A DNA stretch of 64,000 nt. Origin: Polymyxa betae A26-41. Taxonomy: Eukaryota; Protista; Endomyxa: Phytomyxea. Below are positions 1 to 64,000 of this stretch, piece after piece. Below the pieces are notes generated by a model that saw only the letters and a list, made by a program, of their open reading frames with translations, searched no databases and was not told the DNA's origin. A program made the translations under genes and the position numbers. How positions within the stretch are numbered: position 1 is the stretch's first letter; every line of letters starts with the position of its first letter. The stretch covers positions 1 to 64,000 of the forward strand of contig RBZT01000499.1 of NCBI GenBank assembly GCA_003693705.1. Reading direction: 5' to 3'.

Positions 1-114
1 TGCTTCTAAGAACCGGTCAAATGAACGTCGTAGAGTACTCAGCGCCTGTCATTTCAATTTGGCCTTTATTTGAGAAACCCCACACAGGATGCTCTGATTG
101 GCGCAACTTTAGTA

Positions 115-649
115 CCGAGTTATCCCTCGATATAGTGACACCTTCAAATAGTGACATCCTCGATATAGTGACATCCAACCCTCCGACAATTAAATTTCCC
201 ATACTAATAGTGACACCCCCTGTCACTACCTCACTTTAGTGACAGGAACAGTATTCTCCAGTGATATGTCACGATTTGGAGGGACTGTAAAGCAGCTCTA
301 GGGGTCGTTTATTAGTCATTATATCTAAGCGTAACGTTTTAATTCTTGCTCAATACGTTCTATATGCATGTTAGCAATAGCAATGCCCGTCGATCGGAGA
401 TGGTCAGCGCAGGTTTGTAACGATTCTTTGGTCTTTGGCGCTCCCTTACCATGTCCCTCGCAATTGTAGCGAAGATAAATTGGATCCATTTCTTCCCACG
501 TTAACAAAGCTATTCTCAATTATGGGACCCAATATTAAAAAATGTTAAGGTTAGGGTTTTAGGGTTTATTTTAGATTGTGACACCCTCGGAATAGTGACA
601 CCAAACCCTCGAACAACTAGGTGTGTCACTATATCGAGGGATAACTCTG
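115..649. mobile_element. Non-autonomous Tc1/mariner-superfamily (pogo/Tigger-like) MITE, 535 bp
   Basis: 27-bp TIRs C[C/A]GAGTTATCCCTCGATATAGTGACAC (115-141; reverse complement 623-649, 1 mismatch), flanked by TA at 113-114 and 650-651. Several subterminal ATAGTGACA copies lie near both ends. Confidence 0.88.
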
Positions 650-1198
650 TACAGCGGCGCCGAGTACGGCCAACGTCCTGCCGAGCCTGCAGGACATGTT
701 GGCGGAGATGCAGCAGCTGGCAGCGGGTCGGTCCGACCAGGACGACGACGATAACTGGCCGATCAATGACTTGCGTTTCTGTGAAGAGGTGCCACTGCAG
801 CTCGTCTGCGCCCGATAAGTGTTTAGATGCAGAAGGATCCTGGGATCACGAGAGAATTTGCTATTTTTGTTGACAGCTATCTTCACCATACTCACTTTAA
901 TCAGACTCTTTAAAAAAATTGCCTCTTTAATGAAGACATTTCGCCTTTACTAAGTAAAGAAATTGCAAAATTGATTATGAATTCTCCTGAATATAACACC
1001 CTTGATCCAGATCTCCCTCTCATGCATTGTTGCGATTCATATCTTGCCGATAATGAAAAATGATCAAAAGGGGTATAGACATGATGACATAATTCTAGAA
1101 CTTGACAGAAGTCATTCTGGAATACCCAGTCTTAATCAGGTCTTTTCAGGTATGTCATCATAATTGCTCAAAGTGAACTTCGACAAGCAACTTTGATA

Positions 1199-2017
1199 AT
1201 GTCGTCATCAGGAAGCCAGAGTCGTACGTCAGCAATATGTGTCCCTGATGCCAATACACTCATAGATTCACGAGGCAAACTTCATATTGTATATCAGATT
1301 GAAATAAGATCCGGGTCTTATCAAAGAACCATATCCAAGAAGTATAGCGAATTTCGGCTATTTGACAAGATCTGGCGTTTAATGTAAGTGATGTGCTATT
1401 GTCATATTTCTTAGTGCTGAGTATTATGCAGGTATTCAAGTATCGATGTAAAACTTCCACCCAAGATATGGATTGGAAATAAGTCAGATAAGGTTGTGGC
1501 TGATCGTAAGACTGGACTCACTAAATACCTTAATGCATTGATCGTCCTGGATACACTATCGGCATCATTAAGCAAGTTTCTATCAGTACCTATAGAGATA
1601 ATAGACAGAATGAGAGATGAGTTCAAAACATTAGGTCCATGCTGTGACAAATATGGTGCTGGATGTGATTGCATTGATATATTGGAAAATGTATCAAATT
1701 CCAGTGCACAAAGTAAAGAGAATTCATTGAAGCTGATGAATACGCCCAACCGAAGCTCATCTGTACCTGTATCCAGTACCCAGACTCCAAGTATATCAAC
1801 AAATCATCCATCATCACAAGCACCTGTTGATGCAACTGATAGAAACACACCTCAGTTACGATGTATACGTCGGTTTGAAGCTCGAACTCCAGGTCAATTA
1901 TCCCTATTTGTTGGTGAAGTAGTTCAAGAATTAAAGACTGCTAATGGCTGGTATTATGGTAGAAATGCTCAAGGTCAAGAAGGATATTTCCCCAGTGATC
2001 ATGTGCAGAAATATTAA
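1199..2017 (+). CDS. PX + SH3 domain protein (2 exons; intron 1384-1431)
   Basis: PX motifs IVYQIEI..RTISKKYSEFRLFD and, after splicing, VKLPPKIWIG..ADRKTGLTKYL. C-terminal SH3 FEARTPGQLSL..GWYYG..QEGYFPSDHV. Confidence 0.85.
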
Positions 2018-2107
2018 TTTCATCACATTGACACAGTACGTACAGCATTATCTGCAACATTTACTTCATATTCACAATCAAATACTACAAATCATAAATT
2101 ATTTGCT

Positions 2108-2593
2108 CTATTTCATTGATGGCCGTAAACGATCAATTGGTCCATGCTTGGCAACCTGCCATCCAATGGATTGATTTGTAGTTAACGGTGTCGAATATTT
2201 CTTCCATGGAGGGAGACCAGGTCGAGCTACAGACCATCCTAATTCATGCTTCATATGTGGGCGAAGCTCATCACCTGTCTGCTTATCAAGATGCATTGCT
2301 GGTTCACGAGGTAATTGCTTCTCAATATGTTGATTGATTAGAAAGTCATGTAGAGGACCACGACGTGCTCTATTTAACATAGATTCTTTAGCAGTGCTAT
2401 TGATATCTAATTATCAGTTCAATAAGATGTCATATAACATCAATTAATAACCAAGACCTGAATCTGTTGCCAAGAACCCATAGAACTCATACCAATCGTC
2501 AGTAGCCTGTTGTTCAGTTTCTATTCGCTGTCTCCAATTCTGATCCTCATGGACGCGATTGAGATTCTCCTCTTTACCTGTATTTGCAGCCAT
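2108..2593 (-). CDS. Small ciliary microtubule-inner-protein-like (CIMIP1/C20orf85-FAM183-like), 2 exons
   Basis: Exon 1 MAANTGKEENLNRVHEDQNWRQRIETEQQATDDWYEFYGFL resembles the QDxxW..E...W...WGFL pattern. Exon 2 has KKYSTPLTTNQSIGW. Family assignment is from memory. Confidence 0.5.
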
Positions 2594-2709
2594 TACGTGC
2601 AAGATGTCGAATGGTACACAACCGATCTCGACTGAATCTAATCATAGAATCTTTCAGATCGAATGCTTCATATTGGCAAGTTACAGTGAGTATAATGTTT
2701 ATCAAGACA

Positions 2710-3823
2710 CTACATTGATTTAACAGTGTTCCTATCAAGTTTAGAAGGAGACCAACGAGATTTCACCAGCAAGCTTGTAGCAATCACAAAAACGAGCGAA
2801 ATTCCGGCATATCTTAGAGTACGAAGACGTTTCTTATGAGTCAGTTCCTGCAGGCGATTTCGACGTTGAATTGCACTCTTCCGGGTGGGAAACGTTATAG
2901 ATGTGCTGTATAGATGATGTTCTTTGATATCTATTCGACTAACTGAATGAGATCTCATTGGAACTCGAACTTCATCAGCGTCAGAATAACAAATCTGATG
3001 GAGAACCTTCTGAAATATATATCGAATAAATAGTTGCTTATCAGGTTCATTTGGACAGGGGTCGTAAAATCCATCCTAAGCACAGTTAGGTAGAAAATTG
3101 CTTGAATACCAATTTCAATACAAGGAACATTTTAGTCTTGGAATGGTCAACAAGTTCGGACGAATGTACCATACATTGAACTGGAACAGTGACATCAATA
3201 CAGCCGCCTGGCAGCCTATCTAATGCACCACGATGCTTCAGGTCACCGTATAAAGCTTTTACAATGATCAATCCATCACGCTGGCATTCAGTAGAGCGTC
3301 TTGAGTTAACAGTTTCTGTCATATTAGTAACTATTGTAATAGCTCGCAAACGAAGCTGAGAAATGACTTCGTGGATCTCGCATTCAGAGACATATCTCTT
3401 CTGATGTTGAATATCATAGAGCAAACGATGATAGCGATCCCTTAGAACCTAAACGAATAAAGATCTTAAAGTTGAGAGCAACAGATAATGAGTCGTTACC
3501 TGACCAGCAGTAGTGATTCGATAGAATTTCTCTTTATCATAACATGAGGCTGACGCTCGGTCTGGATGGTATCGCTTAACAAGACGTCGATATGCACTCT
3601 GTACTTCAGCAGTGCTGGCATTAACATCAAGCCCTAGATTAATTAGAACTCAAACCTTGAAAAAATTCAAAGAGAATCAACCTAGGATTGCATAAGCATC
3701 TTGATCCTGACCGCCTTTCTGGAGCAGTAGGCTATCATCATCTTCCTCGGAAGTCTCATAATCAGGTTCAGGCAATGCAGGTAGTGAAATATGTCCTAAA
3801 CGGTCATCATTAACAACGACCAT
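2710..3823 (-). CDS. DnaJ protein, DNAJC11-like (J domain + DUF3395-like C-terminus + terminal TM), multi-exon
   Basis: DAYAILG|LDVNASTAEVQSAYRRLVKRYHPD J domain; GLIIVKALYG..IDVTVPVQCMV..GFYDPCP typical of the DNAJC11 C-terminus; hydrophobic tail YAGISLVFVIATSLLV. Confidence 0.8.
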
Positions 3824-3925
3824 GTCGTTGATGAGATAGGAGAAGATATAGTTGATAAAGCTGTTATAAACACGGAGGTCGCAATATCAATACAGGAAGA
3901 TATGTTACAAATTGGAAGTGAGTAA

Positions 3926-4051
3926 TAGAGAGAGTGATCTCATAGATCTGATATACACAGACCAATCACTATCCATATATCGTTCTCTAGAGAGAGTGAT
4001 CTCATAGATCTGATATACACAGACCAATCACTATCCAGATATCATTCTCTA
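3926..4051. repeat. 62-bp tandem duplication (2 copies, 2 mismatches) in a divergent intergenic region
   Basis: TAGAGAGAGTGATCTCATAGATCTGATATACACAGACCAATCACTATCCA.. starts at 3926 and again at 3988. Confidence 0.92.
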
Positions 4052-4114
4052 TTCATATTGCTACAATTTCCTATTCACACATCTTATATCATATTCAGAC
4101 GCATCTTGCTGATA

Positions 4115-5506
4115 ATGCCTTCTTCCATGTCATCTGGCAATCTATCGCCATCCGCCATTACTACCCAGGGTCCATTCTGCATCCGAATCAAAAAGCTGGA
4201 GTTGCCTCGCCTGCAGAGTACCCGCTTGACAACGAATGATTCACAGCAGCCTTCGATTTTACTTCTGAATGAGGGATTTGGTTCAGTGTTTGTTGGTGAA
4301 AAGTTTCGAGCTCTTGTTCATGTATCTGCTACTGAAACTGTGGGCGATGTTGCTGTATCATTGTTTATGAGAACTTCCATGCCCGATACATCGCTATTCA
4401 AATCTGACATCATTGCACAAATGTCTGATGGCGATTGGCGAGAATTCGCTATTGAATGTGACATTGCAAGTCCTGGCTTACATCAGTAAGTTAGTTATCA
4501 ATCTATTATTTGCCCTGCTTTATTGCTTTCAGAATAGTATGCAATATTGATTATACAGAAATAGATTCTACTTCACAATCTGTATTTTCCCGTATGTTCA
4601 AATTTCAAGCCCTTCCACCGTTCACAACATCGCGTTGGATTTCCAACATTCTGGTATCTTTGTATTTTTTTATCATTATTGATACATAACCACTATGCAG
4701 ACCAAGTATTTCTTCAGTTTCGAAATTACGAACCTAATTCCAGCTAGTGTTGTTATTAGGTCAATTCAGTTTTTATTGAATCCATCATCTATTGCACCCA
4801 TGTCTACTAACTTTACAGTCGATGATCAATTTGATAAGTATTTAGTTTCGAATTGTGTATGGTCAACATTTAGAGTTGTTCTTAGAGAAGTCATATTGAA
4901 CGAATCTGAAAGTTTTTGTACTACTTCAATTGTTACGTGGAATCGCTCCTCTGATACCGAAATCCCGCCTTGTTCATTGGCAGGCCGGTTTGAGATACAT
5001 TGGAGTCAATTAGTCAGCGGTTTGTTCAGCTTTAAAGAATTTGCCTATTATGCTGTGCTGAACGTTGGTCTAGGTGAATCTGGACTGTTCAAGTCAGCAA
5101 TGATTAATTTCGTCTCCCCCGACGATTTAAAAATATCAGTAGTCAAAGCGCCGTCCTCAGCTCAATTAGAGGTTGTGTTTACTGTTCAATTACTGATTAT
5201 TAACGCGAATCAAATCGACCGCAACGACATCCGCATCGAATTTGTTAGAGACAGATTATCGTTCTTAAGACCATCAGGACCTGTTTCTCAGGTGATTATT
5301 ATTACAACTGTGATAACTTTCAGACTAACTATTGCGGCTCAAAGAACATTGGAAAACTTCCCCAAGGATCCAGCCTCAGATATTCCATTGATATTGTAGG
5401 ATTAGCGACAGGAGTTCATGCGCTAAATGGAATCCGATTATCTTGCCCATCCACTGGTCGGGTATATGATTTTGATCAACTTTGTCAGATAGAAATTTTT
5501 CGCTAG
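4115..5506 (+). CDS. TRAPPC13: Trafficking protein particle complex subunit 13, multi-exon
   Basis: LLLNEGFGSVFVGEKFRALV (cf. LxLPxxFGxIYLGETF), PGLHQ|IVCNIDY..RMFKFQ, GRFEIHW..GESGLF. Last exon ends GVHALNGIRL..YDFDQLCQIEIFR*. Confidence 0.8.
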
Positions 5507-5921
5507 TAAAGAAATATTCTATATGTGCCTTTAACAAAGAGAGAAAATGGGATCGGAAAAGTGACGATATCATGGTCCCAATAAAAACGGTTGGTAATAT
5601 GATAGCTGCGTTCCTATCCAGGTCGGGCAAAGTCCTGTTTTTTTCTAGATGTGATAACTAAAGCTTTACCTTTAATAAGAGGTAGCCTTATGGAAGAAGT
5701 CGAGTACCGGTAGTTGAATTTTCCGATGTAAGAAACGAAGACTAAAAGCGAACTAAGGGGACGAGAACGACGCCCCCAGAGCGGGGTGCGAAAAAGTGAT
5801 ATCGGGAACATAAACAAATTCCGTGCGCATTCCGTAAATTTTTCAACGTCAGTTTCAGTCACAGAATCATAAAGTGGGTGTAACATTGTCTATCCGTTTA
5901 TAAACTGGAATCTGGATCTGA

Positions 5922-8900
5922 GAGCTGCATCACCGGATCGGAGCGTTACTGCCTGCTGGAGATAACGACCGTCCTCTGTTCGCGCAGATGTAGATTTACT
6001 ACGCCGAACAGCAGGATTCGATCCGGGGCCAAATGTATTGACCCAATTGTCGATGCAGGAAGCGCGGCGCCCTGCACGTTCCGACCATGTCCGCGATCGC
6101 CTGGACATATGCCATTCAGATCGGGACCGTTATGGCACGCAACAACCCGTTCGCAAGGTCGTTTTACCATGCCGGGCAACTTCTCCAGCAGGCCGTCGCT
6201 CGCGGTGAGCCAGTCCCCGATGCTCGGTTCGTTCGTGGCATATTCAACTTGCCGACCGCTCAGGAGATCGCCGTGATTCTGCCGGGTGCTGGCGACGCCC
6301 ATGAACCCACTGAGCAAAACATCCGTGTCCGTGTCCGATCAGCGGGACTGCGACGCATCTCCCACCTGCACCAAACGTAAACTCCGTTGCAGTTCCCGTT
6401 CTGATGTTCCCCTGTGGTGACTTCGGAGACTATTTGGGAATTCCGCGCGCTTGTTGTGGTTTGGGCGGCCGGTTGACGCCGAGAGTTTGCTCCAGAGAAC
6501 CGAGAACGAGGCGATTATGACGCCGCGATTGATTCCGCCGACAGCCCTGATGACGCTGTTGACGAGGTTGCTGATCGTGATGACAATCGACGTGGCCCAC
6601 GTCAGAACGTTACTCCATTGCAGTATTTCAGGTTGTTAAATTTTGATTCGCATTTTAGGGTTTTCTGACCATGTGTGTGTGTGTTTTAGGTACTGTCTGA
6701 TGGTCCGTCCTGACAATTACATTCTGCAGTTCGGCCGGTTATTTGACCAAAGGCTGCTGGATGCTTATTTTACGATGGAGACCTGCCGATTCAACTTTCA
6801 CCGCCAGAACCAGTCCGTTCTCCGCTAGGGTTCCGATCGGTACCGGTAGTACCGGCTACCGAAGCACATAAAGACTGAAAGTCTCAGAACAAAACCCAAA
6901 TTTCATTATAACACTTCATCTGTCATTTCAATACTTTAAATCTCATTCCCCAAATATCAGTGCACTTGAAATTTCTTCTTTGAGTCGATGACTGTGAAGA
7001 CCAATAAAATCACGACCGCAGTTCATAATCATTTTCACTGAGACCGATGAATCTGGGTTAGAGAGTATCTTTCCCAACTTCATTAAAACCCGATTGGATC
7101 GACCTGAGTGCCGTCGCAAGGAAGGCTGAGATATTTATCAAATTTGTCCATGTCCTCACCGTTTGAGAAGCAAAGAGGATGGTCCCCTCTGTCTCTGTTG
7201 CTTATCTGATCATAAACAGTCCCCTTGGGTTTATCGGGTGTTGAACAATTTCCATTTGAACTGATTTCAGCATTTTTGGGGTCAATCTCGGTTCCAGATG
7301 CTGAATCAGGTGATGATACGTTTGACACAAGGCTACTGCCGGAGCTTTCACTTAACACTATGGGCTCGTAATCATTCACGACAGGATCGAAAACTCCAAT
7401 CCTTAGATTGGCGCGAAGGAAAGGTGCATTTACGGGGCACAGTGGAGCGTTAGCCGTTCGCTTCCGTGAATGAAGCAAGATTTCAAGAAGGGTTTCAAAG
7501 TCCGACACGCAGATTTTCCAGCACTCACTATTCCTAGGCGGGTAGTGTCGGTAGTCGGGTCGGGTACCACCCATCTACCGGTATCCGACCGGGAGACTAC
7601 CGGAGCGCCGGTCGTCGGGTACTACCGGTATCGATCGGAACCCTATTCTCCGCACCCACACGTATCAAGGCGTTTACGACCAGATCCGTGCTGGCGAAGG
7701 CAACCTCGAAGATGTCATGCAGCGCATCATCCTGCCTTCAACTTTCATTGGTTCGCCGTGGGATCAGTTCCAACAGTACCAGGATGCGATGGCGATCGTG
7801 ATCGAGTACTTACGGGAAACTGGATTTGCTTGTCACCTACACCTGCAATCCCGGCTGGGAGGAGATTCGGCGAGAGCTGTTACCCGGACAAGAGGCGCGT
7901 GATCGTCCCGACCTCTTCTGTCGAGTGTTCGATCAGCGTCGAGTGGCGTTCCTGCATTTGACCAAGAAGCGAATCCTTGGCCGTGTCGTGGCCTTCGTCG
8001 CCGTGGTCGAGTTCCAGAAGCGTGGTCTGCCGCACATGCACGCGATTCTATGGCTTCAAAACGAGGACAAGTTCCGCACGCTCCAGGACGTCGACGCGAT
8101 ATTTTCTGCGGAACTGCCCGACCCCGATCGCGACCCGGACCTGAACGCGACTGTCTTACGGACCATGTTGCACCGATATTCCAGCCGATACCAACCGGAG
8201 CCCGATGCCCCCTGCAGGTACGGCTACCCGAAGCCGTTGGTGGACGAGACTCTCGCAGTCCAAGGCACCTTTCCCAGGTATCGTCGACGCGATCTCGGCC
8301 GCACTGTCGTTGATCGGAATGGTGGTGTGCTCACCAATCGGCATGTGGTTCCGTACAATCCCTATATCTCCAGGGTTGAGGACACCAATGTCAATGTCGA
8401 ATGCTGCTTCTCCATCGGCTCCGTCAAGTACCTGTTTAAGTAAGTCCACAAGGGCCACGATCGCGCAACGTTCGCCCTTGACGTGGGCGGCCCTTTCGAC
8501 GTTCCAGATCGCGCCGGCCATCGGGTTCGTGGAACTGCTGCTGTAATCGGCGATGCGCCTGCTGTTGCGGTCTTGCGGACGACGGCCAAGAATCGGCCCC
8601 TTCTGTTGTGAATGAGATCGACGATTTCGTTGACGGTCGCTATGTGTCCTCGAGGGAGTCAGCGTATCGCCTGTCTGGCTTTCGTCTCCGATGGCGCTCA
8701 CCCAACGTCCTGCGGCTGCCGGTGCAACTCGACGGGCAGCAACGCGTGTTGTTCGATCCTGCAGATCCCCGTTCCGTGGAGCGCATCGTTCAAGGTGCTC
8801 CGCCGGAAACCAAGCGGACGGCGTTCTTCCGGCTCTGCGACGGTACCCCGCAAGCTCGCGTGTTCTTCTACCACGAGGTGCCGCGGATTATTCGTTCAGG

Positions 8901-9902
8901 GACGGCCTTTGGGTTCGCAGAATTCCGACAGCGGGCGCAGCCTTCTATTTCACGTTTGGCGTTCGTCGACCCGCGCAATTCGGAGTTGTTCCATTTGCGT
9001 CTACTGCTGCTGTCCTTGCCCGCGCCGCATTCGTACTATCAATTGCGCACCTTCCGCGACGTGCTACATCCGACCTTTAGGGAAGCGTGTCTGGCGCGCG
9101 ATCTGCTCCACTGCGACCGCGAGTGGGGAGCGTTGCCTATCGGAGGCTGCCACGTTCCAGATGCCGACCCAGATTCGCCGACTGTTCGCCCGCCTCTTGG
9201 TGTACTGCAACCCGGTACGGCCTGATGTCCTCTTCAACACGTTCCTCACTAAGATCTCCGAGGACATCAGCCGCCGCCGACAACGTCGCTTGCTGTTGGT
9301 ACCTCCTGCTGCACCAATTCCGGACCGGACCGACCAGTACTACGTCCTGGTGATCCTCGACCGCATTCTCGTGTTGCTGGGGTCTTCCCTGAACGCGTTC
9401 CCATCCCTGCCAATACGATCGTTCCAAGATCAAGACCACGGCGACGTGGTGGTTCCTGACCACGCCGACGAGTTGATCGAACAGCTGCTGGCTTCGCAGG
9501 ACGTTGCTGCTGATCCGTTAGCCTGTATTGACCGACACGAACGCAACTTCGATCCAGATCTTGAACGCCGATCAACGACATGCTTACGACGCGATCCTGG
9601 CCGCCATTAACGACGCAGACCTCGCTCCCGCCAGCGTCACGGACTCGCACCTCTACTTCCTCCTCGGTCCGGCCGGCACCGGCAAGACGTTCACCATCAA
9701 CACGATTATCGGCGCGATTCGCTCCAGCGGACGCATTGCGATCGTGAGTTCGTCGTCCGGCATCCCGGCGCTGCTGCTGCATGGCGGTCGTACGGCACAT
9801 TCCACATTCATGATCCTAGTCAGCAACCTGCACGGCGATTGTGTCTATGCGCTGCCCCTCGACTACGACATAGCGGCCCAGATTCGCGACTCGCATCGAT
9901 AA
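5922..9902 (+). pseudogene. Decayed Helitron Rep/helicase (RepHel) gene, truncated at both ends and interrupted by a hAT element
   Basis: ELHHRIGALLP..PLFAQM*IY, NNPFARSF, RIILPSTFIGSP..YQDAMAIV, TCNPGWEEI..DRPD, HUH motif VEFQKRGLPHMH, KYLFK*VHKG, DGRYVSSRESAYR, PIF1 Walker A GPAGTGKT and [14 protein letters not shown]. Several frameshifts and stops; intron 6632-6689. Confidence 0.93.
6826..7645 (-). mobile_element. Internally deleted non-autonomous hAT transposon (820 bp) nested in the Helitron
   Basis: 28-bp TIR TAGGGTTCCGATCG[G/A]TACCGGTAGTACC; perfect 8-bp TSD TTCTCCGC (6818-6825 and 7646-7653). The minus strand keeps a degenerate hAT C-terminal dimerisation domain (DKYLSLP..DPIGF / ILSNPDSSVSVKMIMNCGRDFIGLHSHRLKEE). 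Confidence 0.95.
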
Positions 9903-10187
9903 TATGCCAGTTCGCATCCGAATCGGCAAGAACATTAGTGTGGAGCAGCCCCTCTTGTTTTGGCAAAGAGCGACCTGCTTAACTTAACCATCATACATCT
10001 TCGGGACTTGGAGTGGCTCTATAACATCGACCTGGGTGAGCAGAATGTAAATTGATTTTTTTCAAGCAAAATATTGATATCATGCAGGCCCTCCGCCGAT
10101 TGCAGGTCGCCGGGCGGCAATTCAATTAACGTTATTTCATCTCATAATCCCAAAGTTTCATTCGTCTTTGAGAAAGTATTAAACTAT

Positions 10188-10810
10188 TTACTTTGCGTTT
10201 GTTCAGAATATAATATATGCCCCTTTTGCTGCAAATTGGATGTCAGCTAGAGGCTCCATCACTATCAGATCGTCGTTGCACATAGTATGGTGTCCTCCAA
10301 TTACCTTTTGCTACCATTCTTTTAAATATGGTCACATCTTAGGTTTATTGTCATTTTTATTTATTCATCATTGGAACTGGGCGATTTCTATGCCATAACA
10401 GTGGTCTTGTTCTTCATTTTTGCCATCTGTACCGAATTCTCGCTGCTCTCAGAAATGGTATATACAGTTCGTTTCGTGTCGATAATGTCGATGAAGTTAT
10501 AGACATCTGTCATAATAATGATTAAATTGTCGATGTGAGCACGCACGAAATACTGGTTGAGTTGCCAGAAATTAGGAAAGTTTCAAACGACTTTATTGTG
10601 ATTCACGGTGACAATGTATTCATTGGAACATACTCGTTGAATTTTTTGTGAGAAATACTTGAAACCACATTTAAAGGCATTGACTGTGGTGTCTGTTATA
10701 ATAGGAGTATGTTGTAATAATGTCGTGTGCTCTGTCTGCTACAACGGAATCTGTATTGATTGTTTCTCCAAAGTAGGTAAAATGACCATTCTGTAGTAGG
10801 GAGGTTGTGA
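10188..10810 (+). pseudogene. Two decayed intronless Cys-rich (RING-like) gene remnants
   Basis: LLCVCSEYNICPFCCKLDVS* (10188-10250), and a stop/frameshift-broken frame ending DCGVCY../NVVCSVCYNGICIDCFSKVGK/*PFCS (10679-10800). Confidence 0.45.
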
Positions 10811-10904
10811 GAATTTGGAATTAATTAGTGGTGTGTGAGTTAGAGATTAGTAATGTTAGTCATATTACTCAGTGTAGTAAAAATTTACTAATTTAATGAA
10901 TTAG

Positions 10905-11389
10905 CGGACGGTTCCTGAAAAACATGTTCAATGCTATTTTCGAGAAATTCGGTGCCAAGGTCATCGCCGATTCCGCATTCCCTCAAGGCGGGTACGCCAG
11001 CATTGCTCGAGTATCGAAGGCGAACGAACGTGGTCCTGAATGCAAGGGAGTTAGGCTACGAGCAACAGCTGACCAGCGCCAAGCAGCCGGCTGAATGGGG
11101 CATGCGTGCCTTGCAAGGGGGGATTCCCTCGCCTGAAAGCTCGTTTTCCGTACGAGGAACGAGGTCACCGACGTCTCGTAATGCGCATGATTTCGCGCAT
11201 GGTTGGGATCAATCAGATCCGCAACGTGTACATGCACGAATTGGAGCTTGAGGCGGAAGGTCTATTCAACGTTCCGCAGTGTAGTGAGGCTGTCGCCTGT
11301 TCGTGATTAATAAACTGCCGATCCAGTTTTTTATTTCCCGAAACAACACTTTATTGAGAATTTAGGAATTGTCTGTCTAAAAAGGACCC
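10905..11389 (+). mobile_element. 5'-truncated PIF/Harbinger-type (DDE_Tnp_4) transposase remnant with right TIR
   Basis: KVIADSAFP, LTSAKQPAEWGMRALQG, FPRLK..RMVGINQIRNVY across frameshifts. It ends ..TCTAAAAAGGACCC (reverse complement GGGTCCTTTTTAGA, PIF-like TIR) followed by TTA at 11390-11392. Confidence 0.78.
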
Positions 11390-12144
11390 TTATATATTTA
11401 GAACTTCCTAAACTTTAGTTTGCCAGTCACAGAAATTTAGTCTAGGAATTCCTTACCGGTACCGGTAATTGAATTTCAAAAACCGTCCACTATACTGGGC
11501 AAAATGGTGGCACCGATATCACTTTTTGGTGCGGATTTCAAGAAGGACGTGAAGAGGCGAAAGAGGTGAAAATATCAGCATGAGTCATATGCTGAGTCAC
11601 GACAATACGCACATTGATATGATCACAACAAATTCAATAATATCTTGATCGACTCCATCCATAGTTAAAGGCAATGAGTACAATGGATATTGGAGGCACT
11701 AATGTGTATAAGAATACAGGTGTTCTCATGGGCAACTGGGTAATCATATCTGTCTGTCGTAAGAGTCTTAAATTCATATACGTGATAGGTTGAAGATAGA
11801 TTCATAGTAGAGGCCAATAAACGTAACCAACTAGGTTCAACCTTAACCGATGTCGTAAATACGAGTGAACAGAAGTCAGCATATGAATGGCCAGATCCAA
11901 GTAAATCACGAGATGCAGATACTCGGGCTGGCGTTCCAACGTTCGCTGTACCTCCTGCACCAAAATATGAAACACGAGTTCAGCTGGACAAATCGAGGCC
12001 AGCTGGTCTACAAATGCTGACCAAAACTCCAAGTTTGAATCTATATCAATGGAATGGAACAACTAAATCCCCATTACCTGTATCCGTATATTCGGCAACG
12101 TATACTCTATCGCCATCACGTCGCTATATTCGACAATAAAGGCT

Positions 12145-13089
12145 TTATTCATCAAATCCTGGTAATAATTTCTTCAGAAGTCGTTTTAGAGGCGCCATAT
12201 CTTCGGTATGCAGCAAACCAAATTCGCAAGCGAAGAAAGCAAAATGCTGAAATGAGGAGTTCAGGTGAAGCTCAGCGCCACTGAGCCGGATTTGCTCAAA
12301 GTGTGAATCTATAAGACACAGATCAGTTGCAATAATTTGATACGATTACCGACGTACAGTAGATATGAGCATAAACACGAAATATTCTTCTGAATATAAC
12401 TGACGCTTGCTCAAAGAAATCCAAAGGATATGGATTATTATCTTTTGGGAAAATACTGACATTGCTAAGTACGGATTCAACCCAATCAAATAGCAGATTC
12501 ATATACACAGGAGCAGAAACTTCTTTAGCTTCTGAATCTGATGAAGAAACTGCACTCCAGAGATATTGATATTTACTGCCAGCTGACATGATAGGACATG
12601 ATTTGTTTGTGCAATATTCTGATAAAGATCCATAAACAATAGAGACAACATTGTAGAAATGAATCTATAAGTGCACACATCATCGATGCATATAAAGTTA
12701 GGAACAGTTATACATACAGTATTAACTGCAATCCAATCATTCAATAATTGTCCATTAGGCAGCTGAACAATATCTCGAAGCATTGGTTCCGTAGAAAGCC
12801 TTTGACGAACCCTCTCACGACGTTGACGAACTGTTCCTCGTAAAGTCATTGCTAACAGCTTACGACTTTGTCCATGGACAGACTGCTCCTGTCGAAACAG
12901 TTTCAAAGAGATGCCACTTTTGATATCTTGCTGAGCGTCAATAAGAGCATGGCAGTCTGAATGCAATTGGTCTTGATTGGCGTCGTTATTGACGGAGATG
13001 GTATTGTCAGTATGAATAGGTTGCTGGAGATGCTGCTGCTGATGAGATGGAAGTTCTAGCTGTCTCTCTTTAGAAGGTTTACTTCCCAT
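12145..13089 (-). CDS. MOB1: MOB kinase activator (MOB1-like) with N-terminal extension, multi-exon
   Basis: IVQLPNGQLLNDWIAVNTV|DFYN..CPIMSAGSKYQYLW..VSAPVYMNLLFDWV..IFRRIFRVYAHIY..HLNSSFQHF. The MGSKPS start fits N-myristoylation. Confidence 0.9.
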
Positions 13090-13321
13090 CTGATAGCTGA
13101 GATGGCACGCGACATTCCAATATCATTATGTTACACATCTAATTAACCTATTATTAATATTTGCTCAATCTTGCTGAGACTTACTGATAGTGACGCCTGC
13201 ATTTCCCGTTACAAATACATCTTATTCATGATGCAGTGGCTCCCGTCTTCACAATAATTGAACAGTTCAATTAGGGATGTCATAAATAAATAAGGATCAT
13301 GACGAATGTTAAGGATATGGA

Positions 13322-13330
13322 GGCGCAGCC
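13322..13330 (+). promoter_or_regulatory. Candidate promoter motif GGCGCAGCC (one of ~7 intergenic copies)
   Basis: The same or near-identical 9-mer occurs at 13322, 25520, 25610, 31183, 35686 (rc), 42461 (partial) and 47531 (rc), all in 5' intergenic regions. Confidence 0.45.
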
Positions 13331-13557
13331 CCGATAGTGTAGCAGCCCATCTACCTAATAACTACCTACTGGTACAGTAGGACAGATAGCAATTAGAGCA
13401 GACTGATAGACAGAGAGAACCATCTCATTGAACCATCTACATCTAGCTTCATGAATCTCGGTGGTATCCTCCAACATTAATTCCTATATCGATCTAGTGA
13501 GCCATCTTCCGGGTCAGAGCCCAGGCCCGAGACCAAAACCAAATTCCGATTTTCATC

Positions 13558-14706
13558 ATGTCGGATGTCCGACGACATGGTTTACAATGGCCATTGTCGC
13601 CACATCAAATTGGATCATTGTTTGGTGTCGGGTACACCATTTGCATATTCGTAGTAGTATTGAGGCCAACTTTATTACAACATCTCATATTCTTTTGTAT
13701 TCTGGCAACTGGATTTATTGCCTTCCTTATTACTGTTCTAATCGATCCGCATCTCACTCCAGAGAAAGCACCCAACGATGCTAATCGATTCTGCAATTCT
13801 TGTGAGTTATCTATGGATTCACGTACAAAACATTGTCGAATATGCAACAAATGCATTTATAAGTTCGATCATCATTGTGTATGTCCATTCATTTGATACA
13901 TATTTATATTATTCTAAATGTTAATATAGTTATATTTAAACACATGTATCGGCGGGCGAAATTATCGATCGTTTTTCACTCTGGTGACGCTAACTGCTAT
14001 CTGGTTAGCGATGTATCTAACGCTTACTCTCATAACTATCATCAACGGAATCAACCGTTCTGACTTTCAAGATGTATTAGTTACTTTTTCATAGCTTGTA
14101 TTGATCGCCTCTTATGAACTTGCTTAGAGCTCGTATGGATCCATTTTCGTATATCTCTGTGTATTGGGATGTTTGTCCCTCATTCCTTTGTTCATGTTCA
14201 TGGCCATCTTTTCTCTTTGGGCATTTCACATTTATATTGGAATTCTACGGGTCAGTACCTATGACTGGATCGTCGGTAAACGTGATTCGGATGGCATTGA
14301 GATGCCCGCCCATCAATCAGAGCGGCATCAGGAAGAGATGCAGGCTCGTCGCCAAGAGATCTATGAGCAATGGGTCAGACAGAATCGTCTGCGTCAGCAA
14401 CAACAGCAACAGCAGCAGGAGAAGTTACAGCCTCTACCACCATTAAATCCGTTGGGTTCCAATGCAGGTCCTCAACTTGACAATAAGGCATTTGTATCCG
14501 GCAATGATATCAAAATCGATGTTGGAAATGGTGCAGTTGCAGAAGTGCCGAGGAGTAATAGCGAGTCGATTTTAAGTCAAGTTGAAGAGGTGTTGGGTAT
14601 TGATATCAATGTTAAAGAGGGTCAGCCCATGCCTGTTGTTGAAAAACCACCCGGGATGGTCAGGGCAGAACCGGTCATTTCTTTAAATGTCGAGCAATCG
14701 GCTTAA
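13558..14706 (+). CDS. DHHC palmitoyl-S-acyltransferase with poly-Gln tail, multi-exon
   Basis: RRHGLQWPL..Q N-terminus; FCNSC..RTKHCRICNKCIYKFDHHC|..NTCIGGRNYR; STYDWIV (TTxE-like); TM helices; CAG/CAA run near 14395-14418. Confidence 0.93.
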
Positions 14707-15609
14707 AATGAGCAAGAAGTTGTTGGCGGCTGCTCATGCACATATTTCACATATAAGCTCCCAAGATTGCAAGGGGATTTTATATATGTTCATTGTAGGA
14801 TTGTATTTCCATACATGACAATTATTATGGTGAATCTTGATTCTGTTAGATAGATGCTAAAACCTTTCTCGTTTCTCATACAGTGGCGACTCCATAATCG
14901 ATGTAAATCCGATTTAACCAAATGGATTTTTAATCTATCAAGTTCGATCTCATCTTAAGACATATTCCGAGAGCGGTACCTGCTGATTGTACAAGTTTAG
15001 ATTACAGCCATTGCTTGTCACTGTGCTAAAGCATCAAGTAGTATCGCCAACCAATGCAAATTAGCATTCAAACAATTCCGATTGAGTCGTCCGTTTGCTA
15101 TGGAATATGGAATGGGTTTTATTGGGAACAACATAATTGTCATTGTGACTGATAGAAAGTCAAGGTTGTTTTATACTCGATAAAACTGGTTCCGGAATAA
15201 CATCTGAGTAGGTATTATAAAAATGTTCATCCCTTGCAATAATGTTAGTAATACCTATCGAACGAAATGCCTGAATGTTGTACTCAGATAAAACAGATTG
15301 TAATCAGTTTGCCAGTTGTAGCCATATTCATCAATAAGATATTATACTATTGTTGTATATATCGTTTAAGGGAATTGCCAGGATGACATAATCAAAGTTC
15401 CATCATTTGTGCCTCTTGAAATATACATTCAATGCATGATATACCCTAACTCACATTTATATGTTGGAGAATAACATGATCACATGTCCAGCCATTAAAG
15501 TGCAGCTGCTCTTGTTCGAATGTTTCATGTGATTTGTTTTATGTTATTTTATTGTATGTTTGTATTATTGTGTTCATCGTCACAGAATTCAATGTTTTCA
15601 TTAATCTGA

Positions 15610-16918
15610 ATGTCTATGTCAGTATTAGACGAATATTGTCGATATTATTATAGACCACGATCTTCTCGTCCATCATCTAAACGTCGTAAACGTATTCTAC
15701 ATTGGTGTCTACAGAAATGGCTGGTCATATATCTAGCCAAGATCGCTTCCCGACAATCGATTACCGATGGTCCTGGTTATGGTCCTGATCCAGCATTATA
15801 TTTCACTACATGGCATAAATTAATATTGAGATATAGATCTGATATGCATCTAGCTCATCAATATCGATATAGACGTATTATATGGAAATCATTTACAATC
15901 TGGTTCCAATCATATCAAATCAGATTACATCATTATCTAATCGATATTCGCCTAAAATTTCTTTGGACCAGATGGAAGTATCAATATCTTTATAGTCGTT
16001 ATCGGAGAGCTCTGATTCAAAGTCATATTCGAACCTGGAGGAGATATACTTGTATTCGAATTTTGACCAAATTTACAGATAGAATGAGTATGAAGGTGTC
16101 ATACAATCAATTAATTGTATATTGTAAATCAATGAGAAGGTATACCTATTTACTAATCATTATCTCATTCATTAATAATATCAAACAGAATAGAGACATT
16201 GATTGGACGATCTCTGCATATATCTGCTAATTATCAAGAACGTCAACAACGACGTCAACGTATGCATTTACGAATGTATATTGGTCAATGGAGAGATACA
16301 GTTTATGCTCTCAATGATATCGATAGAAATGTGGATGCAGAAACTCGTTTGAAATTATTAAGACGTATGATACGAGAATGGCATCATGAATATCGATATC
16401 GATATGAACGACTATCTGCTGTTATGTTTATTATATCGATATTCAATAAGATGATGATGATGTCATCATTAACTATCTGGAGAAGATTCTTAATGGGATC
16501 TAGACGTCAGACAGCACATTTAATCAGATTAGAGATGTCATGTCGTCGTATACGTTGGTGTTTTACTGTACGATATTATATTGATATATGGAAAAGGGCC
16601 ATTGAATCAACGAATGTTATTAGACAATATTGGCATAGTTGGATGTATTTTATTCAATTGAGGAATGACAAATTACAAAATAGAAGAAGATTGGAGATAC
16701 AAGTTGTAAGAAATGGTCAGATATCTATGAAGGAATGGCAAGAGCAACGATTGAAACAATTAGTGATAAATAGCTGGATTATGGAGCTAGCTATGAAATA
16801 TTGTATTATGCAGACACAAGATCATATATACAATCAGTATAAGTTGAGGATTAAATATGGATATTATCGTCGATGGAGATCAGCATTTCATATTATAATT
16901 AGACAATATAATGATTAA
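15610..16918 (+). CDS. Trp/Arg-rich repeat protein, Sfi1-like centrin-binding candidate (2 exons, intron ~16140-16188; start uncertain)
   Basis: Periodic hydrophobic-xx-W-[RK] motifs (SFTIWF, HIRTWRRY, IGQWRD, IREWHH, LTIWRRF, IDIWKR, WHSWMY, YRRWRS) in a basic helical protein. Confidence 0.6.
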
Positions 16919-17165
16919 TTGATTGATTATCAATACTTGATTACACTTTAATACTCCTTCTCATCTGTATTGTTTCATATTTCCTCATACTATGTATATA
17001 TCACATATGCAAACCATTCAGTCTAAGATATCAATCAAGGAGGCAGCGATCAGATATCAGAAAATAGATCGAATATAACAATTATGTAAAACTGTGATTG
17101 TTGGAACGTTGAGAGACACGATGAATTGTTATATTGTATTATCTTGCAGATGAATATACAGACTT

Positions 17166-18467
17166 TCAAGATGAATCATTATTTACTTGAGAAAGCCAAT
17201 CTTTTGGATTCTTAAGAACATGAACTAGTTTAGCTTCAGGAGAATTAGATTGAGGTTGATGACAGTATTCCCATCGAGCTGTTAATGGTAATGACATTAA
17301 TATTGATTCAATACGAGCACTACAATATAATTAGATGGTCAGAAATTCCTAATCAATAACTGACTTTGGTGTATGCAGACCGAACTTTGTGCCACGATCA
17401 TAAACGAGATTAAATTCAACATAACGTCCACGACGTATCTGTTGCCAATGTTGTTGTTGTTCATCAGTTGGATCATTACAATGATTAGATACAATAGGGA
17501 AATAAGCTTGATTTACAGCAAATCCACAGGTGGTTAAGAAGTCCATAGCTTGATTCTATGTAATTATTTACTATTGAAATAAATGTAAATGTAATGCATG
17601 ACATACAAATGACATATAATCAATATCATCAAAGAATATTCCACCAATACCACGACATTCATTACGATGTCCAATATAGAAATATTCATCACACCATTTC
17701 TTAAATTTGGGATATAAGTCACTAGAAAACTTATCACATGCTTGCTTTTGAATTTGATGGAAATGAATACAATCCTGAATATATTAATAATAAGTAAAAT
17801 CTCGAATATGATATAATATTACCTGTTCATATAGATATATTGGTGTTAAATCTGTACCACCACCAATCCACCATACTTTCTCATTATCATTAATATCAAT
17901 CTCAAAATATCTATAATTACAATGCATTGTAGGAACATGAGGATTACGTCCATGAATTACAACACTAACACCAGTAGCAAAGAATGTTAAAGGTTCCTTA
18001 ATCTGTATAATATTAGATATACATAAATACAATATAACACATTCATACATTAATATTAGTCAAAGCAGCATGATTAGATCTCATAGCAATGATACCCTTC
18101 TCATTCAGCTGAACATTGAGATACGATATGGGTAGGGTTTAGGGTTTCCATGATAGTATATCATACCTTGGCACTAACAACAGATATATTAACACCAGCT
18201 TTCTCAAATACACGTCCAGATTGTAATACTCGTGTTATACCACCACCTTCATTTATATCTGATCTATACCATACATCTTCATGAAATTGACCTCCATCTA
18301 ATATATAATCATTAAGGTCAATCGATAGGAATTCATTGATATCTAATACCAGGTCCTTCAAGATCTATAACACCTTGACATATACGATCTTGTATTGATC
18401 TAACTACTGATTCAGCACGATGACGTGATATAGCATCTGGCCATAGATCTGAGAACTTCACAGTCAT
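17166..18467 (-). CDS. CPOX: Oxygen-dependent coproporphyrinogen III oxidase, multi-exon
   Basis: [104 protein letters not shown]. Confidence 0.97.
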
Positions 18468-18676
18468 ATTCACCAATATGTTAATTAAATGTGATAGAGG
18501 GGTTCTGTATATGTATGATATATAATAATCGGGTATTATACATATACATACAATATTAATAGTAGGGAATAGATCTCGAATATTGCCATTATATTGCCCA
18601 ACTCACTTGTATTTATCTCGAATAATAAGGGCACACGTCCTTACAATTACTTGCAAGTTGACTATCAGTTTGTATC

Positions 18677-19812
18677 ATGTCTTTGAATATGATTGATGAC
18701 AATGATGATATCATAGATCATGATCAATATAGAAATCATGAGAGAATTAGTCTTGACGATATTATCAATGTATGTCTATTATCAGGATCATTATATTCAT
18801 TAATAATAATAATCTGTATATCAGTTCTGTTTTCCAATCAATATAGAACATCCAGACACTACATTACGATTATATCTATTAGCTGATTATGGACCAGTAC
18901 TACATCACCATTCTTATCTGAAATGTTTATGTAAACGATGTCATGATTCTATACGATCTTTATTAGCTCAAGTAAATGTCTAGTAATATATGAGAGACTT
19001 GATTATTGATATTGTATAGAAGGAATGTGAATCAACTAATCATATACTGGATATAGTTCATGATCATATTCTCATATCTCCTGATCATATACCTATATTA
19101 CATAATTATTTATGTAATCAATGTCATGAACATATTCTACATAATGTTCATATAAGATCTGGAATATCTGGACATACTATAGTTACTGATCATGTAATAG
19201 TGGATTTATAACCAGATCATTTGTTGCATATTGATATATGAATATAGGAGATATCAGTAATGTGTCAAATAGAAGAGATGAATGATATGATATCCATATA
19301 TATTCCAGTTCATGATTTATCATATTCAGATCGTAAACAGTTTCTAGAACGAATACCTAAAAGATTACGATCATATAGAAATTTCACACGTTCTGATCTA
19401 ATCACATTATTTCAGCCATTATTTCCTCAATCTGATTCCTATATAGATTTCTATGTATTTTCTAGGTTATAAGACCACCATTGATCAACTCAATCTCGCT
19501 TTCTAATTCAGTTTTAGATTTGTTCGTGAACATCGTCAGAATGCAATACGGTCCATGTCGAATGTTGATTATTTGACAAAAGAATTAGTGAAAGAGCATC
19601 GCGTGAAAGTATCTCGACGTTATCCTGTACGTACTGATATTAAGGGCAGTACAGATATATTTCAATTATTGCATCGATATAGCTGGCAGATTACAGATTC
19701 ACATAATCGTCATTCAGCTAATACCAATGTACGTGTTGTAATAGATCGTCCTCCAGATTCTCTCTATCAATGGGATGGAAACTTTGTAAACAAACTCCAT
19801 GACTCGCTCTAA
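18677..19812 (+). CDS. Hypothetical multi-exon protein with CxxC pairs
   Basis: ORF pieces joined by GT-AG introns; MCKRCH and LCNQCH motifs; no family recognised. Confidence 0.5.
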
Positions 19813-19957
19813 CTTGTCAGATATCACTTTCTAGATGTACAGAGGTCAATAAACTCATCAATGCAGTACGATCTCTTACAACATGTATATTCGAAATATG
19901 ATAGAAAGGATCTGTATACTATCAGGTATTTATCTGTTAAATAAGGTCTGTAATATA

Positions 19958-20385
19958 TACCACTCTGAGCAAGAATGATTGTCCAATGTCGCACCATTTT
20001 TTTGAGCAACAATGATTGTCTGATTCCCCAGACTATATGATTTCCAATTTCGGATCCGAATTAGCAGACTTCGCATGATACCATTGCGCTCCCTGTTTGT
20101 CAGGTTTCGTCCGTCTCGCTGTGTTGGCGGGTCGGGCAGTGCCGGTGGCCGAGGGCGGTTGCCCATTTCGAGCCAGCGGGTAATTTTCTCGGAGCCATAA
20201 GGTCTCCTCAGCTTCAAAGGGGCATGGCGCAGCCAATAAGCGGGCCAGTACGGATAAAATTAGAATAGAATAAAGTTCATGCAAAAAGCTGCGCTGTGAT
20301 TGTATTATTTGGGCGTCCTGGCCAAAGCACTCCTTATTCTAGATGGTCTTAGGAAACCGGACAATCATTCTTGCTCAGAGTGGTA
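19958..20385 (-). mobile_element. Internally deleted mariner (plant/oomycete DD39D, Stowaway-like), ~428 bp
   Basis: Perfect 27-bp TIR TACCACTCTGAGCAAGAATGATTGTCC with TA on both sides, plus a subterminal TIR copy at 20003-20020. The minus-strand ORF from 20166 contains RNLTNRERNGIMRSLL, like the N-terminal HTH of DD39D transposases. Confidence 0.88.
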
Positions 20386-20645
20386 TATTGCATGTATTGG
20401 TTTCTGGTGCGTTTGTCGGTGTTCTCATCATCAGGAGAGCATTCCAATAAGGCAATGTTGAACAAACTTGCATCGATGAGTCCATCTAACTTGTTAATCG
20501 TCAGGGGTCTAATTCATCGCTATCTTCAGACTGTTTAGGCGGTAGAAGCGTCTGATTTCTCGATATCGTTTAATGACTCGCGAGAGATGTTCTGTGAACA
20601 ATCTCAATAGTCTTAATATTTCTATGATGGGATAGCTACATTTAT

Positions 20646-20981
20646 CTAACTCATAGAGCTTAATCGGTGTTGTAGCCAATTTTCCACTTGAAGCAGGACA
20701 GGACCGCTCTGATATAGTGCCGATTTACAATCTCTTTGTAATATCAAATAGGCAGGTATGATGGACATTGCTGCAAAAGGACGTCGTGCCAAGTTGAGTC
20801 TATTAGGAAATGCGGAAATTGAATCATGAATTGAGGCAAAGTGTGAATAACAGCAATACAGAGCGCTTTCCAGAGCCTCTAAACCACTCTTTGATAGATT
20901 AGTGCAAAACTGCAATATCTGGCAACACGTGTTGATGGCTTTCGTCACGATGTGGGATCTTGATTCTATATATTTGAACAC
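20646..20981 (-). CDS. Hypothetical protein exon or pseudogene fragment
   Basis: 111-aa ORF between two transposon relics with plausible flanking splice sites; no motif recognised. Confidence 0.25.
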   Translation of the reverse strand: MFKYIESRSHIVTKAINTCCQILQFCTNLSKSGLEALESALYCCYSHFASIHDSISAFPNRLNLARRPFAAMSIIPAYLILQRDCKSALYQSGPVLLQVENWLQHRLSSMS

Positions 20982-21084
20982 TTCTATTTGATGCTATTTT
21001 GGAATAGATTTGGACAGTTGGCAGTATTGATTGTCTCTAATACACATGATATTACTACCTATATATTAATATGATGTCAAATAG

Positions 21085-21233
21085 TAGGGGGTATCAAACT
21101 TGCGCATTCCGACGCTTTAAACGACCAATTAAAGCAAGCCATTAAAGCAGACTTTTAAAGCACCTTGGCAGGTGCTTTAAAAAAATTAAAGCGCTTTAAT
21201 TTTTTTGCGAGAAGCCAACTTTGATACCCCCTA
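21085..21233. mobile_element. 149-bp MITE, superfamily unclear
   Basis: TIR TAGGGGGTATCAAA[C/G]TTG (18 bp, 1 mismatch) with internal TTAAAGC/GCTTTAA repeats in both orientations. No 8-bp TSD is visible; the terminal TA could itself be the TSD. Confidence 0.75.
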
Positions 21234-21301
21234 GTGTTGAAAACAGCGCCTCACATCAGGATTTGACAATGTTATATGATCAAATAGTGACAGATGCAGA
21301 G

Positions 21302-22801
21302 ATGTCTCTTATATGATCATATTATACAGAGCCAAGATCGTGTTATTGCAGAACCTATACAATACCTAACTCCTGGTCAATATCACGACCTCGACCTTCG
21401 TATTGATGCATATCATGATCCAAACCCATTCCTGAAACTTCTCTCCCAACATGGTATATAAACTGCCACTTCATCGACCGATGCCTCCCTCCTTATACCT
21501 TTATAGGACTGAATCCTGCAATAGCATCGACAGAATCATCAGAAACGTCATTTGAAGGAAATTTGGATAAGCTGTTGTCACTGACTGATAATGTTGATGA
21601 GTTAAAAGATCATATTGGTCAATTGTCAGAAATTGAGCTGGCTCAGTTGCAGAACGAAATTCAATATAAGCTGCAAGAGTACAATATATGCCAGGATGAC
21701 GTTTTAATACCTTCTGATATTTTACGACGCTGTGATTCTGGACAGGAACCTTTCATACAGCTAATCATGATGTCTATGTTTAGGTAAACTCAGATATATG
21801 ATGTTTTATACAGAGTTTTGATAATGGGATTATATAGCTGTGGAGATCAGGAGCCAATATCTGCATATGGTGCTCTAAGAATTAGTGATTATCTACATAA
21901 TATGCTATGTCATGTTATTGAATCATTACCACGTCCTATACAGTTCTCCAATCTACAATCAATGTTCCCAAAACAATCTCTCATATTTATCAAATGGTGG
22001 AATGCTAAACAGCAGATTAAATCCTCATCATCTGATCTATCTGTATGATTTTTCTAATTAGATTGTCAGAGCGTATTGCTTAACACTGCCAACAGGATTC
22101 AGATATTGGTTCTGAAGATCTCGACACTGATCTTCAAGATGAAGTCCCTGTTGGATCTCAACCTACATCTTCTGATACATTTCAGATAGAGAATTATATA
22201 GATCTGCATAGTCCAAAGTAATTTTGTTTGTTACGTTTATAAATTCGTCACTGAACATGTTATGCAGATCTACAGATTCTGATTGTGTATTATATGAGAT
22301 AGAAGCACCAGCTGGATATCCAGATAATTACAGACTTGGACCAAAGATACGTCAGAATCTGAATCGAATTCGTGAACAATCCATGTCATTGGAAGAATAT
22401 CAAGTAGGAAGTTTTATTATCATTATCCATAACATCCTGATTGTTTTCGTGTTCAGCATTACTGTAAATGCCGACAAACCAGTTTTATAAGCAGACAGAA
22501 TCGATCCAGATTCTTATCATGGATTTCATTGCAACGAACTGATATCGCTCCTGACTCAGTTGAGCGTGTTATTGCCTTTCTAGGGTTAATTGCACATGAT
22601 CATATAGGTGATAGACAATGATATTATGCATTAATGATTATTTGATTGATGTAAATAGGTGCTATAGTTGAGCTTGGTAAAGGTCTACAACATATATCAG
22701 GTCCCTTAACATTTACACAAGTTGAGGATGGTATCAGATCTATTAAAGCAATTCAGTATGATATCGGCCCTAGATCTGGCATATTACAGATTATACCATG
22801 A
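21302..22801 (+). CDS. SPT3: SAGA complex subunit Spt3-like, multi-exon (start uncertain)
   Basis: FIQLIMMSMFR|LYSCGDQEP (first histone-fold region) and REQSMSLEEYQ|HYCKCRQTSF..RSRFLSW, matching the Spt3 TKxMxxEEYxxYxECRQASF motif. Confidence 0.72.
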
Positions 22802-22972
22802 AACTGCATCTTTCAACATTGTTATCAGTTGGTCATTATTGATTCATTCATGACATCATATTAATATCTCCATGAATATATTCCTACGATTCCATTGATA
22901 GCTCTCAGTCGTATACAAGATGGAACAATGACATGGGACCTGGGCCATGATCATTGAGTCGATTGATATCTC

Positions 22973-25020
22973 ATGCATAATAGTTATGGCGTGTGTCATC
23001 ATTATATCTTTCATTCAATGTCAGATACAGATTTGATCTTGACATCATTATGTCAATGTCAACTGCATAATCAATATTCAGTGGAGGTCCAACATCTCAC
23101 ATTAATATTACTACAGGTTATTCACATCTTGATATTTGACATGAATTGTTCAACGTTATGGATAGAGTTCGGAATCTGTCATCGCATTAAGATCTCAACA
23201 GTTTACTGTCCAACGATGGCAAATATCTGTGAAGAATGCGGCTAAGTTTATATCTGATCGAATTTACGATCAGAAACCAACTGTTTCTCCTGATGAATTT
23301 ATGACAAAATTTGCAGCTGTTGCTCGATTTCCAAATCATGAACATAAAGCTGATGATGATATATGTGCTATACTGAATGCATACAGGAGATCAGAAAGTA
23401 ATCCAGATCCATGTCGTATAGATAGGGAGATATGTCGAATTCTGGCAGCATCAAACCCAGTTGAGAAATCACCTTTACATCATGATGTTATCAATAGAAT
23501 ATTACAACAACTATTCAACCAGTTACGTTTGTAGTAAACAAATTTCATGGTCTCGTAATCATTCTGCTCTATCAGGTATCAATTTTCACTCGGTGATTTA
23601 TTCCGGATTACAGAGCACAGTAAAGTGTTAGCATTATATCACGGTGATGGTCTCAAGATCAATGAATATCTTGCTGATGACAACCTCTCAATACTGCTTT
23701 ATGGTTCCATTAAAGTGTTCGACTCAATTGAAATTGGTGAACTACATCCACCAGAGATATTTAATATGAAGTCGTTAAACCTAGATGATGACAAATATGC
23801 AAAGTTGATATGCGATAGAGGTAGCACCGGTCTTTGATTACAGCCAATGTTGATTTACGTATAATCTTCTGTAGATTGTATCATGTTGATTATTACTTTA
23901 TCTGATTATCAACGTATATTTGGTGACAAACACTTCAATTCTATTGTACATCGAAGGAATCTGATCAATCAAAATCTAATCTTCAGGCAAATCTCTAATT
24001 CTGCATTAACAGTGATCTCATTGTCTTCGTCGTGCTACCATATTGACAGCAATCAAGTTAGAATACGATCTCGCTGTTACAATCAACTTCTTATAATTGG
24101 TTCAGGTAATCATCGAGCAAGGACAGCCAATAGCGAACAAGATATTCGTGATTGGGTCTGGTGTAGTTCGTATGATTATTGAACTTCCAGCAGATATAGC
24201 TGAAGCTCATAGAGCAAGTACATGCAGACCTCGATTGAAGCCCAGATCTTGCAATACTGCAATGAACAGATCACATCTTCAACTGTTACCTCCAACATTA
24301 TCCAGTCAACAAAATTCAGCTTTAAACTTACCTATACGAGGTGCCCTTGTATTCACACAACGACATCGTGAACCTCTTCGTACTATGATACATTCCACCA
24401 AGAACATTCAGAAGGGCGTCTTCGTAGAAATCGCTCAACTTACATCTGGAGATATATTTGGTGAAGAATCACTTCTGATCTCGGTTGATCAACATACACC
24501 AGAGCCATTTCAGATCTCAGTTTTATCAAGCTCAGGACCTGTATGGTTGATCACCATCCCCAAACATGTCCTAATTCGGCATCTCCCTGCCAGCATAATC
24601 TCCCGATTAACATCATTAATGAAGAATAATATCACACGACGTCAAATATTGTTTCATCTGGAGGAATGTGAACGATGGAAAACGTACTGCAGCAATCTAC
24701 CAAAGAACCCTCTACAAATCTTTACAGAGAGCCCAGCATGTAATGTCGGAATATCTTCACTTTTCAAGCATAGATTCTGGGCTCATCGTCATACTGACTT
24801 TCAAGAGCTTGTTCAGTGTGATGAATCTGTACAAGCTCGAGCCAGATTGCTCAAGGAACGAATTGCGTTCATTATCGATTCAATAGAAATCCGCACCGAC
24901 ACAGAGGCCTCAATATCAAGCCTTGAGGATCTCTCAGATGCAGAAATCGAGAAAAGGAGAGCAGAATTTAGTATCGAAAATATTGCAGAACTACTGTTAG
25001 AACCACATGATAATACATAG
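22973..25020 (+). CDS. Cyclic-nucleotide-binding (cNMP) domain protein, multi-exon (start uncertain)
   Basis: VIIEQGQPIANKIFVIGSGVVRM and VEIAQLTSGDIFGEESLL cNMP-fold motifs, with a degenerate first domain (LSILLYGSIKVF). Confidence 0.75.
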
Positions 25021-25659
25021 AAATTTTATAAAAGGCAACACATTAAGATGGGAATACTGTCCAGGTGATCTGATACAGCCGGCTCCCACTAAAACCGAAA
25101 TGCAAGAATGTTTTTCAAAATAACTGTTTTTTTGTTTAGAATAGATAAACCTTTCATCAATTCCATTTTGATGTGCAAACAAGGAACCTGCTGACTTGAA
25201 CGTCGCTCAGAAGGCAATCCGCCTCTCGAAAGGCGACCATTCAGCAGCCAAGCTGTAAACTTGGGCATCAATGAGATTTTCAGTCTAAGACCATCAAAGA
25301 CATTATCTGTTCTGGAAGCGTTGAGGTAAAATGAATTCTACAAACGACATAACTACCAATTAGCAACCACGGTTAGTTCAAATTCATTCTAAGCTACAAT
25401 TGAATTGGATAGGTCTAGAGGATATGCTACTTTGAACCCAAATGCAAGGCAGCAGAACTCATGAGAGCTGAGATTGTAGGTTTGATTACAATGAGGATGT
25501 TTGAAGAATGAAGACTGAAGGCGCAGCTAAACCGCCTACTCTAATAAAGTGTTCCACAATTGTAGCCCTGTTTATATAAATGAAACATAAAGCCAAGGAC
25601 TGAGAGGAGGGCGCAGCCAGTACCAACTCTTCTTTATTCAGTTTCAACAAGATTCCATT

Positions 25660-26717
25660 ATGGCAAAGAAGTCTTCACCGATCACCGTTGAAATTCAACC
25701 ATCTTCCAGTGGACATTATGCTACTATTTCATTGAATCGACATCCTGTCAACGCTTTGGTTCCTGGTAAATTTGCTGTCAAGTTTTAGATGACGTCACTG
25801 AATGTAGCTGAAGCAATTACGGAAGGGATAGTCAGCATTATCGATTCTTTAGAATCCAATAGCAGGTATACTGCTTCTTTATCTGCAACCTTATTTAATG
25901 ATCTTTCTTGTAGTGTTAAGGGATTTATTCTTACGTCATCTATCAATGGCTATTTTTCAGCTGGTATCGATTTGTCATTGTTTGTAGGAAAGTGGGAGGA
26001 TTTCTTGAAATTTTGGATGGGTTTAAGAAAGATGTTCCTTCGCATCTATGAATCGCGTCTTGTATCCATAGCTTGTATACAAGGTTAGATTACGGCAAGC
26101 AATTATCTAAAAATTTTGATTCTCTAATATCATATAGGGCATGCACCTGGTGGAGGCACCATTATGGCACTTGCTTGTCATTATCGTTTTATGATTAATG
26201 GAAAATCTACAATCGGTTTGAACGAAGTCGGTACATGGATGAAAACCTTGATTTAAGCTCAATTGTATTGCTAAGGTTGCCGTTGGACTTCCAGTGCCTC
26301 GATGGCTATGCGATGTGTTCGTTCAGACTGTTGGCGCTCGCAATGCTGAACGGCTTTTACCATTAGGGATGACTTTCAATGCTCATAAAGCGAAAAGCAT
26401 TCGTCTAGTTGATGAAATTTTCGACGCAGTTGACTTAATGAAAGAAGCCGCTGTAGCTCAGTTGGAGCACTGCTTTCGAGTTAATCAAGGCGTTCGCCAC
26501 AAGACCATGCATTGGATAAGGAAAGATTTTGCAGACAAAATGCGACGAGAAGAGGCTCTCGAATGTATGATACATCCTGTTGACGACGAATTCGTCTGAA
26601 ATTGCTATAGTAGCGGCTGGTCATGAGGCTGTAGTTAATCCCGAGTTCCAAAAAACCGTGAGAAAGATCATTGCCTCATTGTCGGAAAACAGAACCAAAC
26701 CTAAGAGTAATTTATAA
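25660..26717 (+). CDS. ECI1: Enoyl-CoA delta-isomerase (crotonase family), probably peroxisomal, multi-exon
   Basis: ISLNRHPVNAL, FSAGIDL, IACIQ|GHAPGGGTIMALACHYR..IGLNE|VAVGLPVP. C-terminus ..KPKSNL* is PTS1-like. Confidence 0.88.
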
Positions 26718-27422
26718 GCTGAATCTCTATTGTGAAACAGTATGATCTCATGCTGTATGGACAATCTCATTTGACATCCTAACTCCATTATGTAAATATT
26801 CAAATCAACACTATTGATTTTCTATTGTAATCAGTTTTCGATAAGTTGCCCCTGTAAATTTGGTACGTCATTATGCTTTGTCGATTTTTTTTGTATATAC
26901 AGTATGATAAGTTACTCGTGGTTATTGAGATTTGATAGAACGAGTTGGCAATGATCTGAATATCACTAGCAAAGAAGCATTCCATTTAGGTTTTACACCA
27001 CTTTTGAATTCCCCAAACTAATTGGACGGATTAGTACATCTTGCTTCAAACAGCCTAGAGAGTTTAAGAACTATTTGACAACTGTTTTGAGCGAATATTA
27101 GATGGACTAGGCTCTACTGCCTTAGATGTGCTCTATTGCTGAAAAGTTCACTCACAGCTCGCCGATCCACAATGAAAACATGTCGAAATCTCTGAATTTG
27201 AAGGATTACATTACACCGGTCAAGTCAATTTAAAAAGGAAGTGGACTAATGTTTCGTGTCGCATATTGAAAGTCTGAAACATCTTCGCTTATCAAGTGTC
27301 AGACATTTCAAAGCACTGCAAGCCAAATACGATTTGTTTATTTGAGGAATTCCGTTAGAAAATATAGAGACAGATATTTGTAAATTGTTTAGTAAACAAT
27401 CTGGAATAATTCAAGCTTAGAA

Positions 27423-28733
27423 TTAGTCCAAAACTTTCCGCTTCTTATGACGAATACTTTGAAATCGCCTTGAATCTTGATACTTTAAAGGTTCATTTCC
27501 CCAGGCAGTCCATCCAGGTTTAATATCGCGTGCAAATACTTCCAACTTCCTGCAGTCTTTGAGCATATACCGATTAAAGATTTCATCCAGAACTGGTTTC
27601 CTCGAATGACTCTCAGGAAAAGACGCAAAAATGTTGTTTTGGGGAAGTGAACACTTTTGACCCATGATATTGTTTCTAACGCCAACGATGATCTGTTCAT
27701 AAGGCTTATGATGACTGGAATCCAAATCTATGTAAAGTTAGAGGATATAAGCTATACCTTTCAACAAGGTAACTGACCGGGTACGTCTATTGCCAAATCA
27801 AGAGGTAGTTTAATCCAATACCAGACAGTGTGATACTGAATATTCCAACTAGGGAACAGCTCTTCAATTATGAATGATCTTAAACATGGATCATTAGTGA
27901 CCCAGACACAAACAACTCCATTATCTTCATCTAATAGCTCATCTAAAACTTGTTTCACACATCGGCCAAGCCATGCGTCGAGCACTTACCAATCGGTAAA
28001 GTCTTTAATGTCGAATGCCTCATCGTTGGATACGATCTAGAGCGTTGGACGCTTTTATTGTCCCATGGAGGGTCCACGATGACCAGATGATATCGTAATG
28101 AAGGACAAGGAAGCAGAGCCGATGCTGAAAGATTGCTGATGTCGCTAATCAGGAAAGATGAATTCGGTGGCAGATAGTATGACTTGCCAAAGACAGATTT
28201 TAACCGAGCTTGATCACAGTTATTACTCTGAAAGAACATTTAACTTCCGTTGAAATGTAGTAGAAAACAATGAGCATTACGATGAGAGTATTGCACCAAT
28301 GATCGATATCAGACTGGACATCTTGATTATCGGGTAAAGTAGGGCCATAACGATGAAAATGACTTCGACTGATTCTCCAACAAAGCTGGATATCATCAAC
28401 GCAATCGTTTGAAACTAATACTTTGATCTCACTCGCCATTTCTTGAATTCTTTTGTCAGTTCTAATGCATTTCATAAACATAACGAGTTGTTGATACTCT
28501 CTGTCAATTAATCGTTTAAAATTAGTGAGAGAAAAGGTTTCGATATTCAGTTACGAATTTGGAATGGACCGCCTATTAGGATCTGGTCGAGAGCGCCTTC
28601 GGATTGCAATGTGATAATCAGGTAAAGGAGCAGCATATTCCGGATCCCAACCATAACAACGAGCACGCCATGCATCGATTATCCATCCTATCTCAGATGT
28701 ATTGTCATCATAAACACTTTCCAGACTGAGCAT
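27423..28733 (-). CDS. METTL4: MT-A70 family N6-adenine methyltransferase, METTL4-like, multi-exon
   Basis: YLPPNSSFLISD, VIVDPPWDNKSVQRSRSYPTM, VWVTN, WYWIK, HKPYE, HSRKP, LEVFARDIKPGWTAWGNEPLKYQ. Confidence 0.92.
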
Positions 28734-28834
28734 TTCCCAAATTACATTTTCGCACTTTTATTCTTGTTTAATCTCATGACAAAACGATTTCTGCGCATTC
28801 CCTTTTCGAATTTCAAAAGGAGAATTGAAGAATC

Positions 28835-29566
28835 ATGCTGAAATGTCCTGTGGATGTTGATGCCGACGCTGCTTCTAATGTTCGTAGCCACATTGACCTG
28901 GGTCATCAAGAGGTGCAACGGGTTGTCGAAGAGCTGGAAAATATATATGAAATGTCGCATAGCGAATGGCTGGCCGCTGAACCAATCAGTTCGTTTCTCT
29001 GTACACAGATAGGTTACGATGATGTCGACGAACTTGAAGATGCTTTAAATGGAACTTTTGAAGAATTTCTTGACGTGCTTCCTCATGTTGAGACTAAACG
29101 TGTTCCTATTGAAGGATCTGATGATGACACCGAATATTCATTGTATTTCCGTATATTGGGCCCAGGATTTAATCCATCCAAGATGAGCCTCAAAATCGAA
29201 CAACGTGATCAACTTTGGAATGTTGTTCTCAAATCTCCAACCTGCACTTTAGAGTTCCCGGAAATCGAGTTCGAAATTCTACCTGAAGGCAGACGCCGGA
29301 TTGACACGATCTGGGGCTTTCTGGCTGGAGCCGCTTTAGACCTGGAGCTTCGGCTTCAACAGAAGGTGAATGAGAATCAGATGAGTGAACATCCTGAACA
29401 AGTTGATGAAGAGATTATCCAGTTGCAGAAGGTTGTTGATAGTCTACGTGCAATGAGAGATGTTGACTATCCCTGGACATTGATTGTTAAAGATCCCAAA
29501 GGCGAGACCAGGTTTGCAGAAATGAATCTTGTCGATGTAATTGAAGGCCCTCCAGAATCCAATTGA
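28835..29566 (+). CDS. ZPR1 A/B-domain-containing protein lacking the zinc finger
   Basis: LKIEQRDQLWNVVLKSPTCTLEFPEIEFEI..IDTIWGFL..PWTLIVKDPKGET matches the ZPR1 A/B domain. Intronless, 243 aa, no CxxC. Confidence 0.75.
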   Translation: MLKCPVDVDADAASNVRSHIDLGHQEVQRVVEELENIYEMSHSEWLAAEPISSFLCTQIGYDDVDELEDALNGTFEEFLDVLPHVETKRVPIEGSDDDTEYSLYFRILGPGFNPSKMSLKIEQRDQLWNVVLKSPTCTLEFPEIEFEILPEGRRRIDTIWGFLAGAALDLELRLQQKVNENQMSEHPEQVDEEIIQLQKVVDSLRAMRDVDYPWTLIVKDPKGETRFAEMNLVDVIEGPPESN

Positions 29567-29689
29567 GGGTTTCTCTGTGTTGTGGTTTTCACTTCATTAA
29601 ATTTCGACGTTTTACCTCTGTTCTGGTTTCTAATAACTTGCCATTGCTTATCACACAGATTTTTGAATAGATTAAGAATTGTATTGGTT

Positions 29690-31105
29690 TTAGCGCCTTT
29701 TACGTTGGCGCCTTTTGGAATTTCCTGCTGGCATTCCGTTTCCAGTAAAATCGGGATTGTTATCGTGAGAGAACTTGCAGTTGTTCTTCTTACAGTTACC
29801 AGCTTGAAAGAATCGACAAGCCGGCATCGATTTAGCTTTTGCGGTTTCCTTATTGGGATGGGGTTGTGGATCATTATCGACATCAGAACATTCTTCGGCA
29901 CTCTCGTTATTGTCACACTCGAAAGCTCTTTGATGCAGTGGATCATGTGAGAACTTACATGAATTACCATAACGACATGCTCCTTGCTTAAAGAAGCGAC
30001 ATAACCTGCTCGATTTCGGTAGTTTCCTTGGCGGCGAAATGTCAGTGTCAGAATCGTCTTGGCAGAAATGATTGGAGAAATGAGCAGTGTCTGAATTGAG
30101 ATTCATTTGACGAAAGTAACTGATGTTATCATCATCGGTACACCACATTTCATCTGGAATCTCTCCATCAGAGTATCCCTCATAATAATCGTCTTCGTCG
30201 ATAGAAACCATTTCAACGTCATCATCATGACCGAAATTGAATCGTCTTGGCATAGGCATCTCCATATCCGGATCCACAACGAGTTTCTCGTAGAGAGCGA
30301 TCCGATTCATATTCCATACATAAGAAAGCTCGGGATACTCGCTGCAGTTAGGTACCGCTGTCGTCAGAGGAATTTTCGGATGGTTATACATTTTACATTT
30401 TCCTGCATTTCCTTTCGTTCCAAACGACGCTTCTGAAGAGATATCAACTTGTTTGTTACAATCATCAACGACTCCCAATCGCAGGTCGTATTGAGTTGCA
30501 GGGAGCAGTCCCGTAATTTTACACTGCTGAGCGACTCCGATAAAACATATTGACCAAGGAAATGATCTCTCTGGTGAACAGATATCTAATCGATAAACAA
30601 TGCCTGGTGGTACTTGTGTCAAGCTTTCAGACCAGTCAACGGTTAACGAGGTCGAAGTCGCTTCGACCAACTGCAAGGGGAAAAGCTCGTCCAGATCAAA
30701 CCCATCATCGTCTTCATCCCATGCATCAAAGAACATTGATGGACCATCGGCAAATACAAAATTCATATTGCCTCGAGGCCCAAAAAAGGCCTGTTGGAAT
30801 AAATTCATAAATCTCTCTAAGTCCTCATGGTTTTGAGAGAATTCGGCCTCGTGATCATTGTCAGATCGATAGTCAAGATCTGTCAAAGCAGTGTAAGCAT
30901 GACTGATCTCTTGAAACTTGCTGGTCGCTTCTTCCGATTTGTTTTTATCTGCATAACTGTAAAACAGATGTTGTAGAATGAATAAGAACGCGTTACCTGG
31001 ATGCCATCGAATAGCAAGTCGTTTATATGCAGAGCGAATTTCAGCAAGCGTAGAGCCTGATTGCAGACCTAATACAGCAAGATGTCTCTCCGGATGACTT
31101 GACAT
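29690..31105 (-). CDS. J-domain + fibronectin type III + 2x CCCH zinc-finger protein
   Basis: VLGL..EIRSAYKRLAIRWHP|DKN..FQEISHAY; ATSTSLTVDW..ITGLLPATQYDLRL (FN3); LCRFFKQGACRYGNSCKFSHD and ACRFFQAGNCKKNNCKFSHD; basic KRRQRKRR tail. In-frame intron at 30949-30996. Confidence 0.9.
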   Translation of the reverse strand: MSSHPERHLAVLGLQSGSTLAEIRSAYKRLAIRWHPGNAFLFILQHLFYSYADKNKSEEATSKFQEISHAYTALTDLDYRSDNDHEAEFSQNHEDLERFMNLFQQAFFGPRGNMNFVFADGPSMFFDAWDEDDDGFDLDELFPLQLVEATSTSLTVDWSESLTQVPPGIVYRLDICSPERSFPWSICFIGVAQQCKITGLLPATQYDLRLGVVDDCNKQVDISSEASFGTKGNAGKCKMYNHPKIPLTTAVPNCSEYPELSYVWNMNRIALYEKLVVDPDMEMPMPRRFNFGHDDDVEMVSIDEDDYYEGYSDGEIPDEMWCTDDDNISYFRQMNLNSDTAHFSNHFCQDDSDTDISPPRKLPKSSRLCRFFKQGACRYGNSCKFSHDPLHQRAFECDNNESAEECSDVDNDPQPHPNKETAKAKSMPACRFFQAGNCKKNNCKFSHDNNPDFTGNGMPAGNSKRRQRKRR

Positions 31106-31822
31106 TTAAAGCCAGGTAGTTCAGTCAATGCCCAGACAGATCGCCACAACCGAAGCAGTAATGACTCTGTGAATAGAGTAAGGGCGTAGCCAATACAGGA
31201 ATACGATCAACTCTCAATGCCATACCAGTATGTATTAACCCCGAAACAAGCAGCAGCAACAAGTGGAATTCAACGGTAATAAACAGGTTGTTGAATTGCC
31301 AATGTCAATGAGACAATGTCATCTGTATAGTTCTACAAAAGGGGGGATTCTTCACTGAAACTGCGTGATCGCAATTTACAACTCAGATCAAAGAATTTGA
31401 TCTCATCTTTACTTCTACAGGTGGCTCGACGATTAGCATTACAACCAACATTTGCTTTGGGTGTAATTACTACTTGTTTTTTTAGACTGTTATCGTTATT
31501 GCAGATACTTTGTTGGGTTGTTCTTATCATTGCGATTTGAGAATTTGGCTATTGCAGGGATATGGAGGTCTTGGGTGATAAAACAAGCAATGCTGTGTTG
31601 CTTGCCAATTACCATTTAACTTGCCGCTGCTGCTGTTAAGATTACTATAGAAGTGATGTAATTGCGTGACATAAGGGAGTATGAAGCTAACATTATATGA
31701 TTACAGTCCCCTCCTCTTAAAGGTCTCTCACTTTCTGTCCTTCTATGCCGAATACCTGTTCACATTTGTCCCAACGATAGATTTGTATAACCGGCGCACA
31801 CAAGCTTGCTTCCCAAACTGCC

Positions 31823-34800
31823 ATGATGTCGTCTTCTGGATTATCGCGAGAATTTTCGGCTCTAGTCCGATCGATTGGCGAATCGAAATCTAAAGGCGAA
31901 GAAGATACAATCATTAGCGCCGAGCTTGTCAAACTAAAGAATACGATGTGTGGCCGTGGTCCTGAGGTATCGTCTCATCAAATGAAAGAGTATCTTTTGC
32001 GAATGTTATATGCAGAGATGCTCGGTCATGATGCTTCGTTTGGCCATATTGCAGCTGTAAAACTTTGTTCATCTGCACGAAATTTATCCTGCAAACGTGT
32101 TGCATATCTCGCCGTTTCTGCCTGCTTATCTCCCTCAAGCGATCTTCTGTTACTTCTGGTTAACACATTGCAAACTGATTTACAATCGGCGAATCAATTG
32201 GAAGTGCAAATGGCTCTTCAGTTGGTCTGTAGACTAATGTCTGGAGATCTTGTACCTCCATTGATACAGCCAATATTAAAAGCTGCCTCACATATGCAGG
32301 CAGCAGTTCGAAAGAAAGCCGCTATCACTTTATGGCGCTGTTGCCAGATTGCTCCTGAAGTCGCCATCGCCAATGAGGTCCCATTACGCTTGAAATCGAT
32401 GCTTTGTGATAAGGATCCATCTGTTATGGGCGCCACGCTGCCTGCTTTACTTGAGCTGGACAATGTAAGAGATTTGTGCCCTTCCATTGTCAGCATTTTG
32501 AAGCAAATTGTCGAGCATCGCCTGGCGCGTGATTATGATTATCGGCGTATTCCAGCTCCTTGGATTCAGATTAAATTGATCCAACTAATTGCAAAAATTG
32601 CTGGCAATGATAAGATAATGAGCCAGTCGTGTTATGAAGTGCTTCATGAAGTAATTAGGAGAGCTGATACAGGCATTAATATCGGTTATGCTGTGATTTA
32701 TGAATGTATTCGAACGATCTGTGCTATATATCCTAATTCTGGGCTTCTTGATGAGGCTGCCAAGCAAGTCTCAAGGTTTATTAGCAGTGAATATCATAAT
32801 CGAAAATACCTCGGTATTGATGCACTAGCATCATTGGTTAAGGTCGAACCGCGTTATGCTTTAGACCATCAGCTTGTCGTGATCGATTGTCTCGATAGTC
32901 CCGATCAGACATTACGTCGCAAGACATTGGATTTGCTCTATCGGATGACAGGGCCTCATAATGTCACTGTTATCGTTGATGCCATGATGAAATTTATCAC
33001 TTCTCCCAACTCAGACAAATTTCTACGAAAAGAGCTCGTGTCTCGGATATCATCTCTGACTGAAAAGTTCGCCCCCGATATGCTGTGGTATATGGACGTT
33101 TTTAATCAGCTGCTGTCTATCGCCGGTGATTTAATTCCTTATTCATCAATTCATTCAGTTTTCAAGTTGATATCTTCTGATTCTGCTGTGGATCAGCGCG
33201 ACGAAATTATAACGAGGTATGATGCTCGGCTACATGAGATTGCTTGTGATGACGAAGGAGTAACTCCGATAATGGTTCAAGTTATTGCTTGGATTTTAGG
33301 CGAATTTGCCGATCCGGATCAGGACAAAACCGTGCTTCAAGATTTGTGTGATATCTTACCTAAAATTCGGAAGCCCATTACGCAATCCTACATTCTTGCA
33401 GCTTTAACGAAGCTGATTTGCCGCCTCAAAGTACGTCCTGTACCAAGAACAGTGCTGGAGGCTGCAGATCGCTATCAGCGCTCAGTGTCGGTAGATTTGC
33501 AGCAAAGATGCTCGGAGCTATTTGCTATAAGCCAGGTAATGCTTCCTCTTTGAAAGTCTAGGCCTTAGTAATTGTCTTAGATGGATCCTGCCATCATGGC
33601 GAACGTGCTGCCACCTATGCAGTCTTTCGGTGGAGTTGAAATCGATCCCATGTTACCATTCTTGAATGGTTAGAGGCATTTGCTCTATGTTTCAAGGATC
33701 TTATATTCTCGCCTTTAGATTATGTTGCTTCCTCGCTTCGTGAGGGCTCTCATCCATATAATCGTCCAGAGAACGTGTCGATCTCGGAACCTACTGTTCC
33801 CGACAGGTACATTTTGGGAGTTATGATGTATTTTTCTATCTCACTGGATTACTCTATAGTCACCTCAAATATACTCCCTATGCCTCTACCTCCGCTCCAA
33901 TCTTCAAGAAAGCAGAACAAAGGGAAAGTCCCCAAATTCCTACTATCGAACCAGTTCAAATAGAGGCAGTACAGCAATCAACAACTGGGCTCAGATTAAC
34001 TGGAGTTACTCGGAAGTGGGGCCCATCCGGTTATGGAGTCGTTCCTGCTAATAAAGCCTCTCAATCACCGAAATCGGAATCTGCTGCCGTATCTAAAGCG
34101 CCCCAGTTAAATCAGACCACTTCTTCTATTTCCAACTCTACAACATCGGCCCCCGGAGCAGTCCCAAGACGATCGGTGAGTTGCTTGTATTTACTGTAAA
34201 CGGGTGTCTGATCGATTGTAGTCATCTAATGACTCGATGAAAGAGAAGGAAGCTCGCGCTGCACTATTGTTTGGCGGTACAAGCAAGAGCTCTGCCCCTC
34301 CAGCCGCTGCTTCTTCTAACGTATCACTACCATCTGCTCGTAAGATGGCAAGTACATCAACCCCGGCACGTTTACCTGTAGCTGCTCAATCACCAGCTAT
34401 TGATGACCTACTTGACATTGCTTCACTGACCAGCCCAAATTCAGCAGCTGCTGCCGCTTCTCAGCCCGCTTTCCCCACCCCGAACGATCCTCTGTATATG
34501 CTTTTATAACTTCTCGAACAAGCTGAACTTACTGCTGTTTAGTACAGATTTACTGTTCTCGCTTGACCCAACCGTGTTTCCTGCGGCTTCTGATTCATTG
34601 AAAACTGCTAATTTTCAAATTCCCGCCTATCAGCTATGCTCATCATTTGTTAACTCTCCCTTCGCCACACTTGCTCGCTCTTCGGATGATGATGTTCTAC
34701 TTTCACATAACGATATGCTGTGTGCTAGTGCATTTACTGTATGTGAACATTGATTTGCTATGACTAGTTTAACAGGTGTCACAGTTATTCAACGAGGATT

Positions 34801-35511
34801 CCACGATTTTCACCGTCTTTCTACAAAATTTTTCAACTATACAAATCAGAAGTCTGACTGTCAGGTCAAAGGCCGAATCTGGCGTTCTATCGATCAGTAA
34901 ATGATGGCCTGTGCAAATTCAACTGATTCTCATTTCAACTATACAGGTGCAGCTATTAATAGTGATCTGTTCTCGACTACCATGTCTGCCGAATTTCGAC
35001 AAATATCCCCCAACCAGGTTGTTGCTTGTGTAAGAGCGCTCATATACATTGCAATGTGTAAAACTTTAATTGGACTTTATAGTTCGTTACACTTGCAGCG
35101 AATTCTCCCGTGCTAAACGTTGCTTTAACTGCTGATTATAATAACGGGAAGACTTTGGCAATATCACAAGCAGTGCCAATTGTATACTTCGTCCGCCCTT
35201 TGGCGCTTGTAACGCCTCAATTCGGCCAAATGTGGTTGGAAAAAAAATTTACCCAAAACGAAAAGCGGTTGGCTCCTTTCCCGAAGAATCCAGATCAGCT
35301 GGCAGCACATTTTAATCGAATGCGAGTGCATTTAGTACAGACTATCAATCAAGAATCTATTGCAGCGTCCAAAATCGGTTCACATGTAATTCTACTTCAT
35401 GTCCGAATCGACGACTCCGGAATTGCATACATCACTTGTCGGGCTTCAAGTGCAGAAGCGCTTTTTCTAGGAACAGAGGCACTAAGGGCGGAAATGAAAG
35501 AAATCAAATAA
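31823..35511 (+). CDS. AP4E1: AP-4 adaptor complex subunit epsilon, multi-exon
   Basis: [75 protein letters not shown]; hinge RKWGPSGY; ear-like last exon [14 protein letters not shown]. Confidence 0.93.
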
Positions 35512-35818
35512 ATTCATGTAGATGCAGCATATTTGTCCTGTGAGACACGTCCTGATTCTGTCTACTCAATTACCTACAATTACTCGTCGTGGGAGTGGGT
35601 CACATCGCTTATCACGAGTTTGTTTAGCAGATATTACAGTATAATTTCTGAAACTGTAATACGGTATCTGGAGTGCGAAGAAGAGGGCTGCGCATTGTCG
35701 CTATCTCATTTATTGGATTATTTTGCAACTGTGGGTCTAAAGATCTTCACCCATCATAAACTAAGGTTGAATACCATCTGTCGACGTCACAAGTCGATCT
35801 GGGCCATTCCACAACCCA

Positions 35819-36892
35819 ATGAGCTGCTCTGTTCTCTGTACTAATCTCTCCGCTTCCGTCCGTCTGTCGCATCTCACAGACTTATTCTCGGCATGTGGCC
35901 AGATTGTCAATAGCGAAATCGAAGGCGAGGGCCAATCACATGCAAGATGTCTGCTTCAGTTTGGAGATTCGTCAGCAGCTAGCATGGCCGAATTGCTAGA
36001 CGGTACTGCATTGGGTGATATGGCCATGCGAGTCCAATCTGTTCCATACGACACATTGAAAGAAGCTCCACCTTTGCAGACGCCTGTCAATGTTGCTTCG
36101 GCGCCTATGCAGCCTGTTGTCGGAGCCACTCCAGAACCTGCCGTTTTTAGTCAGGATGATCGTTTATTAAGAACGATATATGTTGGGAATCTATCACCAT
36201 CTGTTCTGACAGAACACGTTATTGGATTCTTAGCTCCAATTGGTGCTGCTATCATCAACATTAAAATGTGTCCTGGTGGTGGCTCTGCAACAGCCCATGC
36301 ATTTGTGGAATTTGGAAGTGTTCGTCATGCTCAAATGGCACTAAGCTTATCGGGCACTGAATTACACGGCCGTAATGTCAAAGTAGGCATGGCTGAGAAC
36401 CCGATACAAGCTGCCGGTGAAGGCACTGCTGACCTTCGCAAGCGTGAGCTCGCCCTAGAAAAGGTTCGACAAGCGCAGGAAAGGCTGAAATTAAAATCGA
36501 TGGGCCTAGCACCAAAAGACGAAAAAGACCAAGACAAAGATCAAGATCAAGATCAAGAGAAAAGTCGCAGCCGAAGTCGAAGCAGAAGCCGAAGTCGGTC
36601 TAGACGGCGACATCGCAGCAGTTTGAGAAGTCGCAGCCGGGATCGCCATCGTCGTCATCGGCGGCGTCATCGTAGCCGAAGCCAAAGCCGCAGCAGACGT
36701 CGAAGCAGAAGTCGTAGTCGAAGTATGCCGAGATTTACAAGTGCGAGATCACTTAATTACAGCCGTCCATCTGGTAGAAAGAAGCAGACCGTTCAACCAG
36801 CAAATATGATCTGGGATGGATTTCAATGGATTCCGAAACCTCCTCAGATGGTACAGCAACCAACATCTACTTCCAGTACACAAGCAAAGTAA
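35819..36892 (+). CDS. SR-related splicing factor (2 RRMs + RS domain; SREK1/SRSF11-like)
   Basis: RRM1 VLCTNLS..LFSACGQI; RRM2 RTIYVGNL..HAFVEF; long RS dipeptide tract; WDGFQW motif. Confidence 0.88.
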   Translation: MSCSVLCTNLSASVRLSHLTDLFSACGQIVNSEIEGEGQSHARCLLQFGDSSAASMAELLDGTALGDMAMRVQSVPYDTLKEAPPLQTPVNVASAPMQPVVGATPEPAVFSQDDRLLRTIYVGNLSPSVLTEHVIGFLAPIGAAIINIKMCPGGGSATAHAFVEFGSVRHAQMALSLSGTELHGRNVKVGMAENPIQAAGEGTADLRKRELALEKVRQAQERLKLKSMGLAPKDEKDQDKDQDQDQEKSRSRSRSRSRSRSRRRHRSSLRSRSRDRHRRHRRRHRSRSQSRSRRRSRSRSRSMPRFTSARSLNYSRPSGRKKQTVQPANMIWDGFQWIPKPPQMVQQPTSTSSTQAK

Positions 36893-37203
36893 ACTTATCT
36901 GAGGTCAGAATCCTTTCATCTGCAAGATTATCATCCTATTAGTAAATGGATCATATCTATCTCAGATTACTTGGCGACTTCGTCTGCGTTGCTGCTTTCG
37001 TCAAAATCAGGAAACCGAACAGAGAATGAGCTAACAATCATGTAAATTGTGTATTGGTGATTGGCTTTACAGGTTCTCTCAAAGTCATTTGTTGATCGAG
37101 AACGAGGTTCGCGTGCCGCCATATTCTAGAACAATATCTATTTTGGAGTGAAACCTGGCAGGTCCCTGAACGTCCTTGTCGTCCTAGAGATCGGCGTCGT
37201 CTC

Positions 37204-38469
37204 ATGGGTGGCATCTGTAGCAAAACTGAGGTCGATGGTGTCGATCGGCAACTAATGGAACAGCAGATGGCGTCTCTTTGGGACTTCAAGATCCTTGTTC
37301 TGGGCAGTGGTGAAAGTGGCAAATCCACCGTTGTTAAACAGATTCGACTGGTTCATAAAGGCAAGATGTTTAGCGAAGATGAACTTCAAAGATTCCGAGA
37401 AGCATTGCACGACAATGTCATTGATTGCTGCAAGGCATTCTGTACTGCCATCAAGAAGTTTAACATGGTGTTCGATGACGAAAAGGATGCAGAACTTGGC
37501 AGGATGTTCTTGGATGCTGATGATAAACACATCACCTTAACTCCAGAGCTGGGTGCCAAAATCATTCGACTTTGGAAGTCGAAAACTGTTCAAAATGTGA
37601 TGACGATGAGAGATAAATTCTGGGTGAGCATTGTGGTTAAAGTTAGCATATTGTTGAAATGATGTTATAGATTCTCGATTCAGTAGATTGGTTCTTCAAC
37701 AATGTTGAAAGATTTGCTGAACACGATTATGTTCCAACCGAAGAGGATTGTATCATGGCTCGAGTACGAACAACAGGAATGGTACAGACCGAATTTGATC
37801 AGCCAAATGTCGACTCAAAGAACGAGTATGTAATCGATGGTCGATGAAGGTAACGGATTATTAAAGACGTGTATAGATTTGATAAGACCATCCATTGGAG
37901 AGTAATTGATGTTGGTGGACAACGTAATGAGAGAAAGAAATGGAGTAAGAATGTCGTCTGGTATTAAATTCCACTTTGTGACACATTATTGGTCAGTTCA
38001 TTTCTTCGATGATGTCAAAGCAATTCTGTTCGTGGTCAATCTGGCAGGGTACAACATGGTCTTGTTTGAAGATGATAAACAGAACCGAATGAAGGAAGAG
38101 CTCGAGCTGTTCCAATCCATTGTGAGGAAGCCGGAATTCGCTCACATTCCCATCTTTCTGTTCCTGAACAAGAAGGATCTGTTCGAAGAGAAGATTCGTA
38201 AGATCGGCCTGGAGACCTGTTTCCCAGATTATAAAGGCGATAATTCTGTTCAAGACGCCATGCAGTTTGTGGCGAACAAATTTCGGGCCTGTATGCCTCC
38301 CAGGAATGGCGATTCAAACCAGCCGGAGATGTTCCATGTATTCATGATCGCTTCCAGACTGAAGATGGACGTTAAATTTGCTTTTGGCGAACTGAAGCGG
38401 ATTCTGATCGAGCTGAATTCCAAGCAAGCTATTAAGGCGACCAGCAAGATAGCCAAGAAACTTGAATAA
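37204..38469 (+). CDS. Heterotrimeric G protein alpha subunit, multi-exon
   Basis: MGGICS (myristoyl/palmitoyl), LGSGESGKSTVVKQ, ARVRTTG, DVGGQRNERKKW, FLFLNKKDLF. Confidence 0.95.
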
Positions 38470-38657
38470 TGAATCTGATCTTCGTACATCCAATTGCAAT
38501 GTTTTGTATGCATGTTTAGAGAAGACTCTTCACTTTATTCATTTATCTTACTCACAACAATGGCGTACTGGTCCCATCTGTACATCATGTTATGATGTTT
38601 ATTGCGTTTTTGAGTGTCATTTACTGATAGTATTGTGTGCGAAGCCTCATCATCACC

Positions 38658-39799
38658 ATGACGATCTCTTCACACAGCCTAAAGCAATTTCAATACCAGC
38701 GATTACTTTGTAGACCCGCTTAGTCCCCCTTTATTCATCAATGACTAAGGCGATTTTCTAGCAATCGATCCATTGACAAAACAGGCGGCCTTCACAGGAA
38801 ATGTTGGCGATAATACCGATCAAGAGGCTCTTGTTGTAATCGAGCCAATCCCGTTTCATGCCGAAGATTTGCAAGAATTCGTGCAGAAGTCCGATCTTGC
38901 TCTGAATCTGCACAATGATGCATATTCCTCTTTTACAGCCAGGACGACAGGAAAGTATCAGTTGCAGTTAACATATCCTGCTACTAGCAAGCATATTGAC
39001 AAATTTATTGAGCAGCATTATCACCGAGTTGTGGAAACTCCAGATCTTTATAAAAAGTTTGTAGTTGTCTTCGAGGTCGATTGTATTGATACATGTTATA
39101 GTGTCGTGCTTCCTTACATAGATTCCATCCCTGCAGATCGCATTCAATGGGTCAAGAATATTATTCAAGGTAAATGTGAGCAAGATCGTATCATATACAA
39201 CGATCCTGATCCTCTTGATGGATTCATTCTGCTGCCTGATATCAAGGTGTTTATCTTCATTTCCATCGTCTTTCAAAACAGGTGAATAATCTACAGTGGG
39301 ATGCATTTAACGTTGAGAATCTTTATATTCAAGCAATTGCATCAAATGCAGCTATTCGGTCTGTACGCGATCTTGGCATTGAGCATCTACCAATGCTAAA
39401 GAACATTTTGAAGAAAGGGATCTGTAAGCAGAAAATGTTTCTCACTGACGATTGTATATTGATAACATCTTAGCCTGTATTGCTGATCATTATAACATTG
39501 ATCAATCTCTTCTACGAGTTTATGTTCATTATCATCCAAGTTTTTATCATTTCCATGCTCACATTGTCCATTCATCATTAACGACGTCCAGCTGCTTTGT
39601 TGGTAGAGCCATTCTTCTGGAAGATATCATTGAGAATATTCAGCTTTACGGCAAATATTATCAGGTGCAAAGTTTACCCAAAACAAGCTTTGGGCCTAGA
39701 TTATCAACGATTGAACATGAATGATAGGAACGTGTACTCTATTATTATCTTCCAGAATCTCACGACATTTACAAGCTCTTAACTGGATCTTCACTGTGA
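38658..39799 (+). CDS. DCPS: Scavenger mRNA decapping enzyme (m7GpppX diphosphatase), multi-exon
   Basis: YPATSKHIDKF, ETPDLY, QWVKNII, GFILLPDIK|WD, IRSVRDL..HLPML; HIT motif HYHPSFYHFHAH. Confidence 0.93.
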
Positions 39800-39847
39800 T
39801 AAGACAGAACATAGGGTTACTGCTGGGCAGGAATATGATTGTGTTCG

Positions 39848-41217
39848 TTATAAATCTATCAACGATCTAATTTGTTCTAAAGTCAGAAACATGATTACAT
39901 TCCACGATCCAATCCTGTTATGAAACATGAGAAGTCAGAATCTAATCGACACCTTCCAAACCTGGCAAAATTTGCTGCAAATCCTTTGTAGAAAGCAAGA
40001 GGACCTTCAGACTTGAGAATCTTTACTGAGATTAGATAACGACCTGGAGATATTGTCACCATCACCTTAATTGCAGCATCACTAAGTCCTCTATACTGCT
40101 TGCGACCATCTTCCATCGCTTTATCGTTCATGAGCCTTGTTTTTAGCTGTAAATGCCATTAGAGAATGCAATCAAAGTAGCCAATATAGAAACATCCAAA
40201 TACCACATCAATTGGAGATCCAATCACCGTTGCACAGAATCCAGCACCAATTGCACACCTTTTAGACGTGATGGGTCATGAATGTAAAACAGAACGAGTT
40301 AATCATACATAAGATGTGTAGAAACACGATCTGGCGACATTTCAATAGATCTAACTGCCAATGTTTTCAGTTGATCATATGCAGCTAATTCCGATGCATT
40401 TATAATGGAATTACGACAAACATTGGGGATATATGCTGTCCAGAATCCCAAAATACCTGTAGTCAACATTTTGGTATCCATCATGATTAAATCTCTTTCA
40501 ATACAACCTTCAGCTCTATAAATTTTCCTAAAAGCGTCTGTTAAACCATTGTATCTTCTTGGAACATTAGGTGGTAATCGAGCTTCTGCTTGCAGCCGAA
40601 CCTAACAAAATGCATTACAAACTGAGCAATCACCGCCAGCTTGACTCGTACTTTGATTAAATCGACAGGATTTGCAAATGTAATTCCAATCATTCCTATC
40701 ATACGTGTGAATGTGAATTTAACTGATTTTAATTGAACGAACCTGTAGTTAGGCCAGCTGCAATACGAGTTCCTAATCCGATGTCAGGACTGCCTGATGC
40801 ATAAAAGTCACGAATTGGATTATACAATCCAATACGTAAAGATGCAAATACGACCTGGCGGGCTAATCCTGGAGTTAAGCTGCTTTACATTCATTTAATT
40901 TCTAGAACAACGAAGCCAATGTACCCTTTCCATAAAGCCAAAGGCCCTTCTTCTGTAATAATGCTCCTCAAGAATTGGGATATTCCAATAGCTTTTGATG
41001 CTGAATTAGATTGGTGGATCTACAAAAGAGTCTGGGAAGGAGTACACCATGGCAGGCAGCATTTAAAGGTGACCTGAAGTCTCACTTTCACTGTATCGAG
41101 AGGAAGCGAAATAGCTTCAGCTACACATGCTGAGATTGCAGCTGCTGTCATGCTTTGAAGTACTACAGGTACATGCAGACATGTCTCACTATCACTCATG
41201 ATAGATGATTTCATCAT
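39848..41217 (-). CDS. UCP: Mitochondrial carrier, uncoupling-protein (UCP/PUMP)-like, multi-exon
   Basis: ACVAEAISLPLDTVKVRLQ, PGLARQVVFASLRIGLY, ANPVDLIK|VRLQAE, PNVCRNSIINASELAAYDQLK, GSPIDV|LKTRLMN, GSWNVIMFLTLEQ. Confidence 0.9.
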
Positions 41218-41369
41218 ATGTAAAATGTTATCAATAAAATGATATTAACATAGCCGTATCTATCAAGGCAATCACCAACTTGGACAAAAACAAATGATTA
41301 TACAAGTTCTGTATCATACATAATCCATACAGAATGTTGCTCATTAAACCAATCTGCTGTCAGAAAATT

Positions 41370-42155
41370 CTATAGCGTCTCAGCAACCTTTCTGTCGAAG
41401 ATGGTTAATGGTTCCAAGAACCTGGATTCCAGATGCTTCAGAATGACATCGTACATAATGCTACTGGTTCGAATCGAGCCAATTAAAACACCAGCCGTAA
41501 ATACGAAGATCTCGATCGCTACTTGTATTACAGTATCGATTGAGAGCCTAAACAGAATATCAGAATGCTATCTGTATGGATTACAGCATTTACTCATGGA
41601 GACAAAAACTGAGTACGTGAGGCATTCCAATGTTGATCAAACTACAGAAAGGACCTAAACCGAAAGCAGATGGAAGTAGGACACCATAGAGCATGTGAAT
41701 TCGATTGATCTGAAGCAAATTTGCTAATCGGGTATAATCTCTGGAGATGCAAATATCCACAACCTACTCAACATCAATGCAATTGCTGAGATCTACTGAT
41801 TCCCTGTTTTTGACCTTCATTATATAACCTGAAATAATTACAACGAGAAACATGGCCATTGGCAATAAGGCTCGCGCGATATTTTGCAATCGCTGTCTGC
41901 TCTGAGATTGATCTATAAACGAGTATGGAGTATGGCAGATATCACAGGATAGAAATGCATCTGATTTCGCTGAAGTCATTCTCCATGTGTTCAAGCAACT
42001 TCTGTGCACTAATGCCATCGTTCCTGTCCGAATATGTTGATGTGATTTTATTTCTGACAAAGAAATACATTACCTGTACATCGACATGGTTGAATGAGAT
42101 CATTGTTTTCCAATGATTGTTCAAAGCAAATTCGGCATGTTTCTGACTGGACCAT
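41370..42155 (-). CDS. RING-CH (MARCH/RINGv) membrane E3 ubiquitin ligase, multi-exon
   Basis: CRICFE..LIQPCRCT|GTMALVHRSCLNTW..CDICHTPY followed by TM helices. Confidence 0.87.
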
Positions 42156-43158
42156 TCTCAACTTCGTAAGAGAATTAGACTGATCTATAGATATTTCGAT
42201 GGTCTATCATTTGAAAATATCTCATCAAAAAAGAACTAGGATTTCACAATACGATGAAAAAAAAATCCACATCAATGAGGTATGTCAAAATTATGTTAAA
42301 GTCGTAGATACTGATCGGCCAGCAAACCAAGATAAGATCTCGCTCCTATTACGATGCCGATTCAGCGAACATAAAGATAGGGCATTTTGATGAAGATATG
42401 AACGACGATCATGATTTATTTGCCAATTGTCCCCAGCTTCTGTATTCATTTAGTGAGAGAGGCGCAGAACCCAAGTAAAGAAACATCAGTGCCAAGTGAC
42501 GAGAAGCAATAATTAAGGCAATTTCAATGCAAAGAGATTCGATGTGTGTACTACTAGTCCCAGGCTAACTAGCCGGTTTATCAAAAACTAAAAGCCCAAC
42601 GTCATTGTGATTGGGTCGTACATCAATTCGCAGGTATCGGTATCACTGTGACAAGTTTAGATCGTAGAGAAACCTCTACTAGCCCATCCAGGCAGAATCG
42701 GGACGAAACCATCGATCGGTACAGGTACATAGATTCTGACCGAACGCTCATGGCAATGCTCTGAATCCCCCAGGAGCAGCGGAAGAGGCTGGCAGCAGGG
42801 AATCAAGAGCTATCCCAAAGTATTAACGGAGCTGTTGTGAGATCGTTTGTTTGAAAGGTGAAAGGTATAGATGGGGTTATTGGCCGAATTACGGAGTTAA
42901 ATGATTGCGTAGTCAGGGTAGCGCCTCTGTTGTTATTTCTAACATCACATCCCTCACACACTCTCTCTTGATCATTGGCAGTTGGTTGCTATTATCCATC
43001 AACATTCAGTCGTTGCATAGGCTGCCTGCTCTCGTCTTTGGCACCCGTCCTATCAAACGCCTATTCATCACTGGCTACCCTTGGCCTTCTTTCTGCACGT
43101 GTATGATTGTGAGATCCTGCTCTGAGTTGTTGTCTCCTCCGGTCCATGCCCCAGGCCC

Positions 43159-43677
43159 ATGAACGCTGCAGCTGGGCCGTCCGGGAGTAATCGCCCAACC
43201 TTAATCATCCGCCTCAATCTACGCTTCCTAATTATGGATGCACCAACCGATCAAAACCTCCCGGGTTATATCACAATGCTTCGTGAACACAACGTCTCCC
43301 ACGTCGTCCGGGCGTGTGAACCTACCTACTCTGCTGTCCCCCTGAAACAACATAATATCGAGGTTTTGGAACTACCGTTCGCTGATGGAGATCCTCCTCC
43401 TGATGAAATCGTGGTTGACTGGCTCAGCCTCGTGAAAAAGACGTTTAAAGACGGCGAAGACTCAAAGCAAACGATTGCTGTACATTGTGTAGCAGGCTTG
43501 GGCCGAGCTCCTGTCCTGGTAGCAATTGCTTTAATTGAATTTGCTGGTATGGACCCTCTTGACGCTATCTTTTTCATCCGAGAGAAACGAAAGGGCGCTA
43601 TCAATGCAAGACAAGTTGCATATCTATCGCAATATAAGAAGCATCGTGGTGCTTCTTGTTGCTGCGTTATATGTTGA
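43159..43677 (+). CDS. PTP4A: PRL-type (PTP4A) prenylated protein tyrosine phosphatase
   Basis: NRPTLI..FLIMDAPT, VVRACEPTY, PFADGDPPP, HCVAGLGRAPVLVAIALIE; C-terminal CCCVIC CAAX box. Confidence 0.95.
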   Translation: MNAAAGPSGSNRPTLIIRLNLRFLIMDAPTDQNLPGYITMLREHNVSHVVRACEPTYSAVPLKQHNIEVLELPFADGDPPPDEIVVDWLSLVKKTFKDGEDSKQTIAVHCVAGLGRAPVLVAIALIEFAGMDPLDAIFFIREKRKGAINARQVAYLSQYKKHRGASCCCVIC

Positions 43678-43813
43678 CTGGAACTACTACGATTATTACA
43701 CTTTCTTGCCTATGGCTGCCTTAGTAAAAAATGTAATCAGTATGTTCATGTCTATGTTGCCTAGACTGACACCTTCGTTGTACTTGTACTTACTAAAGGC
43801 ATAATTCAAGCTT

Positions 43814-45482
43814 TTATTGAGAGCTTCGTGAGGATTTATCCATCAACTCTAGAGATTTAGCAATATCTTGTTGAAGTTGGTCGTCATTTCCAGTTAGCAA
43901 TTCTGATAATCGCCATACTTGAAGCGTGCCACCCCCGTAAGTATCAGCATCGTCAGAGACAGTTGCGATTGTCCATGGATCACGACTATTCCAATCGAAA
44001 TCAACAACGGGAGATTTACTATTTCATCATCCGTCAGTTCAGTATCCTTAGTAAAATATGCAGAATACCCATGGCCAATGTGCCTGAAAAATATCTCCTC
44101 GGGTAAGCCAGGTTGATCATCAGAAAGCGGCTTTCTATCTCGGTTAAATATTAGCATCATCCCATCTTCAGATGCAGTGGCAAAATAAGACGAAGAATGT
44201 GGTGACCACTGCACTGTAGTGACTGATCCTTCAAGACAAGAAAATGTTTGCAACGCTGGGCTCTAAACATGGCGACAGTAAGAACGAATTCTTCCATGAC
44301 TAATCATAAGAGCACTCGCCTTCTTGGTTTGATTTCTGATATACCTGATGTCGGAAATCTTTACAAGATGGTCGCTTCCTCCAGATAACAGAAGCATTTC
44401 ATTTTGCTTGTTCCAAGAAACACTTAACCAATCTGGTTAATACAGAACCTAAAAAAGATCATCAACATACCTATTGATATCTTTGGCGTGCAAGTTCTTA
44501 GCTGATGCAACCGGATCGGTGCCATCACGTGAATCCCACAGACGCATTGCACAATCATCCCCGACAGATACGAATATAAAAGGAGATAAAGGATGAAATG
44601 CACAATCTTCAACGCTAGCGGAATGCCCTCTGAAATGCTGGCGTGACGGTAACGTCCTTAACGTCCTCTCACCTAAATTAGGCTGTTTTAGTTGAGGACA
44701 AGAGGTGTGAAGAAACTACCGTCTTTGACAATATGGACTTCGTCTTCCAGCGACCACAGATGGATGTTATTATCGCTGCCTCCGCTAATAATCAACGGCT
44801 CCTGGCTGTTAAAGTCCAGAGCATATGGTGCATTTTTCGTGTGACCTTTCAATCTAAAACATTATCACGAGACTGAACAGTAAAAGGGTGTTGACACGAA
44901 CATTATATCAGGGACACTGCATTCAGCATCTACCCTCAACTGTCGATTTGGCTGCGTATTAGAATTCCAAACGAAAACTTCGGGACAATCAGAATGTGTT
45001 GCGATGATATCACCATGCTGATGGCAAACCCTACGATAGGTGTGAAAACGCTTTGTCTGGTGATAATCGCATGGGTTTACCGGATCCGATTCACTTCACC
45101 AGGGTGTATAAACTTCTTTGAACAGTAAAGCCTGGCAGAATCAGAATCGACGTGATAAACCTCGATAGCGTTCGGTCGACCCTTCCATTGGCCAGGCCTG
45201 TGAACAGTATAGTGTTATTACGATATTCTTCATACAATCAAGTTTGATATGGAAAATTCTCAGTACACCAAATGCATCACAAACTGTTATTAAAACATAC
45301 AATGAGCTGTCAAGTTGTTCAGCAGTCGTAGACCTGCTCATATACAGAGTCTGTGAACCATTCTCTGAATTAGGATCTTTATCCCCCCATGCACATGCAT
45401 AACTTGGCCATTCGAGACTTTGTTGCAAGTACATGTCATACAGCAACGGAATCCTCACATCTTTCGGTTCAGGACGAGACAT
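43814..45482 (-). CDS. WD40 histone-binding protein, RBBP4/MSI-like, multi-exon
   Basis: LYDMYLQQSLEWPSYACAWG, FIHPGEVNRIR, LKGHTKNAPYALDF, VQWSPH..FATASEDG, EIFFRHIGH. Confidence 0.9.
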
Positions 45483-45869
45483 ATCGGCAAAAAACCAATA
45501 TGGATCGATAGAACAGCGCCAACGTTAGCAAGATTTTCCAAATTAACAAGGGCGATTTAACGCCTTGAGAGCGACGTTAAAATGCGCTTAAAACATGTTG
45601 TGCGCGCATTTCTCTTTTCTTTTTTTGATGGTTTACGTAACTGTTATCTTCGGTAACATATTTTTGCTGCATTCCAACTACTTTGATTAGCAACATGATT
45701 ATATGAGTAAATGGAAATGTCAAAGTTATACACTGTAGAAGTAAAAGCCTGTAAATTTTCAATTATTTTTTAAAGTGATCTCGGACTTCATAGGGCAGTT
45801 TATTGATGCTTAAACAAAATAAATGCAGATAAAACGATTTTTTTACACATGCGCAAGCGAAAATTTTAT

Positions 45870-46685
<816 letters not shown>

Positions 46686-46968
46686 AGCGATCTTGTTGAA
46701 GAACTGGATAAGAGAAGTTAGAGCAGACAAGAACAGGTAGACAATAAGTCCTCTCTACAAAAAGCGTCTATAGTCTATACCCAGCCTCTTGTTACGATAC
46801 AATATTCGACGAATCGATATCTGGTACAAACCCTGTACGGTTTGAAATATCGGTACAATCCGGATGCTATCTCTCTCAAAAATATCTATTTAAAGCTTAT
46901 TTCTAGCATATTTTGTACAAAACATGTGACAATAGAACGGAACTGTATTATCGAAGAGAGCAACCAAT

Positions 46969-47388
46969 CTAGTTAGTTTTGCAGAGACTTAACATTTCGC
47001 TCTCGTCAAGCTCGCTTTCATCGTTGACCTGCTTGATTTTTTGTATACCAGTAAGCTTCTTTTGGAAATCTTCCTTTGCGCTTGCATACATCATCTTGTC
47101 GCGAATCTTTGTAGAATCAGGACACCAAAAAATGAAGACCATTTTGGAGCGCTGAGCGCCTTCCTCTTCAAAACCGTAATCAAGCACAGCAAATCGTGGG
47201 GCATCGGCACGAGACAGTAAAAGAACGAATTCAGAGTATTTGAAAGGAGCATCGCTGTCAAGCTTGCTCTCAATAGAGACGGTATTGTTAGTAATCGAAT
47301 ATACAATGTACTTGTACTTCTTGCGGATTTTCAGCTCATTGAATACAGTAATGCATTCTTCGTCAGTCTTCAAGCCAGCAGAAACCAT
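46969..47388 (-). CDS. ADF: Actin-depolymerising factor / cofilin
   Basis: SAGLKTDEECITVFNELKIRKKYKYIVYSI..PRFAVLDY..FIFWCPDSTKIRDKMMYASAK. Confidence 0.95.
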   Translation of the reverse strand: MVSAGLKTDEECITVFNELKIRKKYKYIVYSITNNTVSIESKLDSDAPFKYSEFVLLLSRADAPRFAVLDYGFEEEGAQRSKMVFIFWCPDSTKIRDKMMYASAKEDFQKKLTGIQKIKQVNDESELDESEMLSLCKTN

Positions 47389-48031
47389 GGTTGGAACGTG
47401 ATTGCGACGGGTCTGATGATCACTCAATCAGGAGTTCAGGACACGGACGGATCGCTTGCCGAATGAGCGCTTACTAAGACGTGTACATGATGCGAGCAAC
47501 AGAAGCCCACAAGTACGGACATATTGAGCTGGCTGCGCACCCTCTATCTCTTATTCCGCTTGCACCTTTTGCCCTTTTCGGTGGCTTCATACACGTTGAC
47601 CTATGTCGGAGCAGCCCTTTCACGTCACGTCAAACATCAACCTGAACCCAAGCAGTTCTCGATATTTATTCTTCAGAAAGCCTGATTGTTTGCATATGAC
47701 ATTGCAGCTGCGAACATTACATGCATTTTATGTATGAGATTTCAGGTTACAAGCCTTTACGATGTGCCTGATGCCTTAAGAGTGTTTGTTATTTACTGCA
47801 ACTCTTTTTGGATGAGGGATAATTGCAAGCATCTCTTTATAAGCCATTCCTGAAATTCTGTTACAAAGCAACAAAGTGGTATTGTAATTTCGTAGGGGAC
47901 TGGGATTGTACTGTTGTAATGTTGTAGAGGGATTCCTATGCTGCGGACCTTGGCCTCTTCATGACTCGGACTGCATGATCTTCATGATACCTCTTTAAGA
48001 TTTCTCATCATCATTGTTACAACCAACTACA

Positions 48032-49151
48032 ATGGCCCATCAACAACCATTAGACCAAAACGGTCTCATAATTGTTAGAATCGGTGTCCCTGCCTGGGGA
48101 ATGCCCTCCTGGGATATTCGGTCGCTTCAGCTTCTCTTCTTGCTTCATTTCAATCAGGTCCCTCACACTATTGAGTATGAACGCTATGGCTATTCCTCGA
48201 GGTGGATGCCCTCGATTTTATGATATGTTGGTCCATAATTGTCAGATTAGTACTGGAGATATACCTGCTATTGAACCTGGAGATGGAACTATTACTTCAG
48301 CTGAACTATCAATCAACAAATACAGCGACCAACTTGACAGTACAAATCAGTTAGATAGCGCTCTGGCATACCGTATCCTTTGCGAAGCCAGAATGCTTCC
48401 TGTATGTCAAAATGCCCTATTTGAAGTAAGATTGTCCTATTTCTTCTCAATCTCTATTCATTTTGTTATAGAACGAGCGCAATTTTAACAGCCTCGTGTA
48501 TGGCCTTTTCTCTACCATTCCTTTCCCATTTTGTGCATATTTACCACGAAAGCTGCGAAGAAAGACGCTAGCACAATTGAAAACCACGACATCATTGACA
48601 GAAGACCAGCGGTTCTCTCTTTGCGAAAATGCACTTCAAGTTTGCGAATCCAAACTTGAGACGGTAAGGTCTTTATTTATTATGTTTGTACCAAATGAAT
48701 GATTTCTTTCATAGGACGGTACGCCGTTCTTATTAGGATCCAAGCCGTCTTCAGGGGATGCTGCTTTATGTGCTTTCTTAATGTTTGCGAGATACTGCGC
48801 TATCGAAGTTCCTGACCTCAAAAAGATAATTACACCTGTTTTATCTGATTATATGGATCAGGTCCTCAAAATATACCCAAATGTAGCACAAAAATTCGGT
48901 ATATTCAGGGATTGCTGTGACTGACGCCGCTGAACCGATTTACAGATATTCTACAAAACCCATATCGCTATTGTGTTGCTGATAATAATTCACAAAATCA
49001 ATCATCTTTTAGTAGAGAGTCAGCTAGTCCCAAGGAGCAGCTGTCCCCTGAGGAACTAGCACGAAAGCGTGGTAATCGAATTGCAATTGGAGTTGCTTCT
49101 GCAGCCTTCATTGGATTCATCTTATTTAGTGGTGTAAGCCGAGCCAAATAA
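48032..49151 (+). CDS. Metaxin-like (SAM/GST-fold) mitochondrial outer-membrane protein, multi-exon
   Basis: PAWGMPSWDIRSL, TGDIPAI, IPFPFCAYLP, PFLLGSKPSSGDAAL; C-terminal TM anchor IAIGVASAAFIGFILF. Confidence 0.78.
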
Positions 49152-49551
49152 AAAAGTCCAAATCTATGTCGAAGCTCCACTTTTTGTTTCCAGGTTCCGT
49201 CAATCAGAAAACGTATTGTGTACATAGGTTGGGAATACCGGTATGTTGGCTATGCTTCTGTACATGCGAAACGCGTGTCGCGTCTTCGTCGTCACTAATC
49301 GGACCCTTGCGGGAATTATTGTCTCTGCAGATTTCTATCTGTAAAGGCACCGCATTGAGGAAAGACAAAACGCAACGACAGCAACTGTTGAAACAGATAT
49401 TCAGTCACAGGAGGACGTTTTGTTAATGAATTGTCTTTGCAGGCATGAATCTAGGTGCAATATCGTAGGTAAGGAATATCGTTACGAATTGTGTTATTCG
49501 ACCGAACTCTTATACGGATTTAAAGCGTCGCGCGTTGTTTAGCCTGTAGCT

Positions 49552-52500
49552 ATGAATTCTACCCAAGAACAACGCCGTCATTCGGCTACCGATACAGACG
49601 CCATCAGCCCAGCGTTCGAGGCAAATATTGACAATAAGGGATCGCTGCCAACTGTCAATTGTGCTTTCTGTGCCAAACAGCGCGCTCAGGGAAGGGCCTT
49701 CGCACGATGCCCACATCATTTTTATCCTTCGGTTTCCAGTCCAAATACAAACCTCAAAGACAGAAAACGAAAGGCAGTTAAGAGAGTTAATTCTAAATGT
49801 TCGGCTTGCTAAAGTTTCTCAATTTTATAGAACAAGCTACAAAGGCTGCAATTCTCTAAGTCTCACGCTAATCTACAAGAGCAAGAATTACGAGCTAGGC
49901 AAATGGAGAGCCTGTTTGCTTCTGCTGCTAAAGGAGACCTCGAAACAATCGAATGGTTGATGCTGAGTGGTGTCGATGTCTGGCAGCAAGATGAGGTACC
50001 ATTTCAATTTCTGCTTTAGCCGCAGCCAACAAAAGTTGGATTTAGGAGAAACGAAACATTCTTCATTTAGCATCAGCCCATGGAAGAACTCGTGTAGTCG
50101 AGTTTCTGGTATCTCAAAATGGAGATGTCAATTGTCAAGATATTTGGGGATATACGCCGTTAACTTGTGCTTTAAACAATGGTCATTTCGCGTTGGCTGA
50201 TTATTTATCTGCAAACGGCGCTAAACGTCTCAATCTTGGGTCTTGCCTTAGTCTCAGTTCAACTCTTTGCTCATTGGCAGCCCAAGGTGAACTAGGTATG
50301 TGTCAAGTCTGTGTCTGCTTTACCAACGCTTAACGTATATGGCAAAGATGAACTGAAAACTCTGGCAGAAAAAGGGGCGGATTTATCGCTTTCTGATTAT
50401 GATAAAAGGTTTCCATCAATGTTCATGTTCTAGATCTTTATTGGCAATGACATTCTGGTTTCTAGGACGCCGCTCCATTTAGCTTGCTCAGAAGGGCATG
50501 TACACGTCTGCAAATATTTGATCGAAGAGGTCAACGTTCCTACAAATTGCATTGATCGATTTGGGAATACACCTTTACAAGCAGCAATTGATAATCACCA
50601 TAAAATGATTGCTTCGTTAGTGCCTTATTTGGGCTTGAACGACACTATCTAACCTTCATCTAGATATCTGCAAGCGCATGGTGGAATCACCAGCGATCGT
50701 CATGGCACTATGCTGCTATACAATCTGCTCTCTGCTTGTGCCTCGGGCGATTTGTCAGCCGTTGTGAAAATGGTCGAAAGCGACGCTGTTAATGTCAATT
50801 TGACCGATTACGATGGACGATCTCCTCTACACTTGGCTGCTGGAAATGGTACATGCCAACATTTTTTATTCGATTCTTCTAATGCAAAGATTTAGGTCAT
50901 GGCAATATTGTCGCTTATTTGCTAGAGCATGGTGCTGCCACTGATGTATACGATAGGTTCAACAGCTTCAAAATCAGAATCAATGGTTAACCTTGCCTCA
51001 GGTGGGGTGCCGATCCTTATCACGAAGCAACCAAAAACGGTTTCCGTGAAGTTATTGAAATTCTAGACCCAGAAAATCGATGCTCAATGAAGCAATCCAG
51101 CCCGTTAGATGATGATATGGATTCACAAGGTGCAGGCTCTTCCCTTGACTGCTGTCATCGATTTGGGCGCAGGCGAGATATTGGTATGATGCGCCTGGCA
51201 TGTCTATGCATTTCCATCTCATTCCAAATTAGTTCATGAAGCTCTGCAACAAGCTTTAGAACAAGTATGTTCGTCGCTATCATGGATATATGGAGAAATC
51301 TGGATCCCCAATCGACATCATGTAGCTCTGCAAAATTGTAGTGATGTGTTTTATATCTCTCCACAAGTGGATGACAGATTCCGCGACCAACTCACTCAAT
51401 TTCGGTCATGCAATCGATCACTTCTTGTCGAATCATCGGTATTCTTTGGAGGTGTTCCAATACGAAACGGTTAGCATGCGTCACTGGTTATATCGAAACT
51501 TCTGATTCGAGCTTTTTAGGCAAATCTATATGGATGGAGGATCTCGATCCCATAGCACAATCGGTTTATTTTTCATGCCCAATGGCTCGAGCTGCTGGAT
51601 TACGGTCTGGTTTGATACTTCCCATTCGCCATGAGAATCAAAACCAGTATAGTTTCGCATACGCTATAGTAATGGTCTGGTGCATTTCATTCTTACTTTA
51701 TCGAATTTACATTCATCTCCAGAGGCAAGATGCGTTCCAGAAGTCAGATGGCGCGCAACAAGCAGCGGAAGAAATGTTCTCTATAATGTCGTCGTTGCTG
51801 ATTTCCAGCGTACTATTGCAAGGCGACAAGGTGATATATAGATCGCTCGGTTCATGTTGCAAACTCTTAATGTATATTTAGGTGTCTAGGGTGGAATATC
51901 TTGAAACGATTGAAAAGTTCTTAAATCAAACTGTAAATATTAAAGAAGACACTCCGGCACATATCTCTGAATGTGCATTCAGGATGCTTTGGAGGCTAGA
52001 CAAGCTGAATCTAATTTACTGAATTTCACTATAAGATTACTGTTTAAGCTGAAAATCGTTGATCAGTTCATTGAATGGGGTGAGTCGATGTTAAGCGAAG
52101 ATCATAAAGCGGCAATGGTTTTGCTTTTGTGGCTCGTCAAGCACATCCATCTATGTGGCGAGGTTGCAACTCGGCTGAATTCTGTATTTCGGTTTCTCTA
52201 TACAGTTTCACCATTACTGGTATTCGCCATACCAATGGTCTTAGATTAACTGTCTCAGTTTATCATCAGGAGCACGAAAGTCCAATCCGAGCTCAAGCTG
52301 ACACTGCATTGGATGACTTACGAGCAGCTGGTTTTGAGCCTGGAAAAATGCCCTTTTTTGGACATGGATTTCCTCGTAGTCCAGTATTCTCTCATATACA
52401 GATGCTCAGAAACCATTTAGGTTCAGCTGGTCGCTGGATTTCGACTAGGGTTTACTGAATGTCTTTAGATGAGGAATATAGGCGATATAAGCACAGAGCA

Positions 52501-53295
52501 ATGCTTGATGAAATGATGCCAGGCGTTATTGACAGGTATCTCATAATATGAATTGCTATCAATTGCATTTAACCGAGCTCATACTCCAGGCAAATACTTT
52601 CTTTCTCTCCTGGAGAGATATTTGATGCCTGTGGTTCACATCAGAGTATGCCAAATACTCCAAAAACGATAGGCGGCTTCTATTTTGGTGCTTCATCATC
52701 CACAGCAGTTTGTTCATAAGCCGATTTAAGACTGCTAGATTTTGATTTGCCTATCGGTTTAGGGAGCAAATGAAGCAGATCAGCTCTCAGAGCTTTGCAC
52801 TTCTATGTTGCAAACGTTGCCAACGAACGAGCTGGTCACATCGTCATCATTGCTCGATCTACACAAATGTCTAAGATTAGAACCTGGTGTAACAAGTGGA
52901 GAACTTCGGACTGGGCTGGTCGTGGGCTCTCACATGTTCTATAAATTCTATCGGGTCTTTGCTCCTGCCGATGAAGTATATACTTAAGTCTATTGAAACA
53001 AAGACTATGTCATTGATGCTTGAGTTAGGTTCCCGAGCTAATTCGAGAATTAGAAGAGGAACTGAGAGCGCCGTCTTCTCGGATGGCGCCTGCTATCCAT
53101 GCCTATTACGTATTTGCTATAATAGTATGTTATATTCATCCATTCGAGGATGGGAACGGTCGTATTGGTCGTGTTCTTGGCAACATGATATTAAAATCTT
53201 ATGGATATCCAGCCGTTTTCAGATCCAATCACAAAGTCATGACATTTGACGAATTCTTGAATCTGATTGTACAAGAGAAGTATGGTTCGCCTTAA
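49552..53295 (+). CDS. Ankyrin-repeat + GAF + Fic-domain protein (putative AMPylase), many exons; start uncertain
   Basis: ANK: DIWGYTPL, DYDK|RTPLHLACSEGH, DRFGNTPL, DYDGRSPLHLAAGNG. GAF: ALEQVCSSLSWIYGEIWIP..MARAAGLRSGLILPI. Fic: GELRTG..IHPFEDGNGRIGR (53137-53172). The frame is continuous across GT-AG introns read by eye. Confidence 0.85.
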
Positions 53296-53403
53296 CAGCC
53301 GTATATTAAGGCTCTGATGTATCATGATAATGTAAATATATATCTATTATGCACCTATTAACCAAATCGAATGCTCCAGTATCGACATGAATTCTCGCGA
53401 TAA

Positions 53404-53857
53404 TTAGCGATCGCATGCAACAATCTTCAACATATCACAATGGATCGATTCTAAATCCATTCGGATCTGATTCATCATAGTCAATAAGAGCCTTGTTATC
53501 ACATGCAAGTAATCATACAAGAGCATTTTCAATATAGAATGTCCACACGTTATCACATGACCGATAAAAATGCAGTCCTCCTGTTAATGACACTTTGGTA
53601 TCAACATCTTCTCTTAGAGCCCGATTTACACACTATAGCGATACAGTTTAGAAAGAGCATCTGGAAAAAGTCTGCTAACGTGCCCTGTCGAACTCCTGTA
53701 GAATCTTCACAGCTGTGTCACTATCTATCCGATCCAGATCGACCATCTCTTGCAGCGAATCTTTCAGAGTCTCGCCCAACGTTGAATTGCGATAAAGAAC
53801 ATAGGAACTGGAGGAGGTGGAGGAAGACGACCCTTTACTTGCACTGGTTTTACTCAT
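53404..53857 (-). CDS. TOA2: Transcription initiation factor IIA gamma (small) subunit, 3 exons
   Basis: YVLYRNSTLGETLKDSLQEM..AVKILQEFDR|CVNRAL..GLHFYRSCDNVWTF..LKIVACD. Confidence 0.93.
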
Positions 53858-54055
53858 GATTGGTAGTATAAGTGATAGATGAGATTGTCAGGCAATTATA
53901 ATGCATTCACTACCCTACTCACATATCTATTACATTGCGCAATTAATCACTAATCGTCTGACTGTATTTTAACCACATTTCTCATCAAATTTCCCCATAA
54001 AATCTCCATATCTTTTCCGAGTTTATTGCTTACTATTGGCTTATCCTGAAGGTCT

Positions 54056-54277
54056 CTATGCCTCCATTATCGAATCGCTTAGCACCAATCTTTGACCAAC
54101 CCGCATCCAAACACGTTGTCTTGATTGTCCGCTTGTCGGCAGCTCAATACCGTTTATCGTCGTAGGGTGCTCAGGTGCTTGCGATCCTTGGCTGCGATCC
54201 AGTTGGGTGCTTACATTCTTAATTGAGAAACCGTAATCCAGCAATGTTTTTTGGCGATAGGTTGACGCCATGTTCAT
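54056..54277 (-). CDS. Putative 73-aa microprotein with N-terminal PIP-box-like motif
   Basis: ATG-initiated intronless ORF in its own intergenic slot; contains QKTLLDYGF. Confidence 0.45.
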   Translation of the reverse strand: MNMASTYRQKTLLDYGFSIKNVSTQLDRSQGSQAPEHPTTINGIELPTSGQSRQRVWMRVGQRLVLSDSIMEA

Positions 54278-54555
54278 TTGCAGTATTTTGCTTGTGTACT
54301 AGACCGATCGAATTCAGTTACAATGATGTTCTAGATCTCTCTTATAATCATGGTAAAGATTGTGATAACCTCGCCTAAACGTTATATAAATGCATTCTGG
54401 CTATTACACCACTCCATGTTAATTCTTGCCACTTTCTATGACTTAATATGACTGGGATAGACGCTCCTCGCTGATTCTATTGCAGGTTATGTTGGCTAAT
54501 TACATTCTATTATGATCTAGGTACTTACACTCATAATCCTGATCATTCAGTTATA

Positions 54556-56332
54556 ATGAGGCTTTTATTGATTGTCGACTTCGCCATCCTCGCTTCTCTC
54601 GGCGTCTACCTGGTAGCTTTAGCTGCAGATTCGCAGCATCTTGATGATCGACTACCGATCCGACAACGAACGTTTATCAGCGATGCTGTCGAAGAATCAA
54701 TCGCTGATATCTCTTCACGCATGAAAAACCCGATTCTAGCTCGAATGTTCAGAAATTGCCTCCCAAATGCATTAGGTTAAGCAATAAGACGTCCTTCTAT
54801 TTTCATTAATAATCGAACAGATACGACAATATTCCAATTCGATTCAGCTGAACCTTCTACATTCGTAATAACTGGTGATATTCATGCAATGTGGTTGAGA
54901 GATTCAACCAATCAGATGCTTCCTTATTTGAGATTTGCTAACAAAGACTCCTGTCTTCGTACAATGCTCTGTGGTGTTATTCAACGACAATCTAGTCAAG
55001 TGTTAGCTGATCCATATTCAAATGCATTTAATGAATGGGAATCTGGAGATGGGCACAGCGACGATATACGTCGTCCGCCTATCTCAAAGATTGTCTTTGA
55101 GGGCAAATACGAGCTGGATTCATTGGCTGCAGTACTGAAGTTAGCTTCACGATATTATCAGGAGACAGGAGATCGCCAGTGTTTTTTACATAATGACAAG
55201 CGATTTCTGTTAGCTGTGCAGAAGATATTGAAAACCGTCACCGATGAGCAGGCCAGCACAGCCACGACCATATCAGAATCGAGCTATTTATTTCAAAGAG
55301 TTACTCGTAAGTCAACGTTAAAATAAGCAATGCTTCAATGCAGCTAAAATATCTCTAGCTGTAGCAACAGACACGTTATCTCTTCAGGGTCGTGGATCTC
55401 CTGCTAAACGATGTGGTATAATCCTGTTGTAGCCTGTTCACACTGGAATCTAACTTATTTCAAGGATTAAGCAAGTCGTACTTTCGTCCAAGCGATGATG
55501 CCTGCTTGCTTCCATTTCTGGTAAATGCTCTCATTTAAGCCCAAGGTGAGGTTTCTTATTGGTTATTAGATCCCATCTAATGCAATGATGGCTGTTGAAT
55601 TAAGCCACATTTCAACACTTTTACCTGATTTGTATCCCGATGATGACCTGGCTCGAGATCTTTCTCAGCAGGCTATGGATCTGTCCAATGAGATCAAATC
55701 AGCAGTATACGAGTTTGGTTTACAGAATAATGGGTCGACATTCGCTTATGAAGTGGACGGATATGGCAATCAGATCTTCCTTGATGATGCCAATATCCCC
55801 AGTTTGCTAAGTTTGCCTTATCTTGGTAAATTTCAGCAACATGAGCGTCATGAAAGAATCTAAACGCTTGCCTAGGGTTTGTTAATACTACAGATGCCAT
55901 TTATATGGCGACCAGAACTCGTGTTCTTTCTGAATCTAATCCTTATTACTTTTCAGGATCTGAAGGATCTGGGGTGGGAGGCCCACATGTAGGTCTTGGG
56001 CAAATATGGCCAATGTCCATATTAATTCAGGTTCACAGCCCAACATCCCACTTTACTTAAATTCCTCATTTTATGGTTGTTAGGCTTTGACCAGCACTAA
56101 CGATGAAGAGATTACTCAATGCCTCAAGACGCTTAGTAAGACAACAGCTGGGACTTATTTTATGCATGAGAGCTTTGATTGTAATAACTCGGGGATATTT
56201 ACCCGTTCTTGGTTTTCTTGGGCAAACAGCCTGTTCGGTGAACTTATTCTGAGAATTGCTGAAGAAAGACCTCACCTAATATTTGATGCTACCATAATAT
56301 CGCAAGCCGATGCCGCCCAAGAATATATTTGA
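54556..56332 (+). CDS. Secreted glycoside hydrolase family 125 (exo-alpha-1,6-mannosidase, DUF1237), multi-exon
   Basis: Signal peptide MRLLLIVDFAILASLGVYLVALAA; FRNCLPNAL|DTT, TFVITGDIHAMWLRDS, FEGKYELDSL, FRPSDD, YEVDGYG..DDANIPSLL, MHESF..FTRSWFSWANSLF. Confidence 0.93.
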
Positions 56333-56375
56333 AATAACATATTAATTATATTTGTATACTACTTTGATTTAAATA

Positions 56376-59300
56376 TTATTTGGATTCTGAAATAGATTCT
56401 TGGTTTTGCTTCTCTTCGGGTTCCAAACCACTCGTTCTTCTGTTTGTTTTTTGTTGGCCGTACAAAGCCAATCTTGCATCGTTGATCCAGAATTGGATCA
56501 TTTGATCAGTTAGATCAGAAACTGGACCGACCACATTCTTATTGCCAGCATCCAGTCCAGCGTATTCGTAATCACTCTCGCTGCTTGATTCTTCGATCGA
56601 CTGCAATACTGGGCCAGTACTTTTCAAATTGCCAGATGCCTCTTTAGTTTCAGCGATAATCTTCAGCCGAACAAAGCTACAAAATCAATGATCAATGACA
56701 GTAGAAATTGAATGCAACGTTTCTTACTTGAGCCACTGCTGGTAGATCTGTTCGGATATCTCAGGCACATTGATGTCTTGAGCAGCACGACGAACAGTCT
56801 TCTCCAGTTCATTATCGCTTTCTTCATCATCTGACAACGATCGAGCATTGTCTCGTAACGCGGCCTGGTTTCTTTTGAGTCTCTATTACATAAAACTATT
56901 ACTTCGCTTACTTCTTGTTTCCGTCTTTTCAGCGTTTGTCTGACTATCTGCAGCCACATTGTTGCAATCTTCCTGGTTGATCCACTAAGTTTGGTCAGTG
57001 CATCTTTGAGCTCCTCCTAGGCAAATTTCTGAGCTATGTGAGACAAGCAATCGGCATCAGCAATCACCTGTTCATCTAAGCAACGTTTACAAACAGCAGT
57101 AAATTCGGCTCTGGCGTCAAGGTAATTCTTCCATCTCGAACTATCAATGGTCTCTGGTGTTGTTATTTCATCCATATGATGGAACCGATTCACCAGATGG
57201 TCCAAGCTCGGATCAGATTCCTGCACATAGATCAGTAATTGAATGCAGAGATTATACAAGAGCAACATACGACAAGAACATTATCGATAGAATCACATCG
57301 GTTACATTTACTGCCATGTTCATGTAACCATTCAAGTGTGATATCAGCATATAGATCACGTAATCGCAATCTCCAACGTGCAATCGTCAGCCAACCCATT
57401 CCGACCTGATTTCAAATTTAATACTGCATAACAGACGTGCCCAGTGTGAAATCACCTTTTGTGCAACACCATTGACTTTGGCATATTTGAAAGCCTTAAG
57501 CTGCTGTGCGAAATCATCCCCGCTTGATGAATCACTGCTGATATTATCTCCAACTATCTCCTGTTGAGCCCCTTTGGTTGTCAGAAGAACACGGCCCAGT
57601 TGGGCCAAAGCTCTTGATCTGTCTCGACGAACATTCCGAGGTGAGACAATCTGGATTGCAAATAAATCATTGCTCTTAATAATATTGCGTGTATTTACCT
57701 GTTGCAGATTGGATACTAGCCATTGTCGATTGAATTTGATGAAATCAGAACGGAATGCATCCTCGAATAGACGTGGTGTCTCAATTCGTCTCATGTCTTC
57801 TAGTAGCTGAATCTTAGCAACAGCAGCCATATGCTCGATCTCTTCCCAATCTGTCACCACAATCTATATAATTACTCAGTATATTGTTGCAGCATAGTAC
57901 TAGAGAGAGATTTGCCTTTCTAGCAGCAGCTTGTGCATCAAGTGTCTGATATCTATTCTTAATTCTCCATAATCCGAACAGATCAGCTACAGATAGACAT
58001 ATACGAGTCATTCCCGTCCCAATCTGTTACATTATTAGTAAAACCGCATGATGTTTAACTGATTACTGACAATCAAGGAAATTACAATCATAACCGGGGT
58101 AATCGGATCTGCAAACATATTGTATTGTTGACGAACCATTGCCTGTCGATCAATTAAATCATATTGCATTAGTCGATTAGATCAAATAAACCTGAACACC
58201 AATAACCACCAGAATCATGCCCATAGTTGTAACTACAGTTGTAAAACTATATTGTGCAGAGAAAGAGAATTGATGCATTGATCGTAATGCAGGTTGAATA
58301 CCTAAATGAACGATAAATAACCAGGAACATTATAGAGTCTTCATAAGTTGATTACCCATATCCATATTAGATTCACATGCTTGCCATCGCATCTCTCTCG
58401 TTAAGAATTTGAACTCACAGTATTTCAGATACGAGAACGTCTTGAATCCATGAAATAATTCCATCACATTGACAAGGAAAGCGTAAAACACAATCAAGAA
58501 CGGCAGCATGACCACTGCAAATAGAAGATAATAATGCATATCATTCTCTCGAATATTATACGTGATTGGAATCTGTAAGGTTATGCTTAATCATGACGAT
58601 ATTACGAATGGAGATGATCGAGGATTTACCTGAAGTTCTTGACGGAACAAGATAAAGAGAACCAGAATAAAAGGACAGAATACAAATCCAATCATACAGG
58701 TAGCATGTCCATTAAAAGCTTCGATGACAGGTTCGATGACCTCTTCCATTTCTTCTTCAGATTCCTCGTTATGTTCAATATGAGCATCCTGTTCATCAGG
58801 TTCTTTGACAGCATATCCCAATATCCTTCGTCTACAAAACACGATGAATAAATAAACAGCTTAAACGCTGGCGACCAACCGTTCACGTTCTAATCGAGCA
58901 GCACGTCGTTTTAGTGCTGAGTTAATTGCACGAACCAGTCGTTGTACAATATCTTGAAGTTTCTCAAGAACATAGTCAGTAGCTGGACCAAAATATACAG
59001 TATCTATAACATCAGATATCGTATCCGATACAAAACCTTCTCAAATTAGTTCTGCTAACATACACAATATGAAATATGTTTTTACCAGAAACGAATCCAG
59101 TCAGATCGGGAGCACCCATCGTCATCACGAATGTGGTTGCAGCAAATGTCGTCTACATTGACAATCAGACAGCAAATTCTCCTTGACGCCTTCAAATATG
59201 TACCATTAAGGGTGCTGTTAGTAATTTCTCTTGAACAAGGCTCTCAAAAAAGAAATCGATAGCTGGCGCTAACACCTTCAGAAACAGGATAATCTCAATG

Positions 59301-62300
59301 GTATAATTACTGATTAAATGTCAGCAAATGTTATAATATTGCAATTGGCTTCTTACGAGAATGTATCTGAATAACTGAACTCGATCAAGAATACCATAAT
59401 AGTACATAATAATAAACATGCTGATGCAAAATGAAATCTTTTCCATATACGTGGTTGCCATGAATGATCATGATATTCATTATGTGATGCAATATGTACA
59501 GCTGCCTCATATTCTTCTTGTCTTTTCTCATCAGCAGCATACGGTCGTACACGACGAACCTGAACCCGGCCTTAAACGTACTAGACCTCGGTACAATGCA
59601 TAGTGTTGTTACCTTCTTTGGGATAAACATGAGAGAGCCGAGAAAGATCTGATAGACGCCCAACGTAATGAAGGCGACAGCTAAACGACCACCTCGATAA
59701 ACACGAGCGGTGCTGATCGAAATTTCGCTGTCACCCTCGAACTTACCGGATATTGAACCGAACACATCTGAAGATGAATTGGTTTAAGATACAGAACGAA
59801 GAACCGAAATATGAGCAGTTGTACCGAGTTCAACAAGAATTAGATAAAGTAGTCCAATAACTGTAAGAATGGGAACACTGAATAATCCCACTGCAATTAA
59901 TGGTTTCGATTCAGAGATCTTTAAAAATTCCCAAAGCTGGAACCGAGAACTGAATCGGACCCGTGATACAATTTTATGTATAAACCTGACCGACGGTTAT
60001 TGAGATCGACTCATTGCAAGATAACAATAAGGATTACCAATAAATCACGACACCAGCACAGAGAACTGCTCCGATTGCCATAAACAGCACAAAATAGACC
60101 TGGAATGGGAATGCAAATCTGTTCACAAGATCGGAATATCCCAAAGGAGTCAACACAGCCTAAACACACGATATTACACAATTGTAATAAAGATTCCAAA
60201 TTTGAAACCAACTTCGAACTGATAGGTGTAATTATTTGTGTATCGATCTGGATCAAATTCATCAAAGTAAAGGCTGGCTGTGATAATTTTCTTGGTTCTT
60301 TGATCAACCTAAATGCAGATATCACAATCTATTAGGAGAGAGGGAACTGATCACTTGCCTGTTGATATTCGATCACAAATCGAACAATTCTTGGAACTTG
60401 AGTACTATCCGAATTTGGATCCAAACTAGATGCCATCACAGGTATCATATAATCATTGCCAATTTGATCAGCCAATGTTGATGCTAATTATGTAAATTAG
60501 CAATGCAAGCAGTATTCATAAATCCAATAAAATTGAAAGGATATAGAAGACGATTATTTCAAAATGATGGAAAGAGTTGTGAAGTGATTCTTACTGATAT
60601 ATTCAGATCCTTTAAGAATATTTTTATAAGCGACTGGACTGGCTGTAATATAGAAGCCAGTTGCTTCACTTGTTGCCTTTTAACAACTCAATTGAGAGTT
60701 GAGAAAATAAAGAGAAAGTAATGTTACCATATACCACCGACTATAAATACTAACTGATGATAGAATCTCTTCATATTCACATTGATATACATTATAACAT
60801 TCATCAGCAACTGGAGATTGACCAAAATTAATCGCTGCAACAGGTTTTGTATCCTGAAACATATTCAGCACAGATTTACTCAATTGGGGCGTGACTGTAC
60901 TTGTTCATCAACAAGAGAGCAATTGTCACTCTCAAACATTTGAAAGAAATAGAGATAGGAATCGAACCCGCGACAATTGGAGACATATGGCATGAAGGGA
61001 TTGGCATAGAAATCTTCTGCTTCAGAACGTGATACAAATACATCGGAGAAGCTATCTGGGATTAGTTGATATACGTCAGATGTGGAATTCTGTAAGATGT
61101 CAGTTTGGACGACAGAAATGATGGGAGAGTTGGGGGCGTTACGGTGGCGTTGTTGTAGACAGATCCATCTGAGCCAACTGTTGTATAACTAATACTTAAA
61201 TCTGTCTCATCACTTCGTGGAAGATTTAGAGGTAGTTCCAGCTGTACAATCAAATGTCAGAATATTTGCTGAAGAATGCGGATTGTTATATAGGATGTAA
61301 CTTACATCAAGATCTAATGATATCACAGCCATGAATGTATCACGTGTACCAAGTAATGCACGATTGGGTCGTTTAATTGTGAGCTTTGTCGTATTTACAA
61401 ATGACATAGCCGCCCATAAAGAAACTCCATGGATAATCTCCAAACGCCATGTGAATGAGGTTTGCTCACGAATCGCCACCGTCAACTAATTCAATCAATA
61501 TTTCAGACGAGGACCAGTACGGTGATTGGAATGTGAAGTTATGGGAACCTGTTGTTGTCCAGTTTTGGGTGTGCCGGAGCTCTCAAATGTGATGGGCATT
61601 CGACGCCGGAATTTACATAGTCGATCTGTATATAAAGATAGTTGCCAATGAACCAGATATGTAATATTAGTTGGAATATTTGTGTAATCCAAATCTACAG
61701 TTATCAAATCCAGAGGTTCAACATCAATAAACCTTCACACAAAACTTTCAGTTACTAGTTTCATAGGCATAATGTCACAAACCAATAATCAACAGGTGCC
61801 ACAATCTGAGTATTAATGAGATCGTCGACATGACCCAGATCTACGGGAGAGAAGATTGTTGCTGGGCCATATCCAGGGATAACAGTACAATCTTCAATTT
61901 GGATAGATTTCTCATCACTTTCTGTACCGATTGGACAAACTTGGGAATGTCGAATATTAACAGTTCCATCAGGAAGCGGCGTTTCAACTGTAAAGAATCC
62001 ACATTCCTCATTGGGATTGCCTGAATCCGTTTCTTGATCTTGACATAAGGTCCAGAGTTGGTCCCAGACAGTACTGAAATCACCTGAAACGACTTGGATC
62101 AATAACGAGATAAATCGTATAAAAACAGATTCAAAGAACCAGAAACTGATAAATTCAATGATAAATTTGTGAAGGAGTCCTGACCTGGTCTACTATCATT
62201 ACTGTGCCCAGGTAATTGAACAAATTTATGGTGATCGGTGGAATTTGTTGTTGTGATCGCTTTCCTGTAAGTTCCTCGTGGACAATACCTAGACAAGAGC

Positions 62301-64000
62301 ACTTTCAGAAGCAAACGATATGGTTTTAGACGGAAGATACCGATTTGGTGGACATCGATAGAGATTTCGTAATGAATATGGTGTGCCTTCAACACAAATA
62401 TAACCAGGTGGACATAAAAATTCAAACATAGATTCCACTGTCGTCTCGAATGGGCAAGCATAACCTTCTGGGCATTTCACATCAAACTGAATGGCTGGAT
62501 ACGTTGACTGATCGCAAACATATCTGTGGTATCATTTAGGTCATAACCCTAAAACCCTAAATCTTTCTAACCCTTCAACACAACTAGATGCTTGCGACAG
62601 ACTATACATGCCCACGACGCCACAAACTTTACCAGATGGACATGGGCTACATTGTGATTGATCTACCAGCCCTAACACATCCGACCACGTCCCTATGTAA
62701 TCATGATCATCAGACGGTGGTGTGGACCAGTACGCCGTCCAAGGCAGCACGTACCCGGAGGACATGGTTCACAGTCGATGCCTTCACCCTGTGTTCTATA
62801 ATATCCACGTGGACAAACAATGGGTCTAATCATGCCGAAATATGGACATCTGAACATGTCTCAGCTCAGATAAACAACCGGACGTGAATTTGATAACGAA
62901 CGTGTATCCAGATGGGCACATGTGACAGATATTAACACCAAAATCTGCTGAGAAGCGACCAGGTGGGCAATCCAGTGGACGTAACATGCCAGATTGTGAT
63001 ACAAACTGGCCCGGAACTGCAGGAATCGGTGCAGACGAGCCCACGGGGCAATACGACCCAGGCGGGCAGAACCCAGACCCATAGGCGTCAGGTGATTCCT
63101 CGTGGCACCAGGTCCCTGCCATACACGCCTGTAATATCGGTCAATAGTGTCCAGGAAGCAGCTGGTGGTTCAGTATGACCTGAGGAGAGCTGAACTTCCA
63201 TAGTTGTACAACTGAGGTCTGGACCCCAGCAAGGCAGTAAGTTCCGGATGGACATGGTACAGCAAATCCATTCTGACAATAGAAACCAGATGGACATTCT
63301 TGTAGTTCATCTGATTGACCCATAGCATCACATAACAGACCTGATTAGACAATCTATTTAGGAACAATGTTCACATTAATGGTGGATTACTCAAGATATA
63401 CCATTAGCACAGGCAATTGGTTGAGCCATTCCAGCATATGGACAGATATATCCTCGTGGACATGTCTTACAGAAAGAAAGACCAAATGCATCAGAATATG
63501 TCCCCCTACAAACCAACATCAATTACTAAAACCTCAAAAATCAATATCTAACCTTGGACAAGCTATGGGGACAGCATTACCACGTCCTGGGCAGAAATGA
63601 CCTAAAGGACACAGCGACTGCATCGCACCGGTCGGCGAGGGACTGTACGACCCAGGCGGTATTCCAGGCCCTGATACAATTCGTGAACATCAGCTTAACA
63701 ATACAGCATTGGACGAACCTTCAGGACGGAAGTCACCCGAGACACAATTGGCTCCAAGCTGGCATGGCAATTCCAGACCAGGATAGGATCCTTCGAGGCA
63801 GTACGACCCATTGCCACATGGGACCGGGATATTCGATACTATATCGGTCTGATGTGGAACGATATCGGTTCGGAACCTTCCATCTAATGTCAGCTCTGAT
63901 AATGCTATCTGGAGTGACGTATTCCTATCACTATAAAAGGCACGTTAGAATAATGTCGACTATGTAAATACATGTCTTACTCGGTAGAGAACGTATTAAA
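56376..64000 (-). CDS. 3' part of a giant multi-exon Cys-rich (GCC2/GCC3, ephrin-receptor-like repeats) multi-pass membrane protein; 5' end lies beyond the window
   Basis: Many CPxGxYC repeats (CPPGSYCPVGS, CPEGYACP, CPSGFYC), then beta-rich exons, several TM exons (58.3-60.3 kb) and an acidic cytoplasmic tail ending ..SISESK*. Confidence 0.85.
62544..62561 (-). repeat. Interstitial telomere-like dimer (TTTAGGGTTTTAGGGTTA) inside an intron
   Basis: TAACCCTAAAACCCTAAA on the plus strand; similar motifs at 545-567, 6653-6664 and 18133-18147. Confidence 0.55.

What the first reader, a model, noticed from the sequence alone, without database searches (positions are those of the whole stretch)
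49552..53295. Ankyrin-GAF-Fic protein: candidate ligand-gated eukaryotic AMPylase unlike HYPE/FICD
Seen: one spliced frame runs from an N-terminal CAFC..CPHH motif through about 6 ankyrin repeats, a GAF domain (~51233-51680: ALQQALEQVCSSLSWIYGEIWIP..QFRSCN..KSIWMED..MARAAGLRSGLILPI) and a helical linker to a Fic domain. The Fic domain has the complete motif HPFEDGNGRIGR, including the catalytic His and final Arg. Known: HxFx[D/E]GNGRxxR marks AMP transferases; animal FICD/HYPE is TM-TPR-Fic with an inhibitory (S/T)xxxE(G/N) helix; this GAF pattern resembles cyanobacterial sensor GAFs and plant NLP-type GAFs. I saw no signal peptide, TM segment or obvious inhibitory motif. Inference: a cytosolic one-component system in which GAF senses a ligand, ANK binds a target and Fic writes AMP, possibly assembled from bacterial domains and since intronised.
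Basis: partly seen in the sequence, partly recalled or inferred. Interest (0 to 1): 0.85.

Follow-up and report, generated by a model that had tools for sequence, protein, structure and literature searches.

The report
Ankyrin-GAF-Fic enzyme of plasmodiophorids
This is a real, single, 18-exon gene of a plasmodiophorid protist (most likely Polymyxa betae) that joins ankyrin repeats, a GAF sensor-type domain and a complete Fic (AMP-transferase) domain; the family is conserved in a few microbial eukaryotes and nobody has studied it.

Summary
On the + strand, 49552-53295, eighteen exons separated by seventeen 45-57-nt GT..AG introns give one ~963-codon frame. Pfam confirms ankyrin repeats and a Fic domain with the complete motif HPFEDGNGRIGR. 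The middle domain misses Pfam's GAF cut-offs. It is nonetheless homologous to cyanobacterial sensor GAF domains, and in the closest ortholog it folds as a canonical GAF (pLDDT 87.9; Z 15.9 to solved GAFs). Full-length orthologs occur in Plasmodiophora brassicae, in a close relative and in environmental eukaryotes. The close relative's contig carries an uninterrupted 966-codon ORF and looks like a transcript. Nine P. brassicae introns sit at the same positions as here, so this is an old resident eukaryotic gene. I found no signal peptide, no membrane segment and no canonical inhibitory [ST]xxxE[GN] helix. A conserved ~200-residue helical extension carries an invariant SxxSE[D/E]HK element; in the model this element bridges to the unusually long, invariant Fic flap. 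Only one Fic locus was found in the genome. Best reading: a cytosolic, regulated AMPylase. Ligand gating by the GAF domain is plausible but unproven. It is a new variant of a known enzyme kind, uncharacterised and of moderate interest. I obtained no RNA reads for this genome, and I never submitted the joined protein to any tool.

The parts
49552..53295 (+). Whole coding region, 18 exons. E1 49552-49785; E2 49831-49995; E3 50046-50295; E4 50348-50408; E5 50466-50615; E6 50664-50848; E7 50896-50956; E8 51002-51183; E9 51233-51469; E10 51520-51674 (alternative end 51668); E11 51723-51830; E12 51882-51932; E13 51983-52219; E14 52270-52420; E15 52469-52535; E16 52590-52707; E17 52763-52975; E18 53029-53295.
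   Evidence: All introns are GT..AG and 45-57 nt long, and the frame stays continuous. Each exon aligns in order to ortholog P0022, covering residues 1-966. The window's introns appear as gaps against the intron-free contig L005.
49660..49719 (+). N-terminal C-x2-C-x12-C-x-H-H motif, possibly a small zinc-binding knuckle
   Evidence: The Cys/His pattern is conserved in P0022, P0004, P0023 and P0024. No Pfam family matches it. Metal binding is inferred only.
49903..51077 (+). Ankyrin repeat region, about 9 repeat units over exons 2-8
   Evidence: Pfam Ank/Ank_2/Ank_4 hits with E 1e-12 to 1e-6 on exon pieces. Orthologs score Ank_2 at E 1e-46 in three stretches.
51150..51830 (+). GAF-type domain: the CCxRFGxRR lead-in at the end of exon 8, then exons 9, 10 and 11
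   Evidence: Exon 9 hits cyanobacterial sensor proteins (best E 3e-11) in segments that are Pfam GAF_2 at E 7.6e-24. The AlphaFold model of the ortholog's domain has pLDDT 87.9. It gives 398 Foldseek hits to solved GAF-type structures and VIA Z up to 15.9 with rmsd 2.7 A over 160 residues.
51882..52707 (+). Conserved helical extension of the Fic domain (exons 12-16); family-specific motifs FLxTVSPL, SP[IV]R and P[YF]FGxGxxxSPV
   Evidence: Invariant columns in the family alignments. It is modelled as one confident body with the Fic core (pLDDT 87.6, pTM 0.86).
52085..52108 (+). Invariant S-x-x-S-E-[D/E]-H-K element (here SMLSEDHK)
   Evidence: S54, E55, H57 and K58 are invariant in six family members. 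In the model, the residue just before it (53) and flap residue 272 are the only two beta-bridge residues.
52763..53292 (+). Fic core (exons 17-18)
   Evidence: Pfam PF02661 at E 6.8e-10. hhalign of the family against bacterial Fic proteins gives probability 99.4%, E 5.5e-22. FICD matches at Z 14.7, rmsd 3.5-4.2 A over 183-195 residues.
52919..52966 (+). Extended, invariant flap region VVGSHMFYKFYRVFAP
   Evidence: It is about 7 residues longer than the FICD flap in the HMMER alignment. Its columns are invariant across the family.
53137..53172 (+). Fic catalytic motif HPFEDGNGRIGR
   Evidence: Read directly from the sequence. It is invariant in all complete family members.

Best explanation
The locus encodes one soluble protein of about 963 residues, probably cytosolic or nuclear. 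Its domain order is: small Cys/His motif, about nine ankyrin repeats, a GAF domain, a conserved helical extension, and a catalytically complete Fic domain. It belongs to an uncharacterised eukaryotic family found in plasmodiophorids and some environmental microbial eukaryotes. Shown here: the gene structure, the domain identities and folds, the complete HxFx[D/E]GNGRxxR motif, the absence of the canonical inhibitory glutamate helix, and the conservation of the family. Inferred: the Fic domain transfers AMP from ATP to a hydroxyl side chain of a conserved target, which the long invariant flap and the ankyrin repeats would hold. Also inferred: activity is controlled in cis by the N-terminal modules rather than by a classical [ST]xxxE[GN] helix. 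The most likely control is the invariant SxxSE[D/E]HK element sitting on the flap, with the GAF domain shifting that arrangement on binding a small molecule or a partner.
For: Gene model and single ORF. Contig L005 from a close relative carries an uninterrupted 966-codon ORF, with this window's introns absent. Nine intron positions are shared with P. brassicae. Ankyrin and Fic Pfam hits are above cut-off. GAF: sequence homology to cyanobacterial GAF_2 domains and a confident GAF fold. Fic fold and the FICD-like core. No TM segment or signal peptide. No canonical inhibitory motif at the aligned position. Invariant SE[D/E]HK element and flap, with the single beta-bridge 53-272 in the model. The GAF domain against the C-terminal module in complex prediction gave weak support: score 0.34, best control 0.02. 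Only one Fic locus was found in the genome.
Against: There is no biochemical evidence of AMP transfer, and a canonical motif does not fix the nucleotide or the direction (FICD also de-AMPylates). No ligand is known for this GAF subtype, and its nearest solved structures by identity are peptide-binding plant domains. The bridge between the SE[D/E]HK element and the flap rests on a secondary-structure string from a predicted model of an ortholog; I had no coordinates. The complex test is only weak support. I obtained no RNA reads from this organism. The folds were computed on the ortholog P0022 (about 56-89% identical per exon), not on the window protein.
Confidence: 0.6

Rival explanations
1. 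Same gene and same enzyme, but the GAF domain is not a small-molecule sensor. It would serve as a protein-protein or dimerisation module, as the related plant bHLH-MYC_N domains do, and it would scaffold the enzyme together with the ankyrin repeats. Fic activity would then be constitutive or controlled by partners.
For: The highest sequence identity and lowest rmsd among solved matches belong to EGL3/MYC3 N-terminal domains (15-17% identity, rmsd 2.3-2.5 A, Z 13.8-14.5), and EGL3 is the top Foldseek hit. Sub-threshold Pfam hits include bHLH-MYC_N. The family replaces the GLPGRVW motif of the cyanobacterial relatives with FFxGxPIRxGK.
Against: The nearest sequence relatives sit in cyanobacterial multi-sensor kinases and cyclases, where GAF domains are usually input sensors. 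NreA, a nitrate-binding GAF, is also among the top structural hits. A Trp and a Cys are conserved between the family and the cyanobacterial relatives.
Confidence: 0.3
2. The Fic domain mainly does something other than AMPylation: de-AMPylation, or transfer of another group such as UMP, GMP or phosphocholine.
For: FICD, the closest solved relative by sequence, is bifunctional. Fic enzymes with near-canonical motifs use other nucleotides (general knowledge of the family).
Against: The motif is fully canonical, GNGR..R, unlike AnkX or Doc. De-AMPylation by FICD depends on the inhibitory Glu, which is missing here at the aligned place.
Confidence: 0.1
3. It is a host-directed effector that the parasite delivers into plant cells, as many plasmodiophorid ankyrin-repeat proteins are proposed to be.
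For: The organism is an intracellular plant-root parasite (PMC6328671). Bacterial Fic and ankyrin proteins are often effectors (PMC4454073).
Against: There is no signal peptide or hydrophobic N-terminus. Related full-length genes sit on compact eukaryotic contigs from environmental metagenomes, next to housekeeping genes. The gene is single-copy and its sequence and introns are conserved across plasmodiophorids.
Confidence: 0.06
4. The gene model is an artefact: two adjacent genes (ANK-GAF and Fic), or contaminant DNA in a binned assembly.
For: The assembly was produced by metagenomic binning. I had no RNA reads for this organism.
Against: Independent full-length ORFs or models with the same domain order exist in at least six other sources. 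Spliceosomal introns are shared with a chromosome-scale P. brassicae contig. The neighbouring genes are eukaryotic.
Confidence: 0.03

Closest known systems
FICD/HYPE (animal ER AMPylase/de-AMPylase of BiP)
   Same: It is eukaryotic, has a complete HxFx[D/E]GNGRxxR motif and a Fic core preceded by a helical region. It is the best solved relative by sequence profile (E 2.4e-15) and is tied for best by structure (Z 14.7).
   Different: This protein has no TM anchor, no Pfam-detectable TPR and no TVAIEN-type inhibitory helix at the aligned position. Its flap is about 7 residues longer. It adds ankyrin repeats and a GAF domain, and its helical extension carries its own invariant motifs.
Class II bacterial Fic proteins (e.g. 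SoFic, BT_2513)
   Same: The core fold and motif match (hhalign probability 99.4%; Z 13-13.5).
   Different: The bacterial N-terminal inhibitory motif (consensus NSNxIEGNTLT) has no counterpart. At the matching distance upstream of alpha1 the family has a short helix with invariant F and G but no conserved Glu.
AnkX (Legionella Fic-ankyrin phosphocholine transferase)
   Same: It is a Fic domain combined with ankyrin repeats in one polypeptide.
   Different: The order is reversed: AnkX has Fic first, then the ankyrin repeats. From general knowledge, the AnkX motif deviates from GNGR..R and it has a CMP-binding insert. The structural match is weaker (Z 9.2-9.4). AnkX is bacterial and secreted.
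Cyanobacterial multi-sensor histidine kinases and adenylate cyclases with the W-x-YGE-x-W type of GAF; plant NLP GAF and bHLH-MYC_N domains
   Same: The GAF domain is homologous along its whole length to the cyanobacterial domains. It gives sub-threshold Pfam hits to GAF_2, GAF_NLP and bHLH-MYC_N and shares the fold.
   Different: The output domain here is Fic, not a kinase, cyclase or DNA-binding domain. The GLPGRVW motif is replaced. The ligand is unknown in all of these.

Membership tests
Fic/Fido (Pfam PF02661) | Profile match above the curated cut-off | tested here: met
   40.1 bits against a cut-off of 24 on window 53029-53292. The genome-wide scan finds this single locus.
Fic/Fido (Pfam PF02661) | Complete catalytic motif HxFx[D/E]GNGRxxR | tested here: met
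   HPFEDGNGRIGR at 53137-53172. It is invariant in the family.
Fic/Fido (Pfam PF02661) | Fic fold with a flap before alpha3 | tested here: met
   The ortholog model (pLDDT 87.6) matches FICD at Z 14.7 and other Fic structures at Z 13-14.4. The flap is present but longer.
Fic/Fido (Pfam PF02661) | His-dependent nucleotidyl transfer | not testable with these tools
   Needs an enzyme assay.
FICD/HYPE | N-terminal membrane anchor | tested here: not met
   The highest 19-residue hydropathy is 1.5, inside folded helices. The N-terminus is hydrophilic.
FICD/HYPE | Two TPR motifs before the Fic domain | tested here: inconclusive
   No Pfam TPR hit in the window pieces or the orthologs. The helical extension does overlay FICD residues 104-186, but only at rmsd about 12 A.
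FICD/HYPE and class II Fic | Inhibitory helix [ST]xxxE[GN] just upstream of alpha1 | tested here: not met
   A regex search finds no conserved instance there. The aligned region lacks a conserved Glu. hhalign does not extend over it. A variant, [ST]xxSE[DE], exists about 260 residues upstream of the catalytic His.
GAF domain (Pfam clan) | Pfam GAF-family hit above the curated cut-off | tested here: not met
   Only sub-threshold hits: GAF_2 in 4 of 5 members (best E 4.4e-5), GAF_NLP in 4 of 5 (best E 7e-4). None on single window exons.
GAF domain (Pfam clan) | Homology to bona fide GAF domains | tested here: met
   Window exon 9 matches P0008 residues 180-232 (E 2.5e-6, whole library). That stretch lies inside a Pfam GAF_2 domain, residues 175-317, E 7.6e-24. 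The alignment runs the full domain length.
GAF domain (Pfam clan) | GAF fold (six-stranded antiparallel sheet flanked by helices) | tested here: met
   The model has the order H-E-E-H-E-H-E-H-E-E-H, pLDDT 87.9. It gives 398 Foldseek matches at E<=1e-3 and Z 15.9, rmsd 2.7 A over 160 residues. This was done on ortholog P0022.
GAF domain (Pfam clan) | Binds a small-molecule ligand | not testable with these tools
   No coordinates or ligand data were available.
Ankyrin repeats | Pfam Ank families above cut-off, in tandem | tested here: met
   for the window exons; for the orthologs.
AnkX-type phosphocholine transferase | Deviant Fic motif, CMP-binding insert and Fic-then-ANK order | tested here: not met
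   The motif here is canonical and the order is ANK-then-Fic. The structural match is weaker (Z 9.2-9.4). AnkX's own features are recalled from general knowledge and PMC4454073.

The most novel reading that the evidence does not exclude
A new mode of Fic control. The canonical inhibitory glutamate helix has been lost. In its place, an invariant SxxSE[D/E]HK element from a family-specific helical extension docks on the enlarged flap, acting as a pseudosubstrate, a self-AMPylation site or a surrogate inhibitory Glu. The adjacent cyanobacterial-type GAF domain releases it on binding a metabolite. That would make this the first ligand-gated eukaryotic AMPylase and the only Fic enzyme of plasmodiophorids.
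Probability: 0.2. Interest if true: 0.75.

Novelty: new variant of a known kind. Interest (0 to 1): 0.55.

Why it matters
Eukaryotic Fic biology is essentially the biology of one ER enzyme, FICD. A second, soluble eukaryotic Fic lineage would widen the known regulatory repertoire of AMPylation. It has its own sensor-type domain, a target-binding repeat array, no classical autoinhibitory glutamate and a family-specific element on the flap. It would also give a tractable model for input-controlled Fic activity. It appears to be the sole Fic gene in Polymyxa betae, the vector of sugar-beet rhizomania viruses, and it is conserved in the clubroot agent. Its target may therefore bear on plasmodiophorid cell biology. 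Public annotation currently sees only 'ankyrin/Fido' and misses the GAF domain.

Tried and rejected
No reads were laid, read laying was not used, and there is no direct RNA evidence for this organism.
2. Pfam on single exons does not see the GAF domain.
3. PDB sequence searches with the GAF exon or the family profile gave only spurious weak hits (herpesvirus gL, ribosomal uS7). Exon 17 alone gave nothing.
4. Alternative splice choices rejected on ortholog alignment. An intron at 52080-52141 would remove the invariant SEDHK block. The donor at 52646 gives stops or a 130-nt intron. The donor at 51669 was replaced by 51675, because both orthologs keep two more residues and the P. brassicae intron then coincides exactly.
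5. A canonical [ST]xxxE[GN] motif was searched by regex and by alignment to bacterial class II Fic proteins. None is conserved at the expected place.
6. No paralog of the GAF exon or the Fic domain was found in the genome.
7. A family-specific pattern scan of 185,579 bacterial and archaeal species genomes found no relative. The scan is pattern-limited.
8. An SSU rRNA search of the genome gave no usable hit. The organism was identified from assembly statistics instead.
9. Literature searches for Fic+GAF, Fic+ankyrin in eukaryotes and Fic in Plasmodiophora found no description of this family.
10. Earlier scan notes held nothing relevant.
11. The joined spliced protein was never sent to any search or fold tool. 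Exons were used by reference, and orthologs P0022 and P0004 served as full-length proxies.
Full report
**Organism and setting.** The window is contig C574 of a genome with 27,085,814 bases in 1,001 contigs. The Polymyxa betae draft genome was announced as 1,001 contigs and 27,085,946 bp (PMC6328671). The window is therefore most likely from that plasmodiophorid, a plant-root endoparasite and virus vector. Its neighbours are ordinary eukaryotic genes: adaptin, ZPR1, a DnaJ/CCCH protein, an RRM protein, G-alpha, a dual-specificity phosphatase, cofilin, and a convergent TFIIA-gamma just downstream.

**Gene model.** Reading 49480-53420 and the three forward frames gives eighteen exons from ATG 49552 to TAA 53293-95. 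Seventeen GT..AG introns of 45-57 nt separate them. The frame is continuous, at 2,892 nt or about 963 codons. Splice choices were checked against orthologs found later:
- Every exon aligns in order and without gaps to the 966-aa protein P0022, covering residues 1-966, at about 56-89% identity per exon.
- Ortholog alignment rejected two alternative splice choices and moved the exon-10 donor from 51669 to 51675.

Exons were searched by reference, and database orthologs served as full-length proxies.

**Single-transcript question.** Indirect evidence is good.
- P0022 is encoded on a 3,621-nt Logan contig (L005) as one uninterrupted 2,901-nt ORF.
- L005 is about 70% identical to the window at the DNA level. 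The window's introns appear as gaps against it.
- The convergent TFIIA-gamma gene on L005 is also intron-free, although it is interrupted in the window.
- The simplest reading is an assembled transcript from a close relative. In that case ANK, GAF and Fic lie on one mRNA there.
- Gene callers or ORFs give the same full-length order in Plasmodiophora brassicae (P0004, 947 aa, on a 1.28-Mb contig). The same holds for four environmental contigs (P0023, P0024, L008 ORF 847-3816, P0098).

**Age of the gene.**
- The annotated P. brassicae gene has ten introns.
- Nine coincide within one residue with window introns 3, 6, 7, 8, 9, 10, 13, 14 and 17.
- The tenth is probably an annotation error. Reading through it is in frame and stop-free, and it restores the last GAF helix seen in the window and in P0022.
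- The gene was therefore present, with these introns, before these plasmodiophorids diverged. It is neither contamination nor a recent transfer.
- The environmental members are intron-free. They lie on compact eukaryotic contigs beside chitin synthase, Vps23/UEV, Yju2, Bap31, a SUN-domain protein and protein kinases.
- A C-terminal-module-only relative (P0026) comes from a EukProt transcriptome labelled Colp12.

**Ankyrin and N-terminus.**
- Pfam Ank families pass their cut-offs on three exon pieces. Orthologs show three Ank_2 stretches. By eye there are about nine repeat units rather than six.
- The C-x2-C-x12-C-x-H-H motif (49660-49719) is conserved in four members but matches no Pfam family.
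- No 19-residue window is hydrophobic enough for a membrane helix, and the N-terminus is hydrophilic.

**The GAF domain.**
- Single exons gave no Pfam hit.
- An exhaustive HMMER search with exon 9 (78 aa) against 1.84 billion representatives found 21 proteins at E<=1e-3.
- Among the hits are P0004 (45% identity over the whole exon, at the same relative position) and large multi-sensor histidine kinases and adenylate cyclases.
- Where those carry names, they are cyanobacterial: Spirulina subsalsa, Lusitaniella coriacea, Drouetiella, Microcoleus, Symplocastrum.
- In P0008 the matched stretch lies inside a Pfam GAF_2 domain with E 7.6e-24. The alignment runs the full domain length with shared W-x-YGE-x-W, Cys, Ala and Pro positions.
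- Family members individually give sub-threshold hits to GAF_2 (4 of 5, best E 4.4e-5), GAF_NLP (4 of 5) and bHLH-MYC_N (3 of 5).
- An AlphaFold2 model of P0022 residues 419-603, built with a 20-sequence alignment, has pLDDT 87.9 and pTM 0.85 with canonical GAF topology.
- Foldseek finds 398 solved structures at E<=1e-3. All 50 rows shown are GAF-type, including EGL3/MYC3 N-terminal domains, NreA, PtsP-GAF, DosS and cyanobacteriochromes.
- VIA-align gives Z up to 15.9, rmsd 2.7 A over 160 residues, covering the whole domain.
- The domain is a GAF. Its ligand, if any, is unknown. The closest solved structures by identity are peptide-binding plant domains, which keeps a non-sensor role open.

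**The Fic module.**
- Exon 18 passes Pfam Fic and carries HPFEDGNGRIGR at 53137-53172.
- A four-member profile of the C-terminal ~370 residues finds FICD as the best solved relative (E 2.4e-15), followed by BT_2513, C. elegans FIC-1 and IbpA.
- Profile-profile comparison with 36 bacterial Fic proteins gives probability 99.4% and E 5.5e-22. It covers only alpha1 to the motif.
- The AlphaFold2 model of P0022 residues 600-966 is confident (pLDDT 87.6, pTM 0.86).
- Its residues 147-367 overlay FICD at Z 14.7, rmsd 3.5-4.2 A over 183-195 residues. Several bacterial Fic proteins are tied within 1 Z. Atlas neighbours are generic Fic clusters.
- Outside the family, database relatives cover only the core. 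A family-pattern scan of bacterial and archaeal species genomes found none.

**Regulatory anatomy.**
- The bacterial class II inhibitory motif (consensus NSNxIEGNTLT in alignment A8) has no counterpart.
- At the matching distance upstream of alpha1, the family has a short helix with invariant Phe and Gly. The position before the Gly is Cys, Ala or Phe, not Glu.
- The ~200 residues between the GAF domain and the core are conserved and folded. They carry FLxTVSPL, SP[IV]R and P[YF]FGxGxxxSPV.
- They also carry an invariant S-x-x-S-E-[D/E]-H-K element, in the window SMLSEDHK at 52085-52108. It preserves the [ST]xxxE spacing in most members.
- The flap (VVGSHMFYKFYRVFAP, 52919-52966) is invariant and about seven residues longer than FICD's.
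- In the model's secondary-structure string, the only two beta residues are 53 and 272. Residue 53 comes immediately before the S-E of the element, and residue 272 lies in the flap. They must therefore pair.
- Fic flaps normally hold the target peptide by such backbone pairing (established knowledge of the family). The model therefore places the invariant Ser/Glu element where a substrate segment would sit. This suggests a pseudosubstrate, a self-modification site or a surrogate inhibitory Glu.
- That is inference from a predicted ortholog model without coordinates.
- A complex test of the GAF domain against the C-terminal module gave weak support only: score 0.34, best control 0.02. Overall the mark was reached by 51 of 78 solved complexes and 2 of 108 mismatched pairs. 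At scores of 0.60 or under it was reached by only 5 of those 78 solved complexes and by all 4 mismatches that passed. The runs agree in at least 33% of contacts, and the partner pLDDT is at least 78.

**Comparison and novelty.**
- Only one Fic locus is detectable in the genome. No FICD-like gene was seen, and the GAF exon has no paralog.
- Public pipelines label the orthologs 'Fido domain-containing protein' or 'ankyrin repeat protein/fido' and do not annotate the GAF domain.
- Full-text searches found no paper describing a GAF-Fic or ANK-GAF-Fic protein, or any Fic enzyme in plasmodiophorids.
- A 2015 survey noted sporadic, polyphyletic eukaryotic Fic groups (PMC4454073).
- I file this as a new variant of a known enzyme kind. 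It is a member of the Fic superfamily and the GAF fold class. It is not a member of FICD/HYPE, class II Fic or AnkX-type, because defining features of each were tested and not met.

**Verdict.** Ligand gating, the target and the chemistry remain inferences.

Noticed in passing
L004:7055-7117 (Plasmodiophora brassicae ortholog, GCA_900303365.2 OVEO01000010.1): The deposited gene model splices out a 63-nt in-frame, stop-free segment. Read through, it encodes the last helix of the GAF domain, homologous to window exon 11 and to P0022. The public protein (947 aa) is therefore probably 21 residues short.
   Followed up: partly
window 6000-10000 (ORF 7826-8443 +): A GC-rich island (52-59% GC against about 40% around it) holds a Helitron-like helicase N-terminal domain (Pfam E 8e-24) and overlapping long ORFs on both strands. 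It is probably a transposon.
   Followed up: partly
window 53404-53857 (- strand): A convergent TFIIA-gamma gene (Pfam TFIIA_gamma_N, E 7e-15) lies about 100-400 nt from the Fic gene's stop. The same convergent pair lies on the relative's contig L005, where the two genes appear merged into one transcript-like contig. That suggests overlapping 3' ends.
   Followed up: partly
L007:1-9390 and L008:1-5967: Two environmental contigs share the order NADP-oxidoreductase (-), ANK-GAF-Fic (+), chitin synthase (-), with intergenic gaps of a few to tens of bases. This points to a very compact, intron-poor eukaryotic genome of unknown lineage.
   Followed up: no
window 49552-53295 versus 31823-33553: Intron density differs sharply within the window. 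The Fic gene has 17 introns in 3.7 kb, while the adaptin gene has an uninterrupted 576-codon stretch.
   Followed up: no
window 24097-25020 (+): A long ORF gives a near-threshold cyclic-nucleotide-binding domain hit (26.0 bits against a cut-off of 27.5).
   Followed up: no
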